Assembly (NCBI GenBank): GCA_015257795.3
Contig: CP072208.2
Coordinates: forward strand, 450,001-482,000
Length of the DNA stretch: 32,000 nt
Reading direction: 5' to 3'
DNA from: Candidatus Nanogingivalaceae bacterium
GTDB taxonomy: Bacteria > Patescibacteriota > Saccharimonadia > Saccharimonadales > Saccharimonadaceae
Shown here: positions 1 to 32,000 of the stretch, piece by piece
Numbering within the stretch: the first letter of the stretch is position 1
Layout: every line of letters begins with the position of its first letter
Translations under genes and position numbers: made by a program
The notes under the pieces: generated by a model
Seen by the model: the letters and a program-made list of their open reading frames with translations, nothing else
What the model was told of the DNA's origin: nothing
Database searches by the model: none

Positions 1-76
1 GAGATATTTTCATACTATTCGTAATTATAGCATATTTTAACCGTTGTTGGCAAATTATTATTTTTCATAAAAGCAC

Positions 77-105
77 TTGCTAAAGATTTTTTATGGTGCT
101 AAAAT
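77..105 (+). promoter_or_regulatory. sigma70-type promoter of eno
   Basis: TTGCTA (77-82), 17-nt spacer, TAAAAT (100-105) preceded by TGc. Only 6 nt separate the -10 from the ATG at 112, which is leaderless-type geometry. Confidence 0.55.
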
Positions 106-111
106 GGAAGT

Positions 112-1389
112 ATGGAATATATAATTAAAGATATCAAAGGACGACAAATTTTAGACTCCCGCGGCAATCCAACAGTTGAAGCGGATGTAATTTTAGAAAG
201 CGGTGCTTTTGGCCGTGCAGCAGTTCCAAGCGGCGCATCAACAGGATCGGGTGAAGCTCTTGAACTTCGCGATGGCGATAAAGCTTTTGGTGGAAAATCA
301 GTTTATAAGGCTGTTTCTGCTGTTAATAATCAGATTCGAGAAGCCTTGATCGGTAAAAATGCTGAGGATCAAGAAACTATCGATAAAATTATGATCGATC
401 TTGACGGAACTGAAAATAAAGCTGGCCTAGGTGCAAATGCAATCCTTTCAGTATCTCTTGCAACAGCAAAAGCTGTAGCAAACGCGAAAGGTGTTGAACT
501 TTGGCAATATATCGCCGAAAAAACTAACTCAACTCCAAATCTTCCACTTCCAATGATGAATGTCATGAATGGTGGTGCACACGCTGGATGGGCAACTGAT
601 ATTCAGGAATATATGATTATGCCTGTTGGCGCTAAAGATATCTTCGAAGCCATTCAAATGGGTGCTGAGACTTTTCATGCTTTAGCAAAAGTCCTTAAAT
701 CGAAAAACTACCCAACAACTGTTGGTGATGAAGGTGGTTATGCGCCAAGAGTTCAAAACGGAAATGAAGAACCTCTACAATTAATTTCTCAAGCTATCAA
801 AGACGCCGGTTATGAACCAGGAAAAGATATCGCTTTCGCGTCAGACCCAGCATCAAGCGAATTCTACAAAGATGGAAAATATGATTTGAAAGCCAATGAT
901 GCAGTTCTTTCTAGTGAAGAAATGATCGAATTCTATGAAGATTTAACTTCAAAATATCCTTTTGTTTCAATTGAAGATGGACTTGCTGAAAACGATTGGG
1001 ATGGATGGAAAGTTCTTACAGAACGTCTTGGCAAAAAAATCCAACTTGTTGGTGACGATTTAATGGTTACAAATTCAAAACTTCTCCAAAAATCAATCGA
1101 TTTAAATGTTGCGAATGCTATTCTTATTAAACCAAATCAAATTGGTTCTCTAACAGAAACTATTAATGCCGTAAAATTGGCTCAAAATAATGGCTACAAC
1201 ACTGTAATGAGTCACCGCTCAGGCGAAACAGAAGATGTAACAATCGCTCATTTGGCTGTCGGTTTAGGATGTGGACAAATTAAAACTGGATCTCTTTCAC
1301 GAACTGATCGTGTTGCAAAATACAATGAATTAATGCGAATCGCTGAAGCACATCCAGAACTAAAACTTGCGCAACCTTTTGAAAAATAG
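112..1389 (+). CDS. eno: enolase (phosphopyruvate hydratase)
   Basis: 425-aa ORF. N-terminus [22 protein letters not shown] and C-terminal [17 protein letters not shown] / [15 protein letters not shown] are classic enolase motifs. Confidence 0.97.
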
Positions 1390-1405
1390 CATACTATAAT
1401 GTAAA

Positions 1406-1437
1406 TAAAAAAATCTCCAAACTCTGGAGATTTTTTT
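1406..1437. terminator. bidirectional intrinsic terminator between eno and dnaE
   Basis: AAAAAAATCTCCA-aactc-TGGAGATTTTTTT. The perfect stem is flanked by an A-run and a T-run and lies between convergent genes. Confidence 0.8.
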
Positions 1438-1446
1438 ATTTACGAA

Positions 1447-4400
1447 TTAGTCTTTAAGCACCACACACTCTTCACCAAGTAGCAAAACCAACTCTTTAAG
1501 TAGTTTCGAACTCGCATCAACTTTAAAGCGCATTCGAATTGCAGATTTTTCAACTTCACCAAGAACCAAGATTACCTCACTCATTCCAGGGAATTTTTCA
1601 CAGATTTTCCTTATCGAAAGCAAAGATTTATGATCGCTTGGATTCTTTATGTGCAAAAATACCCTTTGTATTTTTTCTGCCTGATAATTTTCCGCCGATC
1701 GAGACTTGTCTAGCGTCTTATTTGTATCTTGTGTTTTTAAAGTTGTTCCACTATTTTTTTGCGTGAATGTATGTTTTTTCCCATTCGAAACTCTTTGAGA
1801 AACAGTCTTAGTTTGTGGTACTTTTCTAGTCTTCAAGCCTTCTGCACGATGGCCAGTTGATTCATAATTCTCCAATTCTTCATCTGTTATAACCGAAACT
1901 GTTTCAGCAATAATTTGCGCATCTGGTTTTAAATTACCATCACGATCTCTTGCTGACACTTTGCCTTCAATTTTTAATACGGCATCAATATTTAACCTAT
2001 CGCCAATCTCTGCATATAGATTTGGGAAAATTATCACCTCACCTTCGCCAGTTTTATCTTCCATTTTAACGAAGGCCATTTTTGTTCCGCTTTTTGTAAT
2101 AATCGTTCGAACATCAATCACTATCCCGCCAATTGTTGCTTTTTGCCCATCCGTATTTGGCTGAACCTGCGAAAGGGGTTGTGTTTGTTCTTCGAAATAT
2201 TTAACATAACGATCTAATGGGTGCGCAGACACATATAGTCCCAATAATTCACGCTCCCAAGTTAAACGCTCTTTATCTGTATGCTGTTTTGGTGCAGTTA
2301 AAAGTTCAACGGTAGATTCAACCCGCATATCATCTGCACCCGCAAAACCAAATAAATCTGTTTGTCCAGAAAGAGCCTCTTTTTGGCTTTTTGAACCATA
2401 TTCTTGAATCCGCTCCAAATTAAACAGCAGATCAGATCGCGTACCGAATTCATCAAAAGCTCCTGTCATAATTAATGAATCCCAAGCCTTTTTATTGAAT
2501 TGACGCGCATTCACGCGTTTTGCAAAATCTAAAATTGAACTAAATTTTCCGCCCGTTTTTCTGGCCTCCAAAACAGCGTCGACAGCACCCGAACCAACAG
2601 CTTTAACAGCCAAAAGACCAAAACGAATCTTCTTTTCATGAGGCACGATAGCGAAGTCTTTAAATGATTCGTTCACGTCAGGTCCAAGAACCTGAATTCC
2701 CATTGAGCGACATTCGGCGATCTCAATAGCTAGTCGATCAGTATCATCAGAATCTGCCGTCATTAAGGCTGCCATAAAAGCATCTGGGTAGTGAGCTTTA
2801 ATATACGCCGTCCAATACGCAATCAAAGCGTAACAAGCGGCGTGCGATTTATTAAAACAATAGTTCGCAAACTCTTCAAGGTGATCCCAGAAAGCTTCAA
2901 CTTTTGCGCGATCAGCGTTAGAGTGTTTGACTGCGCCCTCAATAAACTCACCCTTCATTTTTTTCATTAGGTCGATTTTTTTCTTACCCACAGCCTTACG
3001 AAGAGTATCAGCCTGACCACCAGTAAATCCACTAACTTCCTTTGAAATCTGCATGAATTGCTCCTGGTAAACAAGAATTCCATATGTGTTTTTTAAAGCG
3101 TTCTCCATATGATCTTCATAATATGTTACAGGCTCTTCACCATGTTTTCGTGCAATAAACTTCGGAATTTCGCTCATTGGACCCGGGCGATATAGAGCCA
3201 CCATCGCAATAATATCTTCAAATTTCGAAGGTTTGAGCTCTCGAAGATAACGTTTCATTCCCGCAGATTCAAGCTGAAAAACTCCTGTAGAATCACCACG
3301 TGCTAGCAGCTCATAAGCCTTCTTGTCGTTAAGATCTAATTTCGAAAGGTCAATATCCACACCATACGTTCGTTTTATGATTTTTTGGGCTGTAGAAATA
3401 ATTGAAAGGTTTTTAAGACCCAGAAAGTCCATCTTCAACAAACCCAAATCTTCAACTTGCCCCATCGGAACTTGAGTTGCTACAACACCTTTTTGCGCCA
3501 TTTCAAGCGGTAGGTATTTTATTAGATCATCTGGCGCGATCACAACTCCACAAGCATGGACGCCATGGTTTCGAATAGTACCCTCGAGCTGCATCGCAAA
3601 GTCATAAACAGTCTTTGCGGTCGGATTTGTCTCATATTCATGCTTTAAATCCTGATCGTTCTCTAAAGAAACCCGAAGCGGTGTATGTCTACCCTGTGTT
3701 GGGTCTGGAACTAATTTCGCAAACCGATCCGCCTCAGAATATGGGACCTCCAAAACTCGTGCCACATCACGAACGGCGTTTTTAGCCATCATCTTACCAA
3801 AAGTTGCAATGTTCGCCACACGGTCAATACCGTATTTATCCGTACAATATTGAATAACTTCATTTCGCCGCGTATCTTGAATATCGACATCAATATCAGG
3901 CATAGAAATTCGATCAGGATTCAAAAACCTTTCAAAAAGCAAATCATATTCAAGCGGATCAAGATCGGTAATATGTAAGGCATAAGCAATAATAGATCCT
4001 GCAGCAGAACCACGCCCTGGACCAAAAACAATACCCTGTGATTTTCCCCAGTTAATAAAATCTTGAACGATCAAAAAGTAACCGTTATAACCCATTCCAT
4101 CGATCACCCCAAGCTCCATATCAACCCGATCTAAAACATTTTCTGGTAATTTTTTACGAATGTCTGGAATTGACATTTTTTTAACTTCATCAATAGGGAT
4201 TCCACCATACCTCTCTCCAAGCCCCTGAAAAACAAGCTTATCCAAATAAGCTTTTTCACTATCTTCACCATCGGGTAGCGGGAATTTTGGGATTAAGATC
4301 TTCCCGAACTCAAATTCGAAATTTACTTTTTCCGCAATATGTTTTGTATTTAAAATAATTTCCGGATCAATTTTTCCCCAGCGCTCGATAATATCTTTAG

Positions 4401-5220
4401 GATTCGTAACAAAAAGATCGAACTCTTTCAAACTCATACGCTTCTCGTCGTTCAAGTATGAGCCCGTACCAACACAAAGTAGGATTTCGTGTGCATCTTG
4501 ATCTTCGTGGGTTAAGTAGTGTGAATCGCACGTTACAACCATTGGAATACCCAGCTCATCATGAAGTTTAAAGAGACCGTCATTGATCTCTCTCTGAACT
4601 TCCCAGTGATTAGGACAATCTGGATGGCCATGGTCTTGGAGTTCTAGATAAAAATCTTCACCATAAACAGACTGATACCACTTTGCAAGTTCCCTTGCAC
4701 GCTCAAAATCCCCAGAACGAATCGATTCTGAGATTTCAGATCCGGCACACCCGCTTAAACAAACTACCCCCTCGGAATATTTTTCCATGATATCATGATC
4801 TATACGCGGTTTATAATATTGACCCTCCATCCATGCTTTTGAGGTTAAAGCACAAAGATTTTGCCATCCAGTTTGGTTTTTAGCTAACAGAATCAAGTGA
4901 TATCGCGGTTTATCGTGCGCAGGATCTCGATCAAAACGAGTCCTTGCCGCAACATAAGCCTCAATACCAAGGATAGGCTTAACACCTTTAGACTTAGCCT
5001 CTTTAAAAAACTCAATTGAACCAGACATAGTACCATGGTCAGTGATAGCAACCGCTTCCATTCCATTAGCTTTAACATTGTCAATCAAAGCGTCAATTTT
5101 AGTCAACCCGTCAAGTAAAGAGTGATACGTATGCGTATGCAAATGAACAAAGTCGCTAGGAACAAGATCCTCAAAAGTTTTAGTATTTTTTATTTTTTCC
5201 TCCGTTTCCATACCCTCCAT
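1447..5220 (-). CDS. dnaE: DNA polymerase III alpha subunit (DnaE type)
   Basis: 1257-aa ORF with an N-terminal PHP domain (FVHLHTHTYHSLLDG), polymerase core and OB fold. The C-terminal segment resembles the canonical DnaE C-terminus. The start could instead be the second ATG at 5211 (see promoter 5219-5248). Confidence 0.95.
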   Translation of the reverse strand: MEGMETEEKIKNTKTFEDLVPSDFVHLHTHTYHSLLDGLTKIDALIDNVKANGMEAVAITDHGTMSGSIEFFKEAKSKGVKPILGIEAYVAARTRFDRDPAHDKPRYHLILLAKNQTGWQNLCALTSKAWMEGQYYKPRIDHDIMEKYSEGVVCLSGCAGSEISESIRSGDFERARELAKWYQSVYGEDFYLELQDHGHPDCPNHWEVQREINDGLFKLHDELGIPMVVTCDSHYLTHEDQDAHEILLCVGTGSYLNDEKRMSLKEFDLFVTNPKDIIERWGKIDPEIILNTKHIAEKVNFEFEFGKILIPKFPLPDGEDSEKAYLDKLVFQGLGERYGGIPIDEVKKMSIPDIRKKLPENVLDRVDMELGVIDGMGYNGYFLIVQDFINWGKSQGIVFGPGRGSAAGSIIAYALHITDLDPLEYDLLFERFLNPDRISMPDIDVDIQDTRRNEVIQYCTDKYGIDRVANIATFGKMMAKNAVRDVARVLEVPYSEADRFAKLVPDPTQGRHTPLRVSLENDQDLKHEYETNPTAKTVYDFAMQLEGTIRNHGVHACGVVIAPDDLIKYLPLEMAQKGVVATQVPMGQVEDLGLLKMDFLGLKNLSIISTAQKIIKRTYGVDIDLSKLDLNDKKAYELLARGDSTGVFQLESAGMKRYLRELKPSKFEDIIAMVALYRPGPMSEIPKFIARKHGEEPVTYYEDHMENALKNTYGILVYQEQFMQISKEVSGFTGGQADTLRKAVGKKKIDLMKKMKGEFIEGAVKHSNADRAKVEAFWDHLEEFANYCFNKSHAACYALIAYWTAYIKAHYPDAFMAALMTADSDDTDRLAIEIAECRSMGIQVLGPDVNESFKDFAIVPHEKKIRFGLLAVKAVGSGAVDAVLEARKTGGKFSSILDFAKRVNARQFNKKAWDSLIMTGAFDEFGTRSDLLFNLERIQEYGSKSQKEALSGQTDLFGFAGADDMRVESTVELLTAPKQHTDKERLTWERELLGLYVSAHPLDRYVKYFEEQTQPLSQVQPNTDGQKATIGGIVIDVRTIITKSGTKMAFVKMEDKTGEGEVIIFPNLYAEIGDRLNIDAVLKIEGKVSARDRDGNLKPDAQIIAETVSVITDEELENYESTGHRAEGLKTRKVPQTKTVSQRVSNGKKHTFTQKNSGTTLKTQDTNKTLDKSRSAENYQAEKIQRVFLHIKNPSDHKSLLSIRKICEKFPGMSEVILVLGEVEKSAIRMRFKVDASSKLLKELVLLLGEECVVLKD

Positions 5221-5248
5221 TATATCACATTCCTTCCTCTATTTTCAA
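5219..5248 (-). promoter_or_regulatory. candidate dnaE promoter
   Basis: On the minus strand: TTGAAA, 18-nt spacer, TGaTATAAT. The -10 overlaps the first ATG (5220), and the second in-frame ATG (5211) lies 7 nt downstream of the -10. Confidence 0.4.
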
Positions 5249-5259
5249 TTCCCATAACG

Positions 5260-5290
5260 AAAAAACTCCACCGGTTAGGAGGAGTTTTTT
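5260..5290 (-). terminator. intrinsic terminator after 5S rRNA
   Basis: AAAAAACTCC...GGAGTTTTTT hairpin immediately 3' of the 5S gene on the minus strand. Confidence 0.65.
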
Positions 5291-5294
5291 ATAA

Positions 5295-5402
5295 TTCGGC
5301 ACCGTGCTATTTTCCCGCTTTCGCAGTATGCTCGCCGCTACTGGGCTTAACTTCTGTGTTCGGAATGAGAACAGGTGTTTCCCCAGCGCCATGGGCACCG
5401 AA
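5295..5402 (-). rRNA. rrf: 5S rRNA
   Basis: The reverse complement reads TTCGGTGCCCATGGCGCTGGGGAAACACCTGTTCTCATTCCGAACACAGAAGTTAAGCCC...GGTGCCGAA. It has the conserved CCGAAC and AAGTTAAGC blocks and a terminal helix. Ends are +/-5 nt. Confidence 0.88.
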
Positions 5403-5592
5403 ATAAGGTTTTGTGCTTCAACTCGCCACAAATTCCTAAGCGGTGAGCCAAAACCTCGTTTCGATGTCCTTGGTATTATTTGGTAATGCCAAGATTTTAG
5501 ATTGACTAGCGATTATCCTTGATAATCACCAAACACTAGTTAAGTCTACCATATTCACGCCAATAATACAAGATTATTTTAGTGAATATGGA

Positions 5593-8729
<3,137 letters not shown>

Positions 8730-8888
8730 AGTAATTGGTAACAACCAAATACTTGCCGTCAATCTTAAATTCTTATCTTCTTTTACATCACCAAATTGTT
8801 AAATTTCTCGCTCCCATTTTAAGAGCAAAATTATAAATTCAATCTTACAAAGATTCGAACTTATCATCCTGATCTCAAACGCTTTACT

Positions 8889-8917
8889 ATTATATATTTT
8901 TGAATATTTTTTGTCAA
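8889..8917 (-). promoter_or_regulatory. promoter upstream of 23S (proximal)
   Basis: Minus strand TTGACA, 17-nt spacer, TATAAT, followed by AGTAAAG. Confidence 0.55.
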
Positions 8918-8983
8918 TAGTTTTTTATCATTTTATTGACTTTTTAGCCAGAGGTTCAGGATGAACGTTCGCAAGTGATTACT

Positions 8984-9012
8984 ATTATATATCATTTTAT
9001 TTTTGAATGCAA
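8984..9012 (-). promoter_or_regulatory. promoter upstream of 23S (distal)
   Basis: Minus strand TTGCAT, 17-nt spacer, TATAAT, followed by AGTAATC. Confidence 0.55.
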
Positions 9013-9043
9013 GAGTTTTTGGATGTTTTTTTAATTTTTCGCA

Positions 9044-9070
9044 ATAAATAAAAACACTCCCACTTGGGAG
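9044..9070 (-). terminator. terminator-like hairpin after tRNA-Ile
   Basis: Minus strand CTCCCAAGTGGGAG followed by TGTTTTTATTTATT, starting 6 nt after the tRNA CCA end. The stem is short. Confidence 0.45.
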
Positions 9071-9075
9071 TTCTA

Positions 9076-9152
9076 TGGTGGGCGATGAGGGACTTGAACC
9101 TCCGACCTCGTCATTATCAGTGACGCGCTCTAACCAGCTGAGCTAATCGCCC
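9076..9152 (-). tRNA. tRNA-Ile (anticodon GAT), CCA encoded
   Basis: The reverse complement is GGGCGATTAGCTCAGCTGGTTAGAGCGCGTCACTGATAATGACGAGGTCGGAGGTTCAAGTCCCTCATCGCCCACCA. It folds as a cloverleaf with anticodon loop CTGATAA. Confidence 0.95.
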
Positions 9153-9205
9153 ATATTCGGCTTTTTGCCAAAGAGAATTTTCGAAAAAGATTCAAAAACT
9201 TTCTT

Positions 9206-9282
9206 TGGTGGAGATACAGGGACTCGAACCCTGGACCCCCTGCTTGCAAAGCAGGTGCTCTAGCCAACTGAGCTATATCCCC
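9206..9282 (-). tRNA. tRNA-Ala (anticodon TGC), CCA encoded
   Basis: The reverse complement is GGGGATATAGCTCAGTTGGCTAGAGCACCTGCTTTGCAAGCAGGGGGTCCAGGGTTCGAGTCCCTGTATCTCCACCA. The G3:U70 identity pair is present. Confidence 0.95.
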
Positions 9283-9305
9283 AGATTTTTAATGAATACT
9301 ATAAT

Positions 9306-9334
9306 AGTATATATTATTTATTAATAAAATGCAA
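9306..9334 (-). promoter_or_regulatory. promoter-like element upstream of tRNA-Ala
   Basis: Minus strand TTGCAT, 17-nt spacer, TATACT. Confidence 0.45.
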
Positions 9335-9347
9335 GGGTTTTTTCTTA

Positions 9348-9381
9348 TTAATAAAAATAGCCGATCTTTCGAAAGGCTATT
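9348..9381 (-). terminator. terminator-like hairpin after the 16S trailer
   Basis: Minus strand AATAGCC-loop-GGCTATT followed by TTTTATT. It lies about 10 nt beyond the trailer half of the 16S processing stem. Confidence 0.5.
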
Positions 9382-9539
9382 TAATTTTAACAACTTAATT
9401 GTGCAATCTATCTCAGTCTGCGGTAAACTTTAGTCTTGCCTTTACAGGCTGAATTCGAAAGTAAAATTTACAGAAACTTTCGAAAAGACCGACCTAGCTT
9501 CAAAGGTTGATTTCTCGAACCTTTGGCATAACTCTCCCT

Positions 9540-11068
<1,529 letters not shown>

Positions 11069-11180
11069 AAAGAATTATCAAATTGATAATCTATAAAATA
11101 GACTGACGATAAATTTGCACAATTAAATTGTTAAAGTATTCGCTAAACTCCATTCACTCATTTTTGTTTAACGCTCTACT

Positions 11181-11209
11181 ATTTTACCTAATTTTTAAAG
11201 TATTGTCAA
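11181..11209 (-). promoter_or_regulatory. 16S promoter
   Basis: Minus strand TTGACA, 17-nt spacer, TAAAAT, followed by AGTAGAG. Confidence 0.6.
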
Positions 11210-11246
11210 CACTTTTTTATTACTTTTTTATTTTTATTTCAAAATA

Positions 11247-11274
11247 AATAGGTCGAGCCTGCACTCAACCTATT
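11247..11274 (-). terminator. intrinsic terminator after lysS
   Basis: AATAGGT-14 nt-ACCTATT hairpin followed by a T-rich tract on the minus strand. Confidence 0.5.
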
Positions 11275-11279
11275 ATATA

Positions 11280-12791
11280 TTATATATTTAGTCCTGGATA
11301 AATATCTTTTGTCGTCTCTGAAACTTCATGTTTTAATTGAGGGAATGGTACACCTTCACGAGCCGTAACACCTTCAAAAATCCAAAAGACTCGTTCAGAA
11401 TACCCCATTCCACAAGCAGGTGGCATTCCATACTCAAGCATTTCAACATAGTCTATATCTAACATCATTGCTTCCTCGTCACCATCATCTCGCATCTTCT
11501 GCTGCTCAACAAAACGATTTAACTGATCGATTGGATCATTCAACTCGCTAAACAAGTTACAAAGCTCAGAACCAGCAATCACAACTTGTGCCCGTTGTGT
11601 CATTTCCGGAGAATCTGAATGAGTCTTCGCAAGAGGTGAAATGAATGTTGGGGTATTGACCAGCCAAATCGGTCCTGTTACATCTTTTCGAATATTTTTC
11701 CAAAGCTTATCAATTCCACGAGCTTTATTTTCAGTTTGCTCGATTTCTAAATTATTAGCTTTCAAAGCGGCTTTAACCTCTTCGAGCGAACAAGTGTAAG
11801 GATTCAATCCGTATCGTTTTTCAATAGTTTCAGCATAATCCCATTCTTCCCACTTTTTCGAAAGATCCACATCAAACTTACCAAGCTTAAATTGCAAAGT
11901 GCCAAAAGTCTGCTCTAGAACATATTTGAACATTTCTTCTTGGAATTTCAAACCATCTCGCCAATCCCAATAGGCCGCATACCATTCCATGGCAATATGT
12001 TCAGGTAAATGTTCATCAGAATAGTTCTCATTTCGAAAACGCGGACCAAGGTCATAAACCTTTTCGAAACCAGCTCCAAGCAAACGCTTTAGAGGAAGTT
12101 CGTGACTAATTCGAAGATAGAATTGTGCGCTATCTAGCGCATCCATATGCGTAACAAACGGATTTGCATCGGCTCCACCAGTAGTGTGCTCAAGGACAGG
12201 AATATTAATCTCAAGAAAACCTCGGCTATTCAAAAAGTCTCGTGTTGCTTTCCAGAATTTTGAACGACGCACAAAACGGTCGCGAACGTCAAGATTTACG
12301 TTCATATCCACATATCGTCTTCGAAAACGTTCTTCCTTATTGGTAAAACCATCTTGCTTTGTTGGCATTGGTCGCAATGATTTTGAAAGAAGTTTTAGTT
12401 CATAAGTTTCAATTGAAATTTCACCAGTTTTTGAACGAATTACTTTTCCGTCAGCTTGAACAAAATCACCAACATCAAGCAAATTCAAATTTTTTAAACC
12501 TATTAGGTTTTTCTCTTTTGAAGTTTCAGCTAAATTTTGCGCCGTAATAAATAGCTGTATTTTTCCTGAAAAGTCGCGCAAAACAATAAAGGCAATTTTA
12601 CCAAATTTTCGAATACCGGCAATTCGCCCAGCAATTTTCACTTCTTGGCCTTCCATATCTTCAAAGTTAGCAACAATCTCACCAGCCATTGCTGTTCTTT
12701 CTGTTTCTGCAGGATATGGGTTTAAACCAAGACTTTTAATCTCTTCTAGTTTTCGTAGTCGCTCTTCGCGTAGTTCTTTCATTGTAGCCAT
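11280..12791 (-). CDS. lysS: lysine--tRNA ligase (class II)
   Basis: 503-aa ORF with an N-terminal OB anticodon-binding domain (EVKIAGRIAGIRKFGKIAFIVLRD) and class II motifs (FLEINIPVL, YDLGPRFRNE, GMGYSERVF). Confidence 0.95.
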   Translation of the reverse strand: MATMKELREERLRKLEEIKSLGLNPYPAETERTAMAGEIVANFEDMEGQEVKIAGRIAGIRKFGKIAFIVLRDFSGKIQLFITAQNLAETSKEKNLIGLKNLNLLDVGDFVQADGKVIRSKTGEISIETYELKLLSKSLRPMPTKQDGFTNKEERFRRRYVDMNVNLDVRDRFVRRSKFWKATRDFLNSRGFLEINIPVLEHTTGGADANPFVTHMDALDSAQFYLRISHELPLKRLLGAGFEKVYDLGPRFRNENYSDEHLPEHIAMEWYAAYWDWRDGLKFQEEMFKYVLEQTFGTLQFKLGKFDVDLSKKWEEWDYAETIEKRYGLNPYTCSLEEVKAALKANNLEIEQTENKARGIDKLWKNIRKDVTGPIWLVNTPTFISPLAKTHSDSPEMTQRAQVVIAGSELCNLFSELNDPIDQLNRFVEQQKMRDDGDEEAMMLDIDYVEMLEYGMPPACGMGYSERVFWIFEGVTAREGVPFPQLKHEVSETTKDIYPGLNI

Positions 12792-12802
12792 AATTAACTA
12801 TT

Positions 12803-12832
12803 ATTTTAGCACATTTTCGAAACTTTTGCCAA
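12803..12832 (-). promoter_or_regulatory. lysS promoter
   Basis: Minus strand TTGGCA, 18-nt spacer, TGcTAAAAT. The -10 lies 11 nt from the ATG and no SD is visible. Confidence 0.5.
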
Positions 12833-12847
12833 TTTTCATAAAATCTA

Positions 12848-12876
12848 TTGACTTTTTTAAAAAATAATGTTATTAT
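12848..12876 (+). promoter_or_regulatory. promoter of the 45-aa ORF
   Basis: TTGACT, 17-nt spacer, TATTAT. Confidence 0.55.
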
Positions 12877-12920
12877 GTAAATCTATTTAGTCCTTGCGAC
12901 GTTAAACACGAGGTAATGCT

Positions 12921-13058
12921 ATGGCAAATCTGAATCGTTCTTTCCAATCTTCTACTTCTAATGTACTGGTAAGCCAAGGTTCTTCGAAAAAGAAAACTTC
13001 ACAAACAGCAGCGCAACCAAAGGACGGTCGCGAACTTGAGTTCTGGCCAGAGCATTAG
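12921..13058 (+). CDS. hypothetical small hydrophilic protein (45 aa)
   Basis: Translates as MANLNRSFQSSTSNVLVSQGSSKKKTSQTAAQPKDGRELEFWPEH. It has its own promoter, a GAGG SD and a terminator. It is below the ORF-track length cutoff. Confidence 0.45.
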   Translation: MANLNRSFQSSTSNVLVSQGSSKKKTSQTAAQPKDGRELEFWPEH

Positions 13059-13065
13059 AAGTCGT

Positions 13066-13090
13066 AGCTCTCGAAATTTCGAGGGCTTTT
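13066..13090 (+). terminator. intrinsic terminator
   Basis: AGCTCTCGAAATTTCGAGGGCT hairpin followed by TTTT. Confidence 0.65.
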
Positions 13091-13093
13091 AAT

Positions 13094-13122
13094 TTGACTT
13101 TTTATACCTTTTGTGTTATTAT
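13094..13122 (+). promoter_or_regulatory. promoter of the 100-aa ORF
   Basis: TTGACT, 17-nt spacer, TATTAT. An AGGAG SD precedes the ATG at 13167. Confidence 0.55.
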
Positions 13123-13166
13123 AATAATATCCCACAGTCGAGAGACTTAAAATCTAGGAGTGTAAT

Positions 13167-13469
13167 ATGAATATTACAAGTACATCTACAAGTACATCTA
13201 CAAGTACATTTGCTGTTGGTGATATTGTGCAGATTCTATATTCAAAGAATCCTGCAGGCAACTGTTGTATCGCTGTCGCTACAATAAGTGAAATACACGA
13301 TACTTATGTTAAAGTAATTGATATTCGCTTTTTTACTGGTAACGCAGTTATGAAAGCTACTAGCAATGAAACAACACCGACTATTTTGAGCAAAATTGCT
13401 TTCTCAAGGATCTCAAAAATTTCAGAAGGAGAATACTTGAGAGATATGTACCTGTGCTCATATGAGTAA
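13167..13469 (+). CDS. hypothetical protein with N-terminal (ST)n repeat
   Basis: 100-aa ORF with its own promoter and SD. No family was recognised. Confidence 0.6.
   Translation: MNITSTSTSTSTSTFAVGDIVQILYSKNPAGNCCIAVATISEIHDTYVKVIDIRFFTGNAVMKATSNETTPTILSKIAFSRISKISEGEYLRDMYLCSYE
13176..13211 (+). repeat. 12-bp tandem repeat x3 (ACAAGTACATCT) inside the 5' end of the CDS
   Basis: There are two perfect copies and a third with one mismatch. They encode TSTSTSTSTSTF. Confidence 0.9.
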
Positions 13470-13497
13470 TTGAAATACAGAAAAACTCATAAACTAA

Positions 13498-13523
13498 AAA
13501 ACCCGCTAGAGGACAGCCTGACA
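13498..13523. repeat. candidate left junction (attL-like) of the integrated element
   Basis: AAAACCCGC-TAGAGGACAG-CCTGACA. This is the mirror image of 25678-25702. Confidence 0.5.
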
Positions 13524-13558
13524 CTCAGCACTCTAAAAATAATCTGAGTTCACGCATC

Positions 13559-15037
13559 TTACAAGCACGTTAAAAGACGGTTCAAATGAACCGTCTCAGA
13601 ATGAAGACAAACATCGTTTTTGATGTTTGTCTTTTTTATATTCTTACCTAATTCTCCTATAATCCAATAATATTGAGATATTTGGGTAAAATTATAGGTC
13701 TTTCCTGTCATCATTTTTACCAATTTTTTGATATTTAGACACGCTAAAGTAAGCCCAACCTTAGCTTCCATTTTGGACTTTCCTTTTTCTCTGGTATAAC
13801 GTAAGTTATGATATTCTTTAGCTGTTCCGAATAACCGTTCTATCGTTTCTTTCCGGTGTTGATACCGTTCTTTCATACCACTTTGATGGCGAATATCTTC
13901 ACAGACTTCTAGGGCATCTTTCCAAATATGACGCACAACAACTTTTTGGTGCTGGCGACTTTCAGTACAAATCGCTAACAAGGGACAGGTCTTACAAATT
14001 TTAGGATTACTTTTATACTCTCGATAACCTTCACGTGTGGTTGTACGATAAGTTAATACATGGTTCTCTGGACAAAGATAACAATCAAAATGCTCGTCAT
14101 AGACAAAGTCTTTTGGACGTAAAAAATCTTTCTTACCTCTTGGTCTAGTGTAAGGGAAAACTGGTGTAATCCCTTTTTCTAGAAGAAACTTGGCAATACT
14201 AGGTGTTTTATAGCCTGAATCCGCAATAATGAATTCAGGTGAGAATGGTTCTAGTTTGACAAAAAGAGCAGAGAAAGCCTGACTATCATGGATGTTTCCT
14301 GCTTCAACCGTATAAGCTAAGGCCCAACCGTGTTTATCACAAGCTACTTGAGCATTGTAAGCGAAGACCTCCTTATGTTCTCCCTTATGAAACCAACCAC
14401 TGTCTGGGTCCGTCGTTGATTGTTTCTTAGGTTTAGCCTCGCTTTTTTCGGCGGGCTTTAAGAGCTTTTTTGCGTGTTTTTTCCTATCTAAATTAATCTC
14501 AATCTCCAGTTGTTCACTCATGAATTTAGCTTTTTGATCAATAACAACAGTTTTGTACTTATGATTATTAGCAGCTGCCTTGATATGGGTCCCATCAATG
14601 AAGATTTCTGAGGGATCAATGAGCCCTGCTTCCAAAACATGATGAAGCACATGACTAAAAATGTGTGCTAACACTTCCTTGTTTTCAAAGCGTCGGCTAT
14701 AGTTCTTACCGTAAGTTGTAAAATGAGGCACCTTATCGTCCAGAGATAAGCCAAGAAACCAACGGTAAGCCGTATTCACCTCAATATCTTTAATGGTTTG
14801 GCGCATAGAACGAATGCCATAAAAACATTGAATCAACGGAATTTTAACTAATAAAACAGGGTCTAGACTAGGGCGACCATTATCCGAGGAATAACTATCT
14901 TCGACAAGATCATAAATAAAAGAGAAATCAATCGTTTCCTCGACTTTTCTTAGAAAATGGTCTTTAGGCACAAGTTCATCAAGCGTATAGAATCCTACTT
15001 GACGTCGATTGTATTCAGGATTTTCTTTGTGAAACAT
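13559..15037 (-). CDS. IS1182-family DDE transposase
   Basis: 492-aa ORF. The N-terminus (YTLDELVPKDHFLRKVEETIDFSFIYDLV...GRPSLDPVLLVKI...YGIRSMRQ) and the C-terminal LFGTAKEYHNLRYTR motif are typical of IS1182/IS5-like transposases. The last codons and the stop run past the terminal IR. Confidence 0.85.
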   Translation of the reverse strand: MFHKENPEYNRRQVGFYTLDELVPKDHFLRKVEETIDFSFIYDLVEDSYSSDNGRPSLDPVLLVKIPLIQCFYGIRSMRQTIKDIEVNTAYRWFLGLSLDDKVPHFTTYGKNYSRRFENKEVLAHIFSHVLHHVLEAGLIDPSEIFIDGTHIKAAANNHKYKTVVIDQKAKFMSEQLEIEINLDRKKHAKKLLKPAEKSEAKPKKQSTTDPDSGWFHKGEHKEVFAYNAQVACDKHGWALAYTVEAGNIHDSQAFSALFVKLEPFSPEFIIADSGYKTPSIAKFLLEKGITPVFPYTRPRGKKDFLRPKDFVYDEHFDCYLCPENHVLTYRTTTREGYREYKSNPKICKTCPLLAICTESRQHQKVVVRHIWKDALEVCEDIRHQSGMKERYQHRKETIERLFGTAKEYHNLRYTREKGKSKMEAKVGLTLACLNIKKLVKMMTGKTYNFTQISQYYWIIGELGKNIKKTNIKNDVCLHSETVHLNRLLTCL

Positions 15038-15160
15038 AGGAACACCTCATCAAATACCTTTTTCTTTTATTATACTCCTTCAAAGCAAGAAAAATCCCCA
15101 GAAGTATAACTTCTGAGGACTTTGTCTTCAATCTGAGACGGTTCAAATGAACCGTCTTTT
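13572..15160 (-). mobile_element. IS1182-family insertion sequence (about 1.59 kb)
   Basis: Terminal inverted repeats of about 40 bp lie at 13572-13611 and 15121-15160. Each has an outer 22-bp palindrome AGACGGTTCAAATGAACCGTCT and an inner CAGA(A/T)TGAAGACAAA. Confidence 0.8.
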
Positions 15161-15172
15161 TCATGTATTCAA

Positions 15173-15310
15173 CTATCGTTCACTAAAGGAGATTTTAAAA
15201 TTATACATTGTACAATTAGGATTTTTACAAACTTTTATAACTTTACCACGTGCAGCATCTTCTGCATAAAACCATAAAACTTCGTTACATTTTGTGCATC
15301 TTTCAGTCAT
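15173..15310 (-). CDS. small zinc-ribbon protein (45 aa)
   Basis: Translates as MTERCTKCNEVLWFYAEDAARGKVIKVCKNPNCTMYNFKISFSER, with a CxxC...CxxxxC pattern. An AGGAGG SD lies 6 nt upstream, so this is a shorter start than in the ORF track. Confidence 0.6.
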   Translation of the reverse strand: MTERCTKCNEVLWFYAEDAARGKVIKVCKNPNCTMYNFKISFSER

Positions 15311-15320
15311 ATTTGTCCTC

Positions 15321-15431
15321 CTATAGTTTATTACCACAGTTACAACACCGTTCTGGTCGGTCGCTTGTTTTTCGCCCGCAGGTTGGGCATTCAATAGTTG
15401 CTGTAAGAATTTTTTTAACTTGTTTAATCAT
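15321..15431 (-). CDS. small zinc-ribbon protein (36 aa)
   Basis: Translates as MIKQVKKILTATIECPTCGRKTSDRPERCCNCGNKL, with a CPTC...CCNC pattern. It is below the ORF-track cutoff. Confidence 0.5.
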   Translation of the reverse strand: MIKQVKKILTATIECPTCGRKTSDRPERCCNCGNKL

Positions 15432-15436
15432 AATGA

Positions 15437-15580
15437 TTACCATCCAGATTTCTTTTGACAAGTTCCATAATTGCAGTTATGGTAAGAAAGATTGTGGTAA
15501 ATAGCTTCTTTACACCAATCACATTTATTACCGCTTAAAGCTCGTTCACAAGCACAATACCATTCATTAGGGTTTCCCAT
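15437..15580 (-). CDS. small Cys-rich protein (47 aa)
   Basis: Translates as MGNPNEWYCACERALSGNKCDWCKEAIYHNLSYHNCNYGTCQKKSGW. An AAGGAGG SD lies 7 nt upstream. It is below the ORF-track cutoff. Confidence 0.55.
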   Translation of the reverse strand: MGNPNEWYCACERALSGNKCDWCKEAIYHNLSYHNCNYGTCQKKSGW

Positions 15581-15597
15581 TACGATTCCTCCTTGTT

Positions 15598-16011
15598 TTA
15601 TATTTTAAGTCCAAAGTTTCTCGCCCATTCTTCCAAAGTTAGCCCACTCTGTGTTGATAAATCTAAAAGAGCCATTTCTATTTTCGCACGCCCCCCTTCG
15701 ACTTCCGTTTTCCATCGTAAAGCTTCCTCTAGGTTTGGTATGACCACTTCTAATCTTCTTACAAATCTTTCGGTATCTTCTTTTTCTCGAAAAAGTTGCT
15801 TGTATTCATCATGATTTGCGGAACCTAGCTTTCCTCCAATTTCATTGAGGTCAGCTAAAAGTTCATAACGGATATTTTGGGCTGTTTCTAGCACTCTTCT
15901 AGCTAGTTCTAATTTTTCGTTGTATTCCTTTGTAGCAGACTCATTTGCTTGTATTTTAAACCATAAAATTCCACCAGTAATCGCAATTACTAATAACATC
16001 AAAAAAGCCAT
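15598..16011 (-). CDS. hypothetical membrane-anchored coiled-coil protein (137 aa)
   Basis: It has an N-terminal TM helix (FLMLLVIAITGGILWF) followed by a charged helical region. An AAGGAG SD is present. It is the first gene of a tightly packed four-gene operon. Confidence 0.65.
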   Translation of the reverse strand: MAFLMLLVIAITGGILWFKIQANESATKEYNEKLELARRVLETAQNIRYELLADLNEIGGKLGSANHDEYKQLFREKEDTERFVRRLEVVIPNLEEALRWKTEVEGGRAKIEMALLDLSTQSGLTLEEWARNFGLKI

Positions 16012-16109
16012 ATTTTCTCCTTAACAAAACCTCTAAGTATTTGTAGCACATTAAAAATCGTATTTATCTTAATACGAAAAACCTCCTTTTTTTATTTTCA
16101 CTCAAAAAT

Positions 16110-16123
16110 CCCTGCTACAATAG
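16110..16123. repeat. 14-bp inverted repeat, left copy (CCCTGCTACAATAG)
   Basis: It is the perfect reverse complement of 16985-16998. The pair brackets the small serine recombinase gene. Confidence 0.9.
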
Positions 16124-16133
16124 GGGTGAGTTT

Positions 16134-16161
16134 GTTTTAGCGAACGGTCGTTTGTTAAAAC
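16134..16161. repeat. 28-bp dyad-symmetric site, left copy (GTTTTAG-CGAACGGTCGTTTG-TTAAAAC)
   Basis: It has the same outer arms as 16249-16276, but the core is in the opposite orientation. Confidence 0.85.
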
Positions 16162-16248
16162 AATCAAAGTTACCAATAAAAATATTTAAAATGCTGATTT
16201 GACAAGGTTTATAGGCTCTGTCAGGTTGGCATTTTTTGATTTTTCATT

Positions 16249-16276
16249 GTTTTAGTTGACGACCGTTTACTAAAAC
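16249..16276. repeat. 28-bp dyad-symmetric site, right copy (GTTTTAG-TTGACGACCGTTTA-CTAAAAC)
   Basis: It is the inverted partner of 16134-16161, separated from it by an 87-bp spacer. Confidence 0.85.
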
Positions 16277-16289
16277 TGTTGATAGGTTA

Positions 16290-16318
16290 AATTTACTATT
16301 TTTCTAAGGAATTGTCAA
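16290..16318 (-). promoter_or_regulatory. promoter reading through the 28-bp site pair toward the 137-aa gene
   Basis: Minus strand TTGACA, 17-nt spacer, TAAATT, directly after the recombinase stop codon. Confidence 0.45.
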
Positions 16319-16322
16319 TCAA

Positions 16323-16967
16323 TTATAGATGATTTTTTCTATTTATTTGAATACCATTGCGCTTTAGTACATTATAAATAGTTGCGGTAGAAATATTCAG
16401 CTGATTGGCTATATTTCGAACAGAATTTTCTTTTTGCTGGTATTGTGCAATAATTTGCTTTTCTTTATCTTTCGCTATTCCTTTATTACCAAGTTTCACA
16501 CCTTTTTCTTTCGCTTTACGCAGTCCGTCTTTAGTACGTTCAGAAATAGCTTGAAGCTCCCATTCTGCAACATAACCCAGCATCAAGCAAAAGAATTTCC
16601 CAGTTAAAGAATCTGTTTCAATATTTTCATGAATTGATTGAAGATGAACACCATGTTTGGTTAAATCTTCCATAATAGCAGAGAGGTGAAACATCTTTCT
16701 GGTAAGTCTATCCAATTTATATACGACAAAATTTGTTTCAACTCCTTGTTTAGCATAATTCTTGGCTAATTTTAACGCTTTGTCAAGTTGTTGTCGCTCC
16801 TGATTTCCACCTGAGTCTTTTTCAATATAAAGCTTGTCACAGAAGTTAAGAGCTTCTGTTTGAACAGATAACCCTAATTCCTGACGATTATCTGTCGAGC
16901 TAACTCGGGCGTAACCTATGGTTATGGTTTCGATGTTTTCTAATTTGTTCTTGTGATGATTTGTCAA
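16323..16967 (-). CDS. small serine recombinase (resolvase/invertase family)
   Basis: 214-aa ORF with the catalytic IGYARVSS motif, DRLTR, and a C-terminal HTH (VRNIANQLNISTATIYNVLKR). It uses a TTG start with an AGGAG SD. Confidence 0.9.
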   Translation of the reverse strand: MTNHHKNKLENIETITIGYARVSSTDNRQELGLSVQTEALNFCDKLYIEKDSGGNQERQQLDKALKLAKNYAKQGVETNFVVYKLDRLTRKMFHLSAIMEDLTKHGVHLQSIHENIETDSLTGKFFCLMLGYVAEWELQAISERTKDGLRKAKEKGVKLGNKGIAKDKEKQIIAQYQQKENSVRNIANQLNISTATIYNVLKRNGIQINRKNHL

Positions 16968-16984
16968 AATTTCTCCTTTCTTTA

Positions 16985-16998
16985 CTATTGTAGCAGGG
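16985..16998. repeat. 14-bp inverted repeat, right copy (CTATTGTAGCAGGG)
   Basis: It is the partner of 16110-16123. It lies between the recombinase SD and a TATAAT -10 hexamer (17001-17006, minus strand). Confidence 0.9.
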
Positions 16999-17025
16999 TG
17001 ATTATATCTTTAGAAGAATGTTGAA

Positions 17026-17057
17026 ATAAAAGAAAAGACCCACAATTTTTGTGAGTC
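17026..17057 (-). terminator. intrinsic terminator after the 76-aa gene
   Basis: Minus strand GACTCACAAAAATTGTGGGTC followed by TTTTCTTTTATTT. Confidence 0.65.
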
Positions 17058-17074
17058 TGAGAAGTTAGCGATTC

Positions 17075-17305
17075 CTACTTAATTAAACTTTTCTCCCAGG
17101 CGATTGCCTTTTCTTGAACTTTGAGCTCATATGAAGTTCTTTCTTCTAATTTCATATTTCTAATTTCTTCCTGAGCTTCTTGTAATAATTCCAGTTGTTT
17201 AATTGCTGGATAAAGGGCAGTTCCGATTATTCTTATTAACTCCTTGTTATCATCTAGTAATTTATTATGAGTTTGAGTAGTATTTAGGGCTTGTGTTTTA
17301 GACAT
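17075..17305 (-). CDS. hypothetical small helical protein (76 aa)
   Basis: The ORF has a GAGGA SD and starts 15 nt after the stop of the upstream gene. The sequence is coiled-coil-like, and no family was recognised. Confidence 0.6.
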   Translation of the reverse strand: MSKTQALNTTQTHNKLLDDNKELIRIIGTALYPAIKQLELLQEAQEEIRNMKLEERTSYELKVQEKAIAWEKSLIK

Positions 17306-17320
17306 GTCTATTCCTCTTTT

Positions 17321-18460
17321 CTAAAAATTATCATAAATAGTTTTCAAGAAATCAAAATCTTCATTAAGTAGATTATTGCTATGTTTAAGTGCTCGCACAC
17401 GAATATCAGTCATATTATTGCGTACAACTCTCATATTGTAACTCAGTTGTTCAATAATTACAATACTTAGTGATTTTATTGTATTTTGCATAAAGTCACT
17501 ATCCAGAAAATCTTTCTCGCCTATAAAAGTATTACTAAAATCATATTCCATGAATCCATAAAACTCCGTTTCTCTATTATTTATATTATCGCTCCCAATT
17601 CTAAAGATAATTTTTCTATGTTTATCAATCTTCAACTTTTTACTCGTTTTAGGGCTTTGAATCTCTTGGAATCGTTCATCGCTAACTTCATAACAGGTTT
17701 TATGGTTTAAGCTACTCTCAGAGAAAAATAATTCGTCATCAACAAACGATGAGTACATCTTATCTCTAGTATCAGAGGAATAAAAGTATAGACGTATATA
17801 AATTTCATCGTCTAATAATTTTTTCATTGCAAATTTAGTATCTTTCAATATATTTTTCAGAAAATTTTTCAAACCCTTGCAGTAAATTTTATCAAAAATA
17901 GTAATCATTTTAGTTGATAAAATCTTTAATAAAAACATTATACCATCTATATTCGAGGAAGCTGTTAGTTCATTGTTATTTTTTAATGCTTCCGTTGTGT
18001 TATATATTTCGTGAATAATAAGATTAGAAAACTCGTATTGATTAAAGGACTTATCCGTGTGCGTCAAATGAATTGTATTATTCTGAGTTAACCTTGAGCT
18101 ATATTGTAACAACTCCTCTAATAGTTTATTCTTTTCTTTTACCTCGTTCCACTTTTTAATAAAAGAAAAGAATTGAGCAATAACTATAGCAGTCATAAAA
18201 ATGATAGTCCATATTGCAAAAAATTCAGATACAGTTGTAGGTTGTTTGTTTGATATTTTTTCAATTTTAAATTCACTTAAATATCTAAAAAGATTCGATA
18301 CCCAGTTTAGAAAATCAGTATTATCGATGATTAAAGTAAATAATCCAGAGATAAAACCTAATAATGTTATTGCTTTGAACGATAAAAAGTAATCTACAAA
18401 ACTAAACCACTGATTTTTATCAGGAAAAAAATCTATAATAGAGTGAATCATTTTTTTCAT
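17321..18460 (-). CDS. hypothetical membrane protein (two N-terminal TM helices plus a cytoplasmic domain of about 270 aa)
   Basis: The ORF track gives 17321-18478 with a TTG start. The ATG at 18460, preceded by GGAGA, is the more likely start. The TM segments are AITLLGFISGLFTLII and FFAIWTIIFMTAIVIAQFFSFI. No family was recognised. Confidence 0.6.
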   Translation of the reverse strand: MKKMIHSIIDFFPDKNQWFSFVDYFLSFKAITLLGFISGLFTLIIDNTDFLNWVSNLFRYLSEFKIEKISNKQPTTVSEFFAIWTIIFMTAIVIAQFFSFIKKWNEVKEKNKLLEELLQYSSRLTQNNTIHLTHTDKSFNQYEFSNLIIHEIYNTTEALKNNNELTASSNIDGIMFLLKILSTKMITIFDKIYCKGLKNFLKNILKDTKFAMKKLLDDEIYIRLYFYSSDTRDKMYSSFVDDELFFSESSLNHKTCYEVSDERFQEIQSPKTSKKLKIDKHRKIIFRIGSDNINNRETEFYGFMEYDFSNTFIGEKDFLDSDFMQNTIKSLSIVIIEQLSYNMRVVRNNMTDIRVRALKHSNNLLNEDFDFLKTIYDNF

Positions 18461-18592
18461 TTTATATCTCCATTTCAAATATAAACCTAATTTCTTATCA
18501 ACTTATTCTATCATAAAAGCGCTACGGACTCATTTGAAAACACTTACATCCAATGATTTTATTGAATTTATATCTGATTTCCGAATATTTTT

Positions 18593-19690
18593 TTACATAA
18601 AATACTTCTGTTCCATCAAACAAAAGAATACCAATTCATTTTTATTCATTTTTTCACCTGAACCCACCGTAAACTCTATTTTATCTTGTTTTGCGAAAGC
18701 TCTATTTTCTAGATAATTTACAATATTTTCTGTTAAGGTTATCATATCTTTCATTTTCGAAGCGGTATAGTCATAGCTGGCTTTTATAGACAAAGCAAAA
18801 CTTTTAATCATAAAAATTTTATTAATAGCTTCTTTTGGTAAAAATCTATCCAAAGCTTTATAAAAATCTGCTTCGGATTGGCAAAATCCAGTAATTAAAG
18901 TTAATTTTGGGCTGTTCTCAAAGTTTTCTTCAATAAACTGTGTAATTCGTTCGTTGATGGTTTCGTTTTGAATTATTAAACCATTCTGGATAATTGGCAT
19001 TTTAGAAATAGAATCTTGAATCAAAACTTTTAAAGTGGGTGAAAAGAGATTTTTATTATCGTTTAACGTTTCAGGCTTATATAAATCAAAATAAAAAATC
19101 TGCTGTTTGCTTTTTAAAGATTCTTCAATAGTTTTTCTATGTGAATATGGCATTAATAAAACCTCATTCTCAAGATATTTAAAAATGTGCTGGTTAATGA
19201 TTTGCGTTTGTCTTAATTCTTCTGAGTTTTCGGAAGGAATATTCGAAAGATTTACCAAAAGAATGAAAAGGCTTGCCAAGTAAAGTTCATCTTCATGGCA
19301 ATGATTAAGTAATTCTATTTTTTCGCTACCAAAAACAACGGTAGCTTTTTGGGTTTGGTTTAAAAGAGTTGATTTGATTTTAAAAACAGCTTGCCTATAA
19401 TCAAAAGTTTCATCACGGTTTAAATCTTTCAAAACATCAGCTATCCTTTGGGATTGAAATCCTAAATCGCTAATTGGTAAAGCTTCTCGATAAAATTCTG
19501 GAACTTCTTCATCACCCGTAAAGAGGCGGTTACTGGAAACACGGTTAATTTCTGGAATAAATGAAATTTTAGGGTTGTTTTCACTCGCTAATCTATTCAA
19601 AATACTATTGACGAAATCTTCTTGGTTTCGTTTTTTCTTTTCAGATTTTTGCAAAATATAACAAAACCATCCTAATCTAAATTCGGTCAC
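18593..19690 (-). CDS. hypothetical protein (365 aa), with a possible degenerate N-terminal HTH
   Basis: It uses a GTG start with an AAGGAGA SD 6 nt upstream. No catalytic motif was recognised. The N-terminal 60 aa loosely follow an XRE-like pattern. Confidence 0.6.
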   Translation of the reverse strand: MTEFRLGWFCYILQKSEKKKRNQEDFVNSILNRLASENNPKISFIPEINRVSSNRLFTGDEEVPEFYREALPISDLGFQSQRIADVLKDLNRDETFDYRQAVFKIKSTLLNQTQKATVVFGSEKIELLNHCHEDELYLASLFILLVNLSNIPSENSEELRQTQIINQHIFKYLENEVLLMPYSHRKTIEESLKSKQQIFYFDLYKPETLNDNKNLFSPTLKVLIQDSISKMPIIQNGLIIQNETINERITQFIEENFENSPKLTLITGFCQSEADFYKALDRFLPKEAINKIFMIKSFALSIKASYDYTASKMKDMITLTENIVNYLENRAFAKQDKIEFTVGSGEKMNKNELVFFCLMEQKYFM

Positions 19691-19821
19691 ACGATTTCTC
19701 CTTGAGATTTCTGAGATTTTTTACCTGATGAATGAGATAAAAATATTCGCTACACTATAACCATAAACAAAGTCGACAATGTTTATAACATAAATTATAT
19801 CAAAATCAAAGGAGAAATCTC

Positions 19822-20082
19822 ATGAATCATATCCAAAAATCAACCCCAAAAGCAGAACTTTCTCAACTTGTTAATCCCTATCAGTTAAAAGTCGCCAAAA
19901 CTCTAAGCGAAGCGATGGCAGATAATCAAGCCTTAGAGCTTCTAGCTAACGATATTTTATATAAAGTGGGCAATTTGGCACTTACTCAGTCTGAAATACT
20001 TAAAAATACTCCTGAAGCTAAAGAGTATACAGATTATATTCTTAAAGCATTCACTTATTATGCTACTGAAAAAATGAAATGA
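19822..20082 (+). CDS. hypothetical protein (86 aa)
   Basis: The ORF has an AAGGAG SD. It is the first gene of the plus-strand transfer-side operon. Confidence 0.55.
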   Translation: MNHIQKSTPKAELSQLVNPYQLKVAKTLSEAMADNQALELLANDILYKVGNLALTQSEILKNTPEAKEYTDYILKAFTYYATEKMK

Positions 20083-20091
20083 GGTAGCTTT

Positions 20092-20295
20092 ATGATGGAT
20101 TACTTTATAGCTTTTATAGTTATCGTTATTATTACTGTATTTCTTTGGGATTGGTTCGAAAAACCAAAACAAGCAAACGAAAAACACTGTAGCGAAGAAG
20201 AAATTGCTCTGGAGGAATTTCTGGAGAAACGGCAAGAAATCAATGAACTTTTCTTGGTTGCTAAAGCAGAAATGCGAAAAATTTCAAGAAAATAA
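20092..20295 (+). CDS. hypothetical single-pass membrane protein (67 aa)
   Basis: It has an N-terminal TM helix (FIAFIVIVIITVFLW) and a charged helix. A GAGG SD is present. Confidence 0.55.
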   Translation: MMDYFIAFIVIVIITVFLWDWFEKPKQANEKHCSEEEIALEEFLEKRQEINELFLVAKAEMRKISRK

Positions 20296-20452
20296 AAGGA
20301 CTGTTTAGACTAGACAAATGGTCAAAATATGTTGAAATATACTACTGTTTCATTGTTTAAATTTCATTCCAATCGCTCTTAAAACTGAAGGTAGCTAAAT
20401 TTAACTTTTCACCAACTTTCTTGTATAAATATAGGCAGAAAGGAGACCAGCC

Positions 20453-20620
20453 ATGAAAAAACTAATAGCATATATTCTTGGATTTGTTGCTTGTGCTTGG
20501 CTTATTAACTGGGCGTTGAAACTAATTCTGGAAGTTTGGTGGTTCTTGGTTTTGATGACGGCGGTCGTTTTCATCGGCTGGCTTACCTTTCGGATTATTA
20601 AAACTAAAGATTGGAGGTAG
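20453..20620 (+). CDS. hypothetical small two-TM membrane protein (55 aa)
   Basis: Translates as MKKLIAYILGFVACAWLINWALKLILEVWWFLVLMTAVVFIGWLTFRIIKTKDWR. An AAAGGAG SD is present. Its stop abuts the next gene's start. It is below the ORF-track cutoff. Confidence 0.55.
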   Translation: MKKLIAYILGFVACAWLINWALKLILEVWWFLVLMTAVVFIGWLTFRIIKTKDWR

Positions 20621-20622
20621 AG

Positions 20623-22842
20623 ATGAAAAGAAAATTTGAAACACTATCTTGGAGTGAACTCAACTGGATGCGCCCGTTTAAAATAGATGATGTGAAATCT
20701 ATGCTGGGTCAACTGGTGGGGTTAACTCGGCGTAAAGCGGTTATTTTTGAAATTCGATTATCTAAGAATCGCGTACGCTATCTATTAGGAACAGAAGAAC
20801 AAGATAAGCGACATATCAGCCAACTAATTCAATCACACCGAGCTATTCAGTTTTCAAGAGCTCCTAAACGCGAAAAACTTTCGGTTGCACGGTTAGTGAA
20901 CATCAAAGAATCTCACTATGCTTTAAAAACGGACTCTGTAGAAAACATGATACGTTCAAGCCTTGCAATTTCAAAAATACTTCAGCCAGATGAAACAGTA
21001 GTTGTTCAGTTGGTCATTGGTGCAGGCTCACCACCTCGGCCGCAGCCAAAAGATTTGCCGAATTTATCCGTTAAATGGTATCAAGTGATTACAAATAATA
21101 TTCCTGAGCTTTCCGAAAACTCCAAAAAGCTGATGAAACAAAAATTAAACCAATCTACTTTTAAGTGTGAAATTCGTCTTGGTGTCCAATCTCGCAGTAT
21201 TTTACGAACAAAAGAATTTTTTGATAGCTTGTTAAGTAGTTTTCGCATGATGGAATCAAATGCAACCATTGAATTAAAACCATTTGCTATCCAAAAACTA
21301 AATCAAGCACAACCTTCTTGGGCTTATCCCTATAGTTTGGGAATTTCAGACCTTGCTTGTTTTCTACTTCTACCAATTGGTGAAGAAAATATTGCAGGCG
21401 TGCCAAATGTTCACCCTAAATTAGTGACTCCGCCTTTGGGCTACAATATTAACCGAAAAAATCAGCGAAGTTTGGCGCAAACGGTTGAAAATCAATCAAG
21501 ACCAATTCAAATTTCAGCACAAGCTGGCAAAAAGCACACCGTTTTTCTCGGCTCAACAGGTTGCGGGAAAACTACTGCCATGAGTCACTTGATTTTATCA
21601 GATATAAAATCTAAACATCATAGTGTAGTTGTGGTGGATGCCAAAGGTCAACTTACTCATGAACTTTTAGAGCGCACACCAACTGAACACGATGAAGATA
21701 CAGTAGTCATTTCACCAACCACCAAACGAGTTGTTGGCATCAATCCTTTTGAACTCACCAAATATGGTATTGAACCCGAAGTTATCGCAGATTATCTACT
21801 GGAGCTATTTAAAGGGCTTTATCCTGAACATTTTGGAATTTACTCGCTGGACATTTTGTCACACAGTTTTCTAACGCTTGCTAGAATTCCAAATACCTCT
21901 TTAGTGATGTTACCAAGTTTGCTCACTAATAAGTCCTTTCGAAATAAACTATTAAGAGAGTTAAAAGACCCAATTGGACTGGAGAGCTTCTGGAACTGGT
22001 TTGAGCTACTCAGTGAAGCCCAACGTCACCAGATATTAAACCCCATTTTGAATAAATTCCGACAGTTTTTGCTTCGTCCGCAACTTCGGGCAATGTTGGG
22101 ACAAACTAATCCAAATTTCAGTCTTGCAGAAATCTTCAAAAGCCGAAAAATCGTATTGATTCCACTAAATAAATCGGTAATCGGTTCAGAATCTGCGAAA
22201 CTCATTGGTAGCCTCATCACTTCAATGCTCTGGATGTTAATTTTGCGCCAGTCGTCAGTTGAGCCAAGCAAACGCCAATCGGTCTTTATCTATATTGATG
22301 AAACACCAAGTTTCCTAGGAATCCCCAATTCTAACTTAGATGAAGCACTTTCACAATCTCGCCAATTTAATGTTGGCTGGAATATCGGCTTCCAGCATCT
22401 TGCACAGATGTCACCTCAGTTAAAAGCTGGTATTGAATCTAATGTTGCGAATAAAATTGTTTTTGGCTTAAATCTTGATGAAGCTCGCGAAATGGCAAAA
22501 TATACTCTGGAGATTGATAAAGAAGATTTTTACAGTTTACCACCATTTTGGGCATATATTCGTACTGAAATTTCACAAAATACTTATCAATGGATTATTG
22601 GTAAAGCCTACCCACCTAAACCAAAAATTAGAGATAGTCGCACGCCATTTTTGAATAGCTTGAGCCGATACGGACAAGATATTTCAGAAATTGAAAGCCA
22701 ATTTGAAAACTACATTTTTGAAAAATCTGCTTCAAAAAATGAAGATTCTAATCAAAAATTAACAGATTTAGGGAGGAAAAAGCGTTCCAATCGCTCTTCG
22801 AATCGTGTTGATGAAGAAAAATCTTCCACCCCTGACAAATAA
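20623..22842 (+). CDS. P-loop DNA-transfer coupling ATPase (TraD/VirD4/TcpA-like, FtsK-HerA superfamily)
   Basis: It has Walker A GSTGCGKT, Walker B VFIYIDETPSF, and a following GFQHLAQM motif. The ATG at 20623, preceded by GGAGG, is preferred over the TTG at 20611. Confidence 0.6.
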   Translation: MKRKFETLSWSELNWMRPFKIDDVKSMLGQLVGLTRRKAVIFEIRLSKNRVRYLLGTEEQDKRHISQLIQSHRAIQFSRAPKREKLSVARLVNIKESHYALKTDSVENMIRSSLAISKILQPDETVVVQLVIGAGSPPRPQPKDLPNLSVKWYQVITNNIPELSENSKKLMKQKLNQSTFKCEIRLGVQSRSILRTKEFFDSLLSSFRMMESNATIELKPFAIQKLNQAQPSWAYPYSLGISDLACFLLLPIGEENIAGVPNVHPKLVTPPLGYNINRKNQRSLAQTVENQSRPIQISAQAGKKHTVFLGSTGCGKTTAMSHLILSDIKSKHHSVVVVDAKGQLTHELLERTPTEHDEDTVVISPTTKRVVGINPFELTKYGIEPEVIADYLLELFKGLYPEHFGIYSLDILSHSFLTLARIPNTSLVMLPSLLTNKSFRNKLLRELKDPIGLESFWNWFELLSEAQRHQILNPILNKFRQFLLRPQLRAMLGQTNPNFSLAEIFKSRKIVLIPLNKSVIGSESAKLIGSLITSMLWMLILRQSSVEPSKRQSVFIYIDETPSFLGIPNSNLDEALSQSRQFNVGWNIGFQHLAQMSPQLKAGIESNVANKIVFGLNLDEAREMAKYTLEIDKEDFYSLPPFWAYIRTEISQNTYQWIIGKAYPPKPKIRDSRTPFLNSLSRYGQDISEIESQFENYIFEKSASKNEDSNQKLTDLGRKKRSNRSSNRVDEEKSSTPDK

Positions 22843-22935
22843 AGGTTTTCAGGATTTTTACTCACACGACTTACTCCGTAACTAAGCACATTTTACAGGA
22901 GCACACCCTTTAAATTTTAATGGAGAACAAAACAG

Positions 22936-23739
22936 ATGAAATGGAATTACAAAATAGATAACAACACGCAAATTCTTTACTTTTTGAGTCAAGCAAGATT
23001 TGCTACCACTAACCAATTAGCCAGACTCTTTTTCGCGGATAGCGCTCGATTTGAGACTACTATTCGCCGCACTAATTTTGCACTGCAAAGCCTGAAGAAA
23101 GCTGGATTGGTTTCACATTTAAAACGACGAGTTGGTGGCGCACGCCGTGGCTCCGCTTCTTATGTTTGGCAAATTACTTTTCAAGGACTAAAATTTCTTA
23201 AAAACCAAGATGAAACAGTTGTTTTGCGTTATAAAAATAAATACGAACCAACCCAGCACCACGTTGAACACACTTTGGGGATTACGGAAATTTTTGTTGA
23301 GACACTGGAGACCGTTCGAGATTCAGAAAAACTGTCGCTTGAAACTTTTTCCTTTGAGCCAAACTCTTGGCGCAGCTACCAAAAACTTTCTGGTGTTGGA
23401 ATGACCCTAAAACCAGATGCTTATTTGGAACTGATTAATCACGATTATGAAGACCATTATTTTCTGGAAATAGACCGAAGCACGGAAAGTCTTGTACGTA
23501 TCCTAAATACTTGTAAGAAATATATTGAATATTATCGGTCAGGTATTGAACAACGACAAAAGGAAGTTTTCCCCTATGTTTTGTGGGTTGTGCCAGACGA
23601 CAAGCGAAAGCTGGCGATTTCGAAAGTGATTCAAAAAGAACTATACAATTTTTGGGAATTATTCACCGTGATTACTTTGGACGAATATTCAGATTATATC
23701 AAAGGAGGTATTTCGAATGAACCAGAAGAATCAAGATAG
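22936..23739 (+). CDS. replication-relaxation (Replic_Relax, PF13814-like) family protein
   Basis: It has an N-terminal wHTH-like region (ILYFLSQARFATTNQLARLFF), a HHVEHTLG motif, and KPDAY...YFLEIDRSTES (PD-ExD/K-like). It is adjacent to the coupling ATPase, as is usual for this family. The assignment is from memory. Confidence 0.6.
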   Translation: MKWNYKIDNNTQILYFLSQARFATTNQLARLFFADSARFETTIRRTNFALQSLKKAGLVSHLKRRVGGARRGSASYVWQITFQGLKFLKNQDETVVLRYKNKYEPTQHHVEHTLGITEIFVETLETVRDSEKLSLETFSFEPNSWRSYQKLSGVGMTLKPDAYLELINHDYEDHYFLEIDRSTESLVRILNTCKKYIEYYRSGIEQRQKEVFPYVLWVVPDDKRKLAISKVIQKELYNFWELFTVITLDEYSDYIKGGISNEPEESR

Positions 23740-23884
23740 AGACTCAAAACAGGCTTCACACACCGCCGATGAAATTTGTCGAATTGGTCGAACGACTTAC
23801 TTAATCCGTCACCGTTTTACTGGAAATCGCAATCTTGAAAATGTCCTAGAAAGGTTGATTTTAAGCGATAAATCACTACTTTAA
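23717..23884 (+). CDS. TnpW-like small protein (55 aa)
   Basis: Translates as MNQKNQDRDSKQASHTADEICRIGRTTYLIRHRFTGNRNLENVLERLILSDKSLL. The IGxTTYxVxxxF...LExxLxRLI pattern recalls TnpW peptides that sit next to large serine recombinases. An AAAGGAGG SD is present, and it overlaps the previous gene's end. Confidence 0.5.
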   Translation: MNQKNQDRDSKQASHTADEICRIGRTTYLIRHRFTGNRNLENVLERLILSDKSLL

Positions 23885-23896
23885 CAGTAGTAAAAA

Positions 23897-23905
23897 TGGT
23901 ATAAT
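23897..23905 (+). promoter_or_regulatory. extended -10 element upstream of the large serine recombinase
   Basis: TGgTATAAT. No good -35 was seen. Confidence 0.35.
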
Positions 23906-23945
23906 AGAGGTATAAGGTGTGTGAACTCCAAAAGGAGAAAAACAC

Positions 23946-25649
23946 ATGAACAGAACTTTGACAATTTCAGATTATAGACAAGTAGATACTTCAAAACTTT
24001 CAGATATTACGGTAGTTTATTGTCGCTTAAGTCAAGACGATGGTCTGGACGGAGACAGTAACTCGATTACCAATCAGAAGAAAATTCTGCTTGATGTAGT
24101 TACAAGAGAAAATCTCCCCAATCCTATTTTGTTTGTTGACGATGGCTTTAGTGGCACAAATTTTGACCGTCCAGCTATTTCGGAAGCACTTAGACTAGTG
24201 GAAAATCGACAAGTTTCAAACTTTATCGTTAAGGATTTGAGCCGTTTAGGGCGGTCTTATATCAAGGTTGGTCAACTAACGGAAATTACTTTTCCGAGCT
24301 TTGATGTTCGCTTTATCGCCTTAAATGATGGCGTAGATTCGAATAAACCTAATGAAACTAATTCAATTTTCTTGCCAATCAAGAGTCTAATGGATGAAAT
24401 GTATGCGGCAGATACCAGCAAGAAGATTCGGGCGGTGGTTCAAGCTAAAGCCAAAGCTGGCGAGCGTGTAACTACTAACCCACCTTACGGCTATCTCAAA
24501 GATTCAAACAACCCTAAAAATTGGATTGTTGACCCAGTTGCCAGCGAAGTTGTGAAACGGATTTTTCAAGAAGCGAAAAGCGGAAAAAGCCTTTCGGAGA
24601 TTGCTAAAGGGTTAGAAAATGACAAAATTTTTAAACCAGACCGCCACCGAATAGAAATCGGTTTGAAGTCTATTTCTTCCAGCCCAAATGTGGAAACTTT
24701 GCCTTATTTTTGGACGCGAGAAACCCTAAGCGCTATCTTAGGGCGTGAAGAGTATCTTGGGCATACTGTCAATCTTCGAACTCGCACGAAATCTTATAAA
24801 GATAAACGTAAAGTAGATAACCCAAAAGAAAATTGGCTGATTTTCAAAAATACTCATGAAGCAATTATCGACCAAGAAACTTTTGATATTGTTCGAAAAA
24901 TCCGAAATCATAAGCGGTCTAATCAACGGTATAAAAATCGGACTGGTCACGAGAATTTGTTTGCGGGATTGGTTTTTTGCGGAACTTGTGGGCGAAAGCA
25001 TTATTTTTGCCCACAAGAGAAAAATGGACTCAACCACGACCATTACAAGTGTTCTGGCTACCGTAAGCCGATTGATGGTTGTGAAAATCCCCACTATATT
25101 CAAAAATCTGCCTTGATTGAGATTGTGAGTGGTAAGCTCCGCCAAACTATTCAGGAAATCCACTTCGACCAAGAAGCCTTTTTGAAAAAGTTAGAACAGC
25201 AAAGCCAAGCTCAATTCAGCAAAAATAATAAACGCCAGCGCCAGCAACTCCAAAAGGATGAACACCGCTCTAAAGATATTGACAGCATCATTCAGAAGCT
25301 TTATGAAGATAATCTACTTGGAAAAATTTCAGATGAACGCTTTGTGAAGCTAAGTCAGAGCTATGAAGAAGAACAGAAACAACTTCAAACTTCCATTTCT
25401 GATTTAACTGAAAAACTCGCCAAACAACAAGAAGATAGCTTGAATATCTCCAAGTTTATGGCGAGAATTTCAAAATATACAGAGCTTCCAAAATTAACCG
25501 TTGAAATAGTGAATGAACTGATTGACAAGATTGTTATTCAGAAACCAACTGGCACGAAACGCAATCGAATTATTCAGGTTGACATTTACTACAATTTCAT
25601 CGGAAAATTAAATAATGAAAAAAGCGAGCCAAACAACTGGGCTCGCTAA
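23946..25649 (+). CDS. large serine recombinase (TnpX/TndX/phage-integrase type)
   Basis: 567-aa ORF with the catalytic VVYCRLSQDDG...SNSITNQK motif, DLSRLGR, a recombinase domain, a Cys-rich zinc ribbon (CGTCGRKHYFC...YKCSGY...C) and a C-terminal coiled coil. Confidence 0.92.
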   Translation: MNRTLTISDYRQVDTSKLSDITVVYCRLSQDDGLDGDSNSITNQKKILLDVVTRENLPNPILFVDDGFSGTNFDRPAISEALRLVENRQVSNFIVKDLSRLGRSYIKVGQLTEITFPSFDVRFIALNDGVDSNKPNETNSIFLPIKSLMDEMYAADTSKKIRAVVQAKAKAGERVTTNPPYGYLKDSNNPKNWIVDPVASEVVKRIFQEAKSGKSLSEIAKGLENDKIFKPDRHRIEIGLKSISSSPNVETLPYFWTRETLSAILGREEYLGHTVNLRTRTKSYKDKRKVDNPKENWLIFKNTHEAIIDQETFDIVRKIRNHKRSNQRYKNRTGHENLFAGLVFCGTCGRKHYFCPQEKNGLNHDHYKCSGYRKPIDGCENPHYIQKSALIEIVSGKLRQTIQEIHFDQEAFLKKLEQQSQAQFSKNNKRQRQQLQKDEHRSKDIDSIIQKLYEDNLLGKISDERFVKLSQSYEEEQKQLQTSISDLTEKLAKQQEDSLNISKFMARISKYTELPKLTVEIVNELIDKIVIQKPTGTKRNRIIQVDIYYNFIGKLNNEKSEPNNWAR

Positions 25650-25677
25650 TATTAACCCATTTAACTAAACTGCTATA

Positions 25678-25702
25678 TGTCAGGTCAGCTGATGCGGGTT
25701 TT
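25678..25702. repeat. candidate right junction (attR-like) of the integrated element
   Basis: TGTCAGG-TCAGCTGAT-GCGGGTTTT. This is the mirror image of 13498-13523. Confidence 0.5.
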
Positions 25703-25715
25703 AAACTATTAAAAT

Positions 25716-27473
25716 TTATTTTCCAAAAATTAACCTTAGATAATCCTTCATCATTCGAGAGCCAGAAATTACAGGAATATAGCCCTTCAATTGCTTTCGA
25801 ATCTGTTTTTCAAGCAAATAATCATCTTTAAAAATTTGCCCAGCACGATTCATTTGAAGATATAAGTTTTTGACTTCTTCGTCATAATTTACACCGCTAA
25901 CTTCTAAACACGGCGTTGGTGAAATATCTGCAACCCCACCATCCGCAGTCGAAATTAACATCTTCAAATTTGCTAAATCCTTCATAAATGACGTACCGCA
26001 AGCCTCAAGACCAACAATCGGTACATTTATCGCCACGTCTGAACCTACCGCTAAAGCTAAACCCAATTCCTCGTCATAATCCTGAATGAAATGCACTCGT
26101 TCTCTCAAAAAATCATCAGATTCAATTTTCGAAAGCACCGAGTTTAAAGTTGCTCGCATCTTTACATCACCTTGATGAACTTTTCCAGTTAAAATGTAGT
26201 GCGCGTTGTTATTTCTCAAGATTTGTCGAAGCTCTTCCATATTTTCGAAAGGCATCCATGGGCGCTTATAAGATACAAAACGCCGCTTGAAATCAAAAAG
26301 CATTGCATCTTCAGGAATTTGCACCACATGGCCATATTGATCTTTTCGATGTAACAGAATTTCATTCAACTTCTTGCGCCCAAGTTTTCGAAAGTTTCGA
26401 ATATCCATTGAAGAAATCTTAGATAGGTTTTCTTTATAATTTTCTGTTGGCAGATCAAATTTATCAAATACCGCTTTATCTCGAAAATCTTCTAGAATTT
26501 CAGGCAAAACCCAAGTTGGCAGATCAATACCGTTAGTAACAGCCTTAAATTTAACCTTGTCCCCATTTATGTCTCGATAATCTGCAACGTTTGCGTGCAG
26601 TCTTGAAACACCATTCTTTGCTTCAGCTAATTCGATCGTAAGTGTTGAAAGCTTTAACTTCCCGTCTCTGAATAATCCCGAAATCCATGTTTTTAATGCA
26701 GAAGATTCTATATTTGGCATTACGATTCTATCAAATTGGTCATAAGAAAACTCACTTTCGGCAGCCTGAACTAATGTGTGGTTTGTGTAAAGTGTATGTT
26801 TTCGAACGTATACGATCGCTTCGTAAAGATTCATCCCATTCCGAACAAGCTCATCAAGCCGAGCAACTGCAGCAAAAATAGTAGCAGTTTCATTTAGCTG
26901 TATAACCGATGGCTTTAGGCCAACCATTTTTAATGCTTTGTACCCACCAAAACCAAGCGAAACTTCTTGATACAATCGATGATCACCCGATCCATCGCCA
27001 GCATAAAGTTCACCAAAATTACTTTCACTCATAGTCAAAAAACGCGTTGTTCCAAGAATTTTTTGGAAAATATTTAGGCGTGCTGGTGGCATATTTTTAG
27101 TATAAATCTCAACATCATCAAGATATTCAAAACCAAAATCTTCTGGATTAACCGAAATGAACTCTTCTCTTTGGTCAAGATTATAAATCGACTGATGTAA
27201 TTCTTGTCGATAAAATGGTGTTATGCAAACAAATGGAATTTCAAGCTTTTCAGCAACGCGTCGCGTATCCGCGGCTAAAACACCTAAACCACCACCACCT
27301 TTAATGCCGTTGCTCTTATCGTAAACTTCCATTGTAAAATAGACATACGGACGATCTAACGAAAGTTTTTTAGTTAAATTTTCACGGTTGATCGCAGTGT
27401 AAAATTCAGCAACATCCTCAATATTCTGCTTTTGATAACTTTTATTTATTTTTTCGAAATAACTTCCCACCAT
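25716..27473 (-). CDS. glgP: alpha-glucan phosphorylase family protein (GT35)
   Basis: 585-aa ORF with NGVSRLH, VTNGIDLPTW and EACGTSFMK (PLP-lysine region) motifs. Confidence 0.85.
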   Translation of the reverse strand: MVGSYFEKINKSYQKQNIEDVAEFYTAINRENLTKKLSLDRPYVYFTMEVYDKSNGIKGGGGLGVLAADTRRVAEKLEIPFVCITPFYRQELHQSIYNLDQREEFISVNPEDFGFEYLDDVEIYTKNMPPARLNIFQKILGTTRFLTMSESNFGELYAGDGSGDHRLYQEVSLGFGGYKALKMVGLKPSVIQLNETATIFAAVARLDELVRNGMNLYEAIVYVRKHTLYTNHTLVQAAESEFSYDQFDRIVMPNIESSALKTWISGLFRDGKLKLSTLTIELAEAKNGVSRLHANVADYRDINGDKVKFKAVTNGIDLPTWVLPEILEDFRDKAVFDKFDLPTENYKENLSKISSMDIRNFRKLGRKKLNEILLHRKDQYGHVVQIPEDAMLFDFKRRFVSYKRPWMPFENMEELRQILRNNNAHYILTGKVHQGDVKMRATLNSVLSKIESDDFLRERVHFIQDYDEELGLALAVGSDVAINVPIVGLEACGTSFMKDLANLKMLISTADGGVADISPTPCLEVSGVNYDEEVKNLYLQMNRAGQIFKDDYLLEKQIRKQLKGYIPVISGSRMMKDYLRLIFGK

Positions 27474-27504
27474 TTTTCCTTTTTTACATTATTCTTATGT
27501 TTAT

Positions 27505-27533
27505 ATTCTACCAAACTTCGCATTTTTTCGCAA
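27505..27533 (-). promoter_or_regulatory. glgP promoter
   Basis: Minus strand TTGCGA, 17-nt spacer, TGgTAGAAT. It lies back-to-back with the plus-strand promoter at 27538. Confidence 0.45.
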
Positions 27534-27537
27534 ATTA

Positions 27538-27566
27538 TTGACAAATATTTTTTAATATTGTATAAT
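27538..27566 (+). promoter_or_regulatory. consensus promoter of the 35-aa peptide gene
   Basis: TTGACA, 17-nt spacer, TATAAT. Confidence 0.65.
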
Positions 27567-27597
27567 TTTGAATATTCTATACTTGGAGGTACATTTT

Positions 27598-27705
27598 ATG
27601 CAAAACGGCAACAAAAAGAAAGATAAATCTCTCGCAAATATTTTAGAGGGCGTAGTTTACTTGATTATCTATTTAATTATTATATGTGCACATATAGCTA
27701 AATAA
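27598..27705 (+). CDS. small hydrophobic peptide (35 aa)
   Basis: Translates as MQNGNKKKDKSLANILEGVVYLIIYLIIICAHIAK. A GGAGG SD is present. It is below the ORF-track cutoff. Confidence 0.5.
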   Translation: MQNGNKKKDKSLANILEGVVYLIIYLIIICAHIAK

Positions 27706-27778
27706 TTTTATACAGAAAGGATAATCATAATACTCACTATTTACAAAGTCAGTCTATAGTTTATTTTGAGGTACTTGT

Positions 27779-28054
27779 ATGAGTAAAGATAATTATAATA
27801 ATAATGATGGGTGCTTTTCCTTTTTATTATTAATAGCGCTGTGCTGCTGTCTTGTCTTTGGCTTTATATCATACATAGATATGAAGCCTAAAGATGAGAT
27901 AAAAGAAGAGATCATTAAAAAAGGAGACGAGTTTTCGGTAGATAGCGAAGATCTATCGAAATATATAGATGTCCTAGAAGATTTAAATCTTAGTTATAAG
28001 ACATCTAAAGATGGCGACAAAATAATAATTAAGATTAATCGCCCTAACAAATAA
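27779..28054 (+). CDS. hypothetical membrane-anchored protein (91 aa)
   Basis: It has an N-terminal TM helix (FSFLLLIALCCCLVFGFISYI), a GAGG SD, and a terminator that follows. Confidence 0.6.
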   Translation: MSKDNYNNNDGCFSFLLLIALCCCLVFGFISYIDMKPKDEIKEEIIKKGDEFSVDSEDLSKYIDVLEDLNLSYKTSKDGDKIIIKINRPNK

Positions 28055-28080
28055 GTCAGCAAATATTTGCTGGCTTTTTC
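28055..28080 (+). terminator. intrinsic terminator
   Basis: CAGCAAATATTTGCTG palindrome followed by a T-run. Confidence 0.7.
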
Positions 28081-28087
28081 TTTTTTC

Positions 28088-28126
28088 AAAAAAAATAAAA
28101 TCACCTTTCGAAATGAAAAGTGATTT
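28088..28126 (-). terminator. intrinsic terminator after rpsP
   Basis: Minus strand AATCACTTTTCATTTCGAAAGGTGATT followed by TTATTTTTTTT. Confidence 0.65.
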
Positions 28127-28132
28127 TTAGCT

Positions 28133-28471
28133 TTAAGCTTCTTCTGAAACTTCTTCTTTTGGTTGGTTGCGGCGAAGTTTTTCAACATTTTTAATCGCAC
28201 GAGTTTTTTGTGTAGGTTTTTTAACCCATTTTGGCATTTCAATTCCTGCATCTTCCAAAAGTTTTACAACTCGTGGAGTTGGTTGTGCGCCGTTATAAAG
28301 ATATTTTTCAGCCAATTCTTTTTCGATCTTAGCTTCTTTTGTATGTGGGTTATATGAACCAACATAGCTAACCACGCGCCCACTCGACGGATGTCGATGC
28401 GCTTCCTGAACCGCTACGCGATAAACAGGATAACCTTTGCGACCTAATCGCTGTAATCTGATTGCTAGCAT
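28133..28471 (-). CDS. rpsP: 30S ribosomal protein S16 (with basic C-terminal extension)
   Basis: The N-terminus MLAIRLQRLGRKGYPVYRVAV...GSYNP is the canonical S16 N-terminus. Confidence 0.95.
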   Translation of the reverse strand: MLAIRLQRLGRKGYPVYRVAVQEAHRHPSSGRVVSYVGSYNPHTKEAKIEKELAEKYLYNGAQPTPRVVKLLEDAGIEMPKWVKKPTQKTRAIKNVEKLRRNQPKEEVSEEA

Positions 28472-28510
28472 TTAGATTATTTCCCTTTTATTAACTTTTA
28501 TAGCTCTTAT

Positions 28511-28539
28511 ATTTTATCAAAAAATAACAAAAAATGCAA
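28511..28539 (-). promoter_or_regulatory. rpsP promoter
   Basis: Minus strand TTGCAT, 17-nt spacer, TAAAAT. Confidence 0.55.
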
Positions 28540-28555
28540 TAGCTTTTTTATGATA

Positions 28556-28584
28556 TTGACTAATCTATAAAAATATTGTATAAT
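28556..28584 (+). promoter_or_regulatory. promoter of the 118-aa ORF
   Basis: TTGACT, 17-nt spacer, TATAAT. Confidence 0.6.
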
Positions 28585-28619
28585 TTAACGTATCATAGCA
28601 CTTTTTGGGGGTATAAAAA

Positions 28620-28976
28620 ATGATTTCAAAAGAAAAATGGACAGAAATAAAGCTAAGTTGGGCAAGATACCGCAATGAGTATTTGTTTACAATAGCGTCC
28701 TGTATAGTTTTATTATTAGGAATTTGGGTTTTGGCAATTAAGCCTGCTATAGACGAGGATCATAACGAAACGTTAGTTGAGTTAAAAACTAAACTTCTTC
28801 AAAATATCAAAGACAATTCTGCAACTCTAGAATTTTCTAACGAGAATGAAGCCGTAGAAGCAAAATCAAATCTCGAAGAAATTTCAAGAAATGATAATAT
28901 TCATTTTCGAAATATTAAACTTTCGAAAAATGGCGAAAAAACCGAAATTAAAGTTCAATTCAAAAGCGCAAAATAG
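28620..28976 (+). CDS. hypothetical membrane-anchored protein (118 aa)
   Basis: It has a TM helix (LFTIASCIVLLLGIWVLAI) and its own promoter and terminator. Confidence 0.6.
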   Translation: MISKEKWTEIKLSWARYRNEYLFTIASCIVLLLGIWVLAIKPAIDEDHNETLVELKTKLLQNIKDNSATLEFSNENEAVEAKSNLEEISRNDNIHFRNIKLSKNGEKTEIKVQFKSAK

Positions 28977-28990
28977 ATTGCGCTTTTTTC
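28962..28990. terminator. bidirectional terminator between the 118-aa ORF and rimK
   Basis: AAAAGCGCA-aaatagat-TGCGCTTTT hairpin with a T-run. It overlaps the stop codon. Confidence 0.65.
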
Positions 28991-28991
28991 T

Positions 28992-29909
28992 TTATGCTCC
29001 AATTTTATCTTTTTTATTGCCGCGTTTTGCGTTTCGCTCAATATAATCAATAATTTTGCCAGCAACATTTCGATAAGTGACCTTTTCAATTCCAAACCCT
29101 GGACTTGCATTAACCTCTAAAACCAATGGACCACGCGCCGAACGCATCAAATCCACACCAGCGATCGTTAAACCCATCGCCTTTGCTGCTCGAACCGCCA
29201 TTCGCTTTTCTTCTGGCGTAAGTTTAATCGGCTCACCTAGCCCACCTTTATGCAAATTCGAACGAAAATCGTCATCTAAACTCTGACGTTTCATGCTCGC
29301 AACCACTTGTGAACCAACCACAAAAGCTCGAATATCCGTTCCCGCCGACTCTTTAATAAATTCTTGAAGAAGCACATTAGTTCCATCAGAATTCGTCAAA
29401 TAAAACGCTTGAAGCACTGATTTTGCAGCTTTTTTAGTTTCTGCAAGAACCACACCATTTCCATGTGTTCCGCGCGCAAGCTTGATAATTGCAGGTGTTC
29501 CACCAATTTCTTCTAACAAATCGTCAATATCATTCGAGTTTCGAGAAAAAACTGTTTTCGGAATCGAAACCCCATATTTTGCCATAATTTGAGTTGAACG
29601 CAACTTATCTCGCGCGCGCATAATTGCAATTGAACGATTCATAAAAAATGCCCGTGGATACGCCGCCTCAAGTTGGCGGACAACAGATGTTCCATATTCG
29701 GTCATATGGCTTGCAATTCGCGGAATAAATACATCAAATTTGCCGATATTTTCGCCACCATACATCACTTTTGGATTTTTTTCATCAATCGAAACATAAC
29801 ATTTTCCATAAGCAATAACCTCAACTTCATGCCCACGACTTTCCGCCTCTTCCCGCAAGCGCTTTGTTGAATAATTTCCTGGCCCGTTTGATAAAATTGC
29901 AATTCTCAT
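28992..29909 (-). CDS. rimK: RimK-family ATP-grasp alpha-L-glutamate ligase
   Basis: The ATG at 29909 (MRIAILSNG...) forms a TAATG overlap with the upstream stop codon. ATP-grasp motifs are present (IIKLARGTHGNGV, LEVNASPG). The ORF track lists a longer form starting at 29936. Confidence 0.85.
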   Translation of the reverse strand: MRIAILSNGPGNYSTKRLREEAESRGHEVEVIAYGKCYVSIDEKNPKVMYGGENIGKFDVFIPRIASHMTEYGTSVVRQLEAAYPRAFFMNRSIAIMRARDKLRSTQIMAKYGVSIPKTVFSRNSNDIDDLLEEIGGTPAIIKLARGTHGNGVVLAETKKAAKSVLQAFYLTNSDGTNVLLQEFIKESAGTDIRAFVVGSQVVASMKRQSLDDDFRSNLHKGGLGEPIKLTPEEKRMAVRAAKAMGLTIAGVDLMRSARGPLVLEVNASPGFGIEKVTYRNVAGKIIDYIERNAKRGNKKDKIGA

Positions 29910-30355
29910 TATTGTTTTTCTCCCATCTGTTTCCATTCTTCATCAAGATTAATTTTTCTGCACGAATCAACCAAAACATTATTTTTAATCAAAAACGCTC
30001 GGCCAATCAGCATTTCAAATTTCATTTTCGAACGATTATCTAGTCCAAATAATGCTTCAAATCTTTCGCCCTCAATCAAAATTCCAAATTTAACCAAAAA
30101 ACGCTTTTTCACGCCACCGTGAGTGTTTCGAACATTTCGAAACCTAAAATCTCGCGTTTCAAAATGAAGTTTTTCATCACCAAATAAATCAAAACCTAAA
30201 ATACCATCTTTTTCAAAAATATTTTCAGCATGAACAACTCCCGAAAAAGCTCCTGTATCAATTTTAGCGATAGTTTTAACTTCCGAGATTTTTTCTCCTG
30301 AAACATCAGTAAAAGTCACCTCTTCAAAAGTTCCAAAAATCACTTTTTCTTCCAT
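29909..30355 (-). CDS. retropepsin-like aspartic peptidase (RimB / PF05618-type)
   Basis: 148-aa ORF with KIDTGAFSG (a DTGA active-site-like motif). It is translationally coupled to rimK. Confidence 0.6.
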   Translation of the reverse strand: MEEKVIFGTFEEVTFTDVSGEKISEVKTIAKIDTGAFSGVVHAENIFEKDGILGFDLFGDEKLHFETRDFRFRNVRNTHGGVKKRFLVKFGILIEGERFEALFGLDNRSKMKFEMLIGRAFLIKNNVLVDSCRKINLDEEWKQMGEKQ

Positions 30356-30399
30356 GAAAGAATCACTCCTCGCTGAATTTATTATTTAAAATTATCTAA

Positions 30400-30428
30400 A
30401 TTTTACCATGTTATCTAGTTTTTGTCAA
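30400..30428 (-). promoter_or_regulatory. promoter of the rimB-like/rimK pair
   Basis: Minus strand TTGACA, 17-nt spacer, TGgTAAAAT. A GAGGAG SD lies ahead of the ATG at 30355. Confidence 0.6.
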
Positions 30429-30429
30429 A

Positions 30430-31794
30430 CTATTTCTTTCCAACTTTAAGTTCATAAATCTGCCTTTGTTGATCTGAGTTGAACAAATTATTTTTTCCGC
30501 CAAGCAAAAAATCATCAATTAACGTTGGCGAATCAATATTTTCTTCAATGTACTTCCAAATTTCTTGACCACCGTTAAAATAGCTCAAGTCTTTAAACCA
30601 AGGCAATTCATCAGTTCCACGGAAAATCCTCTGCGTATTTCGATAAGCAATCTGACGTTTCTTATCAATATTCTCTTCCGAAAAATTATTTTTTCCGTCT
30701 AAAATGCCCATTCTCCAATTAGTTTCGAAAGCTTCACGAAAACTCATACTATTAAAATAAGCAAAACCTGCCGTTAAATAATGCTGAACACCTGCTTCTT
30801 GATATTTACCTTTTACAGCCATTTCCATAGCACGAGCAATCCCTTCTTCAGTGTTCATATACCCATCAAGACCAGTTCTCAAAGCTTGATTATCATAAGC
30901 TTCACCCATTTGAGCACGCATATAGTGTGTTCCAATTTCGTGCACAACCAAGCCTTCAAGCTCTTTTTTTGAGACTGGTTTTCGATTTTCAGGAATAAAA
31001 ATCTTCTTATCTTTTGCTGAAACTGCAATCGCACCAGAATCTTTCCATTCAACATTAAATTTCGAAAAACCATCTTTTTCAAAATCTTTCAAAATATTTT
31101 CGAAAACCTCAAAAATTTCCTTTGCTGAGTATTTCTCGTTGCTATCTTTTTCCGGAATAAGTTCTAATTGCTTTGAATATAAGTATTTAATAATCTCACC
31201 AAATTTATGAAAAACTTCATCACTCGGTTTAAATCTTTCTGTGTTTTGATTTAAAATTTCATCATTTTTAATTAGTTCATAAAACTCTGAACGGATTCTT
31301 TCACCTTTTTCATCAAGTTTCAAAGCATCAATTTTTGTAATTTTATCTGAAAGTAGAGAATTGAATGTTTCAAAGTCCGGCTCGCCATAAACCTCAATAT
31401 TGTTTTTCATGAATTCTTCTTGAGCTTTTTGTTTGTCTACCAAACTTTCAGCTTTTCGAAAATTACAGGCTGCTTCAAGCATTTTAACAGTTTTAATTCT
31501 TGTTTCGAGTTGAGTATTGTACATTTCTCGCTCAATCTCACCAAGTGAATTATCGTTTTCAACCGCTAAAATTGCATTCGAAATATTTTGGTAAAGATTT
31601 TCAATTTCAGCGCTATTTAATTTTTCATATTCATTATTTGGTCGAGAAAGATCATCGTTTGCAAGGAATTCAAGCTTTGCTTCATTTGCATTTTTTGGAG
31701 TAAATGTTGAAATAACCTTTGGCTCCGATTCTTTAAATATCTCTCTTGTATCAAGAAATTCATTTTTACCAAAATTACTTTCGAAATTATTCAT
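30430..31794 (-). CDS. HExxH metallopeptidase of the DUF1704 / QEGLA-motif (MATCAP-like carboxypeptidase) type
   Basis: 454-aa ORF with an HEIGTH motif and a downstream TEEGIARAME segment that resembles the QEGLA motif. The family assignment is from memory. Confidence 0.55.
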   Translation of the reverse strand: MNNFESNFGKNEFLDTREIFKESEPKVISTFTPKNANEAKLEFLANDDLSRPNNEYEKLNSAEIENLYQNISNAILAVENDNSLGEIEREMYNTQLETRIKTVKMLEAACNFRKAESLVDKQKAQEEFMKNNIEVYGEPDFETFNSLLSDKITKIDALKLDEKGERIRSEFYELIKNDEILNQNTERFKPSDEVFHKFGEIIKYLYSKQLELIPEKDSNEKYSAKEIFEVFENILKDFEKDGFSKFNVEWKDSGAIAVSAKDKKIFIPENRKPVSKKELEGLVVHEIGTHYMRAQMGEAYDNQALRTGLDGYMNTEEGIARAMEMAVKGKYQEAGVQHYLTAGFAYFNSMSFREAFETNWRMGILDGKNNFSEENIDKKRQIAYRNTQRIFRGTDELPWFKDLSYFNGGQEIWKYIEENIDSPTLIDDFLLGGKNNLFNSDQQRQIYELKVGKK

Positions 31795-31797
31795 AAT

Positions 31798-32000
31798 TTA
31801 TGCCTTTTCGCTATTTTTATATTTTCGAATCGCCTCTCGAGCCGCTTCTTGTTGAGCAATCTGCTTACTTGGACCTTCACCTTCACCCATTTTTTTATCA
31901 CCAACAAAAACGCCTAGAGTAAAAGTCTTTTCGTGATCTGGTCCGTCTTCTTTTATCACCTTATAAATAGGTGTAAATCCATCTCTAGCTTGCGAAAGTT
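31798..32000 (-). CDS. rnc: ribonuclease III, C-terminal dsRBD part (5' end lies outside the window)
   Basis: The minus-strand translation is ...YKVIKEDGPDHEKTFTLGVFVGDKKMGEGEGPSKQIAQQEAAREAIRKYKNSEKA*. This is the classic RNase III dsRNA-binding domain. Confidence 0.8.
   Translation of the reverse strand, partial: LSQARDGFTPIYKVIKEDGPDHEKTFTLGVFVGDKKMGEGEGPSKQIAQQEAAREAIRKYKNSEKA

Follow-up and report, generated by a model that had tools for sequence, protein, structure and literature searches.

A probable streptococcal IME in a predicted terminator loop of a G6 Saccharibacterium

The window analyzed here, a stretch of 32,000 nucleotides, comes from the uncultured oral Saccharibacterium JB003 (clade G6, CP076102), whose genome was assembled from saliva metagenome reads. 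Mobile-element genes lie between two junctions and housekeeping genes outside them (enolase, DnaE, the rRNA operon, LysRS, a glgP-like gene, S16 and RimK), as a first-pass annotation of the sequence had described. What is this insert, how did it integrate and where does it come from? That annotation regarded the element type as hardly described in small CPR genomes. The element itself is not undescribed: Baker 2021 (PMC8386444) had already noted it in JB001 and JB003 and called it a "putative prophage", ~10 kb long and ~95% homologous to S. salivarius. What the present analysis adds to that study is the definition of the att sites, the targeting of terminators, the classification as an IME and the finding of 100% identity. 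We consider it very likely that the insert is a streptococcal integrative mobilizable element (IME) of the IME_Class_8 / IME_PF13814 family in a G6 Saccharibacterium, integrated into a terminator loop by its large serine recombinase (LSR); mobilization and a recent streptococcal origin are proposed.

The left junction reads AAAACCCGC (13498-13506), TAGAGGACAG and CCTGACA (13517-13523), and the right one TGTCAGG (25678-25684), TCAGCTGAT and GCGGGTTTT (25694-25702), all located where they had first been placed. The symmetry of the junctions alone is not beyond chance: with loose spacing allowed, the window contains 8 nested inverted arrangements of a 9-mer and a 7-mer, and first-order Markov random sequences contain 5.1 on average. 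It is the comparison with empty sites that validates the observation. A search for the empty site, suggested in the first-pass annotation, retrieved it as AAAAAACCCGC-TAGAT-GCGGGTTTT in nine related metagenome contigs (L002-L010), all encoding an identical glgP protein, with 11 further similar places besides these nine. In the nine contigs the outer arms are joined into a single intact hairpin (...AAAAAACCCGCTAGATGCGGGTTTT...) between the convergent genes, the stem-loop anticipated from deleting the interior. It folds with -14.2 kcal/mol (z = -5.2) on one strand and -13.1 kcal/mol on the other, and its 9-bp stem, 5-nt loop and T-run make it a predicted terminator. The attB is the 5-nt loop (TAGAT) of this predicted bidirectional intrinsic terminator between a convergent 100-aa ORF and glgP, with the stop codons at distances of 39 and 24 nt. 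The insertion lies in a predicted terminator loop between two convergent genes and therefore disrupts no gene.

The junctions had been interpreted as LSR sites, attL and attR, with attB in a terminator loop, and both ideas agree with the single GA in the loop of the empty site and the GA at each end of the insert (Table 1). The host half of attL is identical to the left side of the empty site in L002-L005, and that of attR matches the right side. Crossover takes place at the loop GA, which corrects the earlier boundary placement at the 9-mer/10-mer; the range 13498-25702 did hold an element, but its limits included the host stem arms and are refined to 13511-25692, with a single GA copy included. 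On both arms the inner 7-mers occupy positions +7..+13 relative to the crossover, which is where attP half-sites should have them; the left end recurs unchanged wherever else the element is inserted and mirrors the right end in register. Exact and family-degenerate patterns for the circular (attP) junction, also suggested as evidence, gave no match in the JGI metagenome contigs or in IMG/VR.

Table 1 Features of the insert and its junctions (positions in the window); the composition of the insert was established from empty sites and the IS-free copies L011, L013 and L014
Feature	Position	Strand	Details
attL host half	13496..13510		A-run + CCCGC stem arm + TA, then crossover GA (13509-13510)
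Whole insert	13511..25692		12,182 bp = 10,621-bp IME + 1,539-bp IS + 22-bp duplication
IME left end (attP P' arm)	13511..13540		GGACAGCCTGACACTCAGCACTCTAAAAA; CCTGACA at +7..+13, AGCA at +17..+20
22-bp target duplication, left copy	13575..13596		AGACGGTTCAAATGAACCGTCT; single in IS-free L011
IS1182-family IS	13597..15135	-	1,539 bp; IRs CAGAATGAAGACAAAC / CAGATTGAAGACAAAG; absent from L011, L013, L014
22-bp target duplication, right copy	15136..15157		Demonstrated against IS-free copy
Small-ORF operon	15173..16011	-	137 aa (15598-16011), 47 aa (15437-15580), 45/73 aa (15173-15394); gene calls
DNA-inversion switch	16134..16276		hix-like inverted repeats 16134-16168, 16242-16276; repeat analysis
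Small serine recombinase, Pin/Hin invertase type, 214 aa	16323..16967	-	Pfam Resolvase 3.3e-32 + HTH
AT-rich variable cargo	17075..19690	-	26-29% GC; ORFs 76 aa, 379 aa (17321-18460), 365 aa (18593-19690)
Three small backbone ORFs (86, 67, 55 aa)	19822..20620	+	Upstream of coupling protein; gene calls
VirD4-type coupling protein, 739 aa	20623..22842	+	Walker A GSTGCGKT; Pfam TrwB_AAD_bind
MobC-family (Replic_Relax, PF13814) putative relaxase, 267 aa	22936..23739	+	Pfam 1.2e-38
LSR, 567 aa, TndX-like	23946..25649	+	Pfam Resolvase, Recombinase, Zn_ribbon_recom, DUF4368
IME right end (attP P arm)	25661..25690		...CTGCTATATGTCAGGTCAGCT; TGTCAGG at -13..-7
attR	25691..25702		Crossover GA (25691-25692), then host half: T + GCGGG stem arm + T-run

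The genes for coupling protein, putative relaxase and serine integrase follow each other in compact order, all on the + strand. The putative relaxase scores 133.6 bits with PF13814 (cutoff 25.3), and the S. salivarius annotation contains this protein exactly. In the coupling protein TrwB_AAD_bind reaches 51.9 bits (cutoff 20.5) and FtsK_SpoIIIE 15.9, below its cutoff, with weak NCBIfam matches to VirD4-like and TraD proteins. All four LSR domains are above Pfam cutoffs and, as annotated before, the gene ends near the right junction (stop codon at 25649). The IME_PF13814 family joins a serine integrase, Rel_PF13814/MobC and VirD4, inserts in intergenic "promoters or terminators" and includes 12 IMEs in S. 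salivarius (Coluzzi 2017, PMC5357655; Lao 2020, PMC7563491). The sequence features of IME_Class_8 were found here, namely the PF13814 relaxase, a coupling protein of VirD4 and not TcpA type, the serine integrase and the compact order; the module and the intergenic insertion are the same, and the S. salivarius copy is identical in sequence. In contrast to those papers the host is a Saccharibacterium (Patescibacteria), and the target, only guessed there, is resolved to a terminator-hairpin loop with a 2-bp core. No VirB4-, VirB6- or VirB8-like T4SS gene was matched in any ORF of the element (Pfam, PHROG, NCBIfam). Neither the small-ORF operon nor the cargo ORFs matched any family in Pfam, PADLOC, PHROG or NCBIfam; the 379-aa cargo ORF has a membrane-like N-terminus, the AF2 models of cargo ORFs have pLDDT values of 56 and 47, and the cargo homologues were found only in streptococci and oral metagenomes. 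The region of the three small backbone ORFs is conserved in streptococcal relatives.

At least five different sites are occupied by this element or by the same LSR gene together with the right end, with GA at every junction, so that one identical LSR serves five sites sharing the central dinucleotide. Two of the five are in G6 Saccharibacteria and one in S. salivarius; L013 is flanked by S. salivarius MurA and EndA, and L011 by a Nanogingivalaceae SerRS. Empty sites were matched for both G6 insertion sites, the second of which lies between an M16 peptidase and xseA (...CCGCCGT-GA-AGCGATT... in L100, L102, L106 and L107). Three of the five sites keep both flanks, all of them predicted terminator-like hairpin loops, and the three GA-type attB sites fold with z from -4.5 to -5.2 on the better strand. 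In the family at large, the same dinucleotide occurs at both ends in 14 of the 15 elements with both ends available, the core falls in or at the loop in 12/15 reconstructed attB sites, and 10/14 sites have a stop codon at a distance of 6-41 nt from the core. Family insertions lie in what are, by predicted folding, terminator-like hairpin loops. Among the half-sites (39 right, 17 left) positions +2..+6 most often carry G, and 69-100% of the bases at +9..+12 are T; this "motif" is a compositional profile from relatives with 84-100% identical LSRs and not a measured specificity.

In the mechanism that we propose, an LSR dimer would read a loose palindromic attB (A-tract, C-rich arm, NN core, G-rich arm and T-tract at +9..+13), cut at the central dinucleotide and exchange strands with an attP whose half-sites carry CCTGACA at +7..+13. 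Probably the LSR, like TndX, can also release the element as a circle. TndX, with its GA core, is by itself enough for excision as well as integration (PMC4430133). Full-length homology (38.5% identity with annotated tndX loci over residues 22-553, 94% of the length, E = 7e-101), GA crossover and many target sites per enzyme are shared with TndX of Tn5397 and TnpX of Tn4451. However, the identity with TndX is only ~38%, the carrier is a small IME and not a Tn916-like conjugative transposon, close relatives of our LSR use other cores (AA, CT, TT, AT, CA and TA), and its target is a terminator-shaped palindrome whereas that of TndX is a Fic-domain coding site. DUF4368 marks a multi-targeting TndX-like LSR clade (Durrant 2022, PMC10083194; e.g. 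Cp36), with which our LSR shares this domain, several attB per enzyme and a degenerate T/A-flanked motif around a fixed core. A link between LSRs and terminator hairpins was not found in the literature searched. The analogy drawn by Lao 2020 (PMC7563491) with the ICEs TnGBS1 and TnGBS2 concerns the shared use of a generic intergenic transcription signal as a harmless, ubiquitous landing site, but these have a DDE transposase, of unrelated enzyme and chemistry, and target promoters instead of terminators, inserting upstream of sigma-A promoters.

Acquisition from another lineage had been suspected, and the source can now be named as Streptococcus by the LSR homologues, an identical S. salivarius copy and the nesting of variants. 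LSR homologues 84-96% identical occur in many Streptococcus species, the next tier being at 36-41%, and the lineages from Saccharibacteria, at least three in number, are nested among those from streptococci; all Saccharibacterial contexts, JB003 included, come from metagenome assemblies rather than isolates. Between the S. salivarius-contig copy and the one at the second G6 site there are zero substitutions, only a 125-bp invertible segment being flipped (L011 against L014, 0 substitutions in 10,621 bp bar this segment; window copy, 1), and the second-site IME differs from that of the window by one substitution. The base-for-base identical S. salivarius copy shows very recent gene traffic between two phyla. 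From these comparisons we infer that oral streptococci passed the element to Saccharibacteria very recently, and on more than one occasion.

Transfer would proceed through the MobC relaxase and VirD4-type coupling protein of the element and a T4SS supplied in trans. Entry of the same element by natural transformation with free streptococcal DNA, instead of contact-dependent conjugative mobilization, is unlikely but deserves real weight, given that Saccharibacteria are naturally competent via type IV pili and ComEC (review PMC12857230), that S. salivarius is abundant in saliva and that the IME encodes no T4SS; in that case the element would say nothing on physical partnership. Transformation, however, delivers single-stranded fragments, here without flanking homology, whereas LSR integration needs a double-stranded circular attP and an expressed recombinase. 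The complete relaxase and coupling-protein module also speaks for mobilization, and a regular route is suggested by the fact that one small clade made such acquisitions independently at least three times. The reversed direction, a family native to Saccharibacteria that spread to streptococci, we judge improbable: Saccharibacterial contigs do hold several distinct variants, but every one of them is nested beside a streptococcal one, relatives are found in many Streptococcus species including the animal S. suis, S. minor and S. moroccensis, streptococcal divergence is deep (LSR identity down to 84%), the cargo homologues and IS relatives are streptococcal, and the family was defined in streptococci.

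A prophage or prophage remnant, the "~10-kbp putative prophage element" of Baker 2021, is very hard to maintain, since the PHROG matches of the recombinases, ATPase and relaxase are to integrase, invertase, nicking-initiator and ATPase families, the one terminase match covers the P-loop only, capsid, portal, terminase, tail and lysis genes are all absent (PHROGs, Pfam), megablast against 50,697 phage records gave no match, and the gene set is the published IME_Class_8 module. An assembly or binning artefact, with a streptococcal element misjoined into a Saccharibacterial MAG, might be suspected from the saliva metagenome reads behind JB003 and a co-resident S. salivarius with the identical element, but it is scarcely credible when the flanks are complementary halves of one hairpin intact in at least nine other contigs, the breakpoints are exact and duplicate a single GA, an assembly made independently in another study has the same element at the other G6 locus with flanks that rebuild a known empty site, and further variants lie within long Saccharibacterial contigs (L023, 63 kb; L058, 163 kb).

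The streptococcal IME carries two further recombination systems. The 214-aa recombinase matches phrog_125, DNA invertase (2e-46), and adjoins inverted sites around the 125-bp segment (16143-16267), which is present in both orientations across 26 loci; L014 with exactly this segment reverse-complemented equals the L011/window sequence. This is a Hin/Gin/Pin-type inversion switch inside the IME. The other system is the nested IS, whose transposase reaches 442 bits with NCBIfam transpos_IS1182 (equivalog cutoff 270) and has the Pfam domains DUF772 and DDE_Tnp_1. Integration by the small recombinase or by the IS transposase (as a composite transposon) and not by the LSR would fit the IS near the left end and the description of the element as "flanked by PinE invertase homologs" (Baker 2021, PMC8386444), but we give it next to no credence: otherwise identical copies have the same ends and no IS, the IS is present once only, the small recombinase adjoins its own hix-like repeats with the segment there in both orientations, and its region is missing from several relatives keeping the same right end, which the LSR gene always adjoins.

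The IS lies at least 64 bp inside the left end of the insert and has no part in the att site. Its 22-bp target is itself a terminator-like hairpin inside the IME (-16.5 kcal/mol, z = -5.9), where the IS would have landed in the window copy before or after entry into Saccharibacteria. Long target duplications are usual in the IS1182 family. With this family the IS shares the equivalog-level transposase and the terminal inverted repeats, here matching at 14/16 nt. It differs in that the 22-bp duplication spans a whole palindromic hairpin and that the transposase ORF (15037->13559), without a stop codon inside the IS, extends beyond its end.

At the left junction the window reads AAAACCCGC, TAGAGGACAG and CCTGACA in succession from position 13498, and at the right one TGTCAGG, TCAGCTGAT and GCGGGTTTT from 25678, exactly as in the first-pass annotation. 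An exact-protein search with the glgP product located the window in CP076102.2 (691,584 bp). The empty site was found in at least nine metagenome contigs (L002-L010, plus 11 similar places), with the gene order glgP, 100-aa ORF, lysS and the intergenic sequence AAACTAAAAAACCCGCTAGATGCGGGTTTTAAACTATT. Here the outer arms of the two junctions form the two halves of one hairpin with a 9-bp stem and a 5-nt loop (TAGAT), so that the stem-loop expected to be rebuilt by removal of the insert is indeed present in related metagenome contigs. This hairpin, predicted to be terminator-like, has folding energies of -14.2 and -13.1 kcal/mol on the two strands (z = -5.2 and -4.2), with stop codons at 39 and 24 nt from it. 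The alignment of the occupied left (CCCGCTA-GA-GGACAG) and right (GTCAGCT-GA-TGCGGG) junctions with the empty site (CCCGCTA-GA-TGCGGG) places the crossover at the GA of the loop (13509-10 and 25691-92), the insert extending from 13511 to 25692 (12,182 bp). The reconstructed joints are AAAAAACCCGCTA-GA-TGCGGGTTTT for the attB of this site and CTATATGTCAGGTCAGCT-GA-GGACAGCCTGACACTCAGC for the attP of the element. Counted from the core, both element arms carry CCTGACA at +7 to +13 and AGCA at +17 to +20 and are mirror images in register. Judging from the sequence, this is the form expected of the attP half-sites of a large serine recombinase (LSR). The mirror symmetry noticed in the first-pass annotation is thus present, but taken alone it does not exceed chance (eight nested 9-mer/7-mer inverted arrangements in the window versus about five in random sequence of the same first-order composition), and the 9+7 nested inverted repeat was dropped as standalone evidence. 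The first-pass interpretation as an LSR-type element inserted into a terminator hairpin is supported and can now be stated more precisely. Neither an exact 28-mer nor a family-degenerate 35-mer of the circular attP junction had a match in metagenome and viral contigs, assemblies seldom retaining such junctions.

An identical LSR protein was found on other contigs, and junction extraction gave the same ends and GA at four further locations. One of them, between the M16 peptidase gene and xseA, is a second site in the G6 clade of Saccharibacteria, occupied in L011, and its empty form was recovered in eight further contigs. Four of these read exactly AATAACCGCCGT-GA-AGCGATTATT, in three (L101, L104 and L105) the loop has AA in place of GA (CCGTAAAGCG), and the last one keeps GA with a right arm AACG instead of AGCG. 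G6 strains with the AA loop should be immune to the GA-core element at this site. Each of the three complete GA-type attB sites folds into a terminator-like hairpin whose loop contains GA. In the Streptococcus salivarius copy L013, amino-acid ABC-transporter permease genes lie on both sides of the element (1-1125 and 13799-14925 in L013; 1,125 bp at 99.7% identity), and the terminator at the end of the second copy is intact and slightly different (CACCTGCAGGTGGG versus CACCTGAGGGTGGG as reconstructed). Either the operon is duplicated in tandem or the assembly path runs through strain variants.

The target was then analyzed for the whole family by using the conserved ends to collect the flanks of all loci (39 distinct ones on the right and 17 on the left). 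The same dinucleotide was present at both ends in 14 of the 15 elements with both ends. It varies between elements (GA, AA, CT and TT, with AT, CA and TA also among the right flanks), even when the LSRs are ~93% identical. The half-site profiles are symmetric, with A or T at +1, G as the commonest base at every position from +2 to +6 (33-61%) and a T share of 69-100% at +9 to +12 and 71-88% at +13. Furthermore, the core falls in or at a hairpin loop in 12 of 15 reconstructed attB sites, and a stop codon is found 6-41 nt from it in 10 of 14. The G-rich arms, the T-tracts, the core in the loop and the nearby stops indicate that attB has the shape of an intrinsic terminator plus an upstream A-tract, with the crossover in the loop, and the match of the core at both ends that each variant can use only terminators with its own core in the loop. 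As for recognition, the enzyme might read the A/T tracts, the dyad symmetry or an extruded structure; we favour a degenerate palindrome whose half-sites are recognized as ordinary double-stranded DNA. One element from an S. mitis MAG (L025:106-11747) has unequal cores (AA left, CA right) and non-complementary flanks that form no hairpin; a composite or tandem arrangement, or integration between mismatched cores, may account for this, and the locus was not used as evidence. The terminator-loop rule is stated by no paper found in the literature searched. The survey that described 12 serine-integrase IMEs of this type in S. salivarius, all intergenic, only suggested 'transcription signals... promoters or terminators' as target (Lao 2020, PMC7563491), and landing in terminator loops resolves this choice left open by the streptococcal surveys. 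A terminator loop is a generic, harmless and phylum-independent address, which may explain how the element became established, with no gene disrupted, in a genome of 0.69 Mb.

Gene and domain calls bear out the proposed division into mobile-element genes inside the junctions (see the table) and housekeeping genes outside, the latter being enolase, DnaE, a 5S-23S-tRNA-tRNA-16S operon, LysRS, the 100-aa ORF, a glgP-like phosphorylase, S16 and RimK. Free of its nested IS the element measures 10,621 bp, and its conserved right half comprises three small ORFs, a VirD4-type coupling protein, a MobC/PF13814 relaxase, a 55-aa ORF and the LSR. A VirD4-type coupling protein, a MobC/PF13814 relaxase and a serine integrase make up the compact module defining IME_Class_8 (Coluzzi 2017, PMC5357655), also named the IME_PF13814 superfamily (Lao 2020, PMC7563491). 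Neither T4SS genes nor phage structural genes were found among the ORFs of the element (Pfam, PHROG and NCBIfam) and it matches none of the phage records; therefore, we consider it an integrative mobilizable element (IME) and not an ICE, and reject a prophage. The LSR resembles TndX, being homologous to an annotated TndX across its full length (38.5% identity), and contains DUF4368, a domain characteristic of the clade of TndX-like, multi-targeting LSRs (PMC10083194). TndX alone integrates and excises Tn5397, with GA as core (PMC4430133), the same core as in the window element.

Features of the element in the window and junctions of its copies at other locations
Feature	Position in the window	Description
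DDE transposase ORF		Inside the junctions; IS1182/IS5-type
Cargo ORFs		Left half; AT-rich; 365, 379 and 76 aa
Invertible segment	16143-16267	125 bp, between hix-like inverted repeats (16134-16276)
Resolvase/invertase gene	16323-16967	Left half; 214 aa; Pin/Hin-type; adjoins the invertible segment
Small-ORF operon		Left half
TrwB/VirD4-type ATPase ORF		Inside the junctions
Replic_Relax protein ORF		Inside the junctions
55-aa ORF	23717-23884	Near the LSR
LSR ORF		Inside the junctions; 567 aa; domains Resolvase, Recombinase, Zn_ribbon_recom, DUF4368
Junctions in L011/L016		AACCGCCGT-GA...GA-AGCGATTATTTTT
Junctions in L013/L014/L015		AAAAAACTCACCT-GA...GA-GGGTGGGTTTTTG
Junction in L017		Right side only
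Junction in L018		Right side only, GA-TGGCTACCATTTTTTT

Exact-sequence look-up assigned the proteins of the window to 'Candidatus Nanogingivalaceae bacterium', the SerRS flanking L011 to the same lineage, and the MurA and EndA flanking L013 to S. salivarius. CP076102 is JB003, a Saccharibacteria genome of clade G6 obtained from saliva and completed by nanopore sequencing, for which ~95% homology had suggested Streptococcus as a possible G6 host (Baker 2021, PMC8386444). The streptococcal-type element in this genome and its affinity are therefore already published there, and the present work is a refinement that adds the att sites, the rule of terminator-loop targeting, the classification as an IME, the anatomy of the IS and the inversion switch, together with the second G6 site, the S. 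salivarius copy with zero substitutions and the multiple acquisitions. The G6 copy L011 and the S. salivarius copy L014 are free of substitutions over 10,621 bp and differ only in the orientation of the 125-bp invertible segment. Compared with L011, the window copy shows one substitution (19152) and the IS. The apparent identity of 99.4-99.5% with the S. salivarius copies was re-examined, and all L014-L011 differences lay within the inverted segment; beyond it, L013 differs from L011 by four substitutions and two small indel events (element ~7750-7835). LSRs 84-96% identical were found in S. mitis, oralis, cristatus, infantis, suis, minor and moroccensis (one genome per species) and, in the same scan, in the Saccharibacterial contigs L023, L058, L059 and L060, the next tier being mostly from Clostridia (36-41%). 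Flank proteins are Saccharibacterial in L058 and L059, and those of L023 group with G6-sized contigs. A neighbour-joining tree of the LSR gene placed three Saccharibacterial lineages separately among the streptococci, with the JB003/L011 LSR identical to the S. salivarius copy, that of L023 closest to S. oralis (93.7%) and that of L058 to S. moroccensis (89.7%). These separate placements and the spread among streptococci indicate that the family is streptococcal and entered Saccharibacteria at least three times. The acquisition from another lineage, suspected in the first-pass annotation, is supported by the tree placement and by the identity with the S. salivarius copy.

To our knowledge, all cultured Saccharibacteria have Actinobacteria as hosts and no G6 Saccharibacterium has been cultured to date. 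The precise LSR-type junctions, the multiple and the empty sites and the intact LSR, relaxase and coupling-protein genes are consistent with a cycle in which the LSR would integrate a circular attP form at terminator loops with matching core, and probably also excise it as TndX does, and the MobC relaxase and VirD4-type coupling protein would pass the element on to a T4SS provided in trans. The latter might belong to a streptococcal ICE or, speculatively, to the Patescibacteria themselves, for which a conjugation-like T4SS has been reported (PMC12857230). For the transfer step, the main alternative to mobilization is natural transformation. Active contact-dependent traffic of the IME between S. 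salivarius or other oral streptococci and G6 through one of these pores, as the genetic footprint of a physical epibiont-host partnership, is a tentative and rather doubtful proposal. The S. salivarius copy without substitutions, two polymorphic G6 sites and at least three acquisitions make the hypothesis of a G6-Streptococcus partnership sharply testable. An LSR that works at terminator-shaped sites of Bacillota as well as of Patescibacteria would be a candidate CPR integration system and, if the contact-dependent traffic were true, the LSR and its ~60-bp attP would make a ready tool for inserting DNA at CPR terminator loops.

By aligning the window copy with L011, the IS was delimited as a 1,539-bp member of the IS1182 family (13597-15135), its transposase scoring 442 bits against an NCBIfam cutoff of 270. 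A 22-bp duplication, AGACGGTTCAAATGAACCGTCT, borders it on either side, the duplicated sequence being itself a terminator-like hairpin within the IME (-16.5 kcal/mol). The IS lies at least 64 bp from the core, leaving the att arms intact. The exact transposase is on record at one location only, and its 90% cluster includes streptococcal proteins. A 40-nt 'IS inverted repeat' from the repeat search was discarded, being mostly the palindromic target duplication outside the true ends. Within the IS the transposase ORF meets no stop codon, and its last ~12 codons come from the duplicated hairpin and IME DNA (13559-13596).

The two largest cargo ORFs (17321-19690; 26-29% GC), the one of 379 aa with a membrane-like N-terminus and that of 365 aa, sit in a variable region where relatives have other genes, and have homologues only in streptococci (48-78% in S. 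suis) and oral metagenomes. No family match was found in Pfam, PADLOC, PHROGs or NCBIfam for the 365-, 379-, 137-, 76- and 73-aa ORFs, and the AlphaFold models of the cargo were poor (pLDDT 56 and 47, from shallow alignments). The invertible segment, located between the invertase gene and the small-ORF operon (137, 47 and 73 aa), is flipped between otherwise identical IME copies, with one orientation in the window, L011, L020 and L031 and the opposite one in L013, L014 and ~20 streptococcal loci. No convincing promoter was found within the segment; a TTGACA-17-TAAATT site on the minus strand (16318-16290) reads into it.

Outside the element, the 23S rRNA match (5593-8714) is 3,122 nt long versus a model of 2,925 nt, that is, ~200 extra bases somewhere in the gene that may be an rRNA insertion as reported in CPR bacteria. 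A low-GC patch (36-39%) near 8-9.5 kb spans the 5' end of the 23S rRNA and the spacer.

Follow-up and report, generated by a model that had tools for sequence, protein, structure and literature searches.

A natural inversion switch beside a small serine recombinase, with a predicted one-way terminator and interchangeable cargo, on a mobile element shared by streptococci and Saccharibacteria

Genome JB003 belongs to the G6 Saccharibacteria, which are ultra-small epibionts, and the 32,000-nt stretch of it analysed here (the window) contains a gene for a small serine recombinase of 214 amino acids (16323-16967, minus strand) standing among nested inverted repeats. The question raised by such a locus is which of these repeats recombine, and what their inversion would do to the operon that lies downstream. 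The initial annotation, every sequence feature of which was found again in its place, proposed that one or two phase-variable inversions gate expression here. The outer of these would involve a perfect 14-bp inverted repeat (CCCTGCTACAATAG; 16110-16123 and 16985-16998), whose arms are separated by 861 nt and enclose the whole recombinase gene, with a TATAAT hexamer at 17001-17006 on the minus strand; the inner would take place between two sites of 28 bp each (16134-16161 and 16249-16276). Only the inner half of this proposal stood: both orientations of the inner segment occur naturally, whereas the outer 889-bp segment is inverted in none of the 103 related copies that were compared.

The enzyme itself is readily placed among serine recombinases. 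Residues 17-157 match the Pfam Resolvase family (PF00239, 3.3e-32), providing the catalytic N-terminal domain, within which the motif YARVS aligns with YVRVS of Gin, and residues 168-204 provide a C-terminal helix-turn-helix (HTH_38 at 1.8e-07 and HTH_7 at 1.2e-03). Its nearest solved structures are the Gin invertase and the Tn3/gamma-delta resolvase, both at ~1e-19, with bit scores of 72.8 for Gin versus 72.7 for the Tn3 resolvase, and its 797 homologues bear no more specific names than 'resolvase', 'DNA invertase' or 'recombinase family protein'. The analogy to Mpi of Bacteroides fragilis that had been drawn at the outset holds for the architecture of the locus and fails for family membership: alignment to the NCBIfam Mpi model NF009949 is full-length, but reaches 56.1 bits against a cut-off of 272.

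As to the outer repeat, perfect 14-mer inverted repeats within 1 kb are expected ~0.33 times per 32-kb window by chance, and 22% of simulated windows contain at least one; the repeat alone is therefore not significant, and such weight as it has comes from its conservation elsewhere. A Hin-style inversion of the 889-bp segment, coupling or uncoupling the outside TATAAT promoter and the operon, would be in keeping with a perfect repeat that brackets the gene, with the conservation of both repeat copies across loci, and with between-module homology that starts or stops at the repeats in some loci (in L003, L004, L019 and L027 it begins exactly at the right copy). Set against this are the absence of any recombinase inversion relative to the flanks (0/103, compared with 29/103 flips of the small segment), the lack of resemblance between the 14-bp repeat and the 13-bp half-sites that are exchanged, the chance expectation given above, and a TATAAT hexamer that is not conserved across loci. 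Furthermore, only TGCTACAATAG is conserved in both copies of the repeat, with the flanking 2-3 bp varying independently, and no covariation between the two copies, which would hint at exchange, was found. The outer inversion is thus unsupported, and we consider it very improbable. Most simply, the TGCTACAATAG core can be read as an extended -10 promoter box and not as a recombination site. Read on the minus strand, the right copy (16985-16998) contains TGCTACAAT (16995-16987), which resembles an extended -10 box and has AG after it, and stands just before the RBS of the recombinase gene; its core is kept in 83 of the 86 copies examined, the other three ending at a contig edge upstream, and this copy is probably the recombinase promoter.

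The inner sites have a different character. The pattern GTTTTAGYNNACGGTCGTNNNYTAAAAC is confined to the two 28-bp sites, where shuffled sequences lead one to expect 0 occurrences, and the pair was recovered as a 35-nt inverted repeat of 80% identity. Each site is a 13-2-13 dyad, GTTTTAGCGAACG-GT-CGTTTGTTAAAAC, with the central dinucleotide of the cargo-side site (16134-16161) being GT at 16147-16148 and that of the recombinase-proximal site (16249-16276) being AC at 16262-16263. Between copies in the two orientations, hereafter A and B, the half-sites are swapped exactly at this core, which puts strand exchange at the GT/AC centres of dyad-symmetric sites, just where it would be expected for a serine recombinase. 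Counted with both central dinucleotides, the invertible unit is 117 bp long (16147-16263), around an interior at 16162-16248.

Orientation was called in the 103 copies, all from consensus assemblies, using the A/T-rich flank as marker; AAATGCTGATT is ambiguous for this purpose because the hairpin within the segment is nearly symmetric. The homologue comparison that the initial annotation had suggested returned, for the inner segment, 74 copies in orientation A and 29 in orientation B, the window being B. Across 45 related loci, the interior fits the window much more closely when reversed (0.78-0.85) than when read forward (0.62-0.66), or vice versa. Copies with an identical recombinase allow the comparison to be made base by base: L051, L054 and L055 have 0 mismatches in 2801 nt to the window as it stands, L052, L053, L056, L057 and L058 have 0 in 2801 once 16147-16263 has been inverted in silico, and in three other allele groups A and B copies show 0 mismatches in 960 nt after the exact inversion. 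There are thus four identical-recombinase groups in which exact inversion is the sole difference between A and B (0 mismatches over 960-2801 nt), and both orientations occur in nature in otherwise identical sequence, the mark of an inverton. Orientation B is found in at least three divergent switch lineages. These alignments establish the inner pair of 28-bp sites as a real and precise site-specific inversion switch, and the adjacent recombinase is presumably the enzyme that flips it.

It is fair to ask whether the two orientations could have arisen by other means, as assemblers can mis-orient segments bounded by inverted repeats and the calls come from consensus assemblies; alternatively, rare RecA recombination might produce them with no dedicated enzyme. 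However, the longest exact inverted match is ~10 bp (AAACGGTCGT), far under assembler k-mers, and junction reads therefore fix the orientation, so that assembler ambiguity is no explanation. The copies include isolate genomes and one complete nanopore-based genome, the exchange always falls at the centre of a 13-2-13 site beside a serine recombinase, and orientation correlates with host, a pattern that no artefact would give. Taken with these observations, an artefact or an enzyme-free origin has a probability close to nil.

What the flipped segment carries is a hairpin (16192-16231) followed by a U-tract (16232-16244), which in the window lie on the plus strand, antisense to both recombinase and cargo. 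The two strands of this hairpin fold very differently: in the window, the minimum free energy is -23.5 kcal/mol on the plus strand (z -5.5) versus -8.6 kcal/mol on the minus strand (z 0.05), and across three divergent variants the strong strand gives -23.5, -25.2 and -23.5 kcal/mol versus -8.6, -10.1 and -11.6 kcal/mol for the weak strand, the strand difference being put at 13-15 kcal/mol. Within the 17-bp helix, 96.7% of cells pair, compared with 27-50% in controls with slid partner columns; three pairs have changes on both sides, and G·U cells number 155 versus 10 for A·C. The predicted terminator is confined to one strand because at least four G·U pairs of the stem become A·C mismatches on the complement. 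In the equivalent segment of L002, the scan flags a terminator with a 20-pair stem and a T-run on the cargo-sense strand. As far as sequence comparison and predicted folding reach, the hairpin is demonstrably strand-asymmetric and conserved, and it presumably terminates transcription. A partial U-run still follows the hairpin on the weak strand, and therefore some termination is possible in orientation B as well. A search of the region against Rfam gave no match.

Past the stop codon of the recombinase gene, and ahead of the switch, lies a promoter-like sequence, P_out (TTGACA-17-TAAATT, 16290-16318, minus strand), already listed in the initial annotation and recovered here by promoter scan, which is conserved and points through the switch to the cargo; in S. 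suis-type loci, TTGACA and the 17-bp spacing are kept despite a diverged spacer sequence. Small invertible elements nonetheless most often flip a promoter, examples being fimS, the Mpi-controlled cassettes and the SZO08560 switch, and a promoter within the 87-bp interior could equally be imagined to drive the cargo, all the more since the window has TTGACA at 16199-16204 on the plus strand. A streptococcal parallel is available in S. zooepidemicus, in which the recombinase SZO08550 adjoins a 116-bp invertible 'promoter region', that of the SZO08560 switch, with a gene for a surface (LPXTG) protein downstream (Holden 2009, PMC2654543). Scans of both strands of three variants, however, detected no sigma-70-like promoter within the flipped segment, in agreement with the initial annotation, which had seen no convincing complete promoter in the 87-bp spacer. 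The interior TTGACA falls within the stem of the hairpin and is replaced by TTTAAT in the commonest variant, the feature that is conserved and covaries is the hairpin with its U-tract, and a strong, conserved predicted promoter stands just outside, aimed into the switch. We judge an interior promoter to be improbable; in silico, the mechanism resolves as a flip of a terminator and not of a promoter.

The reading that we favour, and think probably correct, is that of an invertible one-way terminator between P_out and a variable cargo, with the window caught in the read-through state. According to this scheme, the recombinase would exchange strands at the GT/AC centres and thereby flip the 117-bp segment, bearing an intrinsic terminator and no promoter, while P_out would fire through it toward the cargo. 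In orientation A, the terminator would lie on the cargo-sense strand and stop transcription from P_out, together with read-through from the recombinase gene, leaving the cargo OFF; in orientation B, that of the window, the terminator would be reversed and transcription would run on to the cargo operon, which would be ON or leaky ON. We infer the assignment of B to ON and A to OFF, and likewise a rate of switching sufficient for phase variation.

The TGCTACAATAG box may be used twice in this module, as the recombinase promoter and, at the module's far end, as an antisense one. There, the left 14-bp copy (16110-16123) lies within a dyad, CCCT..AGGG (16110-16125), and the plus strand reads TTTTCA-15-TG-C-TACAAT (16095-16125), a candidate antisense promoter, P_anti, that is aimed into the switch. 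Of 86 copies, 70 have the left 16-bp element unaltered and 85 retain its TGCTACAAT core (16113-16121); in the L002 equivalent, the scan calls a promoter with TG ahead of the -10. The dyad shows one covariation, to ACCT..AGGT, in 13 loci; as an RNA element the CCCT..AGGG hairpin was rejected, its fold being no better than that of shuffles (z -0.9 and -1.6). With an active antisense copy, there would be two convergent promoters, and the invertible terminator would toggle between them. It is from this arrangement that a further possibility arises, namely that the recombinase itself is the main target, with the terminator ending its mRNA in A or blocking the TGCTACAAT antisense transcript in B. 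The extended -10 box in antisense orientation is kept in every lineage and attracts a promoter call in L002, the strong terminator in B faces the candidate antisense promoter exactly, and the strong bias of streptococcal copies to A would fit such feedback on the rate or bias of switching. Yet the antisense promoter is putative, feedback of this kind is compatible with control of the cargo and no replacement for it, and the strong conservation of P_out would be left unexplained; that the recombinase is the main target seems to us unlikely.

If, as we favour, the terminator flip governs the cargo, its target in the window would be the operon at 15173-16011 (minus strand, from the list of open reading frames). 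This encodes a protein of 137 aa (15598-16011), with a membrane helix at its N-terminus, and three small peptides that are Cys-rich or zinc-ribbon-like (15437-15580, 15321-15461 and 15173-15394); Pfam, NCBIfam and PADLOC returned no function for any of these or for the upstream ORFs of 76, 385 and 365 aa. Other loci have different cargo at the same position, usually starting directly after the module, and these alternatives include lipoproteins, small membrane proteins and LPXTG proteins (the last in some S. suis-type loci), most of them without assignment in family searches. Ahead of the window's cargo, on the minus strand, stand two further features of the initial annotation, both present on re-examination: a weak hairpin with a U-run (16053-16082; -8.3 kcal/mol, z -2.2), conserved among loci of the same cargo class, and then a promoter-like box, TGCTACAAA, at 16038-16049, which had been listed as a partial third copy and reads TGCTACAAATA on the minus strand. 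The arrangement of hairpin and TGCTACAAA box is found only in the window's cargo class and, with both intervening, the coupling of this operon to the switch may therefore be loose.

Among known systems, a precedent for an inversion switch of the terminator type is cwpV of Clostridioides difficile (PMC5386303). In common with the module described here, its element (Cdi1) belongs to the 5' leader of the gene for a surface protein, with a promoter upstream and outside (here the predicted P_out), and only one of its orientations places a Rho-independent terminator on the sense strand (here predicted in silico) (PMC5386303). The differences are that cwpV depends on RecV, a tyrosine recombinase encoded elsewhere, whereas here a serine recombinase is encoded next door; that the terminator here is contained entirely in the invertible unit and owes its one-way character to G·U asymmetry; and that the module is portable, being carried on a mobile element with interchangeable cargo. 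Hin, Gin, Cin and Pin provide a parallel for the enzyme, as they too are small serine recombinases that end in an HTH (among solved structures Gin matches best, level with the Tn3 resolvase), and for the sites, each of two inverted half-sites round a 2-bp centre and arranged as an inverted pair. In those systems the sites are 26 bp rather than 28 bp (13-2-13) long, and a Hin-type switch has its recombinase gene, together with the promoter, inside the flipped segment, whereas the gene is inverted in 0 of the 103 copies here; the 117-bp segment carries a terminator in place of a promoter or alternative gene ends. Inversion by those enzymes requires a Fis-bound recombinational enhancer, and Fis/enhancer systems are not known from Streptococcus or Saccharibacteria. 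Mpi resembles the present enzyme as a serine recombinase that inverts short regulatory cassettes (~200 bp) ahead of operons for surface structures, and its repeats apparently have in common an ACGT-rich core of 10 bp similar to ACGGTCGT; Mpi, however, inverts promoters at many distant loci, in contrast to the one recombinase per module, with a terminator, found here. The 'PinR' system (SZO08550) is likewise streptococcal, with the recombinase beside the invertible region and LPXTG cargo of the kind also seen in some S. suis-type loci, but it was described as a promoter inversion, and its repeats, GTAGACTTTA and TAAAGTCTAC, are absent from the 89 loci searched and from the window region. Finally, synthetic 'transcriptor' gates use asymmetric terminators flipped by large serine integrases, and are engineered, built on att sites and normally unidirectional. 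They gate transcription, as the module would, by a recombinase-flipped one-way terminator between promoter and gene; unlike them, the module is natural and apparently reversible.

A self-contained inversion switch in which a serine invertase, a one-way terminator, a constitutive promoter and a swappable cargo are combined, in a module of ~890 bp packaged on a mobile element, would be a design new to the catalogue, and one whose function would be missed by searches based on promoters within flipped segments. Among oral and animal streptococci the module is frequent, several copies being present per genome; its abundance (797 homologues) and its surface cargo make it a candidate for generating variation at the surface of mitis-group, salivarius and suis streptococci.

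The vehicle is an integrative mobilizable element of ~10.5 kb (15136-25693), delimited from homology limits, domains and its many insertion sites: no related copy is homologous beyond 15136, L017 has the lysS region joined to the 25694 region within ~300 bp, and the same element occurs at many chromosomal sites. It encodes a VirD4-like coupling protein (20611-22842), a Replic_Relax protein (22936-23739) and a large serine recombinase/integrase (23946-25649) and also contains the cargo, the small serine recombinase and ORFs without known function. The region was earlier labelled a 'putative prophage' (PMC7563491). Its gene content fits an integrative mobilizable element and the recombinase has no close relative in IMG/VR (best 36% identity), and therefore that label looks wrong; a megablast of 15100-17400 against plasmids and phages gave no match.

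The ~10.5-kb element is 100% identical between Streptococcus salivarius and G6 Saccharibacteria, and the S. salivarius and G6 copies that are identical over 2.8 kb point to very recent DNA exchange, sharpening the published guess that streptococci are the hosts of uncultured G6 epibionts (PMC8386444). Orientation divides by host, all 14 copies from Saccharibacteria being B and 60 of the 63 from Streptococcus being A, and such opposite switch states in the two hosts offer a concrete handle on the relationship between streptococcus and epibiont. A more speculative suggestion, about which we are doubtful, is that the host sets the state of the switch as the element moves between the two, so that the invertible terminator silences the surface-protein cargo most of the time in streptococci and lets it be expressed in the G6 epibiont; if this were true, the element would show which epibiont lives on which host and would also switch expression according to the host, as a natural equivalent of the synthetic recombinase-flipped terminator gates. 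Both states occur at one S. salivarius insertion site, and orientation is mostly constant among copies that share an insertion site, which could reflect slow switching or strong selection. The contig of L108, from a mixed metagenome, stops exactly at the point within the site core at which A and B diverge, a hint of switching within a population.

The inner switch is real: a 117-bp unit (16147-16263) exists in two orientations, A and B, of which the window holds B. Each feature listed in the initial annotation was recovered in place, comprising a 214-aa serine recombinase gene (16967-16323, minus strand), a perfect 14-bp inverted repeat bracketing it (the outer repeat; 16110-16123 and 16985-16998), two 28-bp inner sites (16134-16161 and 16249-16276), which together form a 35-nt, 80% inverted repeat, and a TTGACA-17-TAAATT promoter predicted by promoter scan (16318-16290, minus strand). 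As approximately 0.33 perfect 14-mer inverted repeats within 1 kb are expected per 32-kb window, the outer repeat is unremarkable by itself; the inner sites are remarkable, their pattern having no other occurrence in the window and an expectation of 0 by chance.

A survey of one genome per species, for recombinases 75-94% identical to that of the window, yielded 48 loci, mostly from Streptococcus (mitis, oralis, infantis, cristatus, suis, azizii), with several labelled Saccharibacteria. The switch was present in 45 of these, 37 in orientation A (opposite to the window) and eight in B, with an interior of 87-89 bp between the inner sites. Sites share a 13-2-13 architecture (e.g. GTTTTAGCAAACG-GT-CGTTTGTTAAAAC); when A and B copies are compared, the four half-sites have swapped partners in precisely the way expected of exchange at the central GT/AC. 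The decisive test came from exact-protein look-ups of the identical 214-aa recombinase, which recovered ten chromosomal insertion sites of one and the same element: three copies matched the window unaltered (0/2801 mismatches), and five did so after in silico inversion of 16147-16263 (0/2801), against 61 mismatches without it. Five more recombinase alleles were looked up, of which P0085, P0061 and P0228 gave A/B pairs identical once inverted in silico (0/960 mismatches), and P0044 and P0083 were scored for orientation only. All distinct copies together comprise 74 A and 29 B, with state B found in at least three divergent switch lineages. Comparison of related copies, both orientations of the inner segment being represented, bears out the inner inversion first proposed from the window. 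At one S. salivarius insertion site, adjoining a CAAX protease gene, samples differ in the switch state, some having A and others B. One metagenome contig (L108) ends, at ~4206, exactly at ...AACGGTCGT (...GTTTTAGTAAACGGTCGT), the last base common to A and B, as is expected of a de Bruijn assembler when one sample holds both orientations. Assembly ambiguity as the source of the two states is excluded, the longest exact inverted match being ~10 bp.

Several genomes carry two recombinase-plus-switch modules with different cargo (L034/L035 in S. azizii, L025/L047 in Streptococcus sp. M334 and L005/L006 in S. mitis OMI649); with sites nearly identical, their recombinases may cross-act. At another locus, L020, the recombinase is kept (89% identical) and similarity to the window stops at the gene's stop codon; neither the switch nor the CCCTATTGTAGCAGGG element was found downstream of ~4308.

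The initial annotation left the mechanism open between a terminator or 5'-UTR flip and a promoter flip. A terminator flip is favoured and a promoter flip disfavoured, since scans of three sequence variants found no sigma-70-like promoter on either strand of the interior. Instead, the interior carries a long hairpin with a U-tract behind it, a structure that is strongly one-sided: folds of the favoured strand reach -23.5, -25.2 and -23.5 kcal/mol (z -5.5, -7.1 and -4.1), against -8.6, -10.1 and -11.6 kcal/mol (z about 0 to -2) for the complement. Across 46 copies aligned on the same strand, 96.7% of cells in a 17-bp helix pair, compared with 27-50% when partner columns are slid, and both sides have changed in three pairs. 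Non-Watson-Crick cells comprise 155 G·U and 10 A·C, a bias that an RNA hairpin from one strand would have and a protein-binding DNA palindrome would lack. In the related locus L002, the promoter scan flagged this structure as a terminator in cargo-sense orientation (20 pairs, loop of 7, T-run). In every lineage, the stretch separating the recombinase stop codon from the switch holds an outward promoter: a perfect TTGACA, 17-bp spacing and then TAAATT, TACATT, TAAACT or TAAAGT. Loci of the S. suis type keep it despite a different spacer sequence. The simplest reading of these sequences places a one-way terminator, itself invertible, downstream of a constitutive outward promoter and ahead of the cargo; orientation A would turn the cargo off, and with B transcription could read through. 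The predicted terminator of the window (hairpin 16192-16231, U-tract 16232-16244) lies on the plus strand, which therefore places the window in state B.

A Hin-style inversion of the 889-bp segment between the outer repeats, also proposed initially, is rejected: the segment was inverted in 0 of 103 copies, and the repeat core reads as an extended -10 box. Both copies are kept in essentially all loci, sharing only TGCTACAATAG (TG-n-TACAAT), whilst 2-3 flanking bases vary independently. The upstream copy lies just ahead of the recombinase ribosome-binding site, where homology begins exactly in some loci; the downstream copy is directed back into the switch, and its L002 equivalent was scored as a promoter. 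Following these results, the outer repeat is treated as a pair of putative promoters or, alternatively, as one shared operator. Should the antisense copy be active, only one of two convergent promoters would be let through by the terminator at any time. The downstream element (16110-16125, with equivalents in L059-L070) is also a small dyad, CCCT-N8-AGGG, both ends of which have changed together in 13 loci to ACCT-N8-AGGT; this one compensatory change would preserve the pairing of a 4-bp stem or the symmetry of a binding site.

Homology between modules stops 10-25 bp past the conserved CCCTATTGTAGCAGGG, and at least five unrelated gene sets occupy the cargo position: small membrane proteins accompanied by Cys-rich peptides (the class found in the window; 15173-16011, minus strand), lipoproteins bearing lipobox motifs, proteins with LPXTG anchors in S. 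suis-type loci, and further sets, most of which match no family. The first ribosome-binding site of most classes directly follows the module, so cargo expression must pass through the switch. In the window's class, a weak hairpin (-8.3 kcal/mol) with its U-run and another TGCTACAAA box intervene, and control of the operon may therefore be only partial.

By sequence, the 214-aa protein can be placed only broadly, among small serine recombinases: it scores the same with Gin invertase as with Tn3 resolvase, the Mpi family model gives it 56 bits where the cut-off is 272, and public records name its homologues no more specifically than 'resolvase', 'DNA invertase' or 'recombinase family protein'. 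The 89 loci searched lacked the repeats described for the S. zooepidemicus invertible region (PMC2654543). Precedent for a terminator-type design comes from cwpV of C. difficile, in which a Rho-independent terminator arises through inversion within the 5' leader (PMC5386303); here, by contrast, a neighbouring gene encodes the presumed enzyme, a serine recombinase, and the terminator is complete in itself.

Switch state tracks host. With copies placed by flank proteins in either Streptococcus (mostly S. salivarius) or Ca. Nanogingivalaceae/Saccharibacteria, 60 of 63 Streptococcus-flanked copies were A and all 14 Saccharibacteria/Nanogingivalaceae-flanked copies were B (Fisher p = 8e-13), although these counts are not independent and are drawn from consensus assemblies in which some bins could be wrong. 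The contrast is present although the element is base-for-base identical in both hosts, and it recurs in four different alleles and many insertion sites. It may reflect selection on cargo expression, host factors biasing the recombinase, or preferential transfer of one state; the pattern was unexpected and merits follow-up.

The switch forms the left end of a ~10.5-kb element (15136-25693). The paper describing the complete genome of the clade G6 Saccharibacteria JB003 (CP076102) called it a 'putative prophage', with PinE invertase homologues at its flanks and ~95% similarity to S. salivarius, and described no switch (PMC8386444). The prophage label is disfavoured, IMG/VR containing no close relative. 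Gene content (a VirD4-like protein, a Replic_Relax protein and a large serine recombinase bearing DUF4368) and identical copies spread over more than 15 intergenic sites, many of them just past a gene's terminator, make it look like an integrative mobilizable element, comparable to those reported from S. salivarius (PMC7563491). Three conserved element ORFs (76, 385 and 365 aa; 17075-19690, minus strand; 27-31% G+C) had no match in Pfam or PADLOC, and the 385-aa ORF is swapped for other small ORFs in some allele groups. Abutting the left end is an IS1182-like transposase gene (492 aa, DDE_Tnp_1_6/DUF772; 13559-15037), found only in the window genome's copy and missing from other insertions. 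Between lysS and this IS, a 100-aa ORF (13167-13469) opens with 2.9 copies of a perfect 12-bp tandem repeat, TACAAGTACATC (13175-13209), which gives it a run of Ser-Thr codons. Elsewhere in the window, the rRNA operon (16S, tRNA-Ala, tRNA-Ile, 23S, 5S; minus strand) includes a 23S match (5593-8714) of 3122 bases against a 2925-position model, implying ~200 bases of insertions.

Follow-up and report, generated by a model that had tools for sequence, protein, structure and literature searches.

A rare two-gene membrane-protein module in the variable slot of a streptococcal-type mobilizable element on a Saccharibacteria chromosome

Introduction

AbiC, AbiP, and AbiZ are membrane-anchored abortive-infection (Abi) proteins without recognisable domains (PMC13064643). 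The genes for these lactococcal proteins are AT-rich and belong to mobile elements in Gram-positive bacteria with low-GC genomes. Each protein combines one or two transmembrane (TM) helices with a domain of no recognisable family (PMC13064643), and each is a single-gene system. Two-gene toxin–antitoxin (TA) and Abi modules form tight pairs on mobile elements, in which one large and one small protein are encoded, and the orphan antitoxins of type II TA systems persist alone where the large gene has been deleted. N-terminal TM helices joined to a cytoplasmic domain resembling a small-molecule sensor are found in the effectors of CBASS and Pycsar, as well as in the CARF-TM effectors of type III CRISPR systems and in SAVED-TM effectors. 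Among mobile elements, streptococcal integrative mobilizable elements of the IME_PF13814 type (Payot/Leblond-Bourget classification) are defined by a relaxase of the PF13814 family, which they combine with a coupling protein and a serine recombinase. In S. suis, 71 such elements have been reported, some with an orphan methylase as cargo (PMC12479173).

Here, a locus is described that lies in a 32,000-nucleotide stretch (the window) of a Saccharibacteria (Ca. Nanogingivalaceae) chromosome and comprises three genes, P1, P2, and P3, which an earlier note on this DNA had presented as a single cassette. P2 resembles the Abi proteins in its mobile-element carriage, its AT-richness, and its TM helices with a domain of no recognisable family; with its putative sensor domain, it also recalls the CBASS-type effectors. 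The tight pairing of P2 with the small P3, and the persistence of P3 alone elsewhere, are reminiscent of TA modules.

Gene layout and sequence signals

The features of the locus are collected in Table 1. All three genes lie in the same direction, and the lengths, the start codon, and the Shine–Dalgarno (SD) sequence of P1 are as first described. Both starts that had been proposed for P2 are present; ATG is preferred over TTG since the N-termini of P2 homologues align on it and GGAG lies upstream. The intergenic gaps are 114 nt between P1 and P2 (132 nt when measured to the preferred ATG) and 15 nt between P2 and P3. As had been noted, this is the most AT-rich coding stretch of the window, with the GC minimum (26–30%; 0.264–0.288 in 1-kb windows) located at the P1–P2–P3 region. 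The GC content is 0.297 for P1, 0.267 for P2, and 0.316 for P3, and 0.38 for the transfer genes of the element; the P2+P3 cargo is lower in GC than the backbone, a trait shared with the Abi cargos of sibling elements.

Table 1. Features of the locus and its carrier element (window coordinates).
Feature	Position	Strand	Details
Integrative mobilizable element, IME_PF13814 type	15136..25690		~10.5 kb; nucleotide homology limits
Small serine recombinase (resolvase/invertase type)	16323..16967	-	214 aa; Pfam Resolvase 3e-32 and HTH
Intrinsic-terminator-like hairpin and T-run, 3′ of P3	17036..17058	-	Terminator scan; conservation
Exchangeable cargo segment (P2+P3 cassette)	17068..18598	-	Stretch without homology to siblings carrying other cargo
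P3	17075..17305	-	76 aa; helical
P2	17321..18460	-	379 aa; membrane-anchored; 385 aa if TTG at 18478 is the start
Weak promoter-like site in the P1–P2 gap	18510..18538	-	TTCAAA, 17 nt spacer, TATGAT; consensus scan 9/12
P1	18593..19690	-	365 aa; soluble; GTG start, AAGGAGA SD upstream (ORF and SD)
Promoter-like site 5′ of P1	19794..19823	-	-35 ATGAGA, 18 nt spacer, TG-extended -10 TATAAT; consensus scan 10/12

The promoter-like site 5′ of P1, located in the divergent intergenic region common to P1 and o86, probably acts as a promoter, judging by its match to the consensus. The weaker site in the P1–P2 gap is a candidate promoter of P2+P3 itself; an own promoter is implied by distant P2–partner pairs, which can be inverted relative to their neighbours. 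A scan revealed no terminator-like site between the three genes. The intrinsic terminator reported after the last gene was recovered as a hairpin with a T-run; however, it is not special to the P2+P3 insert, since the homology of other-cargo elements to the window reaches ~17043–17067 and includes the hairpin, which also forms part of the chromosomal P3 relics.

The carrier element and its variable slot

The limits of the element mark the start and stop of nucleotide homology to 40+ siblings in other chromosomal contexts. Both of its flanks are Saccharibacteria genes, and the element itself is 90–95% identical to elements of mitis-group streptococci; the same element is seen in different chromosomal contexts, and no plasmid match was obtained by blastn. 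The gene order runs through small CxxC ORFs, o137, the small serine resolvase, P3, P2, and P1, followed divergently from P1 by o86, o67, o55, the coupling protein (TrwB_AAD_bind, 7e-14), the relaxase (Replic_Relax, PF13814, 1.2e-38), and a large serine recombinase with Resolvase, Recombinase, and Zn_ribbon_recom domains. Domain searches of the element ORFs found no mating-pore genes. With its relaxase, coupling protein, integrase, and varied sites, the carrier belongs to the IME_PF13814 type; unlike the streptococcal elements described, it resides in a Saccharibacteria chromosome. The earlier placement of the three genes among the accessory genes of an integrative element is supported.

A survey of 40 loci anchored on the coupling protein, for which gene maps were drawn, revealed a conserved backbone with a variable slot between the first gene and the small resolvase. 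The latter belongs to the backbone, delimits the slot, and adjoins it in all siblings in which that side was recovered. Among 23 siblings, the gene in first position encodes either P1 or an unrelated 348-aa protein (B348). On the resolvase side, the homology of other-cargo elements to the window stops between 16997 and 17067, the cargo limit at 17068 being the outermost. On the opposite side, homology restarts at 18584–18663 in P1-type elements (P1 stop at 18593) and only at ~19793, at the promoter-like site 5′ of P1, in B348-type elements. The breakpoints of the slot lie at the P3 stop/terminator and the P1 stop. Inversion of the cassette by the small resolvase, which was considered in view of the inverted distant pairs, is conceivable but unsupported, as the cassette in the window lacks convincing inverted repeats on its flanks.

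At least nine cargo types occupy the slot across about 30 elements. These include AbiZ itself (DUF6161, 2.6e-52; PADLOC AbiZ, 5e-43), the profiles of which P1, P2, and P3 do not match with the same tools; an AbiJ-like protein (AbiJ_NTD3, 4.6e-53; PDC-S32, 1.8e-42) encoded alongside a CPBP/Rce1-like protein, at the locus L020; a type II restriction–modification (R-M) pair of an NgoPII restriction endonuclease and a C5 methylase; and a PtuA/AriA-like ATPase pair, in which a 241-aa protein matching the mad3, PtuA, AriA, and GajA models (best 7e-20) is accompanied by a 131-aa partner. Further cargo, of non-defence type or with no function assigned, comprises DUF218, small basic proteins, and polytopic membrane proteins; several of the cargo types are membrane proteins without an assigned function. 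Neither P2+P3 as cargo nor the slot as a hotspot is described for streptococcal IME_PF13814 elements in the available portion of PMC12479173.

P2 and P3 as a gene pair, and the independence of P1

P2+P3 is a true gene pair and, as cargo inserted between P1 and the small resolvase, a self-contained module of two genes. The two genes are adjacent in the window, in S. oralis, in S. suis, and at 8+ metagenome sites, and in every P2-family locus examined, a small gene of 76–87 aa lies at most 22 nt downstream of P2 or overlaps it. This extends to three distant P2 relatives (E = 2e-37, 4e-18, and 5e-9; 26–31% identity), each of which is followed by a gene for 80–87 aa, whichever of the two first genes is present, in pairs that are either co-directional with or inverted relative to their neighbours. 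The partner of one of them (P0206) can be recognised as a P3 homologue (38% identity, E = 1e-13), and for the partners of the other two, similarity to P3 was not detectable. The allele classes of the two genes also match, P2 of 379/375 aa occurring with P3 of 76 aa and P2 of 378 aa with a partner of 80 aa, although this could reflect simple linkage of neighbouring DNA.

P1, in turn, is a gene in its own right within the leftward accessory operon of the element and does not belong to the P2+P3 module. Co-occurrence of the three genes in other genomes had been named beforehand as a test of a three-gene cassette, and it failed for P1 versus P2+P3: P1 precedes five different cargo types among sibling elements and is followed by P2+P3 in only one of 12 species-representative P1-type elements, whereas in S. 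suis and in metagenome elements P2+P3 lies behind the 348-aa protein, which is unrelated to P1, and the pair also occurs inverted relative to the first gene. A single three-component system, in which P1, P2, and P3 would all be needed together, is therefore largely refuted and, in our view, highly improbable, even though the genes are co-directional, lack an internal terminator-like site, and follow a single strong promoter-like site. The complete set also recurs at eight chromosomal sites in oral metagenomes (95–99.99% nucleotide identity); however, this recurrence represents the spread of one element variant and not independent co-selection.

P1 and the 348-aa protein are two unrelated alternatives beside the divergent promoter; they were judged non-homologous (BLASTP E = 0.012 over 95 residues; probability of 0.3% by hhalign). 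An N[KR]LFTG motif is common to both and is the sole remaining lead. The P1 family comprises 61 clusters (48–95% identity), all from streptococci or oral/pig metagenomes, and its N-terminal ~72 residues are nearly invariant, on account of which P1 may play a role in the regulation or maintenance of the element. The suggestion that the N-terminus is a degenerate XRE-like domain finds no HMM support, as HTH families are absent among the Pfam matches of 23 family members (E ≤ 5), and family members scanned one by one against Pfam hit no consistent family.

Predicted structure of P2

As the earlier reading of the sequence had it, none of the three proteins belongs to a recognisable family: significant matches are absent for all of them in Pfam, PADLOC, NCBIfam, and PHROGs, and for P1 and P2 also in PDB sequences, where the profile match of P1 (GINS, 0.0084) is not useful and P2 has none. 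Chance-level profile matches among the three proteins include Sa_NUDIX (0.045) and CARF_TM (0.018), the latter in PADLOC and over the TM region of P2. Scanned against Pfam, the members of the P2 family alignment give no consistent family either. Structure prediction by AlphaFold2 yielded poor models for P1 (pLDDT 54.5, with low confidence over residues 1–60) and P2 (pLDDT 46.6), both built from shallow family alignments. In Foldseek, the P1 model matches the FtsZ C-terminal domain as well as IspF and ThiL (E about 1e-3, TM about 0.2); these matches are regarded as a generic alpha/beta sandwich resemblance without bearing on function and were rejected.

P2 contains hydrophobic segments at about residues 25–45 and 75–100, followed by a K-rich stretch, which fits a topology of a cytoplasmic N-terminus, two TM helices, and a cytoplasmic C-terminal domain, the last two as previously suggested. 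The TM segments are predicted to be followed by a long helical linker and a C-terminal domain of alpha/beta type. The motifs KKWNE, Y-S--TQ---IH-[ST]H, KGFKRFLK, F[VI]DD, SDNI-N, YG[FY]--[FY]D, and E-[LIM]SY are kept across 26–34% identity, in a family so rare that an exhaustive profile search of 1.84 billion (1.84e9) representatives recovered 13 proteins. GAF, a classical cyclic-nucleotide-binding fold, accounts for 14 of the 17 top Foldseek matches of the P2 model against the PDB, all non-significant (best E = 0.07, TM about 0.2–0.4) and obtained with the low-confidence model; the GAF profile is not matched by P2 and seven relatives (Pfam, E ≤ 5). The C-terminal domain is possibly GAF-like, judging by the model.

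Such a build is sensor-like, with TM helices, a helical linker, and an alpha/beta domain, and the external loop between the TM helices exists in distinct allelic forms, as is often the case for exclusion determinants. P2+P3 might accordingly be imagined as a GAF-like membrane sensor with an adaptor that controls excision or transfer of the element, or as an entry or surface exclusion system. However, near-identical backbones do without P2+P3, so the pair is dispensable for the life cycle of the element, which itself lacks mating-pore genes that an exclusion function could target, and P2 lacks an output or DNA-binding domain. We consider both versions improbable for P2+P3; the regulatory sensor module that had been offered as an alternative for the locus may still apply to P1.

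Orphan P3 in Saccharibacteria chromosomes

Saccharibacteria chromosomes contain a syntenic relic that reaches from the 3′ end of P2 across P3 and the terminator to the 5′ end of the resolvase, and in which P2 has been deleted and P3 is intact. Among the orphan P3 copies, dN/dS is 0.25–0.47, as estimated from about 75 codons. An intact small gene beside a deleted large one is the pattern typical of antitoxin retention, and P2+P3 could hence be a purely addictive, TA-like module, with P2 as toxin and P3 as antidote, that keeps the element stable once it has integrated or excised and has no anti-phage role. The tight P2–P3 spacing (a 15–22 nt gap or overlap) and a small carrier that depends on stable maintenance speak in favour of such a module, whereas most siblings carry Abi or R-M genes in place of P2+P3, and a membrane-anchored protein of 379 aa is unlike known type II toxins. 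Addiction alone is therefore judged rather unlikely, although addiction and anti-phage roles are not mutually exclusive.

Function of P2+P3

Since sibling slots hold AbiZ, the AbiJ-like protein, the R-M pair, and the PtuA/AriA-like ATPase pair, the best-supported reading is that P2+P3 constitutes an uncharacterised abortive-infection, defence, or addiction-type module, to which we assign about an even chance. The defence or addiction role proposed in the earlier note is thereby narrowed from the trio to the pair, and the neighbourhood survey that it had recommended provides both the co-occurrence of P2 and P3 and the anti-phage genes in the slot; the structural comparison that it had also recommended produced models, but no meaningful match for P1. 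The position in the slot is a weak guide, however, as non-defence-type genes are found there as well. In the proposed mechanism, P2 would be held in the membrane via its two N-terminal helices, and its cytoplasmic part, comprising the helical linker and the alpha/beta, possibly GAF-like domain, would sense a trigger. Triggered P2 might then act on the membrane or on cell viability, and P3, the small helical partner, may bind P2 and restrain or regulate it in an antitoxin-like manner.

P2+P3 might instead benefit the host in ways other than defence, for instance through bacteriocin or envelope-stress immunity. CPBP/Rce1-like intramembrane proteases, such as that at L020, are often tied to bacteriocin self-immunity, and the other membrane-protein cargos without an assigned function would be in line with a role of this kind. 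Nevertheless, bacteriocin genes are absent nearby, the L020 protease gene is accompanied by the AbiJ-like protein, and the retention of orphan P3 would be left unexplained; host benefit is thus a doubtful account of P2+P3.

Regarding the defence or addiction reading, the profile libraries searched gave no homology of P1, P2, or P3 to known defence, toxin, or antitoxin families, and no PADLOC match was found for the distant P2 relatives and their partners. Sequence similarity of P2 to AbiC, AbiP, and AbiZ was not detected, with no Pfam or PADLOC match at E ≤ 1 beyond chance level. It shares the two-TM-plus-domain layout with the AbiC/AbiP group, and the PADLOC models are unmatched, the presence of AbiC/AbiP in the release used being unconfirmed. 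In contrast to these single-gene systems, P2, known here from sequence alone, has a small partner at every locus examined, and its soluble domain, unlike theirs, is predicted to be cytoplasmic. P2+P3 differs from TA modules in the order of the large gene before the small one and in the nature of P2; homology to any TA family was not found, and the adjacency and the orphan partner are present. Finally, no signal-generating enzyme (CD-NTase, cyclase, or TIR), as expected of CBASS-, Pycsar-, or Thoeris-like systems, was found in the cassette or the element.

Implications

A bolder and more tentative proposal, which we regard as possible though not probable, combines these observations: P2+P3 would be a previously undescribed two-component membrane Abi or addiction system without known-defence relatives, the element would move between oral streptococci (Bacillota) and Saccharibacteria (Patescibacteria), and the chromosomal orphan P3 would be a domesticated antidote that shields these reduced-genome epibionts from incoming toxin copies. 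Should P2+P3 prove to act in defence or addiction, it would represent a new family, absent from every profile library searched, whose unusual build joins a membrane anchor and a putative ligand-sensing domain to a very small partner. The slot itself is a compact, sharply bounded cargo hotspot in widespread streptococcal mobilizable elements, which can be mined for further systems. Orphan P3 offers a natural experiment on which half of P2+P3 can stand alone, and the Saccharibacteria link suggests that mobilizable elements mediate gene flow between epibionts of ultra-small size and Firmicutes of the oral cavity.

Gene layout and composition

The three minus-strand ORFs, the GTG start of P1 with its Shine–Dalgarno sequence, and the hairpin terminator are all present as the earlier note had described them, and the P1-P2-P3 region, which it had called the most AT-rich, indeed has the lowest GC content in the window (0.264-0.288 per 1-kb window; 0.267 for P2 vs. 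0.38 for the transfer genes of the element). The ATG of P2 at 18460 is the point at which the N-termini of P2 homologues align. A degenerate copy of the P2 ribosome-binding/start region lies directly after the P1 stop codon as part of a 37-nt direct repeat (76% identity), which may be the footprint of a cassette insertion.

Features of the P1-P2-P3 region and of the surrounding window (window positions)
Feature	Position	Strand	Description
P1	18593-19690	-	365 aa; GTG start, AAGGAGA six bases upstream
P2	17321-18460	-	379 aa from ATG with GGAG upstream; 385 aa from TTG at 18478
P3	17075-17305	-	76 aa
Terminator-like hairpin and T-run	17058-17036	-	3' of P3
TG-extended promoter-like site	19823-19794	-	upstream of P1
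Weak promoter-like site	18538-18510	-	upstream of P2
Direct repeat	18446-18482 and 18552-18588		37 nt
Mobilizable element	about 15136-25690		~10.5 kb; limits are the start and stop of homology to siblings in other contexts
Palindrome	16134-16276		~143 bp; between small resolvase and 137-aa gene
Small overlapping ORFs	15173-15580		73, 46 and 47 aa; left end of element
Stretch with IS1182-family transposase gene	13559-15158		492 aa; abuts left end of element
Hairpins	15091-15123 and 15135-15158		by left end of element
23S rRNA match	5593-8714		3122 nt

The carrier element and its setting

The element belongs to the IME_PF13814 class, reported from S. suis (PMC12479173), and its genes include those for two serine recombinases (one large, and one small of resolvase type), a PF13814 relaxase and a coupling protein (TrwB_AAD_bind). 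A sibling search anchored on the coupling protein, with one genome per species, gave 40 loci from S. mitis, S. oralis, S. infantis, S. cristatus, S. minor, S. moroccensis and several Saccharibacteria-labelled bins; protein identity among them is mostly 86-96%, with S. minor and S. moroccensis lower at 75-80%. The window is 100% identical, over the 12.2 kb compared, to CP076102.2, a genome of 691,584 bp under the label Candidatus Nanogingivalaceae (Saccharibacteria/TM7), and a metagenome copy of the element at a different site is 99.99% identical. Proteins on both flanks (enolase, LysRS, alpha-glucan phosphorylase, RimK and a DUF1704 protein) have exact copies bearing Nanogingivalaceae or Saccharibacteria names, yet the backbone shares 90-95% identity with the elements of S. 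mitis, S. oralis, S. infantis and S. cristatus. A streptococcal-like element within a Saccharibacteria chromosome thus points to either a recent cross-phylum transfer or a chimeric assembly.

The palindrome, which is conserved in siblings, where matches run in both orientations, folds as single-stranded DNA with z=-4.3 against shuffles and is a candidate oriT or resolvase site. At the left end, the DNA at 15136-15580 is conserved in many siblings, and each of the three small ORFs there carries paired CxxC motifs. In an S. infantis sibling (L013), an IS related to the IS1182-family element adjoins the opposite element end. Elsewhere in the window, the length of the 23S rRNA match against a 2925-position model implies about 200 nt of inserted sequence within the gene.

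An exchangeable first gene and a variable slot

The gene maps show a conserved backbone. One arm comprises three small genes and the genes for the coupling protein, relaxase and serine recombinase; the divergent arm runs from a first gene through a variable segment (the slot) to the small resolvase and then a ~135-aa gene. P1 takes the first position in 12 loci and B348, an alternative of 348 aa, in 11; homology between the two was sought and none was detectable (BLASTP E=0.012 over one stretch, hhalign probability 0.3%).

Occupants of the slot by type of first gene
First gene	Occupant	Loci
P1	106-114-aa basic-tailed protein	5
P1	241-aa ATPase + 131-aa protein	4, plus 4 in S. suis
P1	CPBP/Rce1-like + membrane protein + AbiJ-like protein	1
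P1	P2+P3	1 (S. oralis BCC10)
P1	operon strand without recognised ORF	1 (S. minor)
B348	436-aa polytopic membrane protein	
B348	AbiZ	
B348	DUF218 + membrane protein + C5 methylase + NgoPII endonuclease + AbiZ	
B348	139-aa + 202-aa pair	
B348	152-aa gene, opposite strand	
B348	operon strand without ORF	2
B348	P2+P3	only S. suis and metagenome elements

The breakpoints are sharp: siblings with other cargo match the window up to 16997-17067 (resolvase start, terminator), and homology resumes at 18584-18663 (P1 stop) in P1-type siblings and only at ~19793 in B348-type ones. Judged by these breakpoints and the slot maps, P1 and P2+P3 are two independently exchangeable segments. The three-gene unity that the earlier note had proposed does not survive this comparison: P2+P3 accompanies P1 in one of the 12 P1 loci, and B348 in S. 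suis and metagenome elements.

Several occupants are recognisable defence genes, namely AbiZ (DUF6161 2.6e-52, PADLOC AbiZ 5e-43), the AbiJ-like protein (AbiJ_NTD3 4.6e-53, PDC-S32 1.8e-42) and the restriction-modification genes (RE_NgoPII 5.5e-99, DNA_methylase 3e-68), and the cargo ATPase matches mad3, PtuA, AriA, GajA and Old models at 7e-20 to 1e-12. A defence-type hotspot is the best-supported account of the slot. The ABC-type ATPase (241-247 aa) occurs with the 131-aa protein, for which the search gave no matches, in eight elements (e.g., L001:9163-10491, L010:6594-7964, L015, L025 and L037), and the two are a candidate second uncharacterised defence pair. Occupants without a family include the 436-aa polytopic protein (L021:6603-7913), a 414-aa membrane protein (L032:6172-7416), the 139-aa + 202-aa pair (L041:6850-7874) and the 106-114-aa protein with its KRKRRKK tail (L009:7406-7726).

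P1 is a gene separate from P2+P3. Its family comprises 61 clusters (48-95% identity), in which the N-terminal ~72 residues are almost invariant and the C-terminal two-thirds variable. The XRE-like N-terminus suggested previously found no counterpart in profile searches, which returned no HTH or other family match. Foldseek matches of a poor model (pLDDT 54.5) to the FtsZ C-terminal domain, IspF and ThiL look like generic alpha/beta resemblance. Because of its fixed place beside the divergent promoter, its conserved N-terminus and its independence from cargo, P1 is compatible with a role in element regulation or maintenance.

P2 and P3 as a conserved pair

Searches of Pfam, PADLOC, NCBIfam and PHROGs gave no significant match for any of the three proteins, and P1 and P2 have none among PDB sequences, which agrees with the initial impression that no family is recognisable. 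A word-indexed search of 5.8 billion proteins placed P2 in a family of 17 clusters (70-100% identity), and an exhaustive HMM search of 1.84 billion representatives gave 13 proteins. The family itself and fragments aside, the only distant full-length relatives are P0206, P0212 and P0213 (26-31% identity), each followed by a small gene (84, 87 and 80 aa, respectively) that overlaps it or lies within 14 nt. The 84-aa partner and P3 are homologues (38% identity, E=1e-13), and the 87- and 80-aa partners are too divergent for likeness to P3 to be recognised. All three pairs reside in the same element family, adjoining the resolvase and/or a B348-like gene; since they sit either co-directional with their neighbour (L082) or inverted, with the resolvase on one side and the B348-like gene on the other (L074/75 and L078-81), a P2+P3-type pair probably carries its own promoter.

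The two genes also match by class. P2 of 379/375 aa goes with a 76-aa P3, and P2 of 378 aa, which has a different C-terminal tail, goes with an 80-aa P3 only 44-50% identical to the 76-aa type; the N-terminal TM/loop module of P2 assorts independently of this split. The match is consistent with P3 contacting P2 close to the C-terminal end of P2, and it could be simple linkage. In L086-L088, P2 (378 aa) and P3 (80 aa) run straight into left-end sequences of the element; the resolvase and 137-aa gene are deleted, and these loci are decayed or rearranged elements. We hold the modular architecture and the conservation of the pair with high confidence.

The relatives of P3 (91 clusters, some on >100 contigs) far outnumber those of P2. 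P3 relatives that share 59-85% identity occur as single genes in a conserved chromosomal neighbourhood (HisRS, SpoU, CYTH, FtsE, FtsX, CHAP, P3-like, CtpB, response regulator, L27), on contigs of up to 666 kb, with one member named Ca. Nanogingivalaceae. At this site in Saccharibacteria chromosomes, between CHAP/PcsB-like and CtpB-like genes (L057-L073, e.g., L057:5900-6360, corresponding to 16944-17305 in the window), DNA alignment reveals an intact P3 (79-82 aa) preceded by ~90 nt from the 3' end of P2 and followed by the terminator and then by the promoter, SD and first codons of the resolvase; beyond these the sequence is unrelated. The loci are thus relics of the cassette junction. The dN/dS of 0.25-0.47 among orphan ORFs (L057, L070 and L073; dS 0.2-0.9; few sites) suggests maintenance of P3 even where P2 is gone. 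If P2 were costly and P3 protective, one would expect just this outcome, with the large gene lost and the small one kept.

Possible function of P2 and P3

The two hydrophobic segments of P2, followed by a lysine-rich stretch, fit a predicted N-in topology with the two TM helices and the cytoplasmic C-terminal domain that the first reading had named. The motifs kept across 26-34% identity all fall in the cytoplasmic part: KKWNE just after TM2, then Y-S--TQ---IH-[ST]H, KGFKRFLK, F[VI]DD, SDNI-N, YG[FY]--[FY]D and E-[LIM]SY. The AF2 model is poor (pLDDT 46.6); it predicts a long helical linker leading to a five-stranded alpha/beta domain (residues ~220-305), then C-terminal helices. GAF domains account for 14 of its 17 top Foldseek matches in the PDB, none significant (best E=0.07; TM to target up to 0.40); these include PDE5/6, cyanobacteriochromes, phytochromes and a Geobacter GAF/HD protein, with the NifA GAF at rank 48. 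P2 matches no Pfam GAF profile, and a GAF-like domain is a lead only.

Signalling defence systems employ TM effectors with ligand-sensing domains, which the build of P2 recalls; unlike them, the P2+P3 cassette encodes no signal-generating enzyme. The build also recalls the lactococcal AbiC, AbiP and AbiZ, which are membrane-anchored and lack recognisable domains (PMC13064643).

The defence or addiction reading of the earlier note is thus best supported for P2+P3 and does not extend to the three genes as a unit. We give such a role an even chance and regard the specific mechanism as less likely than not. Most likely, the pair would be an abortive-infection or addiction-type system, in which P2 would act as a membrane-anchored effector and P3 as a small partner restraining it. 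The best-supported description of P2+P3 is a rare, conserved two-gene cargo module of an IME_PF13814 element.
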